A DNA stretch of 32,000 bases, from assembly GCA_001695645.1 (NCBI GenBank), contig LVZN01000034.1, forward strand, positions 30,001 through 62,000, written 5' to 3'. The position numbers and the translations under genes are program-made. The notes under the pieces are model-generated. The model was not told the DNA's origin and did no database searches. It was given only the letters and a program-made list of their open reading frames with translations. Source of the DNA: Erysipelotrichaceae bacterium MTC7. Its GTDB lineage: Bacteria; Bacillota_I; Bacilli_A; Erysipelotrichales; Erysipelotrichaceae. How positions within the stretch are numbered: position 1 is the stretch's first letter; each line of letters begins with the position of its first letter. Positions 1 through 32,000 of the stretch are shown piece by piece.

Positions 1-213
1 TCTGACGAAATATTAACTCTTGCTGCACAGGAAGTTTTCAATTTAAGACCTGCAGCCATTATTGAAAATCTACGTCTTAGAAATGTGATTTACTCTGACA
101 CCGCGGCTTATGGTCACTTTAATAGTTGTCTATTCCCGTGGGAGGATGTAAATAAGTACAGTGAATTTAGAAAGGCGGTGGAAAAGTATGTTGATAGAGA
201 AGATAAAAACTAA
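1..213 (+). CDS. metK: S-adenosylmethionine synthetase, C-terminal fragment (5' end outside the window)
   Basis: Frame-1 translation is SDEILTLAAQEVFNLRPAAIIENLRLRNVIYSDTAAYGHFNSCLFPWEDVNK... It carries the conserved MetK C-terminal signature (RP..II..L.L....Y..TAAYGHF...FPWE). Stop TAA at 211-213. Confidence 0.8.
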   Translation, partial: SDEILTLAAQEVFNLRPAAIIENLRLRNVIYSDTAAYGHFNSCLFPWEDVNKYSEFRKAVEKYVDREDKN

Positions 214-1429
214 ACAACTCATCCCCGCTGAATATAACCCAAGGAAGGATTTAAAACCGGGTGATCCGGAATATGAGAAACTTAAACGCTCCCTTGAGGA
301 GTTTGGATATGTAGAACCCGTAATATGGAATAAGACTACAGGCAGAGTCATTGGAGGCCATCAACGTTTGAAAATCCTGCTGAGTATGGGCATGGATGAG
401 ATAGATTGTGTAGTTGTTGAAATGGATGAGCAAAAGGAGAAGGCGCTGAACATTGCACTAAATAAAATAAGTGGTGATTGGGATAAAGACAAATTAGCAC
501 TTCTCATCACGGACTTAAATGCTTCAGACTTTGATGTGTCTTTGACAGGTTTTGACCCGGGAGAGTTGGAGGATCTTTTCAAGGATTCCCTTAAGGATAA
601 TATAAAAGAAGATGATTTCGATGTAGACAGCGAGCTGAAAAAGCCCGCTGTTTCGCATTTAGGGGATATTTGGCTACTTGGGCAGCATCGATTAGTCTGC
701 GGAGACAGTACAAAGAAAGACACCTTTAATGTCTTGATGGATGGGAAAACTGCTAATTTGGTAGTTACGGACCCTCCATATAATGTTAACTATGAAGGCA
801 CTGCTGGAAAAATCAAAAATGACAATATGGCTAACGAAGCGTTCTACGATTTCCTGCTTGCAGCATTTCAGAACACCGAAGCAGCGATGGCAAAGGACGC
901 TTCTATTTATGTATTCCATGCGGATACCGAAGGACTCAATTTTAGAAGAGCATTCTCCGATGCAGGATTTTATCTTTCCGGTACTTGTATATGGAAAAAG
1001 CAGTCCCTTGTTCTCGGTCGCTCTCCTTATCAGTGGCAGCATGAACCTATTCTCTTTGGGTGGAAAAAGAAAGGCAAGCATAACTGGTATTCCGATAGAA
1101 AGCAGACCACCATCTGGGAATTTGAGAAACCGAAGAAAAACAGTGATCATCCTACGATGAAGCCAGTTGCACTTGTGGCCTACCCTATTTTGAACTCAAG
1201 CCTTTCTAATTGTATCGTGCTTGATCCTTTTGGTGGTTCAGGAAGCACGCTGATTGCCTGTGAGCAGACAGATAGAATCTGTTACACCATTGAACTGGAT
1301 GAAAAGTACTGTGATGTCATTGTGAAAAGGTATATTGAGCAAGTTGGAAAATCAGACAGTGTGTTTCTTTTAAGAGATGGTTCGAAAATAAGATATTGTG
1401 ACCTGCCGGACGTTACTACCGCCGATTAA
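188..1429 (+). CDS. ParB-like nuclease domain fused to an N6-adenine/N4-cytosine DNA methyltransferase (beta-class)
   Basis: The N-terminus has the ParBc motif (YNPRK...VIGGHQRLKIL). The middle has DPPY (VVTDPPYNVNY). The C-terminus has the AdoMet motif (LDPFGGSGSTLIA). The ORF is open from 161. ATG 188 follows AAGGCGGTGG and is the likelier start, overlapping the metK 3' end by 26 nt. Confidence 0.9.
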   Translation: MLIEKIKTKQLIPAEYNPRKDLKPGDPEYEKLKRSLEEFGYVEPVIWNKTTGRVIGGHQRLKILLSMGMDEIDCVVVEMDEQKEKALNIALNKISGDWDKDKLALLITDLNASDFDVSLTGFDPGELEDLFKDSLKDNIKEDDFDVDSELKKPAVSHLGDIWLLGQHRLVCGDSTKKDTFNVLMDGKTANLVVTDPPYNVNYEGTAGKIKNDNMANEAFYDFLLAAFQNTEAAMAKDASIYVFHADTEGLNFRRAFSDAGFYLSGTCIWKKQSLVLGRSPYQWQHEPILFGWKKKGKHNWYSDRKQTTIWEFEKPKKNSDHPTMKPVALVAYPILNSSLSNCIVLDPFGGSGSTLIACEQTDRICYTIELDEKYCDVIVKRYIEQVGKSDSVFLLRDGSKIRYCDLPDVTTAD

Positions 1430-1467
1430 TGGAACAGTATTTTCTACAGAAAGATGTTCTAAATGAC

Positions 1468-1510
1468 TTGATATTAACAGCCTTTAGAGTGATATATGTA
1501 TGTACCGAAA
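1468..1510 (+). promoter_or_regulatory. Putative sigma-A-type promoter/operator, copy 1 of a duplicated motif
   Basis: TTGATA (1468-1473), a 17-nt spacer, then GATATA/TGATATATG (1490-1498). The block TTTAGAGTGATATATGTA (1483-1500) is identical to 2622-2639, and both copies are followed by CCGAAA. It lies ~30 nt upstream of the 1531 start. Confidence 0.45.
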
Positions 1511-1530
1511 ATAGAAAGGCGGTATAAAAA

Positions 1531-2319
1531 ATGCAGATAAACTATAATGTCACAGGAGCAAAAAGAAAAGAGCTAGTCAATGCAATCAGCCAAAAACTGA
1601 ATGCTCCTGCAAGATATCTTGGAGCACCTACATTTGCATATGAAGTGGCAGACTACAATATTGACAAAAACGGGGTAGTCAGAGGACCAGATAATTCTGA
1701 ACTGGTTAATAATCTATTAGGCCTTCATGACTTTAAGGCGGTTACAGTAGAATTTGACACACCACTTCCAAAAGCAGAGCCTGTTCTTGAAAATATTCAA
1801 GTTCCTAATGAAGCGGCTCTTGGGGGTAGGGTAAGTCCAAATAGTGATTACGAAGAACCTCCCGTATACAGCGAATCAAATGAAACCGAAGAAGCTATTA
1901 GTTTGATTATTCAAATGCCGAGGGAGGGTTTTAGCGAAACTGCACTTGGTAACCTAAAAGGATTGGTAGAAAGCAAAGAAACCCTTATAAAGAAAGCACT
2001 TGATACTGACTCTATTCCCATTATCATAAATGAGGAATTTATAACCTTCCCTTGGTTCCAGAGTGAGTGCTCCGCAGAGGAGGTTAAGGCTTATACCCAC
2101 TTTGTAACAGCACTTTGTGAAATGGCAAAGAAACAGACTCGCGTCAACTCGACCGAGAAATCAGTGGAGAATGAAAAGTACGCTTTCCGTTGTTTCCTTC
2201 TAAGACTTGGCTTTATCGGGTCAGAATACAAAACAGAACGAAAAATTCTCCTCTCCAAATTGTCGGGTAGCTCTGCCTTCAAAAGCGGAAGTGCCAAGCA
2301 TGAGGAGGTGAGTGAATAA
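1531..2319 (+). CDS. Conserved phage/ICE-type protein of unknown function. Its C-terminal ~40 aa are shared with the downstream amidoligase.
   Basis: 262-aa ORF with an RBS (GAAAGGCGG) and an acidic low-complexity linker in the middle. The C-terminal ENEKYAFRCFLLRLGFIGSEYKTERKILLSKLSGSSAF aligns with the C-terminus of the 2682-3581 product. I recall this N-terminal pattern (..RKELV.AIS...G....YLG.P.FAY.V) from Firmicutes mobile elements but cannot name a function. Confidence 0.7.
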   Translation: MQINYNVTGAKRKELVNAISQKLNAPARYLGAPTFAYEVADYNIDKNGVVRGPDNSELVNNLLGLHDFKAVTVEFDTPLPKAEPVLENIQVPNEAALGGRVSPNSDYEEPPVYSESNETEEAISLIIQMPREGFSETALGNLKGLVESKETLIKKALDTDSIPIIINEEFITFPWFQSECSAEEVKAYTHFVTALCEMAKKQTRVNSTEKSVENEKYAFRCFLLRLGFIGSEYKTERKILLSKLSGSSAFKSGSAKHEEVSE

Positions 2320-2546
2320 TGAATATCATTCATCCAGAAATGCTAAAGCAACTTAGAAGTTATTACACTCCAGGAACTCGAGTCATGTTACTTAAGATGA
2401 ATGACCCTTATACCAAGCTTCAGCCAGGAGATAAAGGTACGGTTACTAGCGTTGATGATTTGGGAACTATCCACGTCAGTTGGGATTCAGGCAGTTCCCT
2501 TGGAGTGGTTTTTGGAGAGGATTTATGCAAGAAAATCGAAGAATAA
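2319..2546 (+). CDS. Small DUF4314-like protein
   Basis: 75-aa ORF. Its start overlaps the upstream stop (TAATG). The motif LKMNDPYTKLQPGDKGTVTSVDDLGTIHVSWDSGSSLGVV matches my recollection of the DUF4314 family common in Clostridia phages and ICEs. Confidence 0.7.
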   Translation: MNIIHPEMLKQLRSYYTPGTRVMLLKMNDPYTKLQPGDKGTVTSVDDLGTIHVSWDSGSSLGVVFGEDLCKKIEE

Positions 2547-2606
2547 AAACACACATTTTAAGCCCAATATGGCAGTAAATATGTAGATTTATGTTGCAGA
2601 ATTGTC

Positions 2607-2649
2607 TTGCTATATAAGCCTTTTAGAGTGATATATGTACATGCCGAAA
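2607..2649 (+). promoter_or_regulatory. Putative sigma-A-type promoter/operator, copy 2 of the duplicated motif
   Basis: TTGCTA (2607-2612), a 17-nt spacer, then GATATA/TGATATATG (2629-2637). The 18-nt core TTTAGAGTGATATATGTA (2622-2639) is identical to copy 1. It lies ~35 nt upstream of the 2682 start. Confidence 0.45.
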
Positions 2650-2681
2650 GGACAAACACACTTTAAAAGGAGCGATACACG

Positions 2682-3581
2682 ATGTTAAGTGCAAAATTCG
2701 GGATTGAGATTGAATTTACCGGGATTACAAGGGAAAGGGCAGCCAAAGTCGTTGCAGAGTATTTGCAAGGCATTTACAGTGAAGGCGGGACTTACTACGA
2801 CACCAAGAAGGTAAAAACTCCAGATGGTCGAGTGTGGAAGTTTATGTACGATGGGAGCATCAACTGTCAAAGAAAAGAAGGTAGAAGAAAAGTAGCTGCA
2901 GGTAGAGCTTATAGTGTTGAGCTGGTTAGTCCAATCCTAACCTACCGGGAGGACATTGAAACTTTGCAAGAGCTAGTAAGAAAGCTTCGCAAAGCTGGAG
3001 CCTTTACAAATACATCTTGCGGAATTCACATTCATCTAGACGGTGCTGAACATACCCCACGAAGCATTCGAAACTTTGTAAATATCATTGCAAGCAAAAA
3101 TGACTTATTTTATAAAGCACTTCAGATTGCACCGCAGAGAATGAATTACTGCAAAAAGATGGACAGCATTTTGGTTGAGAAGATGAACCGTAAAAAGCCT
3201 AAAACCATGAGACAAATTGAGGACATTTGGTACGAAGGTTACAGCGAGAGTAGAAGCACTCATTACCACAACAGCCGCTACCATTTCCTCAACCTTCACA
3301 GCTTTTTTACCGGAAACCATACAGTTGAACTTAGAGGATTCAATAGCGAACTTCATGCAGGAAAGATAAGAAGCTACATTGTTCTAGCACTTGCCATCAA
3401 CCACCAAGCCTTAACACAAAAGTGTGCATCAGCAAAGAAACCGCAGGTGGAAAACGAAAAATTTGCCATGAGAACCTATCTAAACCGGATTGGTTTCATT
3501 GGAGATGAATTTGCAAACTGCAGAGAACATTTGACAGCAGCACTTTCGGGTTCAGCTGCATGGCGGTTTCGGGCGGCCTGA
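2682..3581 (+). CDS. Putative amidoligase (glutamine-synthetase-like fold, Amidoligase_2-type)
   Basis: Strong RBS (AAAAGGAG). The strand motifs FGIEIEFTG, YSVELVSPIL, CGIHIHLDG and VELRGFNS are typical of the GS/GCS2-like carboxylate-amine ligase fold as seen in the Amidoligase_2 family. The gene is followed by an AIG2/GGCT gene, the neighbourhood described for Firmicutes members. Confidence 0.8.
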   Translation: MLSAKFGIEIEFTGITRERAAKVVAEYLQGIYSEGGTYYDTKKVKTPDGRVWKFMYDGSINCQRKEGRRKVAAGRAYSVELVSPILTYREDIETLQELVRKLRKAGAFTNTSCGIHIHLDGAEHTPRSIRNFVNIIASKNDLFYKALQIAPQRMNYCKKMDSILVEKMNRKKPKTMRQIEDIWYEGYSESRSTHYHNSRYHFLNLHSFFTGNHTVELRGFNSELHAGKIRSYIVLALAINHQALTQKCASAKKPQVENEKFAMRTYLNRIGFIGDEFANCREHLTAALSGSAAWRFRAA

Positions 3582-3619
3582 GCTGCCCCTAACTCACAAA
3601 GCTAAGAAGGAGGATTACA

Positions 3620-4078
3620 ATGAAGAATAAATTATACCTTGCCTATGGCTCCAACCTTAATCTAAAACAAATGGCCGACAGATGCCCCACAGCGAAGGTG
3701 GTAGGAGCAAGTCAAATCAATGACCACCGCCTATTATTTCGAGGGGCACACGCGGGCGCTGTGGCGACAATCGAGCCTTTTGAGGGTGGCAACGTACCAG
3801 TTTTAGTTTGGGAGATTACACCGACCGATGAAGCGGCACTTGACCGTTACGAGGGATGGCCGTTCCTTTATCGAAAGGAAACAATAAAAGTGAAGTTGGG
3901 AAGCAAAACCGTCAAGGCGATGGTCTACATCATGAATGATGGTAGACCGCTTGGACAGCCGAGTTGTTATTATTACAGTACAATTTTAGAAGGCTATAAG
4001 AGTGCGGGCTTCGATGTGGAAATCCTGCGCAAAGCTACAACTGATTCAATAGAATCGGAGGAGGTAGCCAATGAATGA
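3620..4078 (+). CDS. Gamma-glutamyl cyclotransferase / AIG2-like family protein
   Basis: RBS AAGGAGG. The N-terminal LYLAYGSNLNLKQMADRCP matches the GGCT/AIG2 signature (YGSN/L...M..R.P). A conserved LDRYEG..FLYRK block follows. Confidence 0.85.
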   Translation: MKNKLYLAYGSNLNLKQMADRCPTAKVVGASQINDHRLLFRGAHAGAVATIEPFEGGNVPVLVWEITPTDEAALDRYEGWPFLYRKETIKVKLGSKTVKAMVYIMNDGRPLGQPSCYYYSTILEGYKSAGFDVEILRKATTDSIESEEVANE

Positions 4079-4259
4079 GATAATTAAGCAACAAATCCTT
4101 TCCATCCGAGAAAGTGGAGTCACAAATATGTTTGATGTGGACCGAGTACAGTATGAGGCAAATGAACGAGGGTTTTATGAATTGGTAGTCTATTTAATAG
4201 ACCATAAAGCAGAATATGCCCATTTCATACTGACGGGTGAAGTGGATAAAAAGAAATAA
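4071..4259 (+). CDS. Small DUF5049-like protein
   Basis: 62-aa ORF overlapping the GGCT stop by 8 nt (ATGAATGA). The motif ILSIRESGVTNMFDV matches my recollection of DUF5049. Confidence 0.65.
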   Translation: MNEIIKQQILSIRESGVTNMFDVDRVQYEANERGFYELVVYLIDHKAEYAHFILTGEVDKKK

Positions 4260-4278
4260 CTAAATCTAAATAGGATAG

Positions 4279-4316
4279 AGAAAAGGGCTTCATCTATAGG
4301 ATTGAGGCTCTTTTCT
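4279..4316 (+). terminator. Hairpin with A-tract/T-tract arms (possible intrinsic terminator) immediately upstream of terL
   Basis: AGAAAAGGGCTTCA (4279-4292) pairs with TGAGGCTCTTTTCT (4303-4316): 14 pairs including 2 G-U, with a 10-nt loop. The core stem is modest (4 G-C pairs). Confidence 0.5.
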
Positions 4317-4347
4317 TATGTCCTTTTCCATAAAAGGGGCGGTGTTT

Positions 4348-5952
4348 ATGCGGAAACTGAAGAAATATAAGCCGACCGCCTTTATAGCTGAAGGGTCATA
4401 TTACGATAAGGACGCTGCTGATTACGCTGTGGCTTTTATCAAAGCACTCTCCCATACGAAAGGTTCATGGGCAGGCAAGCCTTTTGAACTTATCGACTGG
4501 CAGGAACAAATTGTCCGTGATTTATTCGGTATCTTAAAACCTAATGGATACCGGCAGTTTAACACGGCTTATATAGAAATACCTAAAAAGATGGGAAAAA
4601 GCGAGCTTGCAGCAGCAATCGCACTTCTCCTCACTTGTGGAGATGGTGAAGAACGAGCAGAGGTATACGGTTGTGCCGCAGATCGCCAGCAGGCATCAAT
4701 TGTATTTGAAGTAGCAGCCGATATGGTGCGGATGTGTCCAGCGCTGAATAAACGAGTGAAGTTGCTGGCTTCAACTAAACGACTGGTGTACCTGCCGACC
4801 AACAGCTTTTATCAGGTATTGTCGGCTGAAGCCTATTCAAAACACGGCTTCAATATACATGGTGTTGTTTTTGATGAACTTCATACTCAGCCAAATAGGA
4901 AACTATTTGATGTTATGACAAAAGGGTCCGGTGATGCGAGGACCCAACCACTATATTTTCTTATCACCACTGCAGGGACGGATACCCAGAGTATCTGCTA
5001 TGAAACACACCAAAAAGCGGTTGATATTATTGAGGGCAGAAAATACGATCCTACTTTTTATCCCGTAATCTACGGTGCCAAAGAAGAGGATGATTGGACT
5101 GATCCTAAAGTATGGAAGAAAGCAAATCCAAGCTTAGGAATTACAGTAAGTATCGATAAAGTTAGAGCAGCTTGTGAAAGCGCAAAGCAGAACCCTGCTG
5201 AGGAAAATAGCTTTCGACAACTGCGTTTGAACCAGTGGGTTAAGCAATCTGTCCGTTGGATGCCAATGGCAAAGTGGGATGCCTGTGCGTTTCCAGTAAA
5301 ACCAGAGAGCCTTGAAGGTAGAGTATGCTATGGAGGACTTGATTTATCCTCTACCACTGACATTACAGCCTTCGTGCTGGTGTTCCCACCGGAAGATGAA
5401 ACAGATAAATATACCGTTCTCCCGTATTTTTGGATGCCGGAGGATAATATTGACCTCCGAGTTCGACGAGACCACGTGCAATACGACCTTTGGGAGAAGC
5501 AAGGCTATATTTTAACCACCGAGGGAAATGTAGTCCATTATGGATACATTGAAAAATTCATTGAAGAACTGGGGGAAAAGTACAACATTCGAGAGATTGC
5601 TTTTGACCGCTGGGGCGCTGTTCAGATGGTGCAAAATCTTGAAGGGTTAGGCTTTACTGTAGTTCCTTTCGGTCAAGGTTTTAAAGATATGTCACCACCT
5701 ACAAAGGAACTTATGAAGCTGACATTAGAAGAAAGAATAGCACACGGCGGGCATCCAGTACTACGGTGGATGATGGATAACATCTATATAAAAACAGATC
5801 CGGCTGGAAATATAAAACCGGACAAGGAAAAAAGTACAGAAAAAATAGATGGAGCAGTGGCAACTATTATGGCACTCGACCGCGCCATCCGCTGTGGACC
5901 AGGTAATAGTGGAGACTCGGTGTATGACGAGAGAGGTTTGTTTATACTTTAA
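4348..5952 (+). CDS. terL: Terminase large subunit (Terminase_1/COG4626-type)
   Basis: Motifs present: GKPFELIDWQEQIVRDLFG, a Walker A-like PKKMGKSEL and Walker B VVFDELH. The C-terminal nuclease region has DGAVATIMAL. The ORF is open from 4318. ATG 4348 follows AAAAGGGG and lies outside the hairpin, so it is preferred. Confidence 0.95.
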   Translation: MRKLKKYKPTAFIAEGSYYDKDAADYAVAFIKALSHTKGSWAGKPFELIDWQEQIVRDLFGILKPNGYRQFNTAYIEIPKKMGKSELAAAIALLLTCGDGEERAEVYGCAADRQQASIVFEVAADMVRMCPALNKRVKLLASTKRLVYLPTNSFYQVLSAEAYSKHGFNIHGVVFDELHTQPNRKLFDVMTKGSGDARTQPLYFLITTAGTDTQSICYETHQKAVDIIEGRKYDPTFYPVIYGAKEEDDWTDPKVWKKANPSLGITVSIDKVRAACESAKQNPAEENSFRQLRLNQWVKQSVRWMPMAKWDACAFPVKPESLEGRVCYGGLDLSSTTDITAFVLVFPPEDETDKYTVLPYFWMPEDNIDLRVRRDHVQYDLWEKQGYILTTEGNVVHYGYIEKFIEELGEKYNIREIAFDRWGAVQMVQNLEGLGFTVVPFGQGFKDMSPPTKELMKLTLEERIAHGGHPVLRWMMDNIYIKTDPAGNIKPDKEKSTEKIDGAVATIMALDRAIRCGPGNSGDSVYDERGLFIL

Positions 5953-5976
5953 CTTCTACAAGTTTTTTGGTATAAT
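5948..5976 (+). promoter_or_regulatory. Extended -10 promoter for the DHFR-family moron
   Basis: TGGTATAAT (5968-5976) is a consensus extended -10. A weak -35 (TTTAAC, 5948-5953) sits at 17-nt spacing. Confidence 0.5.
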
Positions 5977-6044
5977 ATTAAAAAATAATTTTACTATGGA
6001 AGAGTAATTTAATATGTGTACGTATTAGAAAGGGGTTAATTAAA

Positions 6045-6557
6045 ATGAGTATATTTTTTTATGGCTGTATAACTATGGATGGCTATCTAGCTGGTAAAAA
6101 CCATAACATGGACTGGCTATATCAAGCCGGTACAATAGAAGAAACTGATTATGAAAGTTTCTATAAAAGTATGGATATTACTATCATGGGCAAAAGGACA
6201 TTTAACGAAATTGAAAATATTGAGAATATAGATAGCTTTTATCCAACCACTAAAAACTATGTTTTTACACATGCTGAAAGCTTATCAGTTGAGGGGTTTA
6301 TTCCTGTTAATTGTGATATAGTAGAGTTTGTTAAACAAATAGAAAAGGATAAAAACATTTGGGTTATTGGAGGGAACACAATATTAGCTCCTTTATTAGA
6401 TAATGATATGGTAGATAATATGATAATACAGATTGCTCCTGTGTTATTGGGGAAGGGAATACCATTGTTTTCACAGAAGGAAGCATTAAAGCGATTTTCC
6501 TTGAAAGAAGTAAAAAAATACGGACAATTTGCAGAATTAATTTATAATAAAATATAG
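6045..6557 (+). CDS. Dihydrofolate reductase family protein (RibD C-terminal domain type)
   Basis: 170 aa. FFYGCITMDGYLAG...MDWL, ITIMGKRTF, IWVIGGNTI and IQIAPVLLGKGIPLF are typical RibD_C/YwjB-like motifs. RBS GAAAGGGG. Hand counts on a few 60-nt lines give ~30% GC versus ~45% in neighbouring phage genes. Confidence 0.85.
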   Translation: MSIFFYGCITMDGYLAGKNHNMDWLYQAGTIEETDYESFYKSMDITIMGKRTFNEIENIENIDSFYPTTKNYVFTHAESLSVEGFIPVNCDIVEFVKQIEKDKNIWVIGGNTILAPLLDNDMVDNMIIQIAPVLLGKGIPLFSQKEALKRFSLKEVKKYGQFAELIYNKI

Positions 6558-6613
6558 CTTCACAACTTTTATACTATATGTTACTTAACTATGTGTTTGA
6601 AATATTCAAATTT

Positions 6614-6642
6614 AAAGCATCTCTTTACGAGGTGCTTTTTTT
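6614..6642 (+). terminator. Rho-independent terminator after the DHFR-family gene
   Basis: AAAGCATCTC (6614-6623) and GAGGTGCTTT (6629-6638) form a 10-bp stem (1 G-U) with a 5-nt loop, followed by a T-run. Confidence 0.7.
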
Positions 6643-6663
6643 ATGTCCATTTCAAGGAGAGTG

Positions 6664-7914
6664 ATGCTGATGAGATTATTTGCTAATATTTTTAAAGCTC
6701 GGGATAAACCGCAAAATCGTATCGGTAGTGCATTTTCATTCCTGTTTGGCAGCACGACAGCTGGCAAAACAGTGAATGAGCGCACTGCAATGCAGGCAAC
6801 AGCGGTGTATGCCTGCGTAAGAATACTAGCTGAAGCTATTGCTGGACTGCCACTACATGTATATAGATATCGTTCTGATGGAGGTAAAGAAAAGATTCCT
6901 TTCCACCCTTTGTATTACCTTCTTCATGATGAACCAAATCCAGAGATGACTTCATTTGTGTTTCGAGAAACACTGATGAGTCATCTTTTACTTTGGGGTA
7001 ATGCTTATGCACAGATAGTTCGAAATGGTCGTGGCCAGGCAATTGCGCTTTATCCCCTACTTCCTAACAAGATGGAAGTAAGTCGAGCATCAAATGGTGA
7101 ACTGGTTTATACCTACTACCGGGATACAGACGAAAGTGGCCTGAATCCAAAGGGAGGCTATGTCACACTTCGCAAAGATGATGTACTTCACATACCAGGT
7201 TTAGGTTTTGATGGACTCATTGGCTATAGCCCTATTGCTATGGCAAAAAATGCAATCGGTATGTCACTTGCTACTGAAGAGTACGGTGCGGCATTCTTTG
7301 CTAATGGAGCCAATCCCGGCGGTGTGCTGGAGCACCCGGGAGTAATTAAAGACATACAGAGAGTGAAGGATAGCTGGAATAGTGCTTACCAAGGCACAGC
7401 TAAGGCACATAAAATCGCTGTATTGGAAGAGGGCATGAAGTTTCAAGCCATCGGTATACCTCCAGAACAGGCTCAGTTTTTAGAAACACGGAAATTTCAA
7501 ATCAATGAGATTGCGAGGATTTTCCGTGTGCCTCCCCATATGGTGGGAGATCTTGAGAAATCTAGTTTCTCCAATATCGAGCAGCAGTCTTTGGAGTTTG
7601 TAAAATACACTCTCGATCCGTGGGTGGTGAGATGGGAGCAAAGTCTCCAGCAATCGCTTATTTTGCCTTCTGAGAAAACATCAGTATTCATCAAGTTCAA
7701 TTTAGATGGTCTGCTGCGCGGCGATTATCAAAGCCGAATGAATGGCTATGCTATCGGGCGGCAAAATGGCTGGATGTCAGCTAATGATATCCGTGAATTG
7801 GAGGACATGAACCGTATCCCAGCTGAGGAAGGTGGCGATTTATATCTGGTTAACGGAAATATGACGAAACTGGCTGACGCAGGAGCGTTTGCCAAAACCG
7901 AAGGAGGTCAGTAA
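6664..7914 (+). CDS. Portal protein (HK97 family)
   Basis: Conserved blocks: TAVYACVRILAEAIAGLPL, LLLWGNAYAQIV, FFANGANPGGVLEHPG and QFLETRKFQINEIARIFRVPPHMVG. RBS AAGGAGA at 6654-6660. The start is ATG 6664 or 6670; the ORF is open from 6643. Confidence 0.93.
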   Translation: MLMRLFANIFKARDKPQNRIGSAFSFLFGSTTAGKTVNERTAMQATAVYACVRILAEAIAGLPLHVYRYRSDGGKEKIPFHPLYYLLHDEPNPEMTSFVFRETLMSHLLLWGNAYAQIVRNGRGQAIALYPLLPNKMEVSRASNGELVYTYYRDTDESGLNPKGGYVTLRKDDVLHIPGLGFDGLIGYSPIAMAKNAIGMSLATEEYGAAFFANGANPGGVLEHPGVIKDIQRVKDSWNSAYQGTAKAHKIAVLEEGMKFQAIGIPPEQAQFLETRKFQINEIARIFRVPPHMVGDLEKSSFSNIEQQSLEFVKYTLDPWVVRWEQSLQQSLILPSEKTSVFIKFNLDGLLRGDYQSRMNGYAIGRQNGWMSANDIRELEDMNRIPAEEGGDLYLVNGNMTKLADAGAFAKTEGGQ

Positions 7915-8604
7915 ATGAAGAAGTTCTGGAATTGGGTGCGAGATTCTGATGAAGGGCGCACTCTCTATTTAAATGGAGTGATATCCGAAGAAACATGGTG
8001 GGGTGATGAGGTCACACCTAAGATGTTCAAAGATGAACTGCTGGCTGGCACCGGTGATATTACAGTGTGGATTAACTCTCCTGGCGGGGATGTGTTTGCA
8101 GCAGCGCAGATTTACAACATGCTTATGGACTATACAGGAAAGGTTACTGTAAAAATTGACGGGCTTGCGGCAAGTGCAGCTTCTGTTATTGCAATGGCGG
8201 GTGGAGATGTATATATGTCGCCGGTATCCATGATTATGATTCATAACCCTTCGACCATTGCCATCGGTGACAGCGAGGAAATGCTGCGAGCTAAAGCTCT
8301 ATTAGATGAGGTTAAGGAAAGTATTATTAATGCCTATGAGTTAAAGACTGGTCTTTCCCGAACAAAGCTTTCTCACCTGATGGATGCAGAATCATGGATG
8401 AATGCAAACAAAGCCATAGAACTTGGTTTTGCAGATAAGATCATGTTTATGGAAAGTGAAACACCGGATTTGACGGATAGCCTTATCTTTAGCAGGATGG
8501 CGGTTACCAACTCACTTATTAGCAAACTACCTAAAAAACAAAAACAAAAAACAGGTACACCTATAGAGTCGCTGGATAAGCGGCTTTCTTTAATTTCTCA
8601 CTAA
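7915..8604 (+). CDS. Prohead (head maturation) protease, ClpP-like S14 family
   Basis: Motifs INSPGGDVFAAAQIYNML, GLAASAASVIAMAG and IMIHNP. Position between portal and capsid genes. RBS GAAGGAGG. Confidence 0.93.
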   Translation: MKKFWNWVRDSDEGRTLYLNGVISEETWWGDEVTPKMFKDELLAGTGDITVWINSPGGDVFAAAQIYNMLMDYTGKVTVKIDGLAASAASVIAMAGGDVYMSPVSMIMIHNPSTIAIGDSEEMLRAKALLDEVKESIINAYELKTGLSRTKLSHLMDAESWMNANKAIELGFADKIMFMESETPDLTDSLIFSRMAVTNSLISKLPKKQKQKTGTPIESLDKRLSLISH

Positions 8605-8623
8605 TTTAAAGGAGGAAATAACA

Positions 8624-9829
8624 ATGAGTAAAATTCTTGAATTGCGCGAGAAACGCGCTAAGGTTTGGGATGCGGCGAAGGCATTCCTTGATTCAAAACG
8701 TGGCGGTGATGGATTGTTATCCGCAGAGGACACACAAACCTATGAAAAGATGGAAGCTGAAGTTGTTGCACTTGGTAAGGAAATAGAACGTTTGGAACGT
8801 CAGGCGGTTATTGACTTAGAACTTTCCAAAGCCACAAGTAGCCCTATTACAAACACACCGTCCAAACATGCTGAAGATAAGACAGGACGCGCGTCTGCAG
8901 AGTACAAGAAAGCATTCTGGAATGCTATGCGTACTCGTGCAGGGGAAGGCCTTGATGTAAACGTAAGAAATGCCCTTCAAATTGGTACAGACTCCGAGGG
9001 TGGTTATCTTGTGCCTGACGAGTTTGAACGTACCTTAGTAGAGGCTCTTGAGGAAGAGAACATTTTCCGTTCACTGGCCAATGTTATCAATACATCTTCT
9101 GGCGATAGGAAAATTCCTGTTGTAGCTACAAAAGGTACTGCTTCCTGGGTGGATGAAGAAGGCACTATCCCAGATAGCGATGATAGCTTCGGACAGGTTT
9201 CTATAGGAGCTTACAAACTCGCTACCATGATCAAAGTTTCCGAGGAACTTCTTAACGATTCTGTGTTCAATCTTGAAGCCTACATCTCTAAGGAGTTTGC
9301 AAGGCGTATCGGTAACAAAGAGGAAGAGGCGTTCTTTACCGGTGATGGATCTGGAAAACCGACAGGTATCCTTGCTTCTACAGGTGGTGCCCAAATTGGT
9401 GTGACTACTGCAGGTGCTGCGGCAATTACAATGGACGAGGTACTTGATCTGTTCTATTCATTAAAGGCACCTTACCGTAATAAGGCTGTATTCGTTATGA
9501 ACGACGCCACTGTAAAAGCAATCCGTAAACTAAAGGATGGTCAAGGACAGTACCTATGGCAACCTTCCTTACAGGCAGGTACACCGGATACTATCCTCAA
9601 TCGACCATTGTATACTTCTGCATATATGCCAACTATTGCTGCAGCTGCGAAGAGTATCGCATTTGGTGATTTTAGTTATTACTGGGTAGCTGATCGTCAG
9701 GGTCGTGTATTTAAGAGGCTTAATGAACTTTATGCTGTTACTGGCCAAGTAGGCTTTGTTGCAACTCAGCGTGTGGATGGAAAATTAATTCTACCTGAAG
9801 CCATAAAAGTACTTCAGCAGAAAGCTTAA
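8624..9829 (+). CDS. Major capsid protein (HK97 family) with an N-terminal delta/scaffold-like coiled coil
   Basis: An N-terminal helical Lys/Glu-rich segment, then GGYLVPDEF, ASWVDEEG, EEAFFTGDGSGKPTGIL and QYLWQPSL, typical of HK97-type MCPs. RBS AAAGGAGG. Confidence 0.95.
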   Translation: MSKILELREKRAKVWDAAKAFLDSKRGGDGLLSAEDTQTYEKMEAEVVALGKEIERLERQAVIDLELSKATSSPITNTPSKHAEDKTGRASAEYKKAFWNAMRTRAGEGLDVNVRNALQIGTDSEGGYLVPDEFERTLVEALEEENIFRSLANVINTSSGDRKIPVVATKGTASWVDEEGTIPDSDDSFGQVSIGAYKLATMIKVSEELLNDSVFNLEAYISKEFARRIGNKEEEAFFTGDGSGKPTGILASTGGAQIGVTTAGAAAITMDEVLDLFYSLKAPYRNKAVFVMNDATVKAIRKLKDGQGQYLWQPSLQAGTPDTILNRPLYTSAYMPTIAAAAKSIAFGDFSYYWVADRQGRVFKRLNELYAVTGQVGFVATQRVDGKLILPEAIKVLQQKA

Positions 9830-9841
9830 TGGAGGTGCGTT

Positions 9842-10222
9842 ATGAGCTATAGCACAAAGAATTACACCGAACAGGGCGGTGAAAAAACTGTTATAGGCGG
9901 AACACTTGAAATCAAGGAAGGAGCCTCGGTAACGGGGCTCTCCGCCAATCCGCTTCTCGTGGCAACAGAGGAGACTCTCGGTGGTGTAAAAGCCGCCGCT
10001 GCTGGTGAGGGTGATACTGTCGAAATCAAAATTGGTGAAGATGGTAAGCTGTATGCTCCAACATATCCTACCGATGCTACAGAGTCAGTCTCTGGGCTGG
10101 TAAAAATGGCTGCTAATCAAGCCGACAGCATAGCCGAGGATACAGCCACTCTTGTCACGGATTTTAATGCTCTGCTCGCTAAACTAAAAGCGGTTGGGTT
10201 AATGGCAGCAGACGAAGAATGA
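9842..10222 (+). CDS. Putative head decoration or head fibre-like protein
   Basis: 126-aa ORF directly after the MCP gene with RBS GGAGGTG. It is Gly/Ala-rich with the C-terminus DFNALLAKLKAVGLM. The function is assigned from position and a recollected family resemblance only. Confidence 0.55.
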   Translation: MSYSTKNYTEQGGEKTVIGGTLEIKEGASVTGLSANPLLVATEETLGGVKAAAAGEGDTVEIKIGEDGKLYAPTYPTDATESVSGLVKMAANQADSIAEDTATLVTDFNALLAKLKAVGLMAADEE

Positions 10223-10241
10223 CCGGAAGGAGGCGGACGGC

Positions 10242-10559
10242 ATGACAACTGATAATCTTCTCCCAAAAGTAAAAGCAAATCTGATCCTGACGCATGACGC
10301 AGACGATGGACTTCTGCTGCATTACATCAAAGCCGCCGTCTCTTATGCGGAAAGTTATCAGCATGTTACTGAGGGTTATTACACTGAAAACATCATGCCC
10401 CCAACAACTGAACAGGCAGTAATCATGCTGTCGAGTCATTTCTACGAAAGCAGGGATGGCTCGACGGCTGGTTTCTTCGCCGATAGCGTACAGGCGGGGC
10501 AGCAGGTTTGGAACACAGTGAACCTATTGCTTCGGTTAGATCGTGAATGGAAGGTGTAG
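10242..10559 (+). CDS. Head-tail connector protein (gp6-like)
   Basis: The pattern LLPKVKANLILTHDADDGLLLHYIKAAVSYAE matches the gp6-like head-tail connector family. RBS GGAAGGAGG. Confidence 0.8.
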   Translation: MTTDNLLPKVKANLILTHDADDGLLLHYIKAAVSYAESYQHVTEGYYTENIMPPTTEQAVIMLSSHFYESRDGSTAGFFADSVQAGQQVWNTVNLLLRLDREWKV

Positions 10560-10562
10560 CCT

Positions 10563-10898
10563 ATGAGTTTTGGAAAGATGAACACCTTTATTGATATAGT
10601 TTCCGTTGAAAACGATAAGGATAGCGAGGGCTTTGGTACAATCAGTGACACTATTATTGCCTCGGTTCGTGCGTATAAGGAAGAACGACATGGTAATGAG
10701 AAATGGGCAAACAGGGCGGTATTTTCTGAAGCAACCGCTCTTTTTTGTTTTCGAAGGATCCCTAGTATCCATGTGACAACAAAAATGGTCATAGTAGATA
10801 GTGATGGGCGGTATGAAATTACCAGTGTAGAAGATGTAAAAGGCCGAGGAATGTATATTGAGGTTTTAGCAAAAAAGGTGGTGGCATCGAATGGCTAA
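10563..10898 (+). CDS. Head closure / head-tail adaptor protein
   Basis: 111 aa. Position and size fit SPP1 gp16-like head closure proteins. It overlaps the next gene by 8 nt. Confidence 0.65.
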   Translation: MSFGKMNTFIDIVSVENDKDSEGFGTISDTIIASVRAYKEERHGNEKWANRAVFSEATALFCFRRIPSIHVTTKMVIVDSDGRYEITSVEDVKGRGMYIEVLAKKVVASNG

Positions 10899-11322
10899 AG
10901 TGGATGTAAGAATGCCTGAGGACTTTCTTCTTAAGGTATCCAAATTGGCTGAGCAAACTGATGTGATTATCCCAAAGGTGCTGGAAGTTGGTGGTGAAGT
11001 TGTGCTTGCTAAAGTCAAGGATAACCTACGCTCTGTTGTTGGAAAGGGAACAAAATACCCGTCCAAATCCACGGGAGAACTTGTATCCTCTCTTGGTGTT
11101 ACTTCAGCAAAACAAGACCGTAAAGGTAATTATAATGTCAAGGTTGGGTTTTCAGAACCGAGAAGCGATGGTGGTAGCAATGCCAAAATTGCTAATATCA
11201 TTGAATATGGTAAACATGGGCAGCCTGCAAGACCATTTCTAAAACCCGCAAAATCTAAATCAAGAAAGCAGTGTGTGGAGGCCATGACTGCAAAGCTGGA
11301 GGAGGAGATTAACAGTCTATGA
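10891..11322 (+). CDS. HK97 gp10 family tail-joining protein
   Basis: The C-terminal NAKIANIIEYGKHGQPARPFLKPA is the characteristic HK97-gp10 family block. Confidence 0.85.
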   Translation: MAKVDVRMPEDFLLKVSKLAEQTDVIIPKVLEVGGEVVLAKVKDNLRSVVGKGTKYPSKSTGELVSSLGVTSAKQDRKGNYNVKVGFSEPRSDGGSNAKIANIIEYGKHGQPARPFLKPAKSKSRKQCVEAMTAKLEEEINSL

Positions 11323-11663
11323 GTATATTATTGGAACTAAATAGAATTGTGGATGGTCTAGGCATTCTTGTGGAAACGGGTGTGTTCAAGGACAAAGCCC
11401 CTGATGAATATGTTGTTATCACACCTCTTTCGGATACCTTTGATGTTCACTCAGACAATCGTCCACAGTATGAGATACAGGAAGCACGGCTTTCGTTATT
11501 TAGCAAAAAGAACTATCAAGTACGAAAGAATCAGCTTGTCCGTGCGTTCCTGGATGCAGACTTTACAGTGACGGATCGTCGTTATATTGGACATGAGGAT
11601 GACACGGACTACCATCATTATGCCATTGATGTGGCAAAAGAATATGAATTACAGGAGGTTTGA
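11319..11663 (+). CDS. Putative tail completion / tail terminator protein
   Basis: 114-aa ORF between the gp10-like and major tail genes, with 4-nt overlaps. The assignment is positional only. Confidence 0.5.
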   Translation: MSILLELNRIVDGLGILVETGVFKDKAPDEYVVITPLSDTFDVHSDNRPQYEIQEARLSLFSKKNYQVRKNQLVRAFLDADFTVTDRRYIGHEDDTDYHHYAIDVAKEYELQEV

Positions 11664-11665
11664 TT

Positions 11666-12265
11666 ATGGCAACGATAGGACTTGACCGTCTCTATTATGC
11701 TCCCATTACAGAGAACGAAAACGGAGACGAAACCTACGGTACGCCCGTTATGCTGGCAAAGGCAATCTCCGCAGAGCTATCCATTGAGCTTGCGGAAGCT
11801 ACCCTTTACGCTGATGACGGAGCGGCAGAGATTATAAAAGAATTCAAAAACGGAACACTCTCCCTTGGTGTGGATGACATTGGACGTAAAGCTGCTGAGA
11901 GTCTCACAGGAGCAACTACAGATGATAATGGTGTACTTATTTCAGCTAGTGAGGATGGAGGAAGCCCTGTTGCTATCGGTTTTCGAGCGAAAAAGGCAAA
12001 TGGACATTACCGCTACTTCTGGCTATACAGGGTAAAGTTTGGTGTTCCTTCAACCAACCTGGCTACAAAGGGAGATTCTATCACTTTTTCTACACCAACC
12101 ATTGAGGGAACTGTATCGCGCAGAAATAAACTGGATGGAAATGGTAATCATCCGTGGAAAGCGGAGGTCAATGAAGATGATGAAGGAGTTTTACCAGCTA
12201 CTATCAGTGGTTGGTATACGGAAGTCTATGAACCTGTTTTTGCTGTTTCTGGCGGAGGTGAATAA
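11666..12265 (+). CDS. Major tail protein (phi13-like family)
   Basis: MATIGLDRLYYAPITEN..., with ATG 11666 placed 7 nt after GGAGG. Size and position are typical of siphovirus major tail proteins. The ORF track opens at TTG 11660. Confidence 0.85.
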   Translation: MATIGLDRLYYAPITENENGDETYGTPVMLAKAISAELSIELAEATLYADDGAAEIIKEFKNGTLSLGVDDIGRKAAESLTGATTDDNGVLISASEDGGSPVAIGFRAKKANGHYRYFWLYRVKFGVPSTNLATKGDSITFSTPTIEGTVSRRNKLDGNGNHPWKAEVNEDDEGVLPATISGWYTEVYEPVFAVSGGGE

Positions 12266-12267
12266 GG

Positions 12268-12651
12268 ATGGATAACGATAGAAGTGCAACGATAAATATT
12301 GGCGGACAGCAACATGAGCTTATCCTCACGACCAAAGCTACAAAAGAAATCGCCCGTCGCTATGGTGGTTTGGAAAATCTGGGAGACAAATTGCTGAAAT
12401 CCGAAAACTTTGAGATGGCTTTGGATGAGATAATATGGCTTATTACTCTCTTGGCAAACCAATCCATTCTCATTCACAATCTTAAAAATAAAGAAGCTCC
12501 AAAGGATGTGTTGACCGAGGATGAGGTGGAACTGCTCACCTCACCACTAGAACTTGCAACTTATAAAAGTGCCATTACAGAAGCTATGTTCAAAGGAACA
12601 AAGAGAAATATTGAAAGTGAAGATAACTCAAAAAACACCGAGGCCGAGTAA
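12268..12651 (+). CDS. Tail assembly chaperone (G-like, zero-frame product)
   Basis: 127-aa acidic protein between the major tail and tape measure genes. RBS GGCGGAGGTG. It ends just after a slippery heptamer. Confidence 0.8.
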   Translation: MDNDRSATINIGGQQHELILTTKATKEIARRYGGLENLGDKLLKSENFEMALDEIIWLITLLANQSILIHNLKNKEAPKDVLTEDEVELLTSPLELATYKSAITEAMFKGTKRNIESEDNSKNTEAE

Positions 12652-12842
12652 GCGATGATGAATTGTTTACTCGGCTTCTTTACTACGGAACAGTGCATCT
12701 GAACCGTACTGAGGAAGAAACATGGCTCACACCATTAGGGCTTCTCATGGACTTGTGGGATTGTCATCGCCAGTTCTTGGGGCTTGCTAGCCGGAAGCGA
12801 GAACTCTTCATTGAGGATATTATTCCCGAAGGATTGAATTAG
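12268..12842 (+). CDS. Tail assembly chaperone, -1 frameshift fusion product (G-T-like)
   Basis: The -1 frame is open from 12627 to TAG 12840-12842. It has no in-frame start codon and encodes ...SDDELFTRLLYYGTVHLNRTEEETWLTPLGLLMDLWDCHRQF... Entry would be via A_AAA_AAC at 12630-12636. Confidence 0.7.
12630..12636 (+). other. Programmed -1 ribosomal frameshift slippery heptamer A_AAA_AAC
   Basis: The zero-frame codons are ..TCA AAA AAC ACC.. The X_XXY_YYZ pattern sits 13 nt before the zero-frame stop, and the -1 frame opens at 12627. Confidence 0.7.
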
Positions 12843-12860
12843 AAAGGAGGGCATTAACGT

Positions 12861-15317
12861 ATGTCTGATAATTTTGGCTTAAAGATTGGCATTGAGGGAG
12901 AAAAAGAGTTTAAGAATGCCCTTCGTGATATCAATCAATCCTTTAAGGTTCTAGGTAGTGAGATGAAACTCGTGTCCTCGGAATTTGATAGAAATGATAA
13001 AAGTGTTCAGGCGATAACCGCTCGAAATGAAGTTTTGAACAAAGCCATTGAAGCACAGAAGGATAAAATCTCTACACTGGAAGCCGCTCTAAAAAATGCT
13101 TCTGAGAGCTTTGGCGAGAACGATAGACGTACACAAAATTGGGCTATTCAGCTGAATAATGCAAAAGCCCAACTTAATGATATGGAACGAGAACTAGAAG
13201 TGACAGCTGATGAAGCAGATGATCTTGGAGAGGAACTTGAGGATACAGGTAATATTGCAGATGAGACTGGTAGCAAGTTTGAGAAGCTCGGCGGTGTCCT
13301 TAAAGGTATCGGTGTGGCGATGGGTACAGTTGCTGTTGCCGCAGGAGCTGCTGCGATTAAGCTTGGTAAAGAGGTAGTTGCTCAGTTCGGAGAGTTAGAA
13401 CAGAACCTCGGTGGCTCTGAGGCGGTATTCGGTCAATATGCCGCATCAATTCAAAAAACTGGTGAAGAGGCTTACAAAAATCTCGGTGTTTCCCAAAGTG
13501 AGTATCTTGCTACGGCAAACAAAATGGGTGCATTGTTCCAAGGCTCTGGCATAGAACAGCGCAAAAGCCTTGAACTGACAGAAAAAGCTATGCAACGAGC
13601 AGCTGATATGGCATCTGTAATGGGTATTGATATGCAAGTGGCACTGGACTCAGTAGCAGGAGCAGCAAAGGGTAATTTCACCATGATGGATAACCTTGGT
13701 GTTGCTATGAATGCTACCAATATCGAGGCCTATGCACTGGCAAAAGGCCTAGATTTCACTTGGAATACAGCTACACAAGCGGAAAAAGCTGAAGTAGCCA
13801 TGCAGATGTTTTTTGAGAACACAGAGCAGTATGCTGGCAACTTTGCCCGTGAATCAACAGAAACCGTTACAGGTTCGCTGGGTTTACTCCAAGCCGCACT
13901 CGGCTCGTTTACAGCAGGACTTGGCAATGCTGATGCAGATATGACGAATTTGACACAGAATCTTGTAGATGCATTTCAATCGGTTGTTGCTAATATTGTC
14001 CCAGTTTTAGAGAATATCGTAACTGCATTACCTACGGCAACAGGTGCGATATTATCAGCTGTGGGCGACTTGCTTCCTATGCTTATGAGGACTGTTACGG
14101 AACTGTTTTCTCAAGTACTGGAGGCAATTCTGAGTCTTTTGCCAGAACTCATTCCAGCTACTGTTGAAGCTGTAATGACGATTGTTGGGGCATTGATTGA
14201 TAATCTACCACTCCTAATTAATGCTGCAGTGGAACTGGTCACTGCACTTGTAGAAGGCATCGGGTTGGCTTTACCAAAACTCATACCAGCAACAGTTCTT
14301 GCTGTAACACAGATTGTACAAGGATTAACTGACAACTTGCCAATGATACTGGAGGCAGCCGTTCAGCTTATTATGGGGCTTTCCCAAGGTCTAGTTGACG
14401 CTATTCCGCAGTTAATTGCCGCATTACCCGCCATCATTACCGCTTTAGTTGACTTTATTATTGGTGCCATTCCGCAGATTATCGATGCAGGTATACAGCT
14501 TTTGGTGTCACTAGTTGAAGCATTGCCGGAAATCATTGCAGCAATAGTTGCTGCAATCCCACAGATAATTGATGGTTTAGTTAAGGCGATACTTAGCTCA
14601 ATCCCCCAAATAATTGATGCCGGGGTGAATCTGTTGATTGCCTTAATTCAAAATTTACCACTCATCATCACTACTGTGGTGGCAGCGATACCTAAGATTA
14701 TTACCTCGCTTGTCAATGCAATTATTGGCAGCATCCCACAGATAATTCAAGCGGGTATCCAACTTTTAGTATCACTGATTAAAAACCTACCTACTATTAT
14801 CGTGGAAGTTGTCAAAGCTGTCCCACAGATAATCGCAGCTTTAGTTAAGGGTTTTACGGGTTCAATTGGGCAGATGGCTCAAGTTGGTGGCAATCTTATC
14901 AAAGGTCTATGGCAAGGAATCTCTGATGCGGGAGCATGGCTCTGGGGGAAAATATCCGGTTTCTTTGGGGGTGTGGTGGATAAAATCAAAAACTTCTTTG
15001 GTATTCGCTCACCTTCTGCACTTTTTGCAGGACTTGGTGACAATATGGCACAGGGGCTTGGTCAAGGCTTTGAGAAGACGATGGCGCAGGTTGGTGAGGA
15101 TATGCAAAATGCTATTCCCACAGACTTTAGCACATCAGGTATAAACCTTAGCAGTTCTATCAATGGGTCAGTCGGTACTGGGGGGGTTGGTGGTTCGCTT
15201 ATCACCATACAGCAGATGATAGTTCGATCCGAGGACGATATCCGCAGGATTTCTCAGGAACTGTACAACTTGATGGAAACCGGCTCGAGGGCACAAGGAC
15301 GATTCAATCCCGCTTAA
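12861..15317 (+). CDS. Tail tape measure protein
   Basis: 818 aa, the largest helical ORF after the chaperone pair. It has an N-terminal coiled coil and a long hydrophobic Ala/Ile/Leu repeat core. RBS GAAAGGAGGG. Confidence 0.95.
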   Translation: MSDNFGLKIGIEGEKEFKNALRDINQSFKVLGSEMKLVSSEFDRNDKSVQAITARNEVLNKAIEAQKDKISTLEAALKNASESFGENDRRTQNWAIQLNNAKAQLNDMERELEVTADEADDLGEELEDTGNIADETGSKFEKLGGVLKGIGVAMGTVAVAAGAAAIKLGKEVVAQFGELEQNLGGSEAVFGQYAASIQKTGEEAYKNLGVSQSEYLATANKMGALFQGSGIEQRKSLELTEKAMQRAADMASVMGIDMQVALDSVAGAAKGNFTMMDNLGVAMNATNIEAYALAKGLDFTWNTATQAEKAEVAMQMFFENTEQYAGNFARESTETVTGSLGLLQAALGSFTAGLGNADADMTNLTQNLVDAFQSVVANIVPVLENIVTALPTATGAILSAVGDLLPMLMRTVTELFSQVLEAILSLLPELIPATVEAVMTIVGALIDNLPLLINAAVELVTALVEGIGLALPKLIPATVLAVTQIVQGLTDNLPMILEAAVQLIMGLSQGLVDAIPQLIAALPAIITALVDFIIGAIPQIIDAGIQLLVSLVEALPEIIAAIVAAIPQIIDGLVKAILSSIPQIIDAGVNLLIALIQNLPLIITTVVAAIPKIITSLVNAIIGSIPQIIQAGIQLLVSLIKNLPTIIVEVVKAVPQIIAALVKGFTGSIGQMAQVGGNLIKGLWQGISDAGAWLWGKISGFFGGVVDKIKNFFGIRSPSALFAGLGDNMAQGLGQGFEKTMAQVGEDMQNAIPTDFSTSGINLSSSINGSVGTGGVGGSLITIQQMIVRSEDDIRRISQELYNLMETGSRAQGRFNPA
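14139..14864 (+). repeat. In-frame tandem repeat array inside the tape measure gene (22-aa units, then three 44-aa/132-nt units)
   Basis: Five ~22-aa units of the form LP(E/L/K/M)LI..... are followed by three 44-aa units starting IPQIIDAGIQLLVSLV... at 14469, 14601 and 14733, exactly 132 nt apart. The underlying periodicity is 11 residues. Confidence 0.8.
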
Positions 15318-15332
15318 GGAAGGAGGATGAAA

Positions 15333-16106
15333 ATGGGGTTCACATTTAACGGAATATCATCGCAATCAATGAATATAAATGCTAGGCTTACAAACTGGCA
15401 AGCATCACCCTCATTGCGAAACTCCTTTGTAACAATACCTGGCAAGCCTGGTATTGCTGACTTTGGTAGCGATATTGCAGAGAAAATAATCACAGTTCAT
15501 TGTAATGTCTACCCACAATATAAATTTTCTAAATTGGTATCTGTTATGGATAACCTTGCTGATTGGCTGAATCCTGAACGTGGGGTGCAACAACTTGTGT
15601 TGGACGATGTACCTGACCGTTATTTCATTGCCCGTCTGTCAGAAGCAGTAGACTGTGACAGACTCATTCTTTCAGCTGGTGAATTTGATTTGAAATTTGT
15701 TTGCCCAGATCCCCATGCCTACGCTTTAACGGATGAAACCTATACTATAACAGCCGAGGGAGAAAATACCGTTACAAGGCTAAAAGGCAATGCCGACTCC
15801 GAACCAGTGTATTTGATAAAAGGAATAATTCCTTCAGGGACAAACACATATGTTTCCATTCAGACTAATAATGAAGAAATTCGTGTTATTGGTCCTTTGT
15901 ATGATGGTGAAACATTAATAATTGATACAGGAAAGGTCACAGCAAAGGTCGTTGATACTAGTGGCGAGACACTACGTAATGGCCTACCGCTTATGCAAGA
16001 ACTTAATTTTCCTGTACTTCGTAAGGGTAACAATACTGTGACGATTAATCCTGTAGGGGCGGATTTTATGGAGCTTAAAATACAAGCAAAAAGCCGATGG
16101 AGGTGA
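15333..16106 (+). CDS. Distal tail protein (Dit; siphovirus tail component family)
   Basis: MGFTFNGISS... is a typical Dit N-terminus, and the gene sits directly after the TMP gene. AGGAGG (15321-15326) favours ATG 15333 over ATG 15327. Confidence 0.85.
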   Translation: MGFTFNGISSQSMNINARLTNWQASPSLRNSFVTIPGKPGIADFGSDIAEKIITVHCNVYPQYKFSKLVSVMDNLADWLNPERGVQQLVLDDVPDRYFIARLSEAVDCDRLILSAGEFDLKFVCPDPHAYALTDETYTITAEGENTVTRLKGNADSEPVYLIKGIIPSGTNTYVSIQTNNEEIRVIGPLYDGETLIIDTGKVTAKVVDTSGETLRNGLPLMQELNFPVLRKGNNTVTINPVGADFMELKIQAKSRWR

Positions 16107-16111
16107 TGCAA

Positions 16112-18631
16112 ATGGCAATTAAATCAATATTGACATCACAAACTGACTTTACAGGTGAGTTTCCTGTAAGTGAGAATACTCTTGCTCTTTGGCGATTCAA
16201 TGAGTCTGGACCTGACTCCGATGTTAAACTTGTCGATGCGAGTGGTCATGGTCGGCACATCGCTATATCGGGATGGTCTGGCACATCGGCAAGTTTCCCC
16301 AATGGTCGCTATGGACGATTTTTTCGCCAGAATATTGTTAATCCGACATCAGAGAAAACCTACTTGATTGCAAAGAATGATGGTACATTTTTCTCCAATT
16401 TAGGCGATAAAATCGCAGTAGGTGGATGGATAAACCCAACTACCTACTCTGTAGGACAGACCTTTATTCCGCTGTTTAATACAAGACAAGGTCCGGGTCA
16501 ACCTATTCTATACTTGTCCCTGTACCAAGGCAGACCTCGAATGATGTTATATAACTCTTCTGGTTCACTGATCCTCGACCAGAGTGAAACACCAAGTTTT
16601 AACATGGTTAATGGTGGATGGTACTTTATTGCAGCAATTATTGAAGTGAATGCCAAGACATCGCAGTTTATTCTATGTAACCGAGCAGACGGAACGGTCT
16701 GGATTGCACCCAAACGGACATTCACGGGAACATTAAATCCATCTTGTACAGCAGATATTGTGATTGGAATGCATGCAAATCAGTATTATTATGCAGGTGG
16801 ATTTGATGATTGGTTTATCGAAGTGAATTCACAGCTTACAATTGAGGATTTAGAACGCCATTTCAAACAGTCATTGCTTGCCAATGGCGGTGATACTAGT
16901 AGTGCGATTGATGCTATTACAGAACCTGGTGTGGTAACTCTCCTCAAAGATAATAACAACAGATATCCTGAAGTTGGGCAACTTACGACTATAGCTGTAG
17001 AATGTTCTCTTGCGGGTAGTGGTCGAGTGTCTGTAACTTCGGAGTATACAGCAGGCGTGACTTCTATTTCTACTATAGAGACGTCTACGTCAGACGATTT
17101 GCAGGATTGGTCGGCGTGGCAGGAGGTGGGTTCCAACGGTGAACTGGTTTCTCCAAACCGTAACTTTATTCGTTATAGGATTACACTTTCAACTATTGAT
17201 CCCTTGGTTACACCGAAACTTTTGGATATCACACTTCACGACATACCGAAAGCTCCATATGAAAAACTGGGTTTTGCTAGGCCTGTCGTGCTGGACGAGA
17301 ATGGCGCATGGGAAGCAGTACTTGAAAATGCATATGACATCATCGTAACGGGAGAGATTAATGGCGCAGATACTTTGGAATTCAAACTGCCATGGAATGA
17401 TAGCAAACGTGTATATTTAGATAATGAAAAACAGGTTCAAGTTGCACATGACATTTATCGCATAAGGACACTGACAGATGAAAAAGGAGCAGATGGAACA
17501 GGGATTCTGACCACTGTATATGCGGAAGCAGCATTTTATGATTTGACCTTTTCAGATGAAAAACAACCGCGAGAGTTTAATGCCGATTTACCTTCTGTTC
17601 CAATGAGTTATGCGTTGGAAGGCACAGGATGGTCTCTTGGTGTAGTTGATGTCACAACCAAACGGACATGGCAATGCCAAGAGAAGAATGCATTGGCCAT
17701 ACTCAGAATGACGCAACAGATTCACGGTGGAGACTTAGTATTTGATAGTCGAAACCGTCTTGTAAATTTACTTACATTTAGTGGTAGAGATAGTGGTGCA
17801 TTATTTGCCTATAAGAAAAACCTTACAGGTATCAAGAGAGTTGTTGATACCCGCTCTCTGGTGACAAGGTTATATGCCCATGGTAAAGATGGCATGACCT
17901 TTGCCACTATCAATAGTGGCAAGGAATATGTAGAAAACTATGAATATTGCAATGAGGTGCGGGTTTCAACACTCGATCTTTCGAATTTCACAAATCCTTA
18001 TCAAATGCTTGAGTTTACGAATATGCGACTCGCAGAATTTTCAAAGCCCCGTGTTTCCTATGTGCTATCAGCGATGGATTTGTCTGTGCTGACAGGTTAT
18101 GAGCATGAAAGGTGGTCACTTGGCGACATTGTGACGGTGGATGATAGAGATTTGAATCTTACTATCAAAACAAGGGTTGTTCGCAGACAATACAATCTTC
18201 AGGAGCCATGGAAAACTGTACTTGAATTATCATCAAAACTTCGTGAACTTGGGGATACGTCTTCTAGCATTCTCGCTGATCAGCTCGACCAAAGCAACCT
18301 CATTGGGCAGGAAATCAAAGATATGGTGCCGTTTAACCATCTGCGTAATAGTAGAGCAGACGATGGCTTTGCTTACTGGCAGAATTCAGGTTTTGAGGTG
18401 GACACTGAAAAAGGTGTGACAGGTACAGCTTCATTTAAAGCGGTAGGTTCTGCAACCTCTACAAAAAGTATGGCTCAAACAATATATCCTGCATCCCGCC
18501 GTAACTACACCATATCAGCACAAATAGGATCAGATAATCTCCAAAAAGGTATAGATGGACAAGTGGGTATCGAGGTAGTATTTGAGTTTGAAGATGGAAC
18601 TACTGAAACGAGATTTATTGACCTGTTTTAA
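16112..18631 (+). CDS. Tail-associated (Tal-like) minor structural protein with an N-terminal LamG-like extension and a C-terminal partial carbohydrate-binding-type jelly-roll
   Basis: GGAGGTG lies 6 nt before ATG 16112. Residues ~25-260 resemble a LamG/concanavalin-like domain (LALWRFNE...ASGHGRH...GGWYFIAA...GGFDDWFIE). From ~aa 400, INGADTLEFKLPWND...IYRIRT resembles the canonical prophage-tail/Tal N-terminal domain. The last ~100 aa (NHLRNSRADDGFAYWQN...) resemble the first half of a CBM4_9-like domain. Confidence 0.85.
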   Translation: MAIKSILTSQTDFTGEFPVSENTLALWRFNESGPDSDVKLVDASGHGRHIAISGWSGTSASFPNGRYGRFFRQNIVNPTSEKTYLIAKNDGTFFSNLGDKIAVGGWINPTTYSVGQTFIPLFNTRQGPGQPILYLSLYQGRPRMMLYNSSGSLILDQSETPSFNMVNGGWYFIAAIIEVNAKTSQFILCNRADGTVWIAPKRTFTGTLNPSCTADIVIGMHANQYYYAGGFDDWFIEVNSQLTIEDLERHFKQSLLANGGDTSSAIDAITEPGVVTLLKDNNNRYPEVGQLTTIAVECSLAGSGRVSVTSEYTAGVTSISTIETSTSDDLQDWSAWQEVGSNGELVSPNRNFIRYRITLSTIDPLVTPKLLDITLHDIPKAPYEKLGFARPVVLDENGAWEAVLENAYDIIVTGEINGADTLEFKLPWNDSKRVYLDNEKQVQVAHDIYRIRTLTDEKGADGTGILTTVYAEAAFYDLTFSDEKQPREFNADLPSVPMSYALEGTGWSLGVVDVTTKRTWQCQEKNALAILRMTQQIHGGDLVFDSRNRLVNLLTFSGRDSGALFAYKKNLTGIKRVVDTRSLVTRLYAHGKDGMTFATINSGKEYVENYEYCNEVRVSTLDLSNFTNPYQMLEFTNMRLAEFSKPRVSYVLSAMDLSVLTGYEHERWSLGDIVTVDDRDLNLTIKTRVVRRQYNLQEPWKTVLELSSKLRELGDTSSSILADQLDQSNLIGQEIKDMVPFNHLRNSRADDGFAYWQNSGFEVDTEKGVTGTASFKAVGSATSTKSMAQTIYPASRRNYTISAQIGSDNLQKGIDGQVGIEVVFEFEDGTTETRFIDLF

Positions 18632-18637
18632 GAAAGG

Positions 18638-18844
18638 ATGGTGATTGATTTGGCTGTATTTCAACAAATTGCTCGTGATGCAACACCTAAAGGGTATGGG
18701 AAGCTTCACTCTATCACCATTCGGTTGGTAGTTTCAAACTGCACGGGAGAAGTATATTTCACTGACATTATGCTGCAGGCAGGTTCTATAGCCACTGGCT
18801 GGGTCGGTCATGTATGCGAAATCAAGTGGACGAACGACGGGTAG
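18638..18844 (+). CDS. Small ORF in frame with Tal, encoding the missing C-terminal half of the jelly-roll. Either a readthrough or reinitiation product, or a nonsense-separated fragment.
   Basis: It is in the same frame as 16112-18631, separated by TAA (18629-18631) plus 2 codons. It encodes ...HSITIRLVVSNCTGEVYFTDIMLQAG, a typical terminal-strand pattern of CBM-type beta-sandwiches. No well-spaced RBS precedes ATG 18638. Confidence 0.45.
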   Translation: MVIDLAVFQQIARDATPKGYGKLHSITIRLVVSNCTGEVYFTDIMLQAGSIATGWVGHVCEIKWTNDG

Positions 18845-18853
18845 GTGATGGCT

Positions 18854-19423
18854 ATGCAGGAAAGCAATTTTATACGTTTTGCGGAAGTCATAAAAGTAAA
18901 ATCAGAAAAGCGTATAGTTAGTATTACTGTGCGTCCCCTTATTACCAACTGTACGGGTTCGATTTATTTCACCGACCTACAACTTCAGGAGGGTGACAAG
19001 CTGACAGGATACACGCTACACACGGAAACGTTCCTAAAGCATTCGCCTAATCCGGTACGTTTCCACAATGGTGTAGTCCGTAGTGGAGACACAATCATTA
19101 TTTTTAACCTCGGAGAAACTTCAAGCGGGCTAGATTGTTATATCTACCCCCTGCAAGCTATGGAAGCTGGCAGTATTCAGCTTTCACAGGGGATGGGTTC
19201 ACATAAGGTAAAATTTGATTCAGAGGCTTACCCAGGTGATGAATTTGCACTTAAGGCTTCAACAAGAGAGTGTTTGAGAAACGGCTATCCCACGCCGAAG
19301 CATGGATTCTTTCAATACACAGCCGCTACCGACAGTAAGCACCAAGTAAAGCTACAAGACAGAAAATCTGCTAGGGTATATTTCGAATACAAAGAAATGC
19401 TGAAAGGGGATCTGCGTCCATGA
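18854..19423 (+). CDS. Tail or baseplate-associated protein starting with a second copy of the half jelly-roll motif
   Basis: It is again in the same frame, separated by a single TAG (18842-18844). AGGTG lies 6 nt before ATG 18854; the ORF track starts at GTG 18845. The N-terminus VSITVRPLITNCTGSIYFTDLQLQEG is paralogous to the 18638 ORF. The stop overlaps the next start (ATGA). Confidence 0.6.
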   Translation: MQESNFIRFAEVIKVKSEKRIVSITVRPLITNCTGSIYFTDLQLQEGDKLTGYTLHTETFLKHSPNPVRFHNGVVRSGDTIIIFNLGETSSGLDCYIYPLQAMEAGSIQLSQGMGSHKVKFDSEAYPGDEFALKASTRECLRNGYPTPKHGFFQYTAATDSKHQVKLQDRKSARVYFEYKEMLKGDLRP

Positions 19424-21888
19424 AAGATTATATTAAGGGTAAACGCTGTATGGTATGGTCCTTCATGGGCAATGCTCGGATGTATCAGGCTTTGAACGAT
19501 TACGGTGACCGCTTAGATACTGTTGGTATTTTCACTTTTGAGGTAGACATCACAGGCACGATAACGGAAACAGGTACTAGCGTTTCTTCCCTTACTCCAT
19601 ATCGTACAAAGTGGCCACATATCAAATGGTTACTTACCATTATGAATCATGGGACAGAGAGCATATTTACGGCTCTGAGAAATAACGAAGGTGGTGCAAA
19701 GTCGAAATTCCTCTCAGAAATAGTACGTATTATGAACAAATACCCTTGGTGTGCAGGTGTAGATATCGATTTAGAGCGCGGTGGCGGATTTGAGAACCGT
19801 GCTACCGCAAATGCTCTATTCGCTGATATATACTCGACTGTTAAAAACTATGATTCATCAAAACTGGTCAATATCTGCTTACCTGGAATGACGGGTGTGC
19901 AAGGATCAGTTGGTGGAGAAAATTGGTGTGTTTATGCCGACCTTAACGATTATTGTGATACGGCAGCAATCATGAGTTATGGCATGGCATGGGCAGGTTC
20001 AGCTCCAGGTCCAGTATCACCAAGGAGCTGGCTTGAAGGTATCTACAATTATGCTATTACAGCTATGTCACCACAAAAAGTATATATGGGTTTACCTGGT
20101 TACGGTTGGAATTGGCAGATTTACGACTATCCATCCAACCTAGGTAAGACTTATCGCGGTACATCGAACACTTACTATGCAGCTAAGAACTGGATGACTG
20201 GGGTGTATAACTTTACAAATGATCAGCCTCCACAACCATTTATCCCAATCATTGCCTACTGGGATGATCACGATAAAGTACCATGGGCGCTGCCACATGT
20301 CTACGATTATATGGAAGGCTGGGACGCAGTATCACGAGAATCTCCTATTATTGCTGAAACATATAATCGGCGAAAATATCTTACTTGTTACGGGAAAACA
20401 CAAAAGTCGGAGTTTGGAACTATATATGTTAACCGAGATGGTGAACCGAACAGCTACACAGATGGTGTTGTGGTTGGTAATGGAATGATCACTCTTTCGT
20501 CAAGTGAAGGTAAAGCGGAGTACAACTTTACAATTGACAAATCAGGTACTTATGATGTAGTTGTACAGCTTTGCTTTCCGTTCTGGGATAAGAATGGTAT
20601 CACAATTGCACTTGACGGTACAGTGGTTAGCTACTCAGAGAATCGTTTATGGTGGCCATACTGGAGGAAAACTTATTGGGCAGAACTTGCCACTAATGTA
20701 AATCTCCTAGCAGGAACACATAGCATTACGATTGAAGGTGGTGTAGTTGGTACTCAATTTTATGGTTTTCGGGTTTGTTCTAATTTTAGTGAACATCCTT
20801 CTGCTGGAGAGGCAACCTTCAGTTTATCTCCACGAAGCTTTAAAGACGTAAATGGTAACATGGCTGTTCCAGACAAAGGGTTTAAGCTTACTACAGAGGT
20901 TTTGCGCCGTAAGCCGGATTCAGCGTTAGCTTGGTATGAAGACTTTAGAGATTCCGTCATCCTGCCAGAAAGCTACTGGCAGACGTTATCGGGGAGTTGG
21001 AGTGTATGGCAAAATCCTGATGACAATGGCAATCGCCCGTATTCTCAGCTTGAAGGAAGTGGTCAGCTTGCCTGGAAATACGACAGCTTTAGTGATGTGC
21101 ATATTCGTGCTAGAATTGCCTTTCCTATGAGCGGTAGCGGAAGAGCAGGAGTGTTTTGTGGGAATGTGTTTTGTTGTATCAACATTGATGCCCAACAAGT
21201 GGAGCTTTACCAAGGCTCTACATTACTTGGTAGTTATCCGGCAAGTTACTATAAGACTTCAGATGCTGACATCCGCACCAATCCGAATATGTATCTCATT
21301 GAAATGAGGAAACGTGGAAATAAGGTGCGTGTCTACTCTGGGAATTCCAACACACTTCGTTTTACTGCAAACATCTCAAGTACGGGTGGCTATTGTGGTA
21401 TTCAGTCCGATGGGCAAATTAAATGTGAACTTCTCCGCTTAGGCGATGCATGGACTTATGAACCTTACGAAGCCTTTGATGTCACCATGCCAGACGGATC
21501 ACTTATGCAGTATGGCAGAATTGCTAGGAATGGTGTAACTTGGGATAGTAAGTTTCATGTATTTACTCTTACAGCTGATGTAGAGGAAGCCTCCACCAGA
21601 AGTGAGGATATTTCCATGGATTATGACTTTTATCATAGTAATCTCTTGCAGATACCATGCAATGCAGATTATACAGCGAAGGTTATACCAAAGGACATAA
21701 ACGTCTGGATATCTCGGTTGTTTCTCGGTGATGCAGATGGCTTTTCAATTTTGTACTATCAAGATGTGGATTCGCTGGTCTACTGGTCAAACGAAGCGGC
21801 TTATCGCTGGGACTTACGGGGTATTGCTATCTGGTCATTGGGACAGGAAGATATGCGGCTATGGGAAGCTTTGCCAAAACAAATATAA
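19420..21888 (+). CDS. Tail fibre / receptor-binding-type protein with a GH18-like (chitinase/SleL-like) TIM barrel interrupted by large lectin-like insertions
   Basis: The GH18 catalytic block is AGVDIDLE (D-x-D-x-E at 19762-19776). Barrel strands include IKWLLTIMN, AAIMSYGM and KVYMGLPGYGWNW, and the terminal strand GIAIWSLGQED sits only at the extreme C-terminus. About 450 aa in between contain CBM-like (TYDVVVQL...GTHSITIEG) and concanavalin/LamG-like (WSVWQ...IRARIAF...YLIEMRKRGNKVRVY) segments. Confidence 0.8.
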   Translation: MKDYIKGKRCMVWSFMGNARMYQALNDYGDRLDTVGIFTFEVDITGTITETGTSVSSLTPYRTKWPHIKWLLTIMNHGTESIFTALRNNEGGAKSKFLSEIVRIMNKYPWCAGVDIDLERGGGFENRATANALFADIYSTVKNYDSSKLVNICLPGMTGVQGSVGGENWCVYADLNDYCDTAAIMSYGMAWAGSAPGPVSPRSWLEGIYNYAITAMSPQKVYMGLPGYGWNWQIYDYPSNLGKTYRGTSNTYYAAKNWMTGVYNFTNDQPPQPFIPIIAYWDDHDKVPWALPHVYDYMEGWDAVSRESPIIAETYNRRKYLTCYGKTQKSEFGTIYVNRDGEPNSYTDGVVVGNGMITLSSSEGKAEYNFTIDKSGTYDVVVQLCFPFWDKNGITIALDGTVVSYSENRLWWPYWRKTYWAELATNVNLLAGTHSITIEGGVVGTQFYGFRVCSNFSEHPSAGEATFSLSPRSFKDVNGNMAVPDKGFKLTTEVLRRKPDSALAWYEDFRDSVILPESYWQTLSGSWSVWQNPDDNGNRPYSQLEGSGQLAWKYDSFSDVHIRARIAFPMSGSGRAGVFCGNVFCCINIDAQQVELYQGSTLLGSYPASYYKTSDADIRTNPNMYLIEMRKRGNKVRVYSGNSNTLRFTANISSTGGYCGIQSDGQIKCELLRLGDAWTYEPYEAFDVTMPDGSLMQYGRIARNGVTWDSKFHVFTLTADVEEASTRSEDISMDYDFYHSNLLQIPCNADYTAKVIPKDINVWISRLFLGDADGFSILYYQDVDSLVYWSNEAAYRWDLRGIAIWSLGQEDMRLWEALPKQI

Positions 21889-21912
21889 AGGAATAATAAC
21901 CTATACAAGTAT

Positions 21913-21943
21913 ACGCTTGCCTATTTCGGATGGCGTTTTTTTT
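21913..21943 (+). terminator. Possible weak intrinsic terminator after the tail module
   Basis: ACGCTTGCC...GGATGGCGT forms an imperfect hairpin followed by T8 (21936-21943). Confidence 0.4.
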
Positions 21944-21973
21944 ATGTAATCAAAATGATAGGAGGTTAAGATA

Positions 21974-22390
21974 ATGAAGGAAATTTGGAACTGGATTCAA
22001 GTGACATTTGCTGTTGTTGGTGGTTGGTTCGGATATTTTCTCGGAGGATGGGACGGATTTTTATATGCTTTACTTACTTTTGTTGTGATTGATTACATCA
22101 CAGGTTTGATGTGTGCTGTGCTTGATAAGAAACTATCCAGCGAGGTAGGCTTTCGCGGCATATTCAAGAAAGTACTCATCTTTTCATTGGTAGCAATCGG
22201 TCACATTATTGATAAAAACGTTATTGGAGATGGCTCTGTTATACGAACAGCGGTCATCTTTTTTTATCTTTCAAATGAAGGCATATCCATACTTGAAAAT
22301 GCTGTTCATGTTGGTCTGCCTGTACCACAGAAACTCAAGGATATATTAGAGCAGCTTCACAATAGAAGTGAAAAGGAGGACTATAAATGA
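21974..22390 (+). CDS. Holin (Phage_holin_4_1 / TcdE-like family)
   Basis: 138 aa with 3-4 hydrophobic helices. The motifs FVVIDYITGLMCA, GFRGIFKKVLIF and YLSNEGISILENA..GLPVP are characteristic of this holin family. The gene lies directly upstream of, and overlaps, the endolysin gene. Confidence 0.9.
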   Translation: MKEIWNWIQVTFAVVGGWFGYFLGGWDGFLYALLTFVVIDYITGLMCAVLDKKLSSEVGFRGIFKKVLIFSLVAIGHIIDKNVIGDGSVIRTAVIFFYLSNEGISILENAVHVGLPVPQKLKDILEQLHNRSEKEDYK

Positions 22391-23088
22391 ATCTACGTAA
22401 ATTAATACTTACAAACAATGCCTGCTACAAAGCAGGCAAAACAATAACACCGAAGGGTATCATGATTCACTCAACGGGAGCTAACAACCCGTGGTTGAAG
22501 CGCTACGTTGGCCCAGACGATGGCTTGCTAGGAAAGAACCAGTATAACAACCATTGGAATCAAGACAAACCTGGAGGGCGTCAAGTTTGTGTTCATGCCT
22601 TTATTGGCAAATTAGCAGATGGTTCCATTGCTACCTATCAAACATTGCCTTGGAATCACCGAGGTTGGCATGCTGGAGGAGCTGCTAATAATTCCCATAT
22701 TGGTTTTGAAATTTGCGAGGACGGTTTGACCGATGCCTCGTATTTTTCTGCTGTTTATAAGGAAGCTGTGGAGCTTTGTGTATATCTTTGCAAACTTTAT
22801 GGGTTTAGTGAAAGAGATATCATTTGTCATAGCGAAGGTTATAAACGAGGCATTGCCAGTAATCATGCAGACGTGATGCACTGGTTTCCTAAGCATGGGA
22901 AGAGTATGGACACCTTTCGAGCGGATGTAAAGAAACTATTAAGTGCCGAAAATAAACCAGCAGACACGGTGAATAAGAAATATTACCGTGTGCAGATCGG
23001 TGCTTATTCTGTTAAAGCAAATGCTGAGGCACAGCTTGCCAAAGCTAAAAAAGCAGGCTTTACGGATGCATTTATTAAGTATGATTAA
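22387..23088 (+). CDS. Endolysin: N-acetylmuramoyl-L-alanine amidase (Amidase_2/PGRP) with a C-terminal SPOR domain
   Basis: Amidase_2 motifs: GIMIHSTGANNP, VHAFIG, GWHAGGAANNSHIGFEICE and ICHSEG. The C-terminal YYRVQIGAYSVKANAEAQLAKAKKAGFTDAFI is a SPOR-type repeat. Confidence 0.92.
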   Translation: MNLRKLILTNNACYKAGKTITPKGIMIHSTGANNPWLKRYVGPDDGLLGKNQYNNHWNQDKPGGRQVCVHAFIGKLADGSIATYQTLPWNHRGWHAGGAANNSHIGFEICEDGLTDASYFSAVYKEAVELCVYLCKLYGFSERDIICHSEGYKRGIASNHADVMHWFPKHGKSMDTFRADVKKLLSAENKPADTVNKKYYRVQIGAYSVKANAEAQLAKAKKAGFTDAFIKYD

Positions 23089-23167
23089 TCAAAAGGGCAA
23101 GTTAAAAACGGTGTTGCTTGATTTTCACAAAGTCTCTAAAATAAAGTATTAAACTATTAATTTATCT

Positions 23168-23205
23168 AGCCTGTGGGGGTTCTTCCCTTGCAGGCTCTTT
23201 TTTTA
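23168..23205 (+). terminator. Rho-independent terminator after the lysis cassette
   Basis: AGCCTGTGGGGG / CCCTTGCAGGCT form a 12-pair stem (3 G-U) with loop TTCTT, followed by T7. Confidence 0.75.
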
Positions 23206-23283
23206 TGCTCTGATTTAATTTAATTTTTACAAATCCTCAACTTCGACCTGTTCCCGCGGCTATTAGGTAGGAGGTGATTCTAC

Positions 23284-23520
23284 GTGAATCAGCATGAGGA
23301 TAAAAAAGTAATGAAGATCTCGGATGAGGTTATAGACAAAAGCATCGAATTAAAGAAAATGTCACAGGAGCAGCTACAGCGTGAGTTTGATTATATTCAG
23401 GCAGAGAAATTACTTAAAAAGATGCTTCAAAAAGGTTTAATAACGGAGGCAGAATTCAACAAGATAGACGCACTCAACCGCCAAACTTTCTCTCCTTTTT
23501 TAGCAGAGATAATGCCATGA
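23284..23520 (+). CDS. Small helical protein upstream of the recombinases (SHOCT-like motif; possible accessory or directionality factor)
   Basis: 78-aa ORF with a GTG start 7 nt after AGGAGGTG. It contains LLKKMLQKGLITEAEFNKI, a SHOCT-like pattern. No functional evidence. Confidence 0.55.
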   Translation: MNQHEDKKVMKISDEVIDKSIELKKMSQEQLQREFDYIQAEKLLKKMLQKGLITEAEFNKIDALNRQTFSPFLAEIMP

Positions 23521-23581
23521 AGTCGTTGATATATAAGGGTTTCAGAGGTAACATGTGACCTGCCAAGAAGGAGGTGAGAGG

Positions 23582-25147
23582 ATGAAAAGGATAACGAAAA
23601 TAGAAGGGAATATGGCCAATTCTTTTATTAAGCAAAAAACACGAGTAGTTGCCTACTGCCGTGTTTCAACAGATAGTAATGAACAGCTAGTCAGCTTGCA
23701 AGCACAAAATGCCCATTATGAGACCTACATAAAGGCGAATCCAGAATGGGAATATGCAGGCTTATATTATGACGAGGGAATCAGCGGCACGAAAAAGGAA
23801 AACCGCTCTGACCTACTTAGAATGTTATCAGACTGTGAAACTGGGAGAATTGACTTAATCATTACAAAGTCCATCAGTCGATTTGCGAGAAATACTACAG
23901 ACTGCTTGGAGATGGTTCGAAAACTGATAGACCTTGGGGTTCATATCTATTTTGAGAAGGAAAACATCAATACGGGTTCAATGGAAAGTGAATTGATGCT
24001 CTCCATTTTAAGTGGGCTTGCAGAAAGTGAGTCAATTTCCATTTCTGAAAATACTAAATGGGCAATTCAAAGACGATTTCAAAACGGAACCTTTAAAATT
24101 TCCTACCCACCATATGGGTATCAAAATATTGACGGTCAGATGATAGTAAACCTCAAGCAGGCTGAAGTTGTGAAGTATATTTTTGCAGAGGTATTATCGG
24201 GCAAAGGCACACAGAAAGTTGCAAATGATCTTAATCAAAAGGGTATCCCTTCAAAAAGAGGTGGTCGTTGGGCAGCTACTACCATTCGAGGAATTCTAAC
24301 CAATGAAAAATATACCGGCGATGTTATTTTGCAAAAGACTTATACTGACAGCCATTTTAACAGGCACACCAATTATGGTGAGGAAAATATGTATCTAGTA
24401 GAAAACCACCATGAAGCAATTATCAGCCATGAAGATTTTGAAGCTGTAGATGCCATTCTCAATCAAAGGGCAAAGGAAAAAGGCATCGAAAAGCGCAACA
24501 GTAAATATCTAAACCGATATTCTTTCTCTGGCAAAATTATCTGCTCGGAATGTGGCAGTACCTTTAAAAGACGGATTCATTCATCCGGTCCAAGAAAATA
24601 CATTGCTTGGTGCTGCAGTAAGCATATAAGCAATATAACGGAATGTTCTATGCAGTTCATTCGAGATGAAGATATAAAGACTGCATTTGTTACGATGATG
24701 AATAAACTCATATTTGGTCAGAAGTTCATATTAAGACCACTTTTGCAGGGGTTACGTAACCAGAACAATGCAGCGAGTTTTCGTAGAATTGAAGAGTTGG
24801 AAACTAAAATTGTAAACAACATGGAGCAGAGCCAGGTACTGACAGGTTTAATGGCCAAAGGGTATCTGGAACCTGCTCTGTTTAATAAAGAAAAGAATGC
24901 ACTGGAGGCAGAAAGAGAAAGGTTTCTTGCCGAAAAGGATCAACTTACTCGTTCCGTCAATGGCAATATTGCAAAGGTAGATGAGGTTGACCGTCTGCTT
25001 AAGTTTGCCACTAAGTCCAAAATGCTCACAGCTTATGAGGATGAGTTGTTTGAAGATTACGTAGAGAGGATTATTGTCTTTTCACGGGAGGAAGTCGGTT
25101 TTGAATTAAAATGTGGAATCACATTGAGGGAAAGGTTGGTGAATTAG
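23582..25147 (+). CDS. Large serine recombinase (resolvase/invertase catalytic domain + Recombinase domain + zinc ribbon + coiled coil), copy 1
   Basis: Motifs: [18 protein letters not shown] (catalytic Ser), [12 protein letters not shown], the Recombinase domain (YPPYGY...), CSECGSTFKRR...CCSKH and a C-terminal coiled coil. ATG 23582 follows AAGGAGGTGAGAGG. Confidence 0.93.
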   Translation: MKRITKIEGNMANSFIKQKTRVVAYCRVSTDSNEQLVSLQAQNAHYETYIKANPEWEYAGLYYDEGISGTKKENRSDLLRMLSDCETGRIDLIITKSISRFARNTTDCLEMVRKLIDLGVHIYFEKENINTGSMESELMLSILSGLAESESISISENTKWAIQRRFQNGTFKISYPPYGYQNIDGQMIVNLKQAEVVKYIFAEVLSGKGTQKVANDLNQKGIPSKRGGRWAATTIRGILTNEKYTGDVILQKTYTDSHFNRHTNYGEENMYLVENHHEAIISHEDFEAVDAILNQRAKEKGIEKRNSKYLNRYSFSGKIICSECGSTFKRRIHSSGPRKYIAWCCSKHISNITECSMQFIRDEDIKTAFVTMMNKLIFGQKFILRPLLQGLRNQNNAASFRRIEELETKIVNNMEQSQVLTGLMAKGYLEPALFNKEKNALEAERERFLAEKDQLTRSVNGNIAKVDEVDRLLKFATKSKMLTAYEDELFEDYVERIIVFSREEVGFELKCGITLRERLVN

Positions 25148-25561
25148 ATGGGTCACACACCCTATGGATATAGAATTGAAGATGGAAAGGCTGTTGTAGA
25201 TGATATAGCAGCAGAACAAGTAAAAGAATTATTTTCAGGATACTTGGCAGGACTTTCTTTGAAGGGTGCTGCTAAAAAAGCTGGGATAGACTGCTATCAT
25301 GCCACTGCAGGAAAGATGTTGCAGAACAAGCAATACCTTGGCGATGAATTCTACCCTCCAATTATTGATGAGGAGACATTTAAAAAGGCTGGGGTGGAAA
25401 AACGAAAACGAGCAGAAAAGCTCGGAAGGATATGGGAGCCTAAAGATGAACCGGAAAGGGATTACCCTGTAAAGTTCAAAGCAAAACCTCTGGTGCAAAA
25501 ATATGAAGATCCATACAAGCAGGCGGAATATGCCTACAATTTGATAGAAAGCGAGGTGTAA
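25148..25561 (+). CDS. Recombinase-domain-only protein (no serine catalytic domain)
   Basis: 137 aa. MGHTPYGYRIEDGKAVVDDIAAEQVKELF...L...A matches the start of the Recombinase (PF07508-type) domain of large serine recombinases. The N-terminal resolvase domain is absent. The start abuts the upstream stop (TAGATG). Confidence 0.8.
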   Translation: MGHTPYGYRIEDGKAVVDDIAAEQVKELFSGYLAGLSLKGAAKKAGIDCYHATAGKMLQNKQYLGDEFYPPIIDEETFKKAGVEKRKRAEKLGRIWEPKDEPERDYPVKFKAKPLVQKYEDPYKQAEYAYNLIESEV

Positions 25562-25564
25562 CAA

Positions 25565-27136
25565 GTGGCAGTGAGTAGGAATGTAACAGTCATTCCGGCA
25601 ATTAAGCGAGTCGGAAATAATAAAAATAGTGAAAGCAAACCCAAAATACGAGTGGCTGCTTACTGCCGTGTTTCAACGGATAGTGAGGAGCAGGCTTCAA
25701 GTTATGAAATTCAGATAGAGCATTATACAAACTATATTAAGAAGAACAAGGAATGGGAATTGGCAGGTATTTTTGCGGATGACGGCATCACAGGTACAAA
25801 TACCAAAAAGCGTGATGAATTCAACCGCATGATCGAAGAGTGCATGGCAGGAAATATTGAGATGATCATTACAAAATCCATCAGCCGATTTGCGAGAAAC
25901 ACGTTGGACTGCCTTAAATACATTCGTCAATTAAAGGATAAAAACATCGCTGTATTCTTTGAAAAAGAGAATATCAACACCATGGATTCCAAGGGTGAAG
26001 TATTGCTAACTATCATGGCATCCCTTGCCCAACAAGAAAGCCAATCCTTAAGCCAGAACGTTAAGCTGGGTATTCAGTATCGATATCAGCAAGGTGAAGT
26101 TCAGGTCAACCACAAGCGTTTCCTTGGATACACCAAGGATGAAAACAAGCAACTAGTGATTGACCCAGAGGGTGCTGAGGTTGTTAAACGGATTTACAGG
26201 GAGTACCTAGAAGGAGCCAGCCTTTTACAGATAGCAAGAGGACTAGAAGCAGACGGGATTCTTACAGCGGCGGGAAAAGCCAAATGGAGGCCAGAAACAC
26301 TGAAAAAGATACTGCAGAATGAAAAGTACATCGGTGATGCCCTTCTACAAAAAACATATACGGTTGATTTCCTTTCTAAAAAGCGAGTCAAGAATAACGG
26401 CATCGTTCCCCAATATTATGTAGAAAATAGCCACGAGCCTATCATTCCACGAGACCTTTTTATGCAGGTTCAAGAAGAGATGGTTCGAAGAGCCAACCTT
26501 CGTGGCGGGAAAGGCGGTAAAAAGAGAGTTTACAGCAGCAAGTATGCTTTATCGAGTATTGTTTACTGCGGACAGTGCGGTGATATTTACAGACGGGTAC
26601 ATTGGAATAACCGAGGTTACAAGTCTATTGTTTGGAGATGCGTCAGCCGCTTGGAGGAAAAAGGATCTGAATGTACTGCCCCTACCATAAACGAGGAAAT
26701 ATTGCAGACAGCAGTGGTCAAGGCTATTAACGAACTTTTGGCTAACAAAGAACCCTTCCTCTCAACGTTACAAAAAAACATAGCCGCCATACTTAATGAA
26801 GGAAATGATAATGCCACTGATGACATCGATAGCAAATTGGAAGAATTACAGCAGCAGCTTCTTATACAAGCAAAATCCAAGAACGACTATGAAGATGTAG
26901 CTGATAAAATTTATCGACTTCGGGAGTTAAAGCAAAATGCACTGGTTGAAAGTGCAGAGCGAGAAGGGAAAAGGCAACGCATCGCTGAGATGACGGATTT
27001 CTTAAATGAACAATCCTGCGAGTTGGAGGAATATGATGAGCAGTTAGTAAGGTGGCTTATTGAAAAGGTAACGATCCACGCTAACAGGGTTGAGGTGGAA
27101 TTTAAGTCTGGAATTAGTATAGACGTTAAAAATTGA
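25565..27136 (+). CDS. Large serine recombinase, copy 2
   Basis: Motifs: [64 protein letters not shown]...WRC and a C-terminal coiled coil. GTG start 3 nt after the upstream stop. Confidence 0.93.
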
Positions 27137-27164
27137 AATGAAAAGAAAAATGTTATTTGAATCT

Positions 27165-27194
27165 AACACCTTGCCGGAAATGCAGGGTGTTTTT
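27165..27194 (+). terminator. Rho-independent terminator after the recombinase operon
   Basis: AACACCTTGC (27165-27174) and GCAGGGTGTT (27182-27191) form a 10-bp stem (1 G-U) with a 7-nt loop and a T-run to 27194. Confidence 0.75.
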
Positions 27195-27220
27195 CATATT
27201 ACTTCTATGAGTCAATACAA

Positions 27221-27263
27221 ATTAGTATATTAGTATTTACAAAATATAAATTAGTGGTATAAT
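27221..27263 (+). promoter_or_regulatory. Near-consensus sigma-A promoter with flanking ATTAGT(A/G) repeats (candidate operator)
   Basis: -35 TTTACA (27236-27241), a 16-nt spacer, then the extended -10 TGGTATAAT (27255-27263). ATTAGTAT occurs in tandem at 27221-27228 and 27229-27236, and ATTAGTG at 27250-27256. Confidence 0.6.
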
Positions 27264-27294
27264 TTTCTATAGAGTAATAGCGGAGGTGTAAACT

Positions 27295-27807
27295 TTGAGT
27301 AAGAGCGTGACCTTTACAGTAGATGCAGATGTGTATGAAAAATTCTGCATCGCATTGAATTTAACAAATGAAACAAAAGATGCTGCAGTGGAAAGTTGTA
27401 TGCGTTGGTATATTGCAAAAACTTTTGAAAAGGCATCACAAGCCTATAACCCAAAAACTGTAGCAAAACAGAATGAAGATACAAACAAGGATTTTTACGG
27501 AAAAGCAAATCAACGAATCCCAGTATGGGCTATAAAGCCGAATCAATATAACCACAAAATCATTCGTGCTTATTTTAAGGCAGTGGCTGCCACAGGTCGT
27601 GCTACCATAAATATGATGGAGCGTTTATGCAGTGACGAAAACAACCCAGAACTGTATGTGCCCACTTTTAAGAATAATTACTCACAGATGAAGTTGGATG
27701 GACCTAAAAGTCACGGTAAAGTATTTGAGGATGACGGTGAAACGGTAACAATTTGGCACGAGGTAGAAGATACACTGATGAAATATAAATCGAGTTTTTG
27801 TAATTAA
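27295..27807 (+). CDS. Hypothetical protein with an N-terminal ribbon-helix-helix-like segment
   Basis: 170 aa, TTG start 6 nt after GGAGGTG. The N-terminus KSVTFTVDADVYEKFCIALNL..TKDAAVESCMRWYIAK has a strand-helix-helix pattern. The C-terminal ~100 aa are unassigned (possibly winged-helix-like). Confidence 0.65.
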   Translation: MSKSVTFTVDADVYEKFCIALNLTNETKDAAVESCMRWYIAKTFEKASQAYNPKTVAKQNEDTNKDFYGKANQRIPVWAIKPNQYNHKIIRAYFKAVAATGRATINMMERLCSDENNPELYVPTFKNNYSQMKLDGPKSHGKVFEDDGETVTIWHEVEDTLMKYKSSFCN

Positions 27808-27835
27808 AAGGAGCAAAGAGTAAAGTAAAGGGGGT

Positions 27836-28840
27836 TTGACTTTGAATATAAACAAAATGAAAGATTTATCATATGATGAACTGCGTTCTTTATACAGAGA
27901 ATTCTTATATAGCCAGAACATTTCAAAGTTAACAATCAATACTGCTTACACAGACACCTTCTACCTTTGGAGGAAAGGGAGCAAAGACCTGTTCTGGAAT
28001 ACAGTGACTGCTACTGATTTCGAGAATGAGGCGAAGAATTCCTTAATAAAGGCTCTTTCTGAGAATTCGACCGGCAATGTTAAATCACTTGTTAATAGTT
28101 ACTTGTCTCATCTAAGAAGGTTCCGTTTACTCTTAGCTTCTGATGGAGCTGCCGAGCGATCAACGCCCAAGCATGAAAATACTGCTAATCGTACATATAC
28201 TCGTAAGAAGAAAATGGATGTTGATGTTCCTGATCCATCAATTGAGCAGGTGGAGTTTTATCTTGCTAAGTGGGATGGCCTTGAGAACTACCACCTGCAG
28301 GAGGATGCACTTAATAAACTGTTCTTTGAGCTATGCCCGAAGAATACAGACATAATCGATGTTCTTTTGAAGGCATCAACGCTTAATGATTTTTATAGTA
28401 CGAATATTTTCTCAATCTATCCAGTAGCTAAGCACATATGCGCTTTGGATATTGATGCGAGGCTTAAGGCTGGTGATGTTACTCTTGTTGGAGATATCCA
28501 GTATGTACCTATCGGTGATACAGAGAAGAGTTTTTACTCCTTTGCCACAAAGTATTGTAGCCATCACAATCCACTTGATTATCCGATTTATGACAGCTAC
28601 GTCGATGAGGTACTTCGCTATTTTAGAAATCGTGATAGCTTCTCAGATTTCCAAGATGGTGATTTGAAAGACTATGTTAAATTCAAAGGTATACTGATTG
28701 ATTTCCGTGCCTTCTATGGCTTGGATAAATTTAGCCTGAAGCAAATCGACCAGTATGTTTGGCAGCTCGGGAAGGATTACTTCCCGAAGAACTACGGAAA
28801 GAAAAAGAGAGGAGACAAGTATTTTGTCTTTAATCGATAA
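27836..28840 (+). CDS. Hypothetical protein (334 aa), function unknown
   Basis: Long ORF with coding-like composition. The start is uncertain: TTG 27836 or 27842 after AAAGGGGG, or ATG 27857. The C-terminal half contains ASTLNDFYSTNI...SFYSFATKYCSHHNPLDYPIYDSYV. I have no secure family assignment. Confidence 0.65.
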   Translation: MTLNINKMKDLSYDELRSLYREFLYSQNISKLTINTAYTDTFYLWRKGSKDLFWNTVTATDFENEAKNSLIKALSENSTGNVKSLVNSYLSHLRRFRLLLASDGAAERSTPKHENTANRTYTRKKKMDVDVPDPSIEQVEFYLAKWDGLENYHLQEDALNKLFFELCPKNTDIIDVLLKASTLNDFYSTNIFSIYPVAKHICALDIDARLKAGDVTLVGDIQYVPIGDTEKSFYSFATKYCSHHNPLDYPIYDSYVDEVLRYFRNRDSFSDFQDGDLKDYVKFKGILIDFRAFYGLDKFSLKQIDQYVWQLGKDYFPKNYGKKKRGDKYFVFNR

Positions 28841-28855
28841 AAGGAGTGTGTTCGT

Positions 28856-29725
28856 ATGGTAGATAATGTAATTCAAATAGTAACAGAGAAATTATCTTCT
28901 TTGCCTTGCATAGAAGGCATTGTATTAGGGGGCTCACGTGCAAGAGGCACCCATACAGAGGATTCTGATATAGATATCGGAATCTATTACAATTCAGAAT
29001 CATTTGACCTGACAGCGATTAATCAAATTGCTACAGAATTGGATGATGAGAATAGAAACGACCTTGTTGTACCTCCCGGAGCGTGGGGTGATTGGGTTAA
29101 TGGCGGCGGATGGTTAGTTATAAACGGGTATCATGTTGACTTGATTTTACGTGATATAAAACGGGTGGAACAAATAATCAAAGATACGGAGCAAGGAATT
29201 GTTACTGCCAATTATCAGACTGGGCATCCCCATGGTTATATAAGTGCTATGTATCGTGGAGAATTGGCGATCAGCAAGATACAATATGCTAAGAATGAAA
29301 GCTTATGCGAATTAAAAAATCAGGCAGAAATTTACCCTGGTGCTCTAAAGAAGAGCTTGATAAACTTTTTTATATTTGAAGCAGAGTTCTCTTTAATGTT
29401 TGTAAAAGCAAATGCGGGAGCAGAGGATAAATATTATATTGCAGGCCATGTTTTTCGTATTATTTCATGCTTAAATCAAGTACTATTTGCATGCAATAAT
29501 GCTTATTGCATTAACGAAAAGAAAGCTATAAAACTGCTTGAAACTTTTGAATATAAACCTGAAAAATATGCCGAAAGGGTTAATCATATTTTTGAAGTAC
29601 TCGGTCTTTCACTTTTTGAATGCTACGATATGACCGAGAAGCTTTATAAAGAAGTGAAAAAAATTGCAACGGAGATAAATAACTTTTTAAACGAGGGGAA
29701 TTCAGATGAAAGAAAACAAATATGA
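28856..29725 (+). CDS. Nucleotidyltransferase-domain protein (Pol-beta superfamily) with a helical C-terminal domain
   Basis: GIVLGGSRARGTHTEDSDIDIGIYY is the G-S-x(n)-D-x-D minimal nucleotidyltransferase motif. RBS AAGGAG lies 7 nt upstream. Confidence 0.8.
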   Translation: MVDNVIQIVTEKLSSLPCIEGIVLGGSRARGTHTEDSDIDIGIYYNSESFDLTAINQIATELDDENRNDLVVPPGAWGDWVNGGGWLVINGYHVDLILRDIKRVEQIIKDTEQGIVTANYQTGHPHGYISAMYRGELAISKIQYAKNESLCELKNQAEIYPGALKKSLINFFIFEAEFSLMFVKANAGAEDKYYIAGHVFRIISCLNQVLFACNNAYCINEKKAIKLLETFEYKPEKYAERVNHIFEVLGLSLFECYDMTEKLYKEVKKIATEINNFLNEGNSDERKQI

Positions 29726-30443
29726 TGATAATATATTTTTTCAAAAATACAGTCAAATGAGTCGCTCACAGCAGGGACTAGCCGGTGCAGGAGAATGGGA
29801 AACATTGAGAAAGCTGCTGCCGGATTTTAAAGATAAGCGTGTGCTTGATTTAGGATGCGGCTATGGATGGCACTGTATTTATGCGATGGAACACGGAGCG
29901 TCTTCTGTTGTAGGTGTTGATATTTCTCATAAAATGCTCGAGGTAGCCAAAGAAAAAACACATTTTCCACAGGTTGAATATAAATGCTGTGCTATAGAAG
30001 ATGTGGAATTCCCAGAGGAGAGTTTTGATGTAATATTAAGTTCACTTGCGTTTCACTATGTAGCAGATTATGAGATTTTAGTAAAAAAGATATCTAGAAT
30101 GCTGAAAGTTGGCGGTAACTTAGTTTTTACAGTTGAACATCCTGTTTTTACTGCTTATGGAACACAAGATTGGTACTATGACGAAAAAGGAGAGATACTG
30201 CATTTTCCGGTGGATAATTATTATTATGAGGGAAAACGAACAGCTGTGTTTTTGGGAGAAGAGGTTACAAAATATCATAGAACATTGACCACATATCTAA
30301 ATACACTGCTTTCTAATGGTTTTATAATAAATCAAGTTGTAGAGCCACAGCCACCGAAAAATATGATGGGTATTCCGGGGATGGAGGATGAAATGCGCCG
30401 TCCCATGATGCTGATTGTATCTGCAAGTAAAAAACAAGAATAG
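29706..30443 (+). CDS. Class I SAM-dependent methyltransferase
   Basis: Motif I is VLDLGCGYGW, followed by an acidic post-I residue (GVDIS) and a Methyltransf_11-like core (DVILSSLAFHYV). It overlaps the upstream gene by 20 nt. Confidence 0.85.
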   Translation: MKENKYDDNIFFQKYSQMSRSQQGLAGAGEWETLRKLLPDFKDKRVLDLGCGYGWHCIYAMEHGASSVVGVDISHKMLEVAKEKTHFPQVEYKCCAIEDVEFPEESFDVILSSLAFHYVADYEILVKKISRMLKVGGNLVFTVEHPVFTAYGTQDWYYDEKGEILHFPVDNYYYEGKRTAVFLGEEVTKYHRTLTTYLNTLLSNGFIINQVVEPQPPKNMMGIPGMEDEMRRPMMLIVSASKKQE

Positions 30444-30476
30444 AAAATATTGAAGATATAAACGAGGAGTATGTAA

Positions 30477-31340
30477 ATGAGAACAGAACAGGAAATAATG
30501 GATACAATACTTTCCGTAGCAAAAAGTGACGATCGTATTAGGATTGTGACCCTCGAGGGGTCACGCACAAATATTAATATACCTAAAGATGAATTTCAGG
30601 ATTATGATATTACATATTTTGTGACGGATATGAAATCACTTCTATCTAGTGATGATTGGCTTAGTCAATTTGGGAATATCATAATGATGCAAAAGCCGGA
30701 GAATATGGAGCTTTTTCCACCTGAAGAAAAAGGGTACTCATATCTTATGCTTTTTGATGATTATAATAAAATTGATCTTACATTATTGCCGCTAGAAGAT
30801 TTGGATGATTATTTAAATGGTGCTAATTTGATAAAGGTTCTGATTGATAAAGATTGTAGAATTAAAACGGACATAGTTCCGACTGATATAGATTATCATG
30901 TAAGAAAGCCAAGTGCACGGGAGTATGATGATTGCTGCAATGAATTTTGGCATGTAACACCTTATGTTGTTAAAGGATTGTGCCGCAAAGAGATACTGTT
31001 TGCAATCGATCATCTGAACCAGATTCTACGGTTTGAACTACTTAGAATGATGTCATGGAAGGTTGGAATAGAAACAGGATTTACAGTGAGTGTCGGCAAG
31101 AATTATAAATTTTTAGATAAGTATATACCAGAAGATTTATGGAATAGATTGCTATCTACATATCGTATGGATTCCTATGAAAATGTTTGGAAGTCATTAT
31201 TTATATGCCACCAATTGTTTAGGGAAGTGTCCAAAGAAGTAGCAGAACTACTGGGGTTTGATTATCCAGAGTATGATAAAAAAGTAATAGGGTATGTCAA
31301 TGATATGTATGAAAAACATGTCGGAAATGATTATTACTAG
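30477..31340 (+). CDS. ant(6): Aminoglycoside 6-adenylyltransferase family protein (ANT(6); AadK/AadE-like)
   Basis: MRTEQEIMDTILSVAKSDDRIRIVTLEGSRTNINIPKDEFQDYDITYFVTD closely follows the conserved N-terminus of ANT(6) streptomycin adenylyltransferases such as B. subtilis AadK. The length (287 aa) fits. Confidence 0.88.
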   Translation: MRTEQEIMDTILSVAKSDDRIRIVTLEGSRTNINIPKDEFQDYDITYFVTDMKSLLSSDDWLSQFGNIIMMQKPENMELFPPEEKGYSYLMLFDDYNKIDLTLLPLEDLDDYLNGANLIKVLIDKDCRIKTDIVPTDIDYHVRKPSAREYDDCCNEFWHVTPYVVKGLCRKEILFAIDHLNQILRFELLRMMSWKVGIETGFTVSVGKNYKFLDKYIPEDLWNRLLSTYRMDSYENVWKSLFICHQLFREVSKEVAELLGFDYPEYDKKVIGYVNDMYEKHVGNDYY

Positions 31341-31400
31341 GATTAGTGAAAAAATGTAAATTTTTCTAACAACGAGAAGTTAATTAATGGGGGTGAATAC

Positions 31401-32000
31401 TTGAAGAACTGGATAAATCGTATTCCAAAGCTTGTACTGGATAAAGTAAAGGCATCCGGTAAAACAGGGGTCGAATGGCTTGAGAGTTTAGATTATCTTA
31501 TATATATTTTGGAGAAAAGATGGGAGATTGAAGTGATAAAAGTCCTTGAAGGCGGCACCCACGCCTTTATTGGAGAAGCTATTACTCAAAGTAGCAAAAG
31601 GGTAATATTAAAACTATCAATGCATGAAATGATAGGTGAAACCGAATTCGAGAATGAAATTAAAGCTCTTGAATTGGCAGATGGAAATGGCTATGTTCAA
31701 TTACTTCAGTATGATTTAAGTTGTGGCGCAGCATTATTGGAACAACTCGGTAAACCGCTTAAAATCCTAAATTTTCCAGTCAATAATCAAATAGAAATAA
31801 TCTGTAATACTTTAAGAAAGTCTTGGATTGAAATTCCGAATGGTACTAATCTCCAAGATGGAAAGGATATTTGCTCTTTCTTTTCCAATTTTTTTGATGG
31901 CCTGTACAAAGAATTTTCTACCCTGATTTCTAGAAAAACTATGGATAAAGTGCTTATGGTATGTGAATCTCGTTTGGATGCATTTATTCCAGAGAAATCT
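31401..32000 (+). CDS. Aminoglycoside phosphotransferase, APH(6)/streptomycin-kinase-like family, 5' part (runs off the window)
   Basis: My own translation from TTG 31401 (after GGGGGTG) is LKNWINRIPKLVLDKV...WLESL...RWEIEVIKVLEGGTHAFIGEAI...VILKLSMHE...ENEIKALELADGNGYVQLL..D...GAALLEQLG. This follows the APH(6)/APH_6_hur N-lobe pattern. The frame is open to the window end. Confidence 0.75.
   Translation, partial: MKNWINRIPKLVLDKVKASGKTGVEWLESLDYLIYILEKRWEIEVIKVLEGGTHAFIGEAITQSSKRVILKLSMHEMIGETEFENEIKALELADGNGYVQLLQYDLSCGAALLEQLGKPLKILNFPVNNQIEIICNTLRKSWIEIPNGTNLQDGKDICSFFSNFFDGLYKEFSTLISRKTMDKVLMVCESRLDAFIPEKS

Follow-up and report, generated by a model that had tools for sequence, protein, structure and literature searches.

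The locus raises the question of what a glutamine-synthetase-like amidoligase and an AIG2-type gamma-glutamylcyclotransferase (GGCT) accomplish side by side in a prophage, and whether the five genes packed around them at positions 1531-4259 constitute one system, as the “five-gene coupled cassette” of the original prediction had it. All positions refer to the window, i.e., the whole stretch of 32,000 nucleotides analyzed. With moderate confidence, we propose that the region consists of two units, a pair of enzymes that would make and then resolve a gamma-glutamyl amide, and a separate, older backbone comprising ORF1 and its small companions.

The five open reading frames (1531-2319, 2319-2546, 2682-3581, 3620-4078, and 4071-4259) are all present on the + strand in the ORF listing, as are the 1-nt overlap of the ORF1 stop and the DUF4314 start (TAATG, 2317-2321) and the 8-nt overlap of the GGCT stop and the DUF5049 start (ATGAATGA, 4071-4078). 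The overlaps claimed for this block thus stand, but its uniform packing does not, given a 135-nt gap (2547-2681) in which a conserved promoter-like element appears for the second time; ligase and GGCT are separated by 38 nt. In this HK97-type Bacillota prophage, both units lie within an accessory island (MetK, ParB-methylase, and others) flanked by TerS and TerL, the block from MetK and the methylase through DUF5049 being contained entirely between the two terminase genes. Profile matches bore out the expected neighbors: the 3′ end of a SAM synthetase (MetK) gene (1-213, +; PF02773 S-AdoMet_synt_C, E 3.7e-10), truncated at the window edge, whose full-length counterpart in a 98% identical locus (L003:4255-5532) matches all three MetK domains; a ParB_N-fused N6/N4 DNA methyltransferase (161-1429, +; PF01555, E 6.6e-30; phrog_498, E 6e-190), with a ParB_N match just below the cut-off (E 1.3e-5); and, downstream, TerL (4318-5952, profile search). 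The MetK fragment, which lies outside the enzyme pair, and the methyltransferase are context, and so are two hairpins in the spacer before TerL (4277-4341, +), an imperfect 13-14 bp stem (4277-4316) and a terminator-like site (4319-4341), where a weak, non-significant Rfam match was obtained. Since TerL relatives align only from residue 4-11 on, TerL translation may in fact begin with the ATG at 4348. Reading of the N-termini by eye revealed no obvious signal peptide or long hydrophobic stretch in the five proteins. Prophages of many genera carry DNA with 97-98% identity to this island, and their host genomes include Clostridia as well as Bacilli.

The 299-aa product of 2682-3581 (+) belongs to Amidoligase_2 (PF12224, E 4.6e-79; 266 bits, cut-off 22), and the motifs first noticed in it (FGIEIEF, SVELVSP, CGIHIHLD, and ELRGF) were all found. 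Its active site keeps every family-invariant acidic, His, and Arg residue: E9, E11, E80, H116, H118, E216, and R218 are invariant across seven very divergent phage homologues, and are kept in 170-171 of 171 unique ligase sequences. The AF2 model (pLDDT 88.9, pTM 0.89) found its best Foldseek PDB matches in Dop (9cku, 7oyh), YbdK (1r8g, 1tt4), and glutamine synthetase (prob 0.87-1.0), although with low TM values of 0.39-0.43. The predicted fold and the metal/ATP-site residues are of the same kind as in YbdK/GCS2, whereas no sequence-level match to any solved ligase was found. The protein is a predicted ATP-dependent carboxylate-amine ligase of the glutamine-synthetase/GCS2/PafA-Dop type. An additional basic module of two helices occupies its C-terminus (about aa 250-299), contains many invariant Arg and Lys residues, and is common to ORF1 (38% identity, E 9e-14).

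The 152-aa product of 3620-4078 (+), which begins MKNKLYLAYGSNLN, was recognized as a GGCT/AIG2-like gamma-glutamyl cyclotransferase by its YGSNL motif, its catalytic Glu, and its matches to PF06094 (E 2.9e-12), PF13772 (E 2.4e-9), and phrog_2520 (E 8e-48), in agreement with the identity originally assigned. Human GGCT is the closest solved GGCT by sequence (E 5.8e-6), and the alignment spans the catalytic residue, E78 here corresponding to E98 in the human enzyme. Of the 146 unique sequences in the family, at least 136 have YGSNL and 145 have E78. At the level of sequence, the family assignments and intact active sites of both enzymes are established here; ligase and cyclotransferase look genuine and appear catalytically competent.

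Their inheritance is tightly coupled, and the co-occurrence is far beyond chance. GGCT presence equals amidoligase presence in 176/176 related loci, with none discordant, through at least 14 gain or loss events of the pair, as inferred from presence/absence changes on a simple NJ tree of ORF1t (the ORF1-type gene), itself a recombining gene. In two lineages, every adequately flanked locus (66/66 and 47/47) has both genes; among 45 ORF1t-anchored Javan191-like loci, the same 10 carry both enzymes and 35 neither. In the subset of these flanked by at least 6 kb on both sides, GGCT goes with the ligase (9/9 vs. 0/28, p 8e-9); a single further gene family, one DUF5049 subtype, shows a positive association (8/9 vs. 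1/28), which may be a lineage effect. The link is kept in Arthrobacter and Bacillus phages, where ligase identity falls to 23-27%, and, among 32 very divergent phage loci (diverse IMG/VR), about 19-20 also have GGCT. No third gene always accompanying the pair was found. GGCT is thus the obligate partner of the ligase, and together they form a widespread two-gene accessory unit that is gained or lost as one.

The remaining genes behave differently. ORF1 (1531-2319, +; 262 aa; phrog_2443) is named “virulence protein” by NCBI, belongs to a family of more than 8000 relatives, and gave no Pfam, NCBIfam, or PADLOC match. Nonetheless, hhalign aligned its family with that of the ligase (Prob 99.2, E 6e-20, 211 columns) over the full length (ORF1 1-255 vs. 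ligase 6-299), with N4, N6, I126, Q128, T172, and P174 opposite the ligase residues E9, E11, H116, H118, E216, and R218, and no residue opposite E80. Across the ORF1 family (194 unique sequences), the commonest residues facing E9, E11, E216, and R218 are N/T/R/K/H, N/H/K, S/R/T, and P, respectively. The alignment identifies ORF1 as a ligase paralogue that, judged from its sequence, has lost the catalytic residues, which the original prediction had overlooked; keeping the basic C-terminal module, it probably works by binding, not catalysis. DUF4314 (2319-2546, +; 75 aa; PF14192, E 3.5e-32) comes after ORF1t in nearly all loci, and two natural ORF1t-DUF4314 fusions exist (P0087 and P0179). DUF5049 (4071-4259, +; 62 aa; PF16468, E 4.2e-32) lies directly 3′ of DUF4314 where the enzyme pair is missing, giving the order methyltransferase, ORF1t, DUF4314, DUF5049, TerL in loci with neither enzyme; the methyltransferase is the constant left neighbor, adjoining ORF1t in 45/45 Javan191-like loci. 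The ORF1-DUF4314-DUF5049 backbone is kept in the 35/45 Javan191-like loci that lack both enzymes, which speaks against one five-gene system.

The promoter-like elements also argue against a single cassette, as ORF1 and the ligase each stand behind their own. P1 (1468-1498, +; TTGATA-12 nt-AGAGTGATATATG) ends 33 nt before the ORF1 start codon, and P2 (2607-2637, +; TTGCTA-12 nt-AGAGTGATATATG) 45 nt before that of the amidoligase; a 69-nt direct repeat (1461-1529 and 2600-2668) includes both sites. The core of the element has two copies in the 32 kb window, against none expected by chance. P1 is conserved at the equivalent position in related loci, where the element is also found 5′ of the ligase gene or, if this is absent, ahead of other cargo genes (DUF7698, DUF7678). 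Ligase leaders commonly bear a UGCC-GAAA-GGCA-type 5′ hairpin, and such hairpins at the leader start are consistent with transcription beginning just downstream of the element. Both units would be transcribed from this repeated element, a reading against which its awkward distance to a canonical −10 hexamer counts.

In the proposed explanation, the first unit would be a self-contained accessory pair, running from the promoter-like element at 2607-2637 through the amidoligase to GGCT. The ligase would couple free L-glutamate, through its gamma-carboxyl, to a primary amine on a cytoplasmic substrate (R-NH2), and the cyclotransferase would cleave the resulting gamma-glutamyl amide into 5-oxoproline and freed R-NH2. 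The enzymes would thus act consecutively on one transient intermediate (“make and resolve” or “protect and deprotect”), in place of placing and erasing a stable mark; strict co-inheritance and probable co-transcription fit consecutive pathway steps better than two antagonists. Glutamate is suggested as acyl donor by the partner enzyme alone, and we infer the action of GGCT on the ligase product, as well as everything said of the target of the pair. The second unit, the older backbone, would comprise its promoter-like element, ORF1, DUF4314, and possibly DUF5049, the pair having entered between DUF4314 and DUF5049. Such a route resembles the gamma-glutamyl cycle and butirosin biosynthesis, where the ATP-dependent ligase BtrJ attaches a gamma-glutamyl group to an amine, to be removed later as 5-oxoproline by the AIG2-type BtrG from the same cluster. 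The protect-deprotect logic is the same; however, BtrJ is an ATP-grasp enzyme, not glutamine-synthetase-like, and acts on a substrate carried by an acyl carrier protein, which is absent here; the likeness is one of working mode, not of family membership. Likewise, the pairing corresponds to two consecutive steps of the gamma-glutamyl cycle, with a GGCT most like the human one, whereas glutathione synthetase and 5-oxoprolinase are not linked to the pair. The order could also be the reverse: GGCT would release an amine from a gamma-glutamyl compound of the host, for subsequent use by the ligase. Both enzymes acting on one small amine would amount to a net, ATP-burning conversion of glutamate into 5-oxoproline, for which a rationale or an intervening step is needed and none was found.

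The pair had been pictured as a writer and an eraser, the ligase gamma-glutamylating lysines (or ligating another residue) on a protein of phage or host, and GGCT taking the mark off, which we now consider unlikely. The protein-modifying Dop/PafA clade is among the best structural neighbors of the ligase, with Dop at the top, and an active enzyme beside a diverged paralogue recalls the PafA/Dop duality; but here the paralogue has entirely lost its catalytic residues, no Pup-like tag ending in a conserved GGQ/GGE is present, and the partner is a GGCT, which cannot act where the alpha-amine of the Glu is tied up in a peptide bond. In favor of the idea, the disordered acidic tail of ORF1t ends in E/Q more often in ligase-positive loci (115/135 vs. 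27/50), a statistic that ignores phylogeny; no conserved small tag emerged, however, the DUF4314 and DUF5049 C-termini being variable. GGACT-type enzymes do cleave epsilon-(gamma-glutamyl)-lysine, although their known activity concerns the free isopeptide, not proteins. Besides, genes in tandem behind one promoter-like element and never apart would be odd for antagonists.

The same low probability is given to a DNA or nucleotide modification or counter-restriction step performed with MetK and the ParB-methylase, e.g., by transiently gamma-glutamylating an aminated base or nucleotide precursor. The pair is located in the methylase/MetK island, a ParB-type methylase recurs beside the ligase in 9/32 very divergent phage loci, the C-terminal module is rich in invariant Arg/Lys, and thymidine-hypermodification clusters occur together with Pfam-amidoligase and amidotransferase genes (PMC8989533). 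On the other hand, the methylase-ORF1t backbone occurs without the pair, the ligase does not adjoin a methylase in Bacillus and Porphyromonas phages, and the TerS-TerL island genes include no base-hydroxymethylating or base-aminating enzyme.

That the pair blocks superinfection by modifying peptidoglycan or a cell-wall precursor seems rather improbable, even though peptidoglycan stem peptides include a gamma-glutamyl amide and the pair's own promoter-like element would permit expression in the lysogen. It is a recurrent literature hypothesis for phage amidoligase/GGCT/GATase/ATP-grasp cassettes, attributed in later papers to Iyer 2009 and Hardies 2013. The podovirus “peptidoglycan modification cassette” (phiEco32, RIO-1/PSA-HP1, LUZ24, PaP3, tf, UFV-P2) resembles the window in combining Amidoligase_2 with GGCT and in having two ligase-like genes per cassette; Arthrobacter phage Wheelbite provides an intermediate form, GGCT-AmLig-GATase. 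However, that cassette adds COOH-NH2_lig, a class-II GATase, and ATP-grasp, all missing here (no other Pfam family, PF14395 included, matched the five products up to E 0.1), and lies in the early region of lytic podoviruses, whereas the window pair belongs to a temperate siphovirus-type prophage, where TerS and TerL flank its island, with a second ligase-like gene that is catalytically dead. Moreover, lacking an obvious signal peptide, the enzymes would reach only cytoplasmic precursors, their neighbors (MetK, methylase, terminase) are DNA-directed, and the near-identical island spans Clostridia and Bacilli, where cell-wall chemistry likely varies. The least probable reading is metabolic rewiring through a gamma-glutamyl cycle (Glu and ATP to 5-oxoproline via a catalytic amino-acid acceptor) or gamma-glutamyl peptide salvage, which would need only two genes, in line with the lack of a third obligate partner, and is favored by the resemblance to human GGCT, whose substrates are gamma-glutamyl amino acids, and to YbdK, a weak gamma-Glu-Cys ligase, but offers no evident benefit for the ATP and glutamate spent, has no linked thiol metabolism genes, and sits poorly in an island devoted to DNA and packaging.

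Amidoligase_2 (PF12224) with an AIG2/GGCT neighbor was reportedly described in Firmicutes mobile elements by Iyer, Abhiman, Burroughs, and Aravind in 2009. The window locus shares with that Firmicutes arrangement (Iyer 2009) the ligase family, partner family, host phylum, and prophage context, and nothing essential differs. The pair can hence not be called “undescribed,” as had been suggested, being an often-cited prediction whose ligase-GGCT link has been cited since 2009 (Iyer 2009, via citing papers). The identical layout was annotated in 2012 as Orf18-24 of Tn6164 in C. difficile M120 (TerS, MetK, methylase, “virulence-related protein,” amidoligase, AIG2/GGCT, terminase), and matching layouts occur in C. 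clostridioforme and Terrisporobacter prophages. The searchable literature yielded no demonstrated experimental function for the pair, as the original prediction had held. The window locus is accordingly a typical member of a known, uncharacterized kind, to which the present analysis adds, relative to the papers examined, that the second “amidoligase” is a dead paralogue, that ligase and GGCT form an indel unit, and that a promoter-like element is shared by the two units.

The five genes between 1531 and 4259 resolve into two units: ligase and GGCT, behind a promoter-like element of their own, form an obligate two-gene unit, and ORF1, DUF4314 and DUF5049 (the backbone) are a separate, older one, in which the fusion proteins P0087 and P0179 tie the ORF1-type family (ORF1t) to DUF4314. 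All five open reading frames (ORFs) of the original prediction were recovered on the + strand in the ORF listing, namely ORF1 (1531-2319, 262 aa), DUF4314 (2319-2546, 75 aa), the ligase (2682-3581, 299 aa; Pfam Amidoligase_2), GGCT (3620-4078, 152 aa; PF06094 and PF13772) and DUF5049 (4071-4259, 62 aa), with clean Pfam matches for both DUF proteins. Both reported overlaps, of 1 nt (TAATG, 2317-2321) and of 8 nt (ATGAATGA, 4071-4078), are present in the sequence, but the packing is not uniform: 135 nt separate DUF4314 from the ligase, a gap that is not empty, and 38 nt separate the ligase from GGCT. The neighbours are also as claimed, with a SAM synthetase (MetK) gene, in whose 3' end the window begins, a ParB_N-fused N6/N4 methylase (161-1429) and TerL (4318-5952). 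None of the five proteins was matched by NCBIfam or by the PADLOC defence-system models, megablast of 1400-4400 matched nothing among GenBank phages, and an Rfam scan of 1-7000 gave no significant match. At the downstream border, two hairpins occupy the spacer between DUF5049 and TerL (4277-4347), and, since relatives align to TerL only from its residue 4-11 on, the protein may really begin at the ATG at 4348 and not at 4318.

The motifs FGIEIEF, SVELVSP, CGIHIHLD and ELRGF, read earlier as glutamine-synthetase-like, all lie in the 299-aa product, which matches PF12224 with 266.2 bits (cut-off 22; E 4.6e-79), aa 4-239 covering positions 3-244 of the 245 in the profile. The original prediction had named a missing ligase active site as evidence against itself; the acidic, histidine and arginine residues E9, E11, E80, H116, H118, E216 and R218 (ExE, E, HxH, ExR) are kept in 170-171 of 171 unique sequences drawn from 276 loci. 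Seven phage homologues with identities down to 21%, from Bacillota prophages and from Arthrobacter, Bacillus and Porphyromonas phages, share the invariant positions G7, E9, E11, W52, K53, D57, S59, E80, V82, P84, C113, G114, H116, H118, C157, R199, N204, E216 and R218. No solved structure in the PDB matched by sequence, and querying IMG/VR with the ligase of the Bacillus phage brought up no relatives. The AlphaFold2 model (pLDDT 88.9, pTM 0.89) has as best Foldseek matches in the PDB the depupylase Dop, YbdK (GCS2) and glutamine synthetases (prob 0.87-1.0), and its predicted fold is of the glutamine-synthetase/GCS2 type despite low TM-scores (0.39-0.43). Profile, residues and modelled fold together place the protein in Amidoligase_2 as a predicted ATP-dependent amide ligase.

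The AIG2/GGCT call for the 152-aa product, which starts with MKNKLYLAYGSNLN, was upheld by scores above the cut-offs for PF06094 (47.7 bits, cut-off 22.8) and PF13772 (38 bits, cut-off 27); the protein also matches phrog_2520 (E 8e-48) and human GGCT structures (E 5.8e-6), with E78 opposite the catalytic E98. Of 146 unique sequences, at least 136 keep the YGSNL motif (Y9-G10-S11-N12-L13) and 145 the catalytic Glu. Considering HMMs, motif and Glu, the protein belongs to the GGCT/AIG2 family and is a predicted cyclotransferase.

The association of both enzymes was followed over four locus sets, chosen by window-like ligases (80 genome loci), by NatCom_991-like ligases (80 IMG/VR loci), by Arthrobacter-like or diverse ligases (30 loci) and by a Javan191-like ORF1-type gene as anchor (80 loci, three of them shared with the NatCom_991 query); the ORFs of all loci were classed with HMMs built for this analysis. 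Where flanks were adequate, GGCT accompanied the window-like ligase in 66/66 loci, the NatCom_991-like ligase in 47/47 and the Arthrobacter-like or diverse ligases in 8/11, with a class-II glutamine amidotransferase (GATase) in 3/11. The 45 adequately flanked Javan191-like loci all have the order methylase, ORF1t, DUF4314, with TerL nearby in 44; ten carry the ligase, the same ten carry GGCT, and the remaining 35 keep methylase, ORF1t and DUF4314 with neither enzyme, which is incompatible with a five-gene cassette working as one system, as had been proposed. In the pair-less loci DUF5049 directly follows DUF4314, and in many phages ORF1 works without either enzyme. One enzyme without the other was seen in 0/176 unique loci, and parsimony on the ORF1t tree requires at least 14 presence/absence changes of the pair. 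In an enrichment test GGCT tracked the ligase (9/9 vs 0/28, p 8e-9), as did one DUF5049 subtype and no other gene positively; a third obligate partner was not found in this test, and the remaining gene associations are phage-lineage effects. The predicted coupling is therefore confirmed by adjacency, by the lack of discordant loci (0/176) and by the joint gains and losses, and the co-occurrence is beyond chance. Further afield, GGCT, ligase and class-II GATase are consecutive in Arthrobacter phage Wheelbite, ligase and GGCT lie four genes apart in Bacillus phage 031MP002, and the commonest ligase neighbours in 32 divergent phage loci are GGCT (~19-20), a ParB-type methylase (9) and GATase (6).

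ORF1 has no direct Pfam match and shares one PHROG (phrog_2443) with the ligase. BLASTP aligns the last 80 residues of both proteins at 38% identity (E 9e-14), a stretch outside the Pfam ligase domain, and hhalign of 97 ORF1-type proteins against 65 ligases (Prob 99.2, E 6e-20, 211 columns) spans ORF1 1-255 and ligase 6-299, so that the homology is full-length. A ligase insert at ~150-210 is missing from ORF1. At the catalytic positions, E9 is replaced by N4, E11 by N6, H116 by I126, H118 by Q128, E216 by T172 and R218 by P174, and no ORF1 residue stands opposite E80. Over 194 unique ORF1-type sequences the commonest residues are N/T/R/K/H opposite E9, N/H/K opposite E11, S/R/T opposite E216 and P opposite R218, the two His-equivalent positions having been read in the ORF1 of the window only. 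The ORF1 model has a pLDDT of 76.6, with disorder at 77-122 and 252-262, and Foldseek gave nothing significant against the PDB and BFVD, with glutamine synthetases and phage amidoligases among weak matches only; the homology claim therefore rests on the hhalign sequence profiles. By these profiles ORF1 is an Amidoligase_2 relative over its full length and, because the aligned catalytic residues are replaced, not an active member of the family, probably acting through binding and not catalysis.

The best-conserved part of ORF1-type proteins is a C-terminal module (NEKYAFRCFLLRLGFIGxEYKxxRKxLLxxLSGSSAF), whose basic residues R204, K216, R220, R225, R237 and K238 are essentially invariant in the 194 sequences; among ligases it occurs in the Bacillota-prophage branch only, and by itself it has no Pfam match. 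The ORF1-type tail is disordered and acidic, with the motif E-[VI]-S-[EK] (residues 252-262, window 2284-2319); its last residue is E/Q in 115/135 unique sequences from ligase-positive loci versus 27/50 from ligase-negative ones, counted with kinship ignored. The natural ORF1-type + DUF4314 fusions, of ~300 aa, suggest that both proteins act together. DUF4314 has a weak, non-significant likeness to the MIB/HERC2-type SH3-like domain of HECTD1, the MIB domain of this protein being its only match among PDB sequences (E 0.057), and to the UBE2O SH3-C domain (E 0.011, under the cut-off of that domain); DUF5049 had no match in the PDB sequence search. The ORF1 family, with more than 8000 protein clusters matched, is named "virulence protein" by NCBI and "virulence-related protein" in phage records. 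None of the findings favours a virulence role, and "inactive amidoligase-like protein" would describe the family more accurately.

Ligase and ORF1 also share their upstream DNA, a 69-nt direct repeat at 1461-1529 (upstream of ORF1) and 2600-2668 (upstream of the ligase), the core of which has only these two sites in the 32 kb (0 expected by chance). The consensus over related loci, cTTGCTAT-N12-AGAGTGATATATG, is near-invariant (window copies at 1468-1498 and 2607-2637), and 192 distinct instances, 110 of them non-redundant, were collected across very divergent phages (L001-L275, the related loci compared). The element has the orientation of the genes, its distance to the start codon that follows being 25-60 nt in most cases; the only sites on the opposite strand are a few loose, two-mismatch matches. 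We read it as a putative common promoter, with transcription predicted to start directly behind it, and its spacing to a canonical -10 hexamer is unusual. A structured RNA was considered instead and rejected, since the 5' hairpins that open the leaders lie downstream of the invariant core. The hairpin of ORF1-type leaders is formed by TACC(G/A) and, at the ribosome-binding site, (C/T)GGTA, and shows compensatory changes; a UGCC-GAAA-GGCA hairpin is common in ligase leaders. A literature search on the DNA motif gave no relevant paper. In ligase-less phages the same element precedes other small island genes, DUF7698 and DUF7678 (e.g., at 9398-9763 of locus L204 and 9177-9419 of locus L218), and the TerS-TerL island (the block between small and large terminase) thus behaves as a slot for exchangeable cargo.

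The upstream limit of this island is visible in L003, a 98%-identical locus in which primase/helicase, SNF2 helicase, a DUF1492/sigma-region-4 regulator and an HNH endonuclease are followed by a P27-type small terminase, MetK and the methylase; the whole MetK-to-DUF5049 block therefore lies between TerS and TerL. Downstream of the regulator gene and upstream of the HNH gene (L003:3150-3290), three TTGGCA(C/T)A repeats, a TATAAT box and a terminator-like hairpin possibly make up a late-operon control region. Window 1-9000 is 97-98% identical to prophage DNA (L003-L014) from several genera of Clostridia (Clostridium thermopalmarium, Alkalithermobacter, Anaeromicropila, a Christensenellaceae MAG) and Bacilli (Robertmurraya, Bacillus sp. 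PS06, Ureibacillus), which is an unusually broad range of hosts for a single type of phage. A RibD_C/DHFR-like gene (6045-6557, in region 5956-6700) of low GC (0.34) between TerL and portal is missing in these relatives, the alignments skipping from 5955 to 6701, which suggests an insertion specific to the window.

That ligase and GGCT genes are neighbours in Firmicutes elements is reportedly already part of the work of Iyer et al. in 2009 and of the Pfam PF12224 description, and the window pair compares well with such phage pairs, being adjacent and co-inherited, with the link kept in Arthrobacter and Bacillus phages. Later papers invoke Iyer et al. (2009) for a cell-wall/superinfection hypothesis and call the function unexplored. 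Annotations of this gene order date from 2012 for C. difficile Tn6164 and from 2024 for prophages of C. clostridioforme and Terrisporobacter, and the layout is shared by phages of the proposed order Heliusvirales, which is reportedly widespread in the human gut. Among phages or prophages reported as active, Terrisporobacter TPDSL_ph1 has annotations for both enzymes and Faecalibacterium phage FP_Taranis for the ligase. The novelty originally claimed was thus overstated; given these annotations, the earlier hypothesis and the 97-98% identical prophages in several genera, the window pair is a typical member of a known, computationally predicted kind. Compared with the larger "peptidoglycan modification cassette" of lytic podoviruses, which has a GATase, an ATP-grasp and a second ligase family, the window holds a minimal version: class-II glutamine amidotransferase, ATP-grasp and COOH-NH2_lig are absent among the TerS-TerL island genes, all of which are accounted for, and a GATase HMM built for this analysis found no match across the window. 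Three details, namely that ORF1 is a dead paralogue, that the pair behaves as an indel unit and that a promoter-like element is present, were not found in the literature searched, two key older papers lying outside it.

Ligases of the GS/GCS2/PafA type use ATP to activate a carboxylate, which they couple to an amine, and GGCT-type enzymes require a gamma-glutamyl group with a free alpha-amine, releasing 5-oxoproline and the amine. The simplest chemistry using both enzymes would be that the ligase joins free glutamate to a primary amine, giving gamma-Glu-NH-R, which GGCT would then resolve. A transient intermediate handled in two successive steps, for which the gamma-glutamyl cycle and BtrJ/BtrG in butirosin synthesis are precedents, is favoured over an antagonistic writer/eraser, because the two genes are never separated and are probably on one transcript. 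No obvious signal peptide was seen in any of the five proteins when their N-termini were read by eye, so the substrate should be cytoplasmic; as candidates, the pair may place a mark on a protein, act on a cell-wall precursor, modify DNA or nucleotides in connection with the methylase island, or simply convert glutamate in metabolism. Rather improbable is a reading in which the dead paralogue ORF1t is a binding adaptor for phage DNA or a packaging-associated target, and the active pair a plug-in transiently gamma-glutamylating this same target as counter-defence; its basis is the family size (>8000 clusters), the constant position of this Bacillota-prophage backbone gene between methylase and TerL, the invariant basic C-terminal module and the acidic tail. 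As for Pup-like tags, DUF4314 and DUF5049 were rejected for their variable lengths and C-termini with no conserved end, and, unlike the small disordered Pup with its conserved C-terminal Gly-Gly-Gln/Glu, ORF1t is folded and of 220-260 aa, its E/Q end being frequent and not invariant.

Of the unexplained genes in Bacillota prophages, those of the ligase-GGCT pair and of the ORF1t family are some of the commonest, with thousands of protein clusters from each search, and their role has been conjectured since 2009 with no experiment in the searchable literature. The problem is now narrowed to two genes inherited together, three genes being dropped from the system, and a misleading NCBI annotation is corrected, the "virulence protein" being an inactive paralogue of the ligase; phages that carry the pair and relatives that lack it serve as natural controls. 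Were the adaptor reading of ORF1t true, it would represent a new kind of pseudoenzyme-guided transient modification, and phage-host biology would gain a new reaction type if the pair proves to gamma-glutamylate a molecule of phage or host transiently.

Follow-up and report, generated by a model that had tools for sequence, protein, structure and literature searches.

In the 32,000-nucleotide window analysed here, from Erysipelotrichaceae bacterium MTC7, three consecutive tail-tip ORFs on the forward strand share reading frame 2: 16097-18631 (844 aa), 18638-18844 (listed as 68 aa) and 18845-19423 (listed as 192 aa). The locus raises the question of whether these ORFs are portions of one damaged or recoded gene or three genes in their own right, and of what the first stop codon does to the domain that it appears to divide. 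The coordinates were confirmed in the sequence, as was the statement of the first-pass annotation that the sole breaks between the ORFs are a TAA (18629-18631) and a TAG (18842-18844). The peptide strings quoted there were present in the translations. By chance, three co-directional genes are expected to fall in one frame in 1/9 of cases.

Gene boundaries, start codons and protein families

The product of 16097..18631 (plus strand) is a siphophage Tal, a tail tip or tail-associated lysin-type hub protein. It exceeded the Pfam gathering thresholds of PF18994 (Prophage_tailD1; E = 2.9e-14, 53.4 bits, threshold 23.6) and PF06605 (Prophage_tail; E = 4.7e-77, 259.5 bits, threshold 31.3) and was covered end to end by PHROG 3475 (1-841 of 841). 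Gene order agreed with this assignment, as the Tal gene comes after those for the tape measure protein (12861-15317, PHROG 58) and Dit (15327-16106; PF05709, PF22768, PHROG 33). An N-terminal extension of approximately 390 aa precedes the Tal D1 and Prophage_tail region (aa 396-724), which is followed by a helical linker and a C-terminal beta region.

The small gene downstream of Tal starts at TTG 18650 and ends with the TAG (18650..18844, plus strand), encoding 64 aa with the N-terminus MAVFQQ. This TTG lines up with an ATG or TTG ('MA.F') in relatives. The medium gene that follows starts at ATG 18854 (18854..19423, plus strand) and encodes 189 aa; position 1 of PHROG 12827 maps to this codon, and the match spans 1-190 of 194. 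The 68-aa ORF had been described as lacking a well-spaced ribosome-binding site, an artefact that arose because the wrong start codon was taken for the small gene. Both genes in fact have identical Shine-Dalgarno geometry, with GGTGAT (18640-18645 and 18844-18849), 4 nt and then the start codon. Ahead of the small gene, AAAGGA (18633-18638) lies upstream of GGTGAT within the Shine-Dalgarno region 18633..18645, and relatives have GGAGG, GAGGA or AAGGAG in the 9-18 nt that precede the aligned start. At the second junction (18842..18849), the Shine-Dalgarno sequence of the medium gene (AGGTGAT, 18843-18849) overlaps the TAG of the small gene. These boundaries, starts and ribosome-binding sites delimit three genes.

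The small protein matched PHROG 3473 at positions 3-64 of 66. Its 120 listed homologues were mostly 64 aa long (range 37-95 aa), and the 120 listed homologues of the medium protein were all 185-213 aa, mostly 188-189 aa. Mean column identity was 77% in the small family and 68% in the medium family. By profile comparison, the small protein is a paralogue of the N-terminal part of the medium protein (approximately 55 aa, 18863-19027; hhalign probability 98.8%, E = 1e-16, 55 columns), which is followed by a distinct C-terminal domain. This paralogy was found across all lineages examined.

Conserved stop codons and a frame that is not conserved

We compared 55 loci, consisting of 54 fetched relatives and the window. 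The three-gene layout with the same gene ends was present in all of them and also in 190 records of phages with hosts among the Firmicutes and Actinobacteria; nine annotated phage records display it directly. The three genes are kept from phages of Clostridia, Bacillus, Geobacillus and Streptococcus to those of Microbacterium and Micrococcus. Tal stops at the same residue, right after ...IDL[FY], in 55 of the 55 loci (TAA in 28, TAG in 8, TGA in 19), and nearly all of approximately 74 Tal C-terminal fragments finish in IDL-x, the exceptions being truncated or garbled. When orthologues were checked for sense codons at the positions of the TAA and the TAG, as the first-pass annotation had suggested, conserved stops were found instead, and any of the three stop codons is used at both junctions in relatives.

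Across these sequences the layout is conserved, and the shared frame is not. Among 41 distinct sequences of junction 1 (Tal to small gene), the small gene was in frame 0 in 21, in frame +1 in 4 and in frame +2 in 16, and the frame was lost even between relatives that were 73-88% identical. The spacer between the Tal stop and the small gene measured -1 to 18 nt in all loci but one (L037, approximately 130 nt). Of the 38 cases in which the small and medium genes are adjacent at junction 2, 32 were in frame; the close clade has gaps of 0, 3, 6 or 9 nt there and shows the GGG-TAG-GTG...ATG arrangement again. Junction 2 was out of frame in phi1605, Javan630, NatCom_11578, GBK2, GR1, BSP7 and Olihed, and in 11 relatives it was broken by cargo genes of 0.5-2.3 kb. 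The medium gene can thus be displaced by cargo; apart from L037, the small gene stays directly downstream of the Tal stop. No fusion of Tal with the small protein, or of the small with the medium protein, was found in three large protein searches; in particular, there was no Tal-small fusion among the best 150 of 203 small-protein matches (E ≤ 1e-3; 1.84 billion representatives searched). P0179, the one sequence that resembled a fusion, seems to have been garbled by errors of the frameshift type.

The TAA and the TAG are ordinary conserved gene boundaries, neither recoding signals nor damage. Programmed stop-codon readthrough, or termination and reinitiation yielding fusions, had been put forward as a source of short and extended Tal isoforms. 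We reject it as a selected mechanism, since about half of the distinct junction 1 variants (20 of 41) are out of frame, and consider it very unlikely. The idea draws on the window and its closest relatives (L010-L016), in which all three ORFs are in frame, and on the in-frame majority at junction 2. A Tal-small readthrough product would also be structurally tolerable, given that the chain modelled below was that very chain and that a homologue, P0438, has a single-chain domain. It is opposed by the seven phages with an out-of-frame junction 2 and the 11 loci split by cargo, by the interchangeability of TAA, TAG and TGA, by the conserved Shine-Dalgarno sequence and start that the small and medium genes each possess, and by the homologue searches, which returned no orthologue with a sense codon at either stop position. 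No stimulatory RNA structure was detected near either stop, as the folds of 18600-18700 (z = +1.43) and 18815-18915 (z = +1.16) were less structured than shuffled sequences. TAA followed by G is, in addition, not known as a leaky stop context.

A nonsense mutation of recent origin, an error in sequencing or decay of the receptor-binding tip (mutation and decay being proposals of the first-pass annotation) would fit one long frame with two single stops on a superficial look only. The stop positions are identical in every relative examined, across very large evolutionary distances, PHROGs 3475, 3473 and 12827 match end to end, and the downstream proteins are conserved at the column identities given above. 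Five IMG/VR contigs (L010-L014) furthermore share both junction sequences, which are identical over the stretches shown. The probability of such damage is negligible, and so is that of a reassignment of TAG or TAA to sense in this phage. Recoding is known in some gut phages, and gut-phage collections are the source of some of the relatives (Ca. Heliusvirales records). Against reassignment, the 32 long ORFs of the window are all open under translation table 11 and end in all three stops (TAA 16, TGA 10, TAG 6), in-frame stops are absent from all other genes of the window, and the relatives employ any stop at both junctions.

A jelly roll predicted to be divided between two proteins

The TAA probably cuts a putative sugar-binding domain in two, the missing strands of which are predicted to be given by the separate 64-residue protein. 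The C-terminal part-domain of Tal (approximately aa 744-844; 18326..18628, plus strand) corresponds to roughly the first eight strands of a carbohydrate-binding module (CBM)-like jelly roll and is predicted to be incomplete alone. Structure prediction of the concatenated sequence, which the first-pass annotation had proposed, returned such a fold: with AlphaFold2, Tal aa 709-844 joined to the small protein was modelled as a CBM-like jelly roll (pTM 0.63). Rather than a two-chain complex, the input was one continuous chain that kept the natural 7-residue junction; only five rows of the alignment covered its small part, and each row had three Tal residues in the wrong place. In the Tal beta region (model residues 41-140), mean pLDDT of 10-residue blocks ranged from 72 to 92, and the closing beta-hairpin of the small protein (aa 19-44, LHSITIRLVVSNCTGEVYFTDIMLQA; 18704..18781, plus strand) reached approximately 90. 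One of the five models was confident (means 68.7, 59.6, 48.9, 48.0 and 42.4). A Foldseek search with the concatenated model gave 90 matches at E ≤ 1e-3, at the top of which were complete modules of CBM16, CBM61 and CBM4 together with phage tailspike CBMs; the CBM16 module 2zex_A was matched by the one confident model of five with a TMt of 0.74 (155 columns, 147-aa target). The matches in BFVD were phage tail fibres with CenC-type CBMs.

As a control, the same 43 homologue rows were used to predict Tal aa 709-844 by itself. The pTM decreased to 0.48, block means of pLDDT were 50-83, one residue had a pLDDT of at least 90, and there were zero Foldseek matches at E ≤ 1e-3. This result fits an incomplete domain, although a poor prediction is not proof of one. 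Conservation in the small protein is highest at the C-terminus (TGWVGH..EI.WT.DG), which was modelled at a pLDDT of approximately 30, and part of the role of the small protein is therefore missed by the model.

Two homologues carry the whole domain on one polypeptide, and neither is a Tal. P0438 (726 aa) is tail-fibre-like with two CBM-like domains, and both halves are contiguous on its single chain. The Tal C-terminus aligned collinearly, if weakly, to P0438 422-532 (hhalign E = 0.0037, probability 9%). The small-protein profile matched P0438 at 553-587, immediately after the Tal-like segment and with the same spacing, and at 352-386 (library-wide E = 2.9e-6); over the latter region, the small-protein hairpin with the following ATGWV was approximately 43% identical (manual count). 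P0443 (1001 aa) has five repeated CBM-like units, and the small-family HMM matched the last strands of all five. Its residues 819-948 match PF22637 (2e-14) with PF02018 nested at 855-938, and Pfam identifies the last unit as CBM_4_9 / CBM_4_9_1. The closing hairpin motif ..I.L.V...tG.vYFtD..L..G..ATGWV is common to both proteins and the small protein. This sequence similarity makes the small module a homologue of the strands that close CBM-like domains encoded as one chain.

The description of the domain as a CBM4_9-type sandwich stood at the level of the fold and through the homology of the closing hairpin. It did not extend to Pfam, whose HMMs miss the window's own sequences: at E values up to 10 there was no match for the Tal C-terminus, alone or with the small protein. 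Pfam gave no CBM for the small protein alone either. The Tal C-terminus with the medium protein matched only an irrelevant Herpes_glycop_H (E = 0.16). Searches with the 68-aa ORF found neither a Pfam family (E ≤ 0.01) nor a matching PDB sequence (E ≤ 10). On these results, membership of the small protein in a tail fibre assembly or chaperone family (e.g. Pfam Caudo_TAP) was rejected. The two-chain split domain, the third option of the first-pass annotation, is supported at the level of prediction by the AlphaFold2 and Foldseek contrast between the Tal C-terminus with and without the small protein and by the collinear homology to P0438 and P0443.

Proposed tail-tip assembly and comparison with known systems

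The locus comprises three separate, tightly coupled tail-tip genes, and we consider it fairly probable that the Tal jelly roll is completed in trans by the 64-aa protein. Tal would terminate with some two-thirds of a CBM4_9/CBM16-like beta-jelly roll. A separate 64-aa protein, encoded 18 nt downstream with a TTG start and its own Shine-Dalgarno sequence, would contribute the other three strands; translation of its gene is probably coupled to that of Tal. By docking on the Tal C-terminus, this small protein would finish the sandwich, so that two chains physically form one domain, which may bind carbohydrate. The 189-aa protein opens with a paralogue of the closing module, which would likely be its attachment handle to the tip, the docking target that we infer for it.

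It is somewhat unlikely that the small protein is instead an independent tail-tip component or an assembly chaperone, its packing in the AlphaFold2 model being an artefact of joining two beta-rich pieces. Such an artefact would agree with the poor quality of four of the five models, with the lack of a Pfam CBM match and with the last 18 aa of the small protein, which are conserved but left unexplained by the model. Small genes 3' of fibre genes often encode chaperones, e.g. Tfa and gp38-type proteins. What speaks against independence is that the Tal piece alone was poorly folded and had no fold match, whereas adding the small protein gave a complete CBM-like fold. The small module also has homologues in the terminal strands of CBM-like domains that consist of one chain, and in P0438 it adjoins a segment like the Tal C-terminus with identical spacing; a three-strand beta protein of 64 aa is unlikely as an autonomous fold.

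'Evolved' siphophage Tal proteins with C-terminal carbohydrate-binding extensions, together with the CBMs found in adhesion devices of phages of Gram-positive hosts (e.g. the Tuc2009 BppA CBM, PF22637), are a close known system. They likewise have PF06605/PF18994 Tal genes after tape measure and Dit, a distal CBM-like jelly roll and accessory tail proteins encoded downstream. Here, unlike in those extensions, the terminal jelly roll is probably spread over two genes, with the gene boundary inside it and the last strands predicted on the 64-aa protein, and the window sequences lie below every Pfam CBM threshold. The proposed joint works like donor-strand complementation in chaperone-usher pili, in which an incomplete beta-sandwich is finished by a strand of a second chain; complementation of this kind makes a non-covalent joint that is very stable and also allows the next subunit to be attached. 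The comparison is one of principle and not of membership: the predicted jelly roll is not Ig-like and the folds are unrelated, three strands rather than one would be given, and neither chaperone nor usher is involved.

The T4 gp38 adhesin and the Tfa-type proteins of Mu and P2, which stay tip-bound, are similar in that a small gene lies directly 3' of the gene for a tip or fibre protein, with whose distal end the small gene product should associate. The small protein differs in resembling a missing piece of its partner's domain, not a separate adhesin or chaperone fold, and has no sequence or family tie to gp38 or Tfa, because Pfam finds nothing in it. Qbeta A1 readthrough and the G/GT tail-chaperone frameshift give two products with a common N-terminus from one locus, as imagined in the first-pass annotation; here, the frame relation is not conserved, the downstream ORFs possess initiation signals of their own and there is no stimulatory structure.

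A further proposal, which we regard as doubtful, is that the Tal C-terminus is a half-domain 'socket' that can be filled by either of two paralogous 'plugs', the 64-aa protein as a bare cap or the N-terminal module of the 189-aa protein carrying its distal domain. The three sockets of a Tal trimer might then be filled in varying ratios, resulting in capped and extended tips in one virion or population. The alternative tip lengths first sought in recoding would thereby be reached by protein complementation, and the conserved gene fission through the jelly roll would represent a docking system of general use with exchangeable parts, found in tail-tip modules of phages of Clostridia and Bacillus through to those of Microbacterium.

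The three genes are followed by a gene for an 822-aa minor tail protein (19420..21888, plus strand), the ATG of which overlaps the stop codon of the medium gene (ATGA) in a different frame. The protein was matched end to end by PHROG 3432 and has a GH18-like domain (PF00704, 3e-14) and a weak, below-cut-off CBM35 match (PF16990, 7e-4).

Gene order and translation starts at the tail tip

The gene set around the tail-tip protein gene (Tal) is the late region of a temperate siphophage. The segment opens with terminase, portal and capsid genes and continues with the tape measure (12861–15317), Dit (15327–16106) and Tal (16097–18631) genes. The 844-aa Tal protein truly belongs to the siphophage Tal family. 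Two further genes, small (18650–18844, 64 aa) and medium (18854–19423, 189 aa), lie between Tal and the gene for an 822-aa GH18-like minor tail protein, which stands 3' of medium along with genes for a holin and an amidase endolysin; tandem large serine recombinases follow the lysis genes. Neighbouring genes in the run Dit, Tal, small, medium and 822-aa gene overlap or have spacers of at most 18 nt; the run fits a single, translationally coupled segment of an operon. The start of the 822-aa gene sits on the stop of medium in an ATGA overlap at 19420–19423.

The first-pass annotation placed the ORFs 16097–18631, 18638–18844 and 18845–19423 in a single reading frame, interrupted only by TAA (18629–18631, junction 1) and TAG (18842–18844, junction 2). 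A sequence check bore out both statements, and the peptides quoted in support were found in the translated ORFs. Its remark that the small gene lacks a well-spaced ribosome-binding site proved to be an artefact of taking ATG 18638 as the start. The small-gene start of relatives, marked by M-A-x-F-Q-Q, aligned with TTG 18650; most relatives use ATG at this codon and several use TTG, among them the IMG/VR loci L015/L016, L025, L026, L035 and L036. As read from the sequence, GGTGAT (18640–18645) precedes this TTG by 4 nt, and GGTGAT (18844–18849) precedes ATG 18854 of the medium gene by 4 nt. The Shine-Dalgarno-to-start geometry is thus identical in the two genes, and the Shine-Dalgarno sequence of medium overlaps the TAG of small. 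Such geometry suggests tight translational coupling giving separate proteins. The annotated starts should be set to TTG 18650 and ATG 18854. Because of the in-frame ATG 18638 and GTG 18641 upstream of the TTG (18638–18649), ORF finders add four residues (MVID), and the small protein is called 68 aa long in some database entries (P0001, P0004).

Conservation of the stops and of the reading frame

Three readings of the in-frame stops had been proposed: a nonsense mutation, decay or sequencing error; readthrough or reinitiation producing Tal isoforms; and a domain split over two chains. PHROG 3475 (841 positions), 3473 (66) and 12827 (194) matched Tal, small and medium, respectively, end to end. 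When the junction region served as a tblastn query, the same three-gene layout came back in at least 190 phage records. Of these 190, 166 were Microbacterium phages, and the remainder were mostly phages of Bacillus, Geobacillus, Streptococcus, Erysipelothrix and gut Clostridia. Megablast of the locus DNA against the phage collection gave no match, and a protein-level search was required. Nine annotated phage records carried separate coding sequences for Tal, a gene of about 62–65 aa and a gene of about 190–280 aa; in Javan630 the small gene is simply left without annotation. Together with 45 IMG/VR contigs and the window, the nine records formed a set of 55 loci. The Tal stop (TAA in 28, TAG in 8, TGA in 19) followed directly after ...IDL[FY] in all 55; the in-frame stops are conserved gene boundaries. 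Homologues of the small protein (120 in databases) were 37–95 aa long, mostly 64 aa, and those of the medium protein (120 listed) were 185–213 aa long. Nearly all C-terminal Tal fragments ended at IDL-x, the exceptions being truncated or garbled. No Tal-small fusion occurred among the best 150 of 203 HMM matches in 1.84 billion representative proteins. The one apparent fusion, the 186-aa database protein P0179, looks garbled by frameshift-type errors throughout and is probably an assembly artefact; P0321 and P0352 seem to be chimeric or garbled gene calls of the same sort. The same boundaries across 55 loci, the end-to-end PHROG matches, the homologue lengths and the lack of a credible fusion among the matches listed exclude nonsense mutation, decay and sequencing error, and the locus showed no sign of pseudogenisation in any respect tested. 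Since the window uses all three stops normally (TAA 16, TGA 10, TAG 6), an altered genetic code is not at issue.

At junction 1, the frame of the small gene relative to Tal was 0 in 21, +1 in 4 and +2 in 16 of 41 distinct sequences, and it differed even where the relative's small protein was 73–88% identical to that of the window. The small gene lay directly 3' of the Tal stop in all but one of the 55 loci, with spacers of −1 to 18 nt. Most Firmicute-type loci have 9–18 nt at this place, and the phages of Micrococcus and Microbacterium have −1 or +1 nt; the spacer in the IMG/VR locus L037 is about 130 nt. Where small and medium are adjacent (38 cases), junction 2 kept the frame in 32, mostly from the clade to which the window belongs and with gaps of 0, 3, 6 or 9 nt. 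It was out of frame in phi1605, Javan630, NatCom_11578, GBK2, GR1, BSP7 and Olihed. In 11 IMG/VR relatives (L019–L022, L024, L029, L034, L036–L038 and L043), 0.5–2.3 kb of unrelated cargo genes split small from medium at the position equivalent to 18845–18853 of the window. No stable RNA structure was found beside either stop (z = +1.4 and +1.2). Because the shared frame is not conserved and no such structure accompanies the stops, readthrough or fusion-yielding reinitiation cannot be the selected function, and none of the features of recoding that were tested was found. Trace readthrough in the window's lineage is conceivable, and nothing points to it. The recoding idea, which had been the headline of the first-pass annotation, is wrong; neither in-frame stop should be annotated as a pseudogene or as a recoding site.

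The cargo at junction 2 lies on the same strand as the tail genes. Motif reading by eye suggested HTH/XRE-like regulators with membrane proteins, as well as FRG-domain-like, DUF2971-like, RhuM-like and CotH-like proteins. Junction 2 appears to be an insertion hotspot for moron or defence genes inside the tail module.

A CBM-like domain probably divided between Tal and the small protein

Sequence HMMs did not recognise a carbohydrate-binding module (CBM) in the C-terminal piece of Tal (Tal-C, aa 709–844), either by itself or with the small protein attached. A PDB sequence search gave no match for Tal or small, and only two chance-level matches at E = 1 for medium. We modelled Tal-C, the natural junction and the small protein as one chain with AlphaFold2, using an alignment of 43 Tal rows and five chosen small rows. 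One of five models was confident (mean pLDDT 68.7, pTM 0.63; means of the other four 59.6–42.4). In this model the beta region of Tal reached means of 72–92 over 10-residue blocks, and the hairpin of the small protein, LHSITIRLVVSNCTGEVYFTDIMLQA, about 90. Foldseek returned 90 PDB matches at E ≤ 1e-3, led by complete CBM16, CBM61 and CBM4 modules and phage tailspike CBMs. Against the CBM16 module 2zex_A (147 aa), the target-normalised TM-score was 0.74 across 155 columns, a coverage that we judged too large for the roughly 95 Tal residues alone. Matches in BFVD were phage tail fibres with CenC-type CBMs. The Douge central fibre (PMC13033339) gave only a weak Foldseek match and is not a relative.

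Modelled alone with the same 43 rows, the Tal piece reached a pTM of 0.48 and block means of 50–83; one residue attained a pLDDT of 90, versus 43 in the joined model. Foldseek with the Tal-alone model gave no match at E ≤ 1e-3 (best E 1.1). Conservation within the small protein is highest in TGWVGH..EI.WT.DG (aa 50–64, 18797–18841, with the preceding aa 47–49), which had a pLDDT of about 30 in the joined model. T49, G50, E57, I58 and T61 are invariant across the family in this C-terminal stretch, which probably contacts a partner missing from the model.

Further evidence comes from single-chain homologues. The small-family profile matched two long database proteins, P0438 and P0443, inside complete CBM-like domains. 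In P0438 (726 aa, tail-fibre-like) the matches were at 352–386 and 553–587, with about 43% identity by our own count, including ATGWV after the last strand. P0443 (1001 aa) has five repeated CBM-like units, and the profile matched the last strands of each; the fifth unit is Pfam CBM_4_9_1 / CBM_4_9. The small module is thus homologous to the closing strands of CBMs. The Tal-C profile aligned with P0438 422–532 (hhalign E = 0.0037, 27% identity, 89 columns), directly upstream of a small-like segment; in our reading of the alignment the Tal/small gene boundary falls, without a gap, at about Y532/K533. An extension of the medium profile into P0438 588–680 was weak and was not counted as evidence. 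Three independent lines, namely the joined model with its Foldseek matches, the Tal-alone control and the single-chain homologues, support a CBM-like domain split by the TAA. The position of the small gene directly 3' of the Tal stop in all but one locus adds to them. The third reading, a domain split over two chains, is therefore probably right, and the arrangement is conserved in a very broad range of phages.

By hhalign (P = 98.8%, E = 1e-16), the medium protein clearly begins with a paralogue of the small protein, ~55 residues long. This paralogy was present in every Firmicute and Actinobacterial lineage examined (mixed homologue alignment A1), and no second Tal-C-like half-domain was found elsewhere in the window; the family thus has one apparent 'socket' (Tal-C) and two 'plugs' (small and the medium N-terminus). 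A third module copy at the end of Tal was considered and is not claimed: its last ~40 aa look 27% identical to small by eye and were stacked on it by MAFFT, but hhalign gave only E = 0.05 and a probability of 1%.

Proposed assembly of the tail tip

We hypothesise that Tal trimers carry only part of a jelly roll at their ends, and that the 64-aa small protein, translated from the coupled downstream gene, would supply the three closing strands in trans. The CBM-like module of the tail tip would thereby be complete, and the 189-aa medium protein would attach via its paralogous module as a handle. Physical complementation of Tal-C by small is suggested by the one confident model of five, in which the two were joined covalently rather than as two chains. 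Carbohydrate binding by the completed module and the stoichiometry of the tail-tip proteins are likewise what we infer. At the fold level the locus resembles CBM-bearing 'evolved' Tal proteins and the tips of tail fibres. Its mode of action would be like that of donor-strand complementation, a system to which it does not belong. We found no description of the Tal/small split or of the small proteins in the searchable literature, the coverage of which was incomplete. For at least 190 sequenced phages, the 166 Microbacterium phages among them, this gives a testable proposed role to 'hypothetical' proteins of 60–70 aa and to the N-terminal parts of tail proteins of ~190 aa: they would be the missing strands of the terminal CBM-like domain of Tal. 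If true, the host-recognition end of the tail would contain a non-covalent joint formed by beta-sandwich trans-complementation, with a bearing on the attachment and exchange of tip proteins and on host-range engineering. Recombinant Tal receptor-binding domains would then need co-expression of the small protein.

The Tal D1 domain normally forms the N-terminus of the hub. Here it begins only at aa 396, behind about 390 residues (aa 1–395, 16097–17280). The extension is common to phi1605, Javan630, NatCom, BSP7 and the Microbacterium relatives; the Tal proteins of Geobacillus GBK2 and GR1 lack it, and a separate, unrelated gene lies upstream instead. Genes for a ParB_N-fused N6/N4 DNA methylase (161–1429) and an Amidoligase_2 protein (2682–3581) are located 5' of the terminase. 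Directly 3' of the lysis cassette, the tandem pair of large serine recombinase genes occupies 23555–27136. Both genes are full-length (530 and 523 aa) with Resolvase, Recombinase and Zn_ribbon_recom domains, and a 137-aa Recombinase-domain fragment lies between them.
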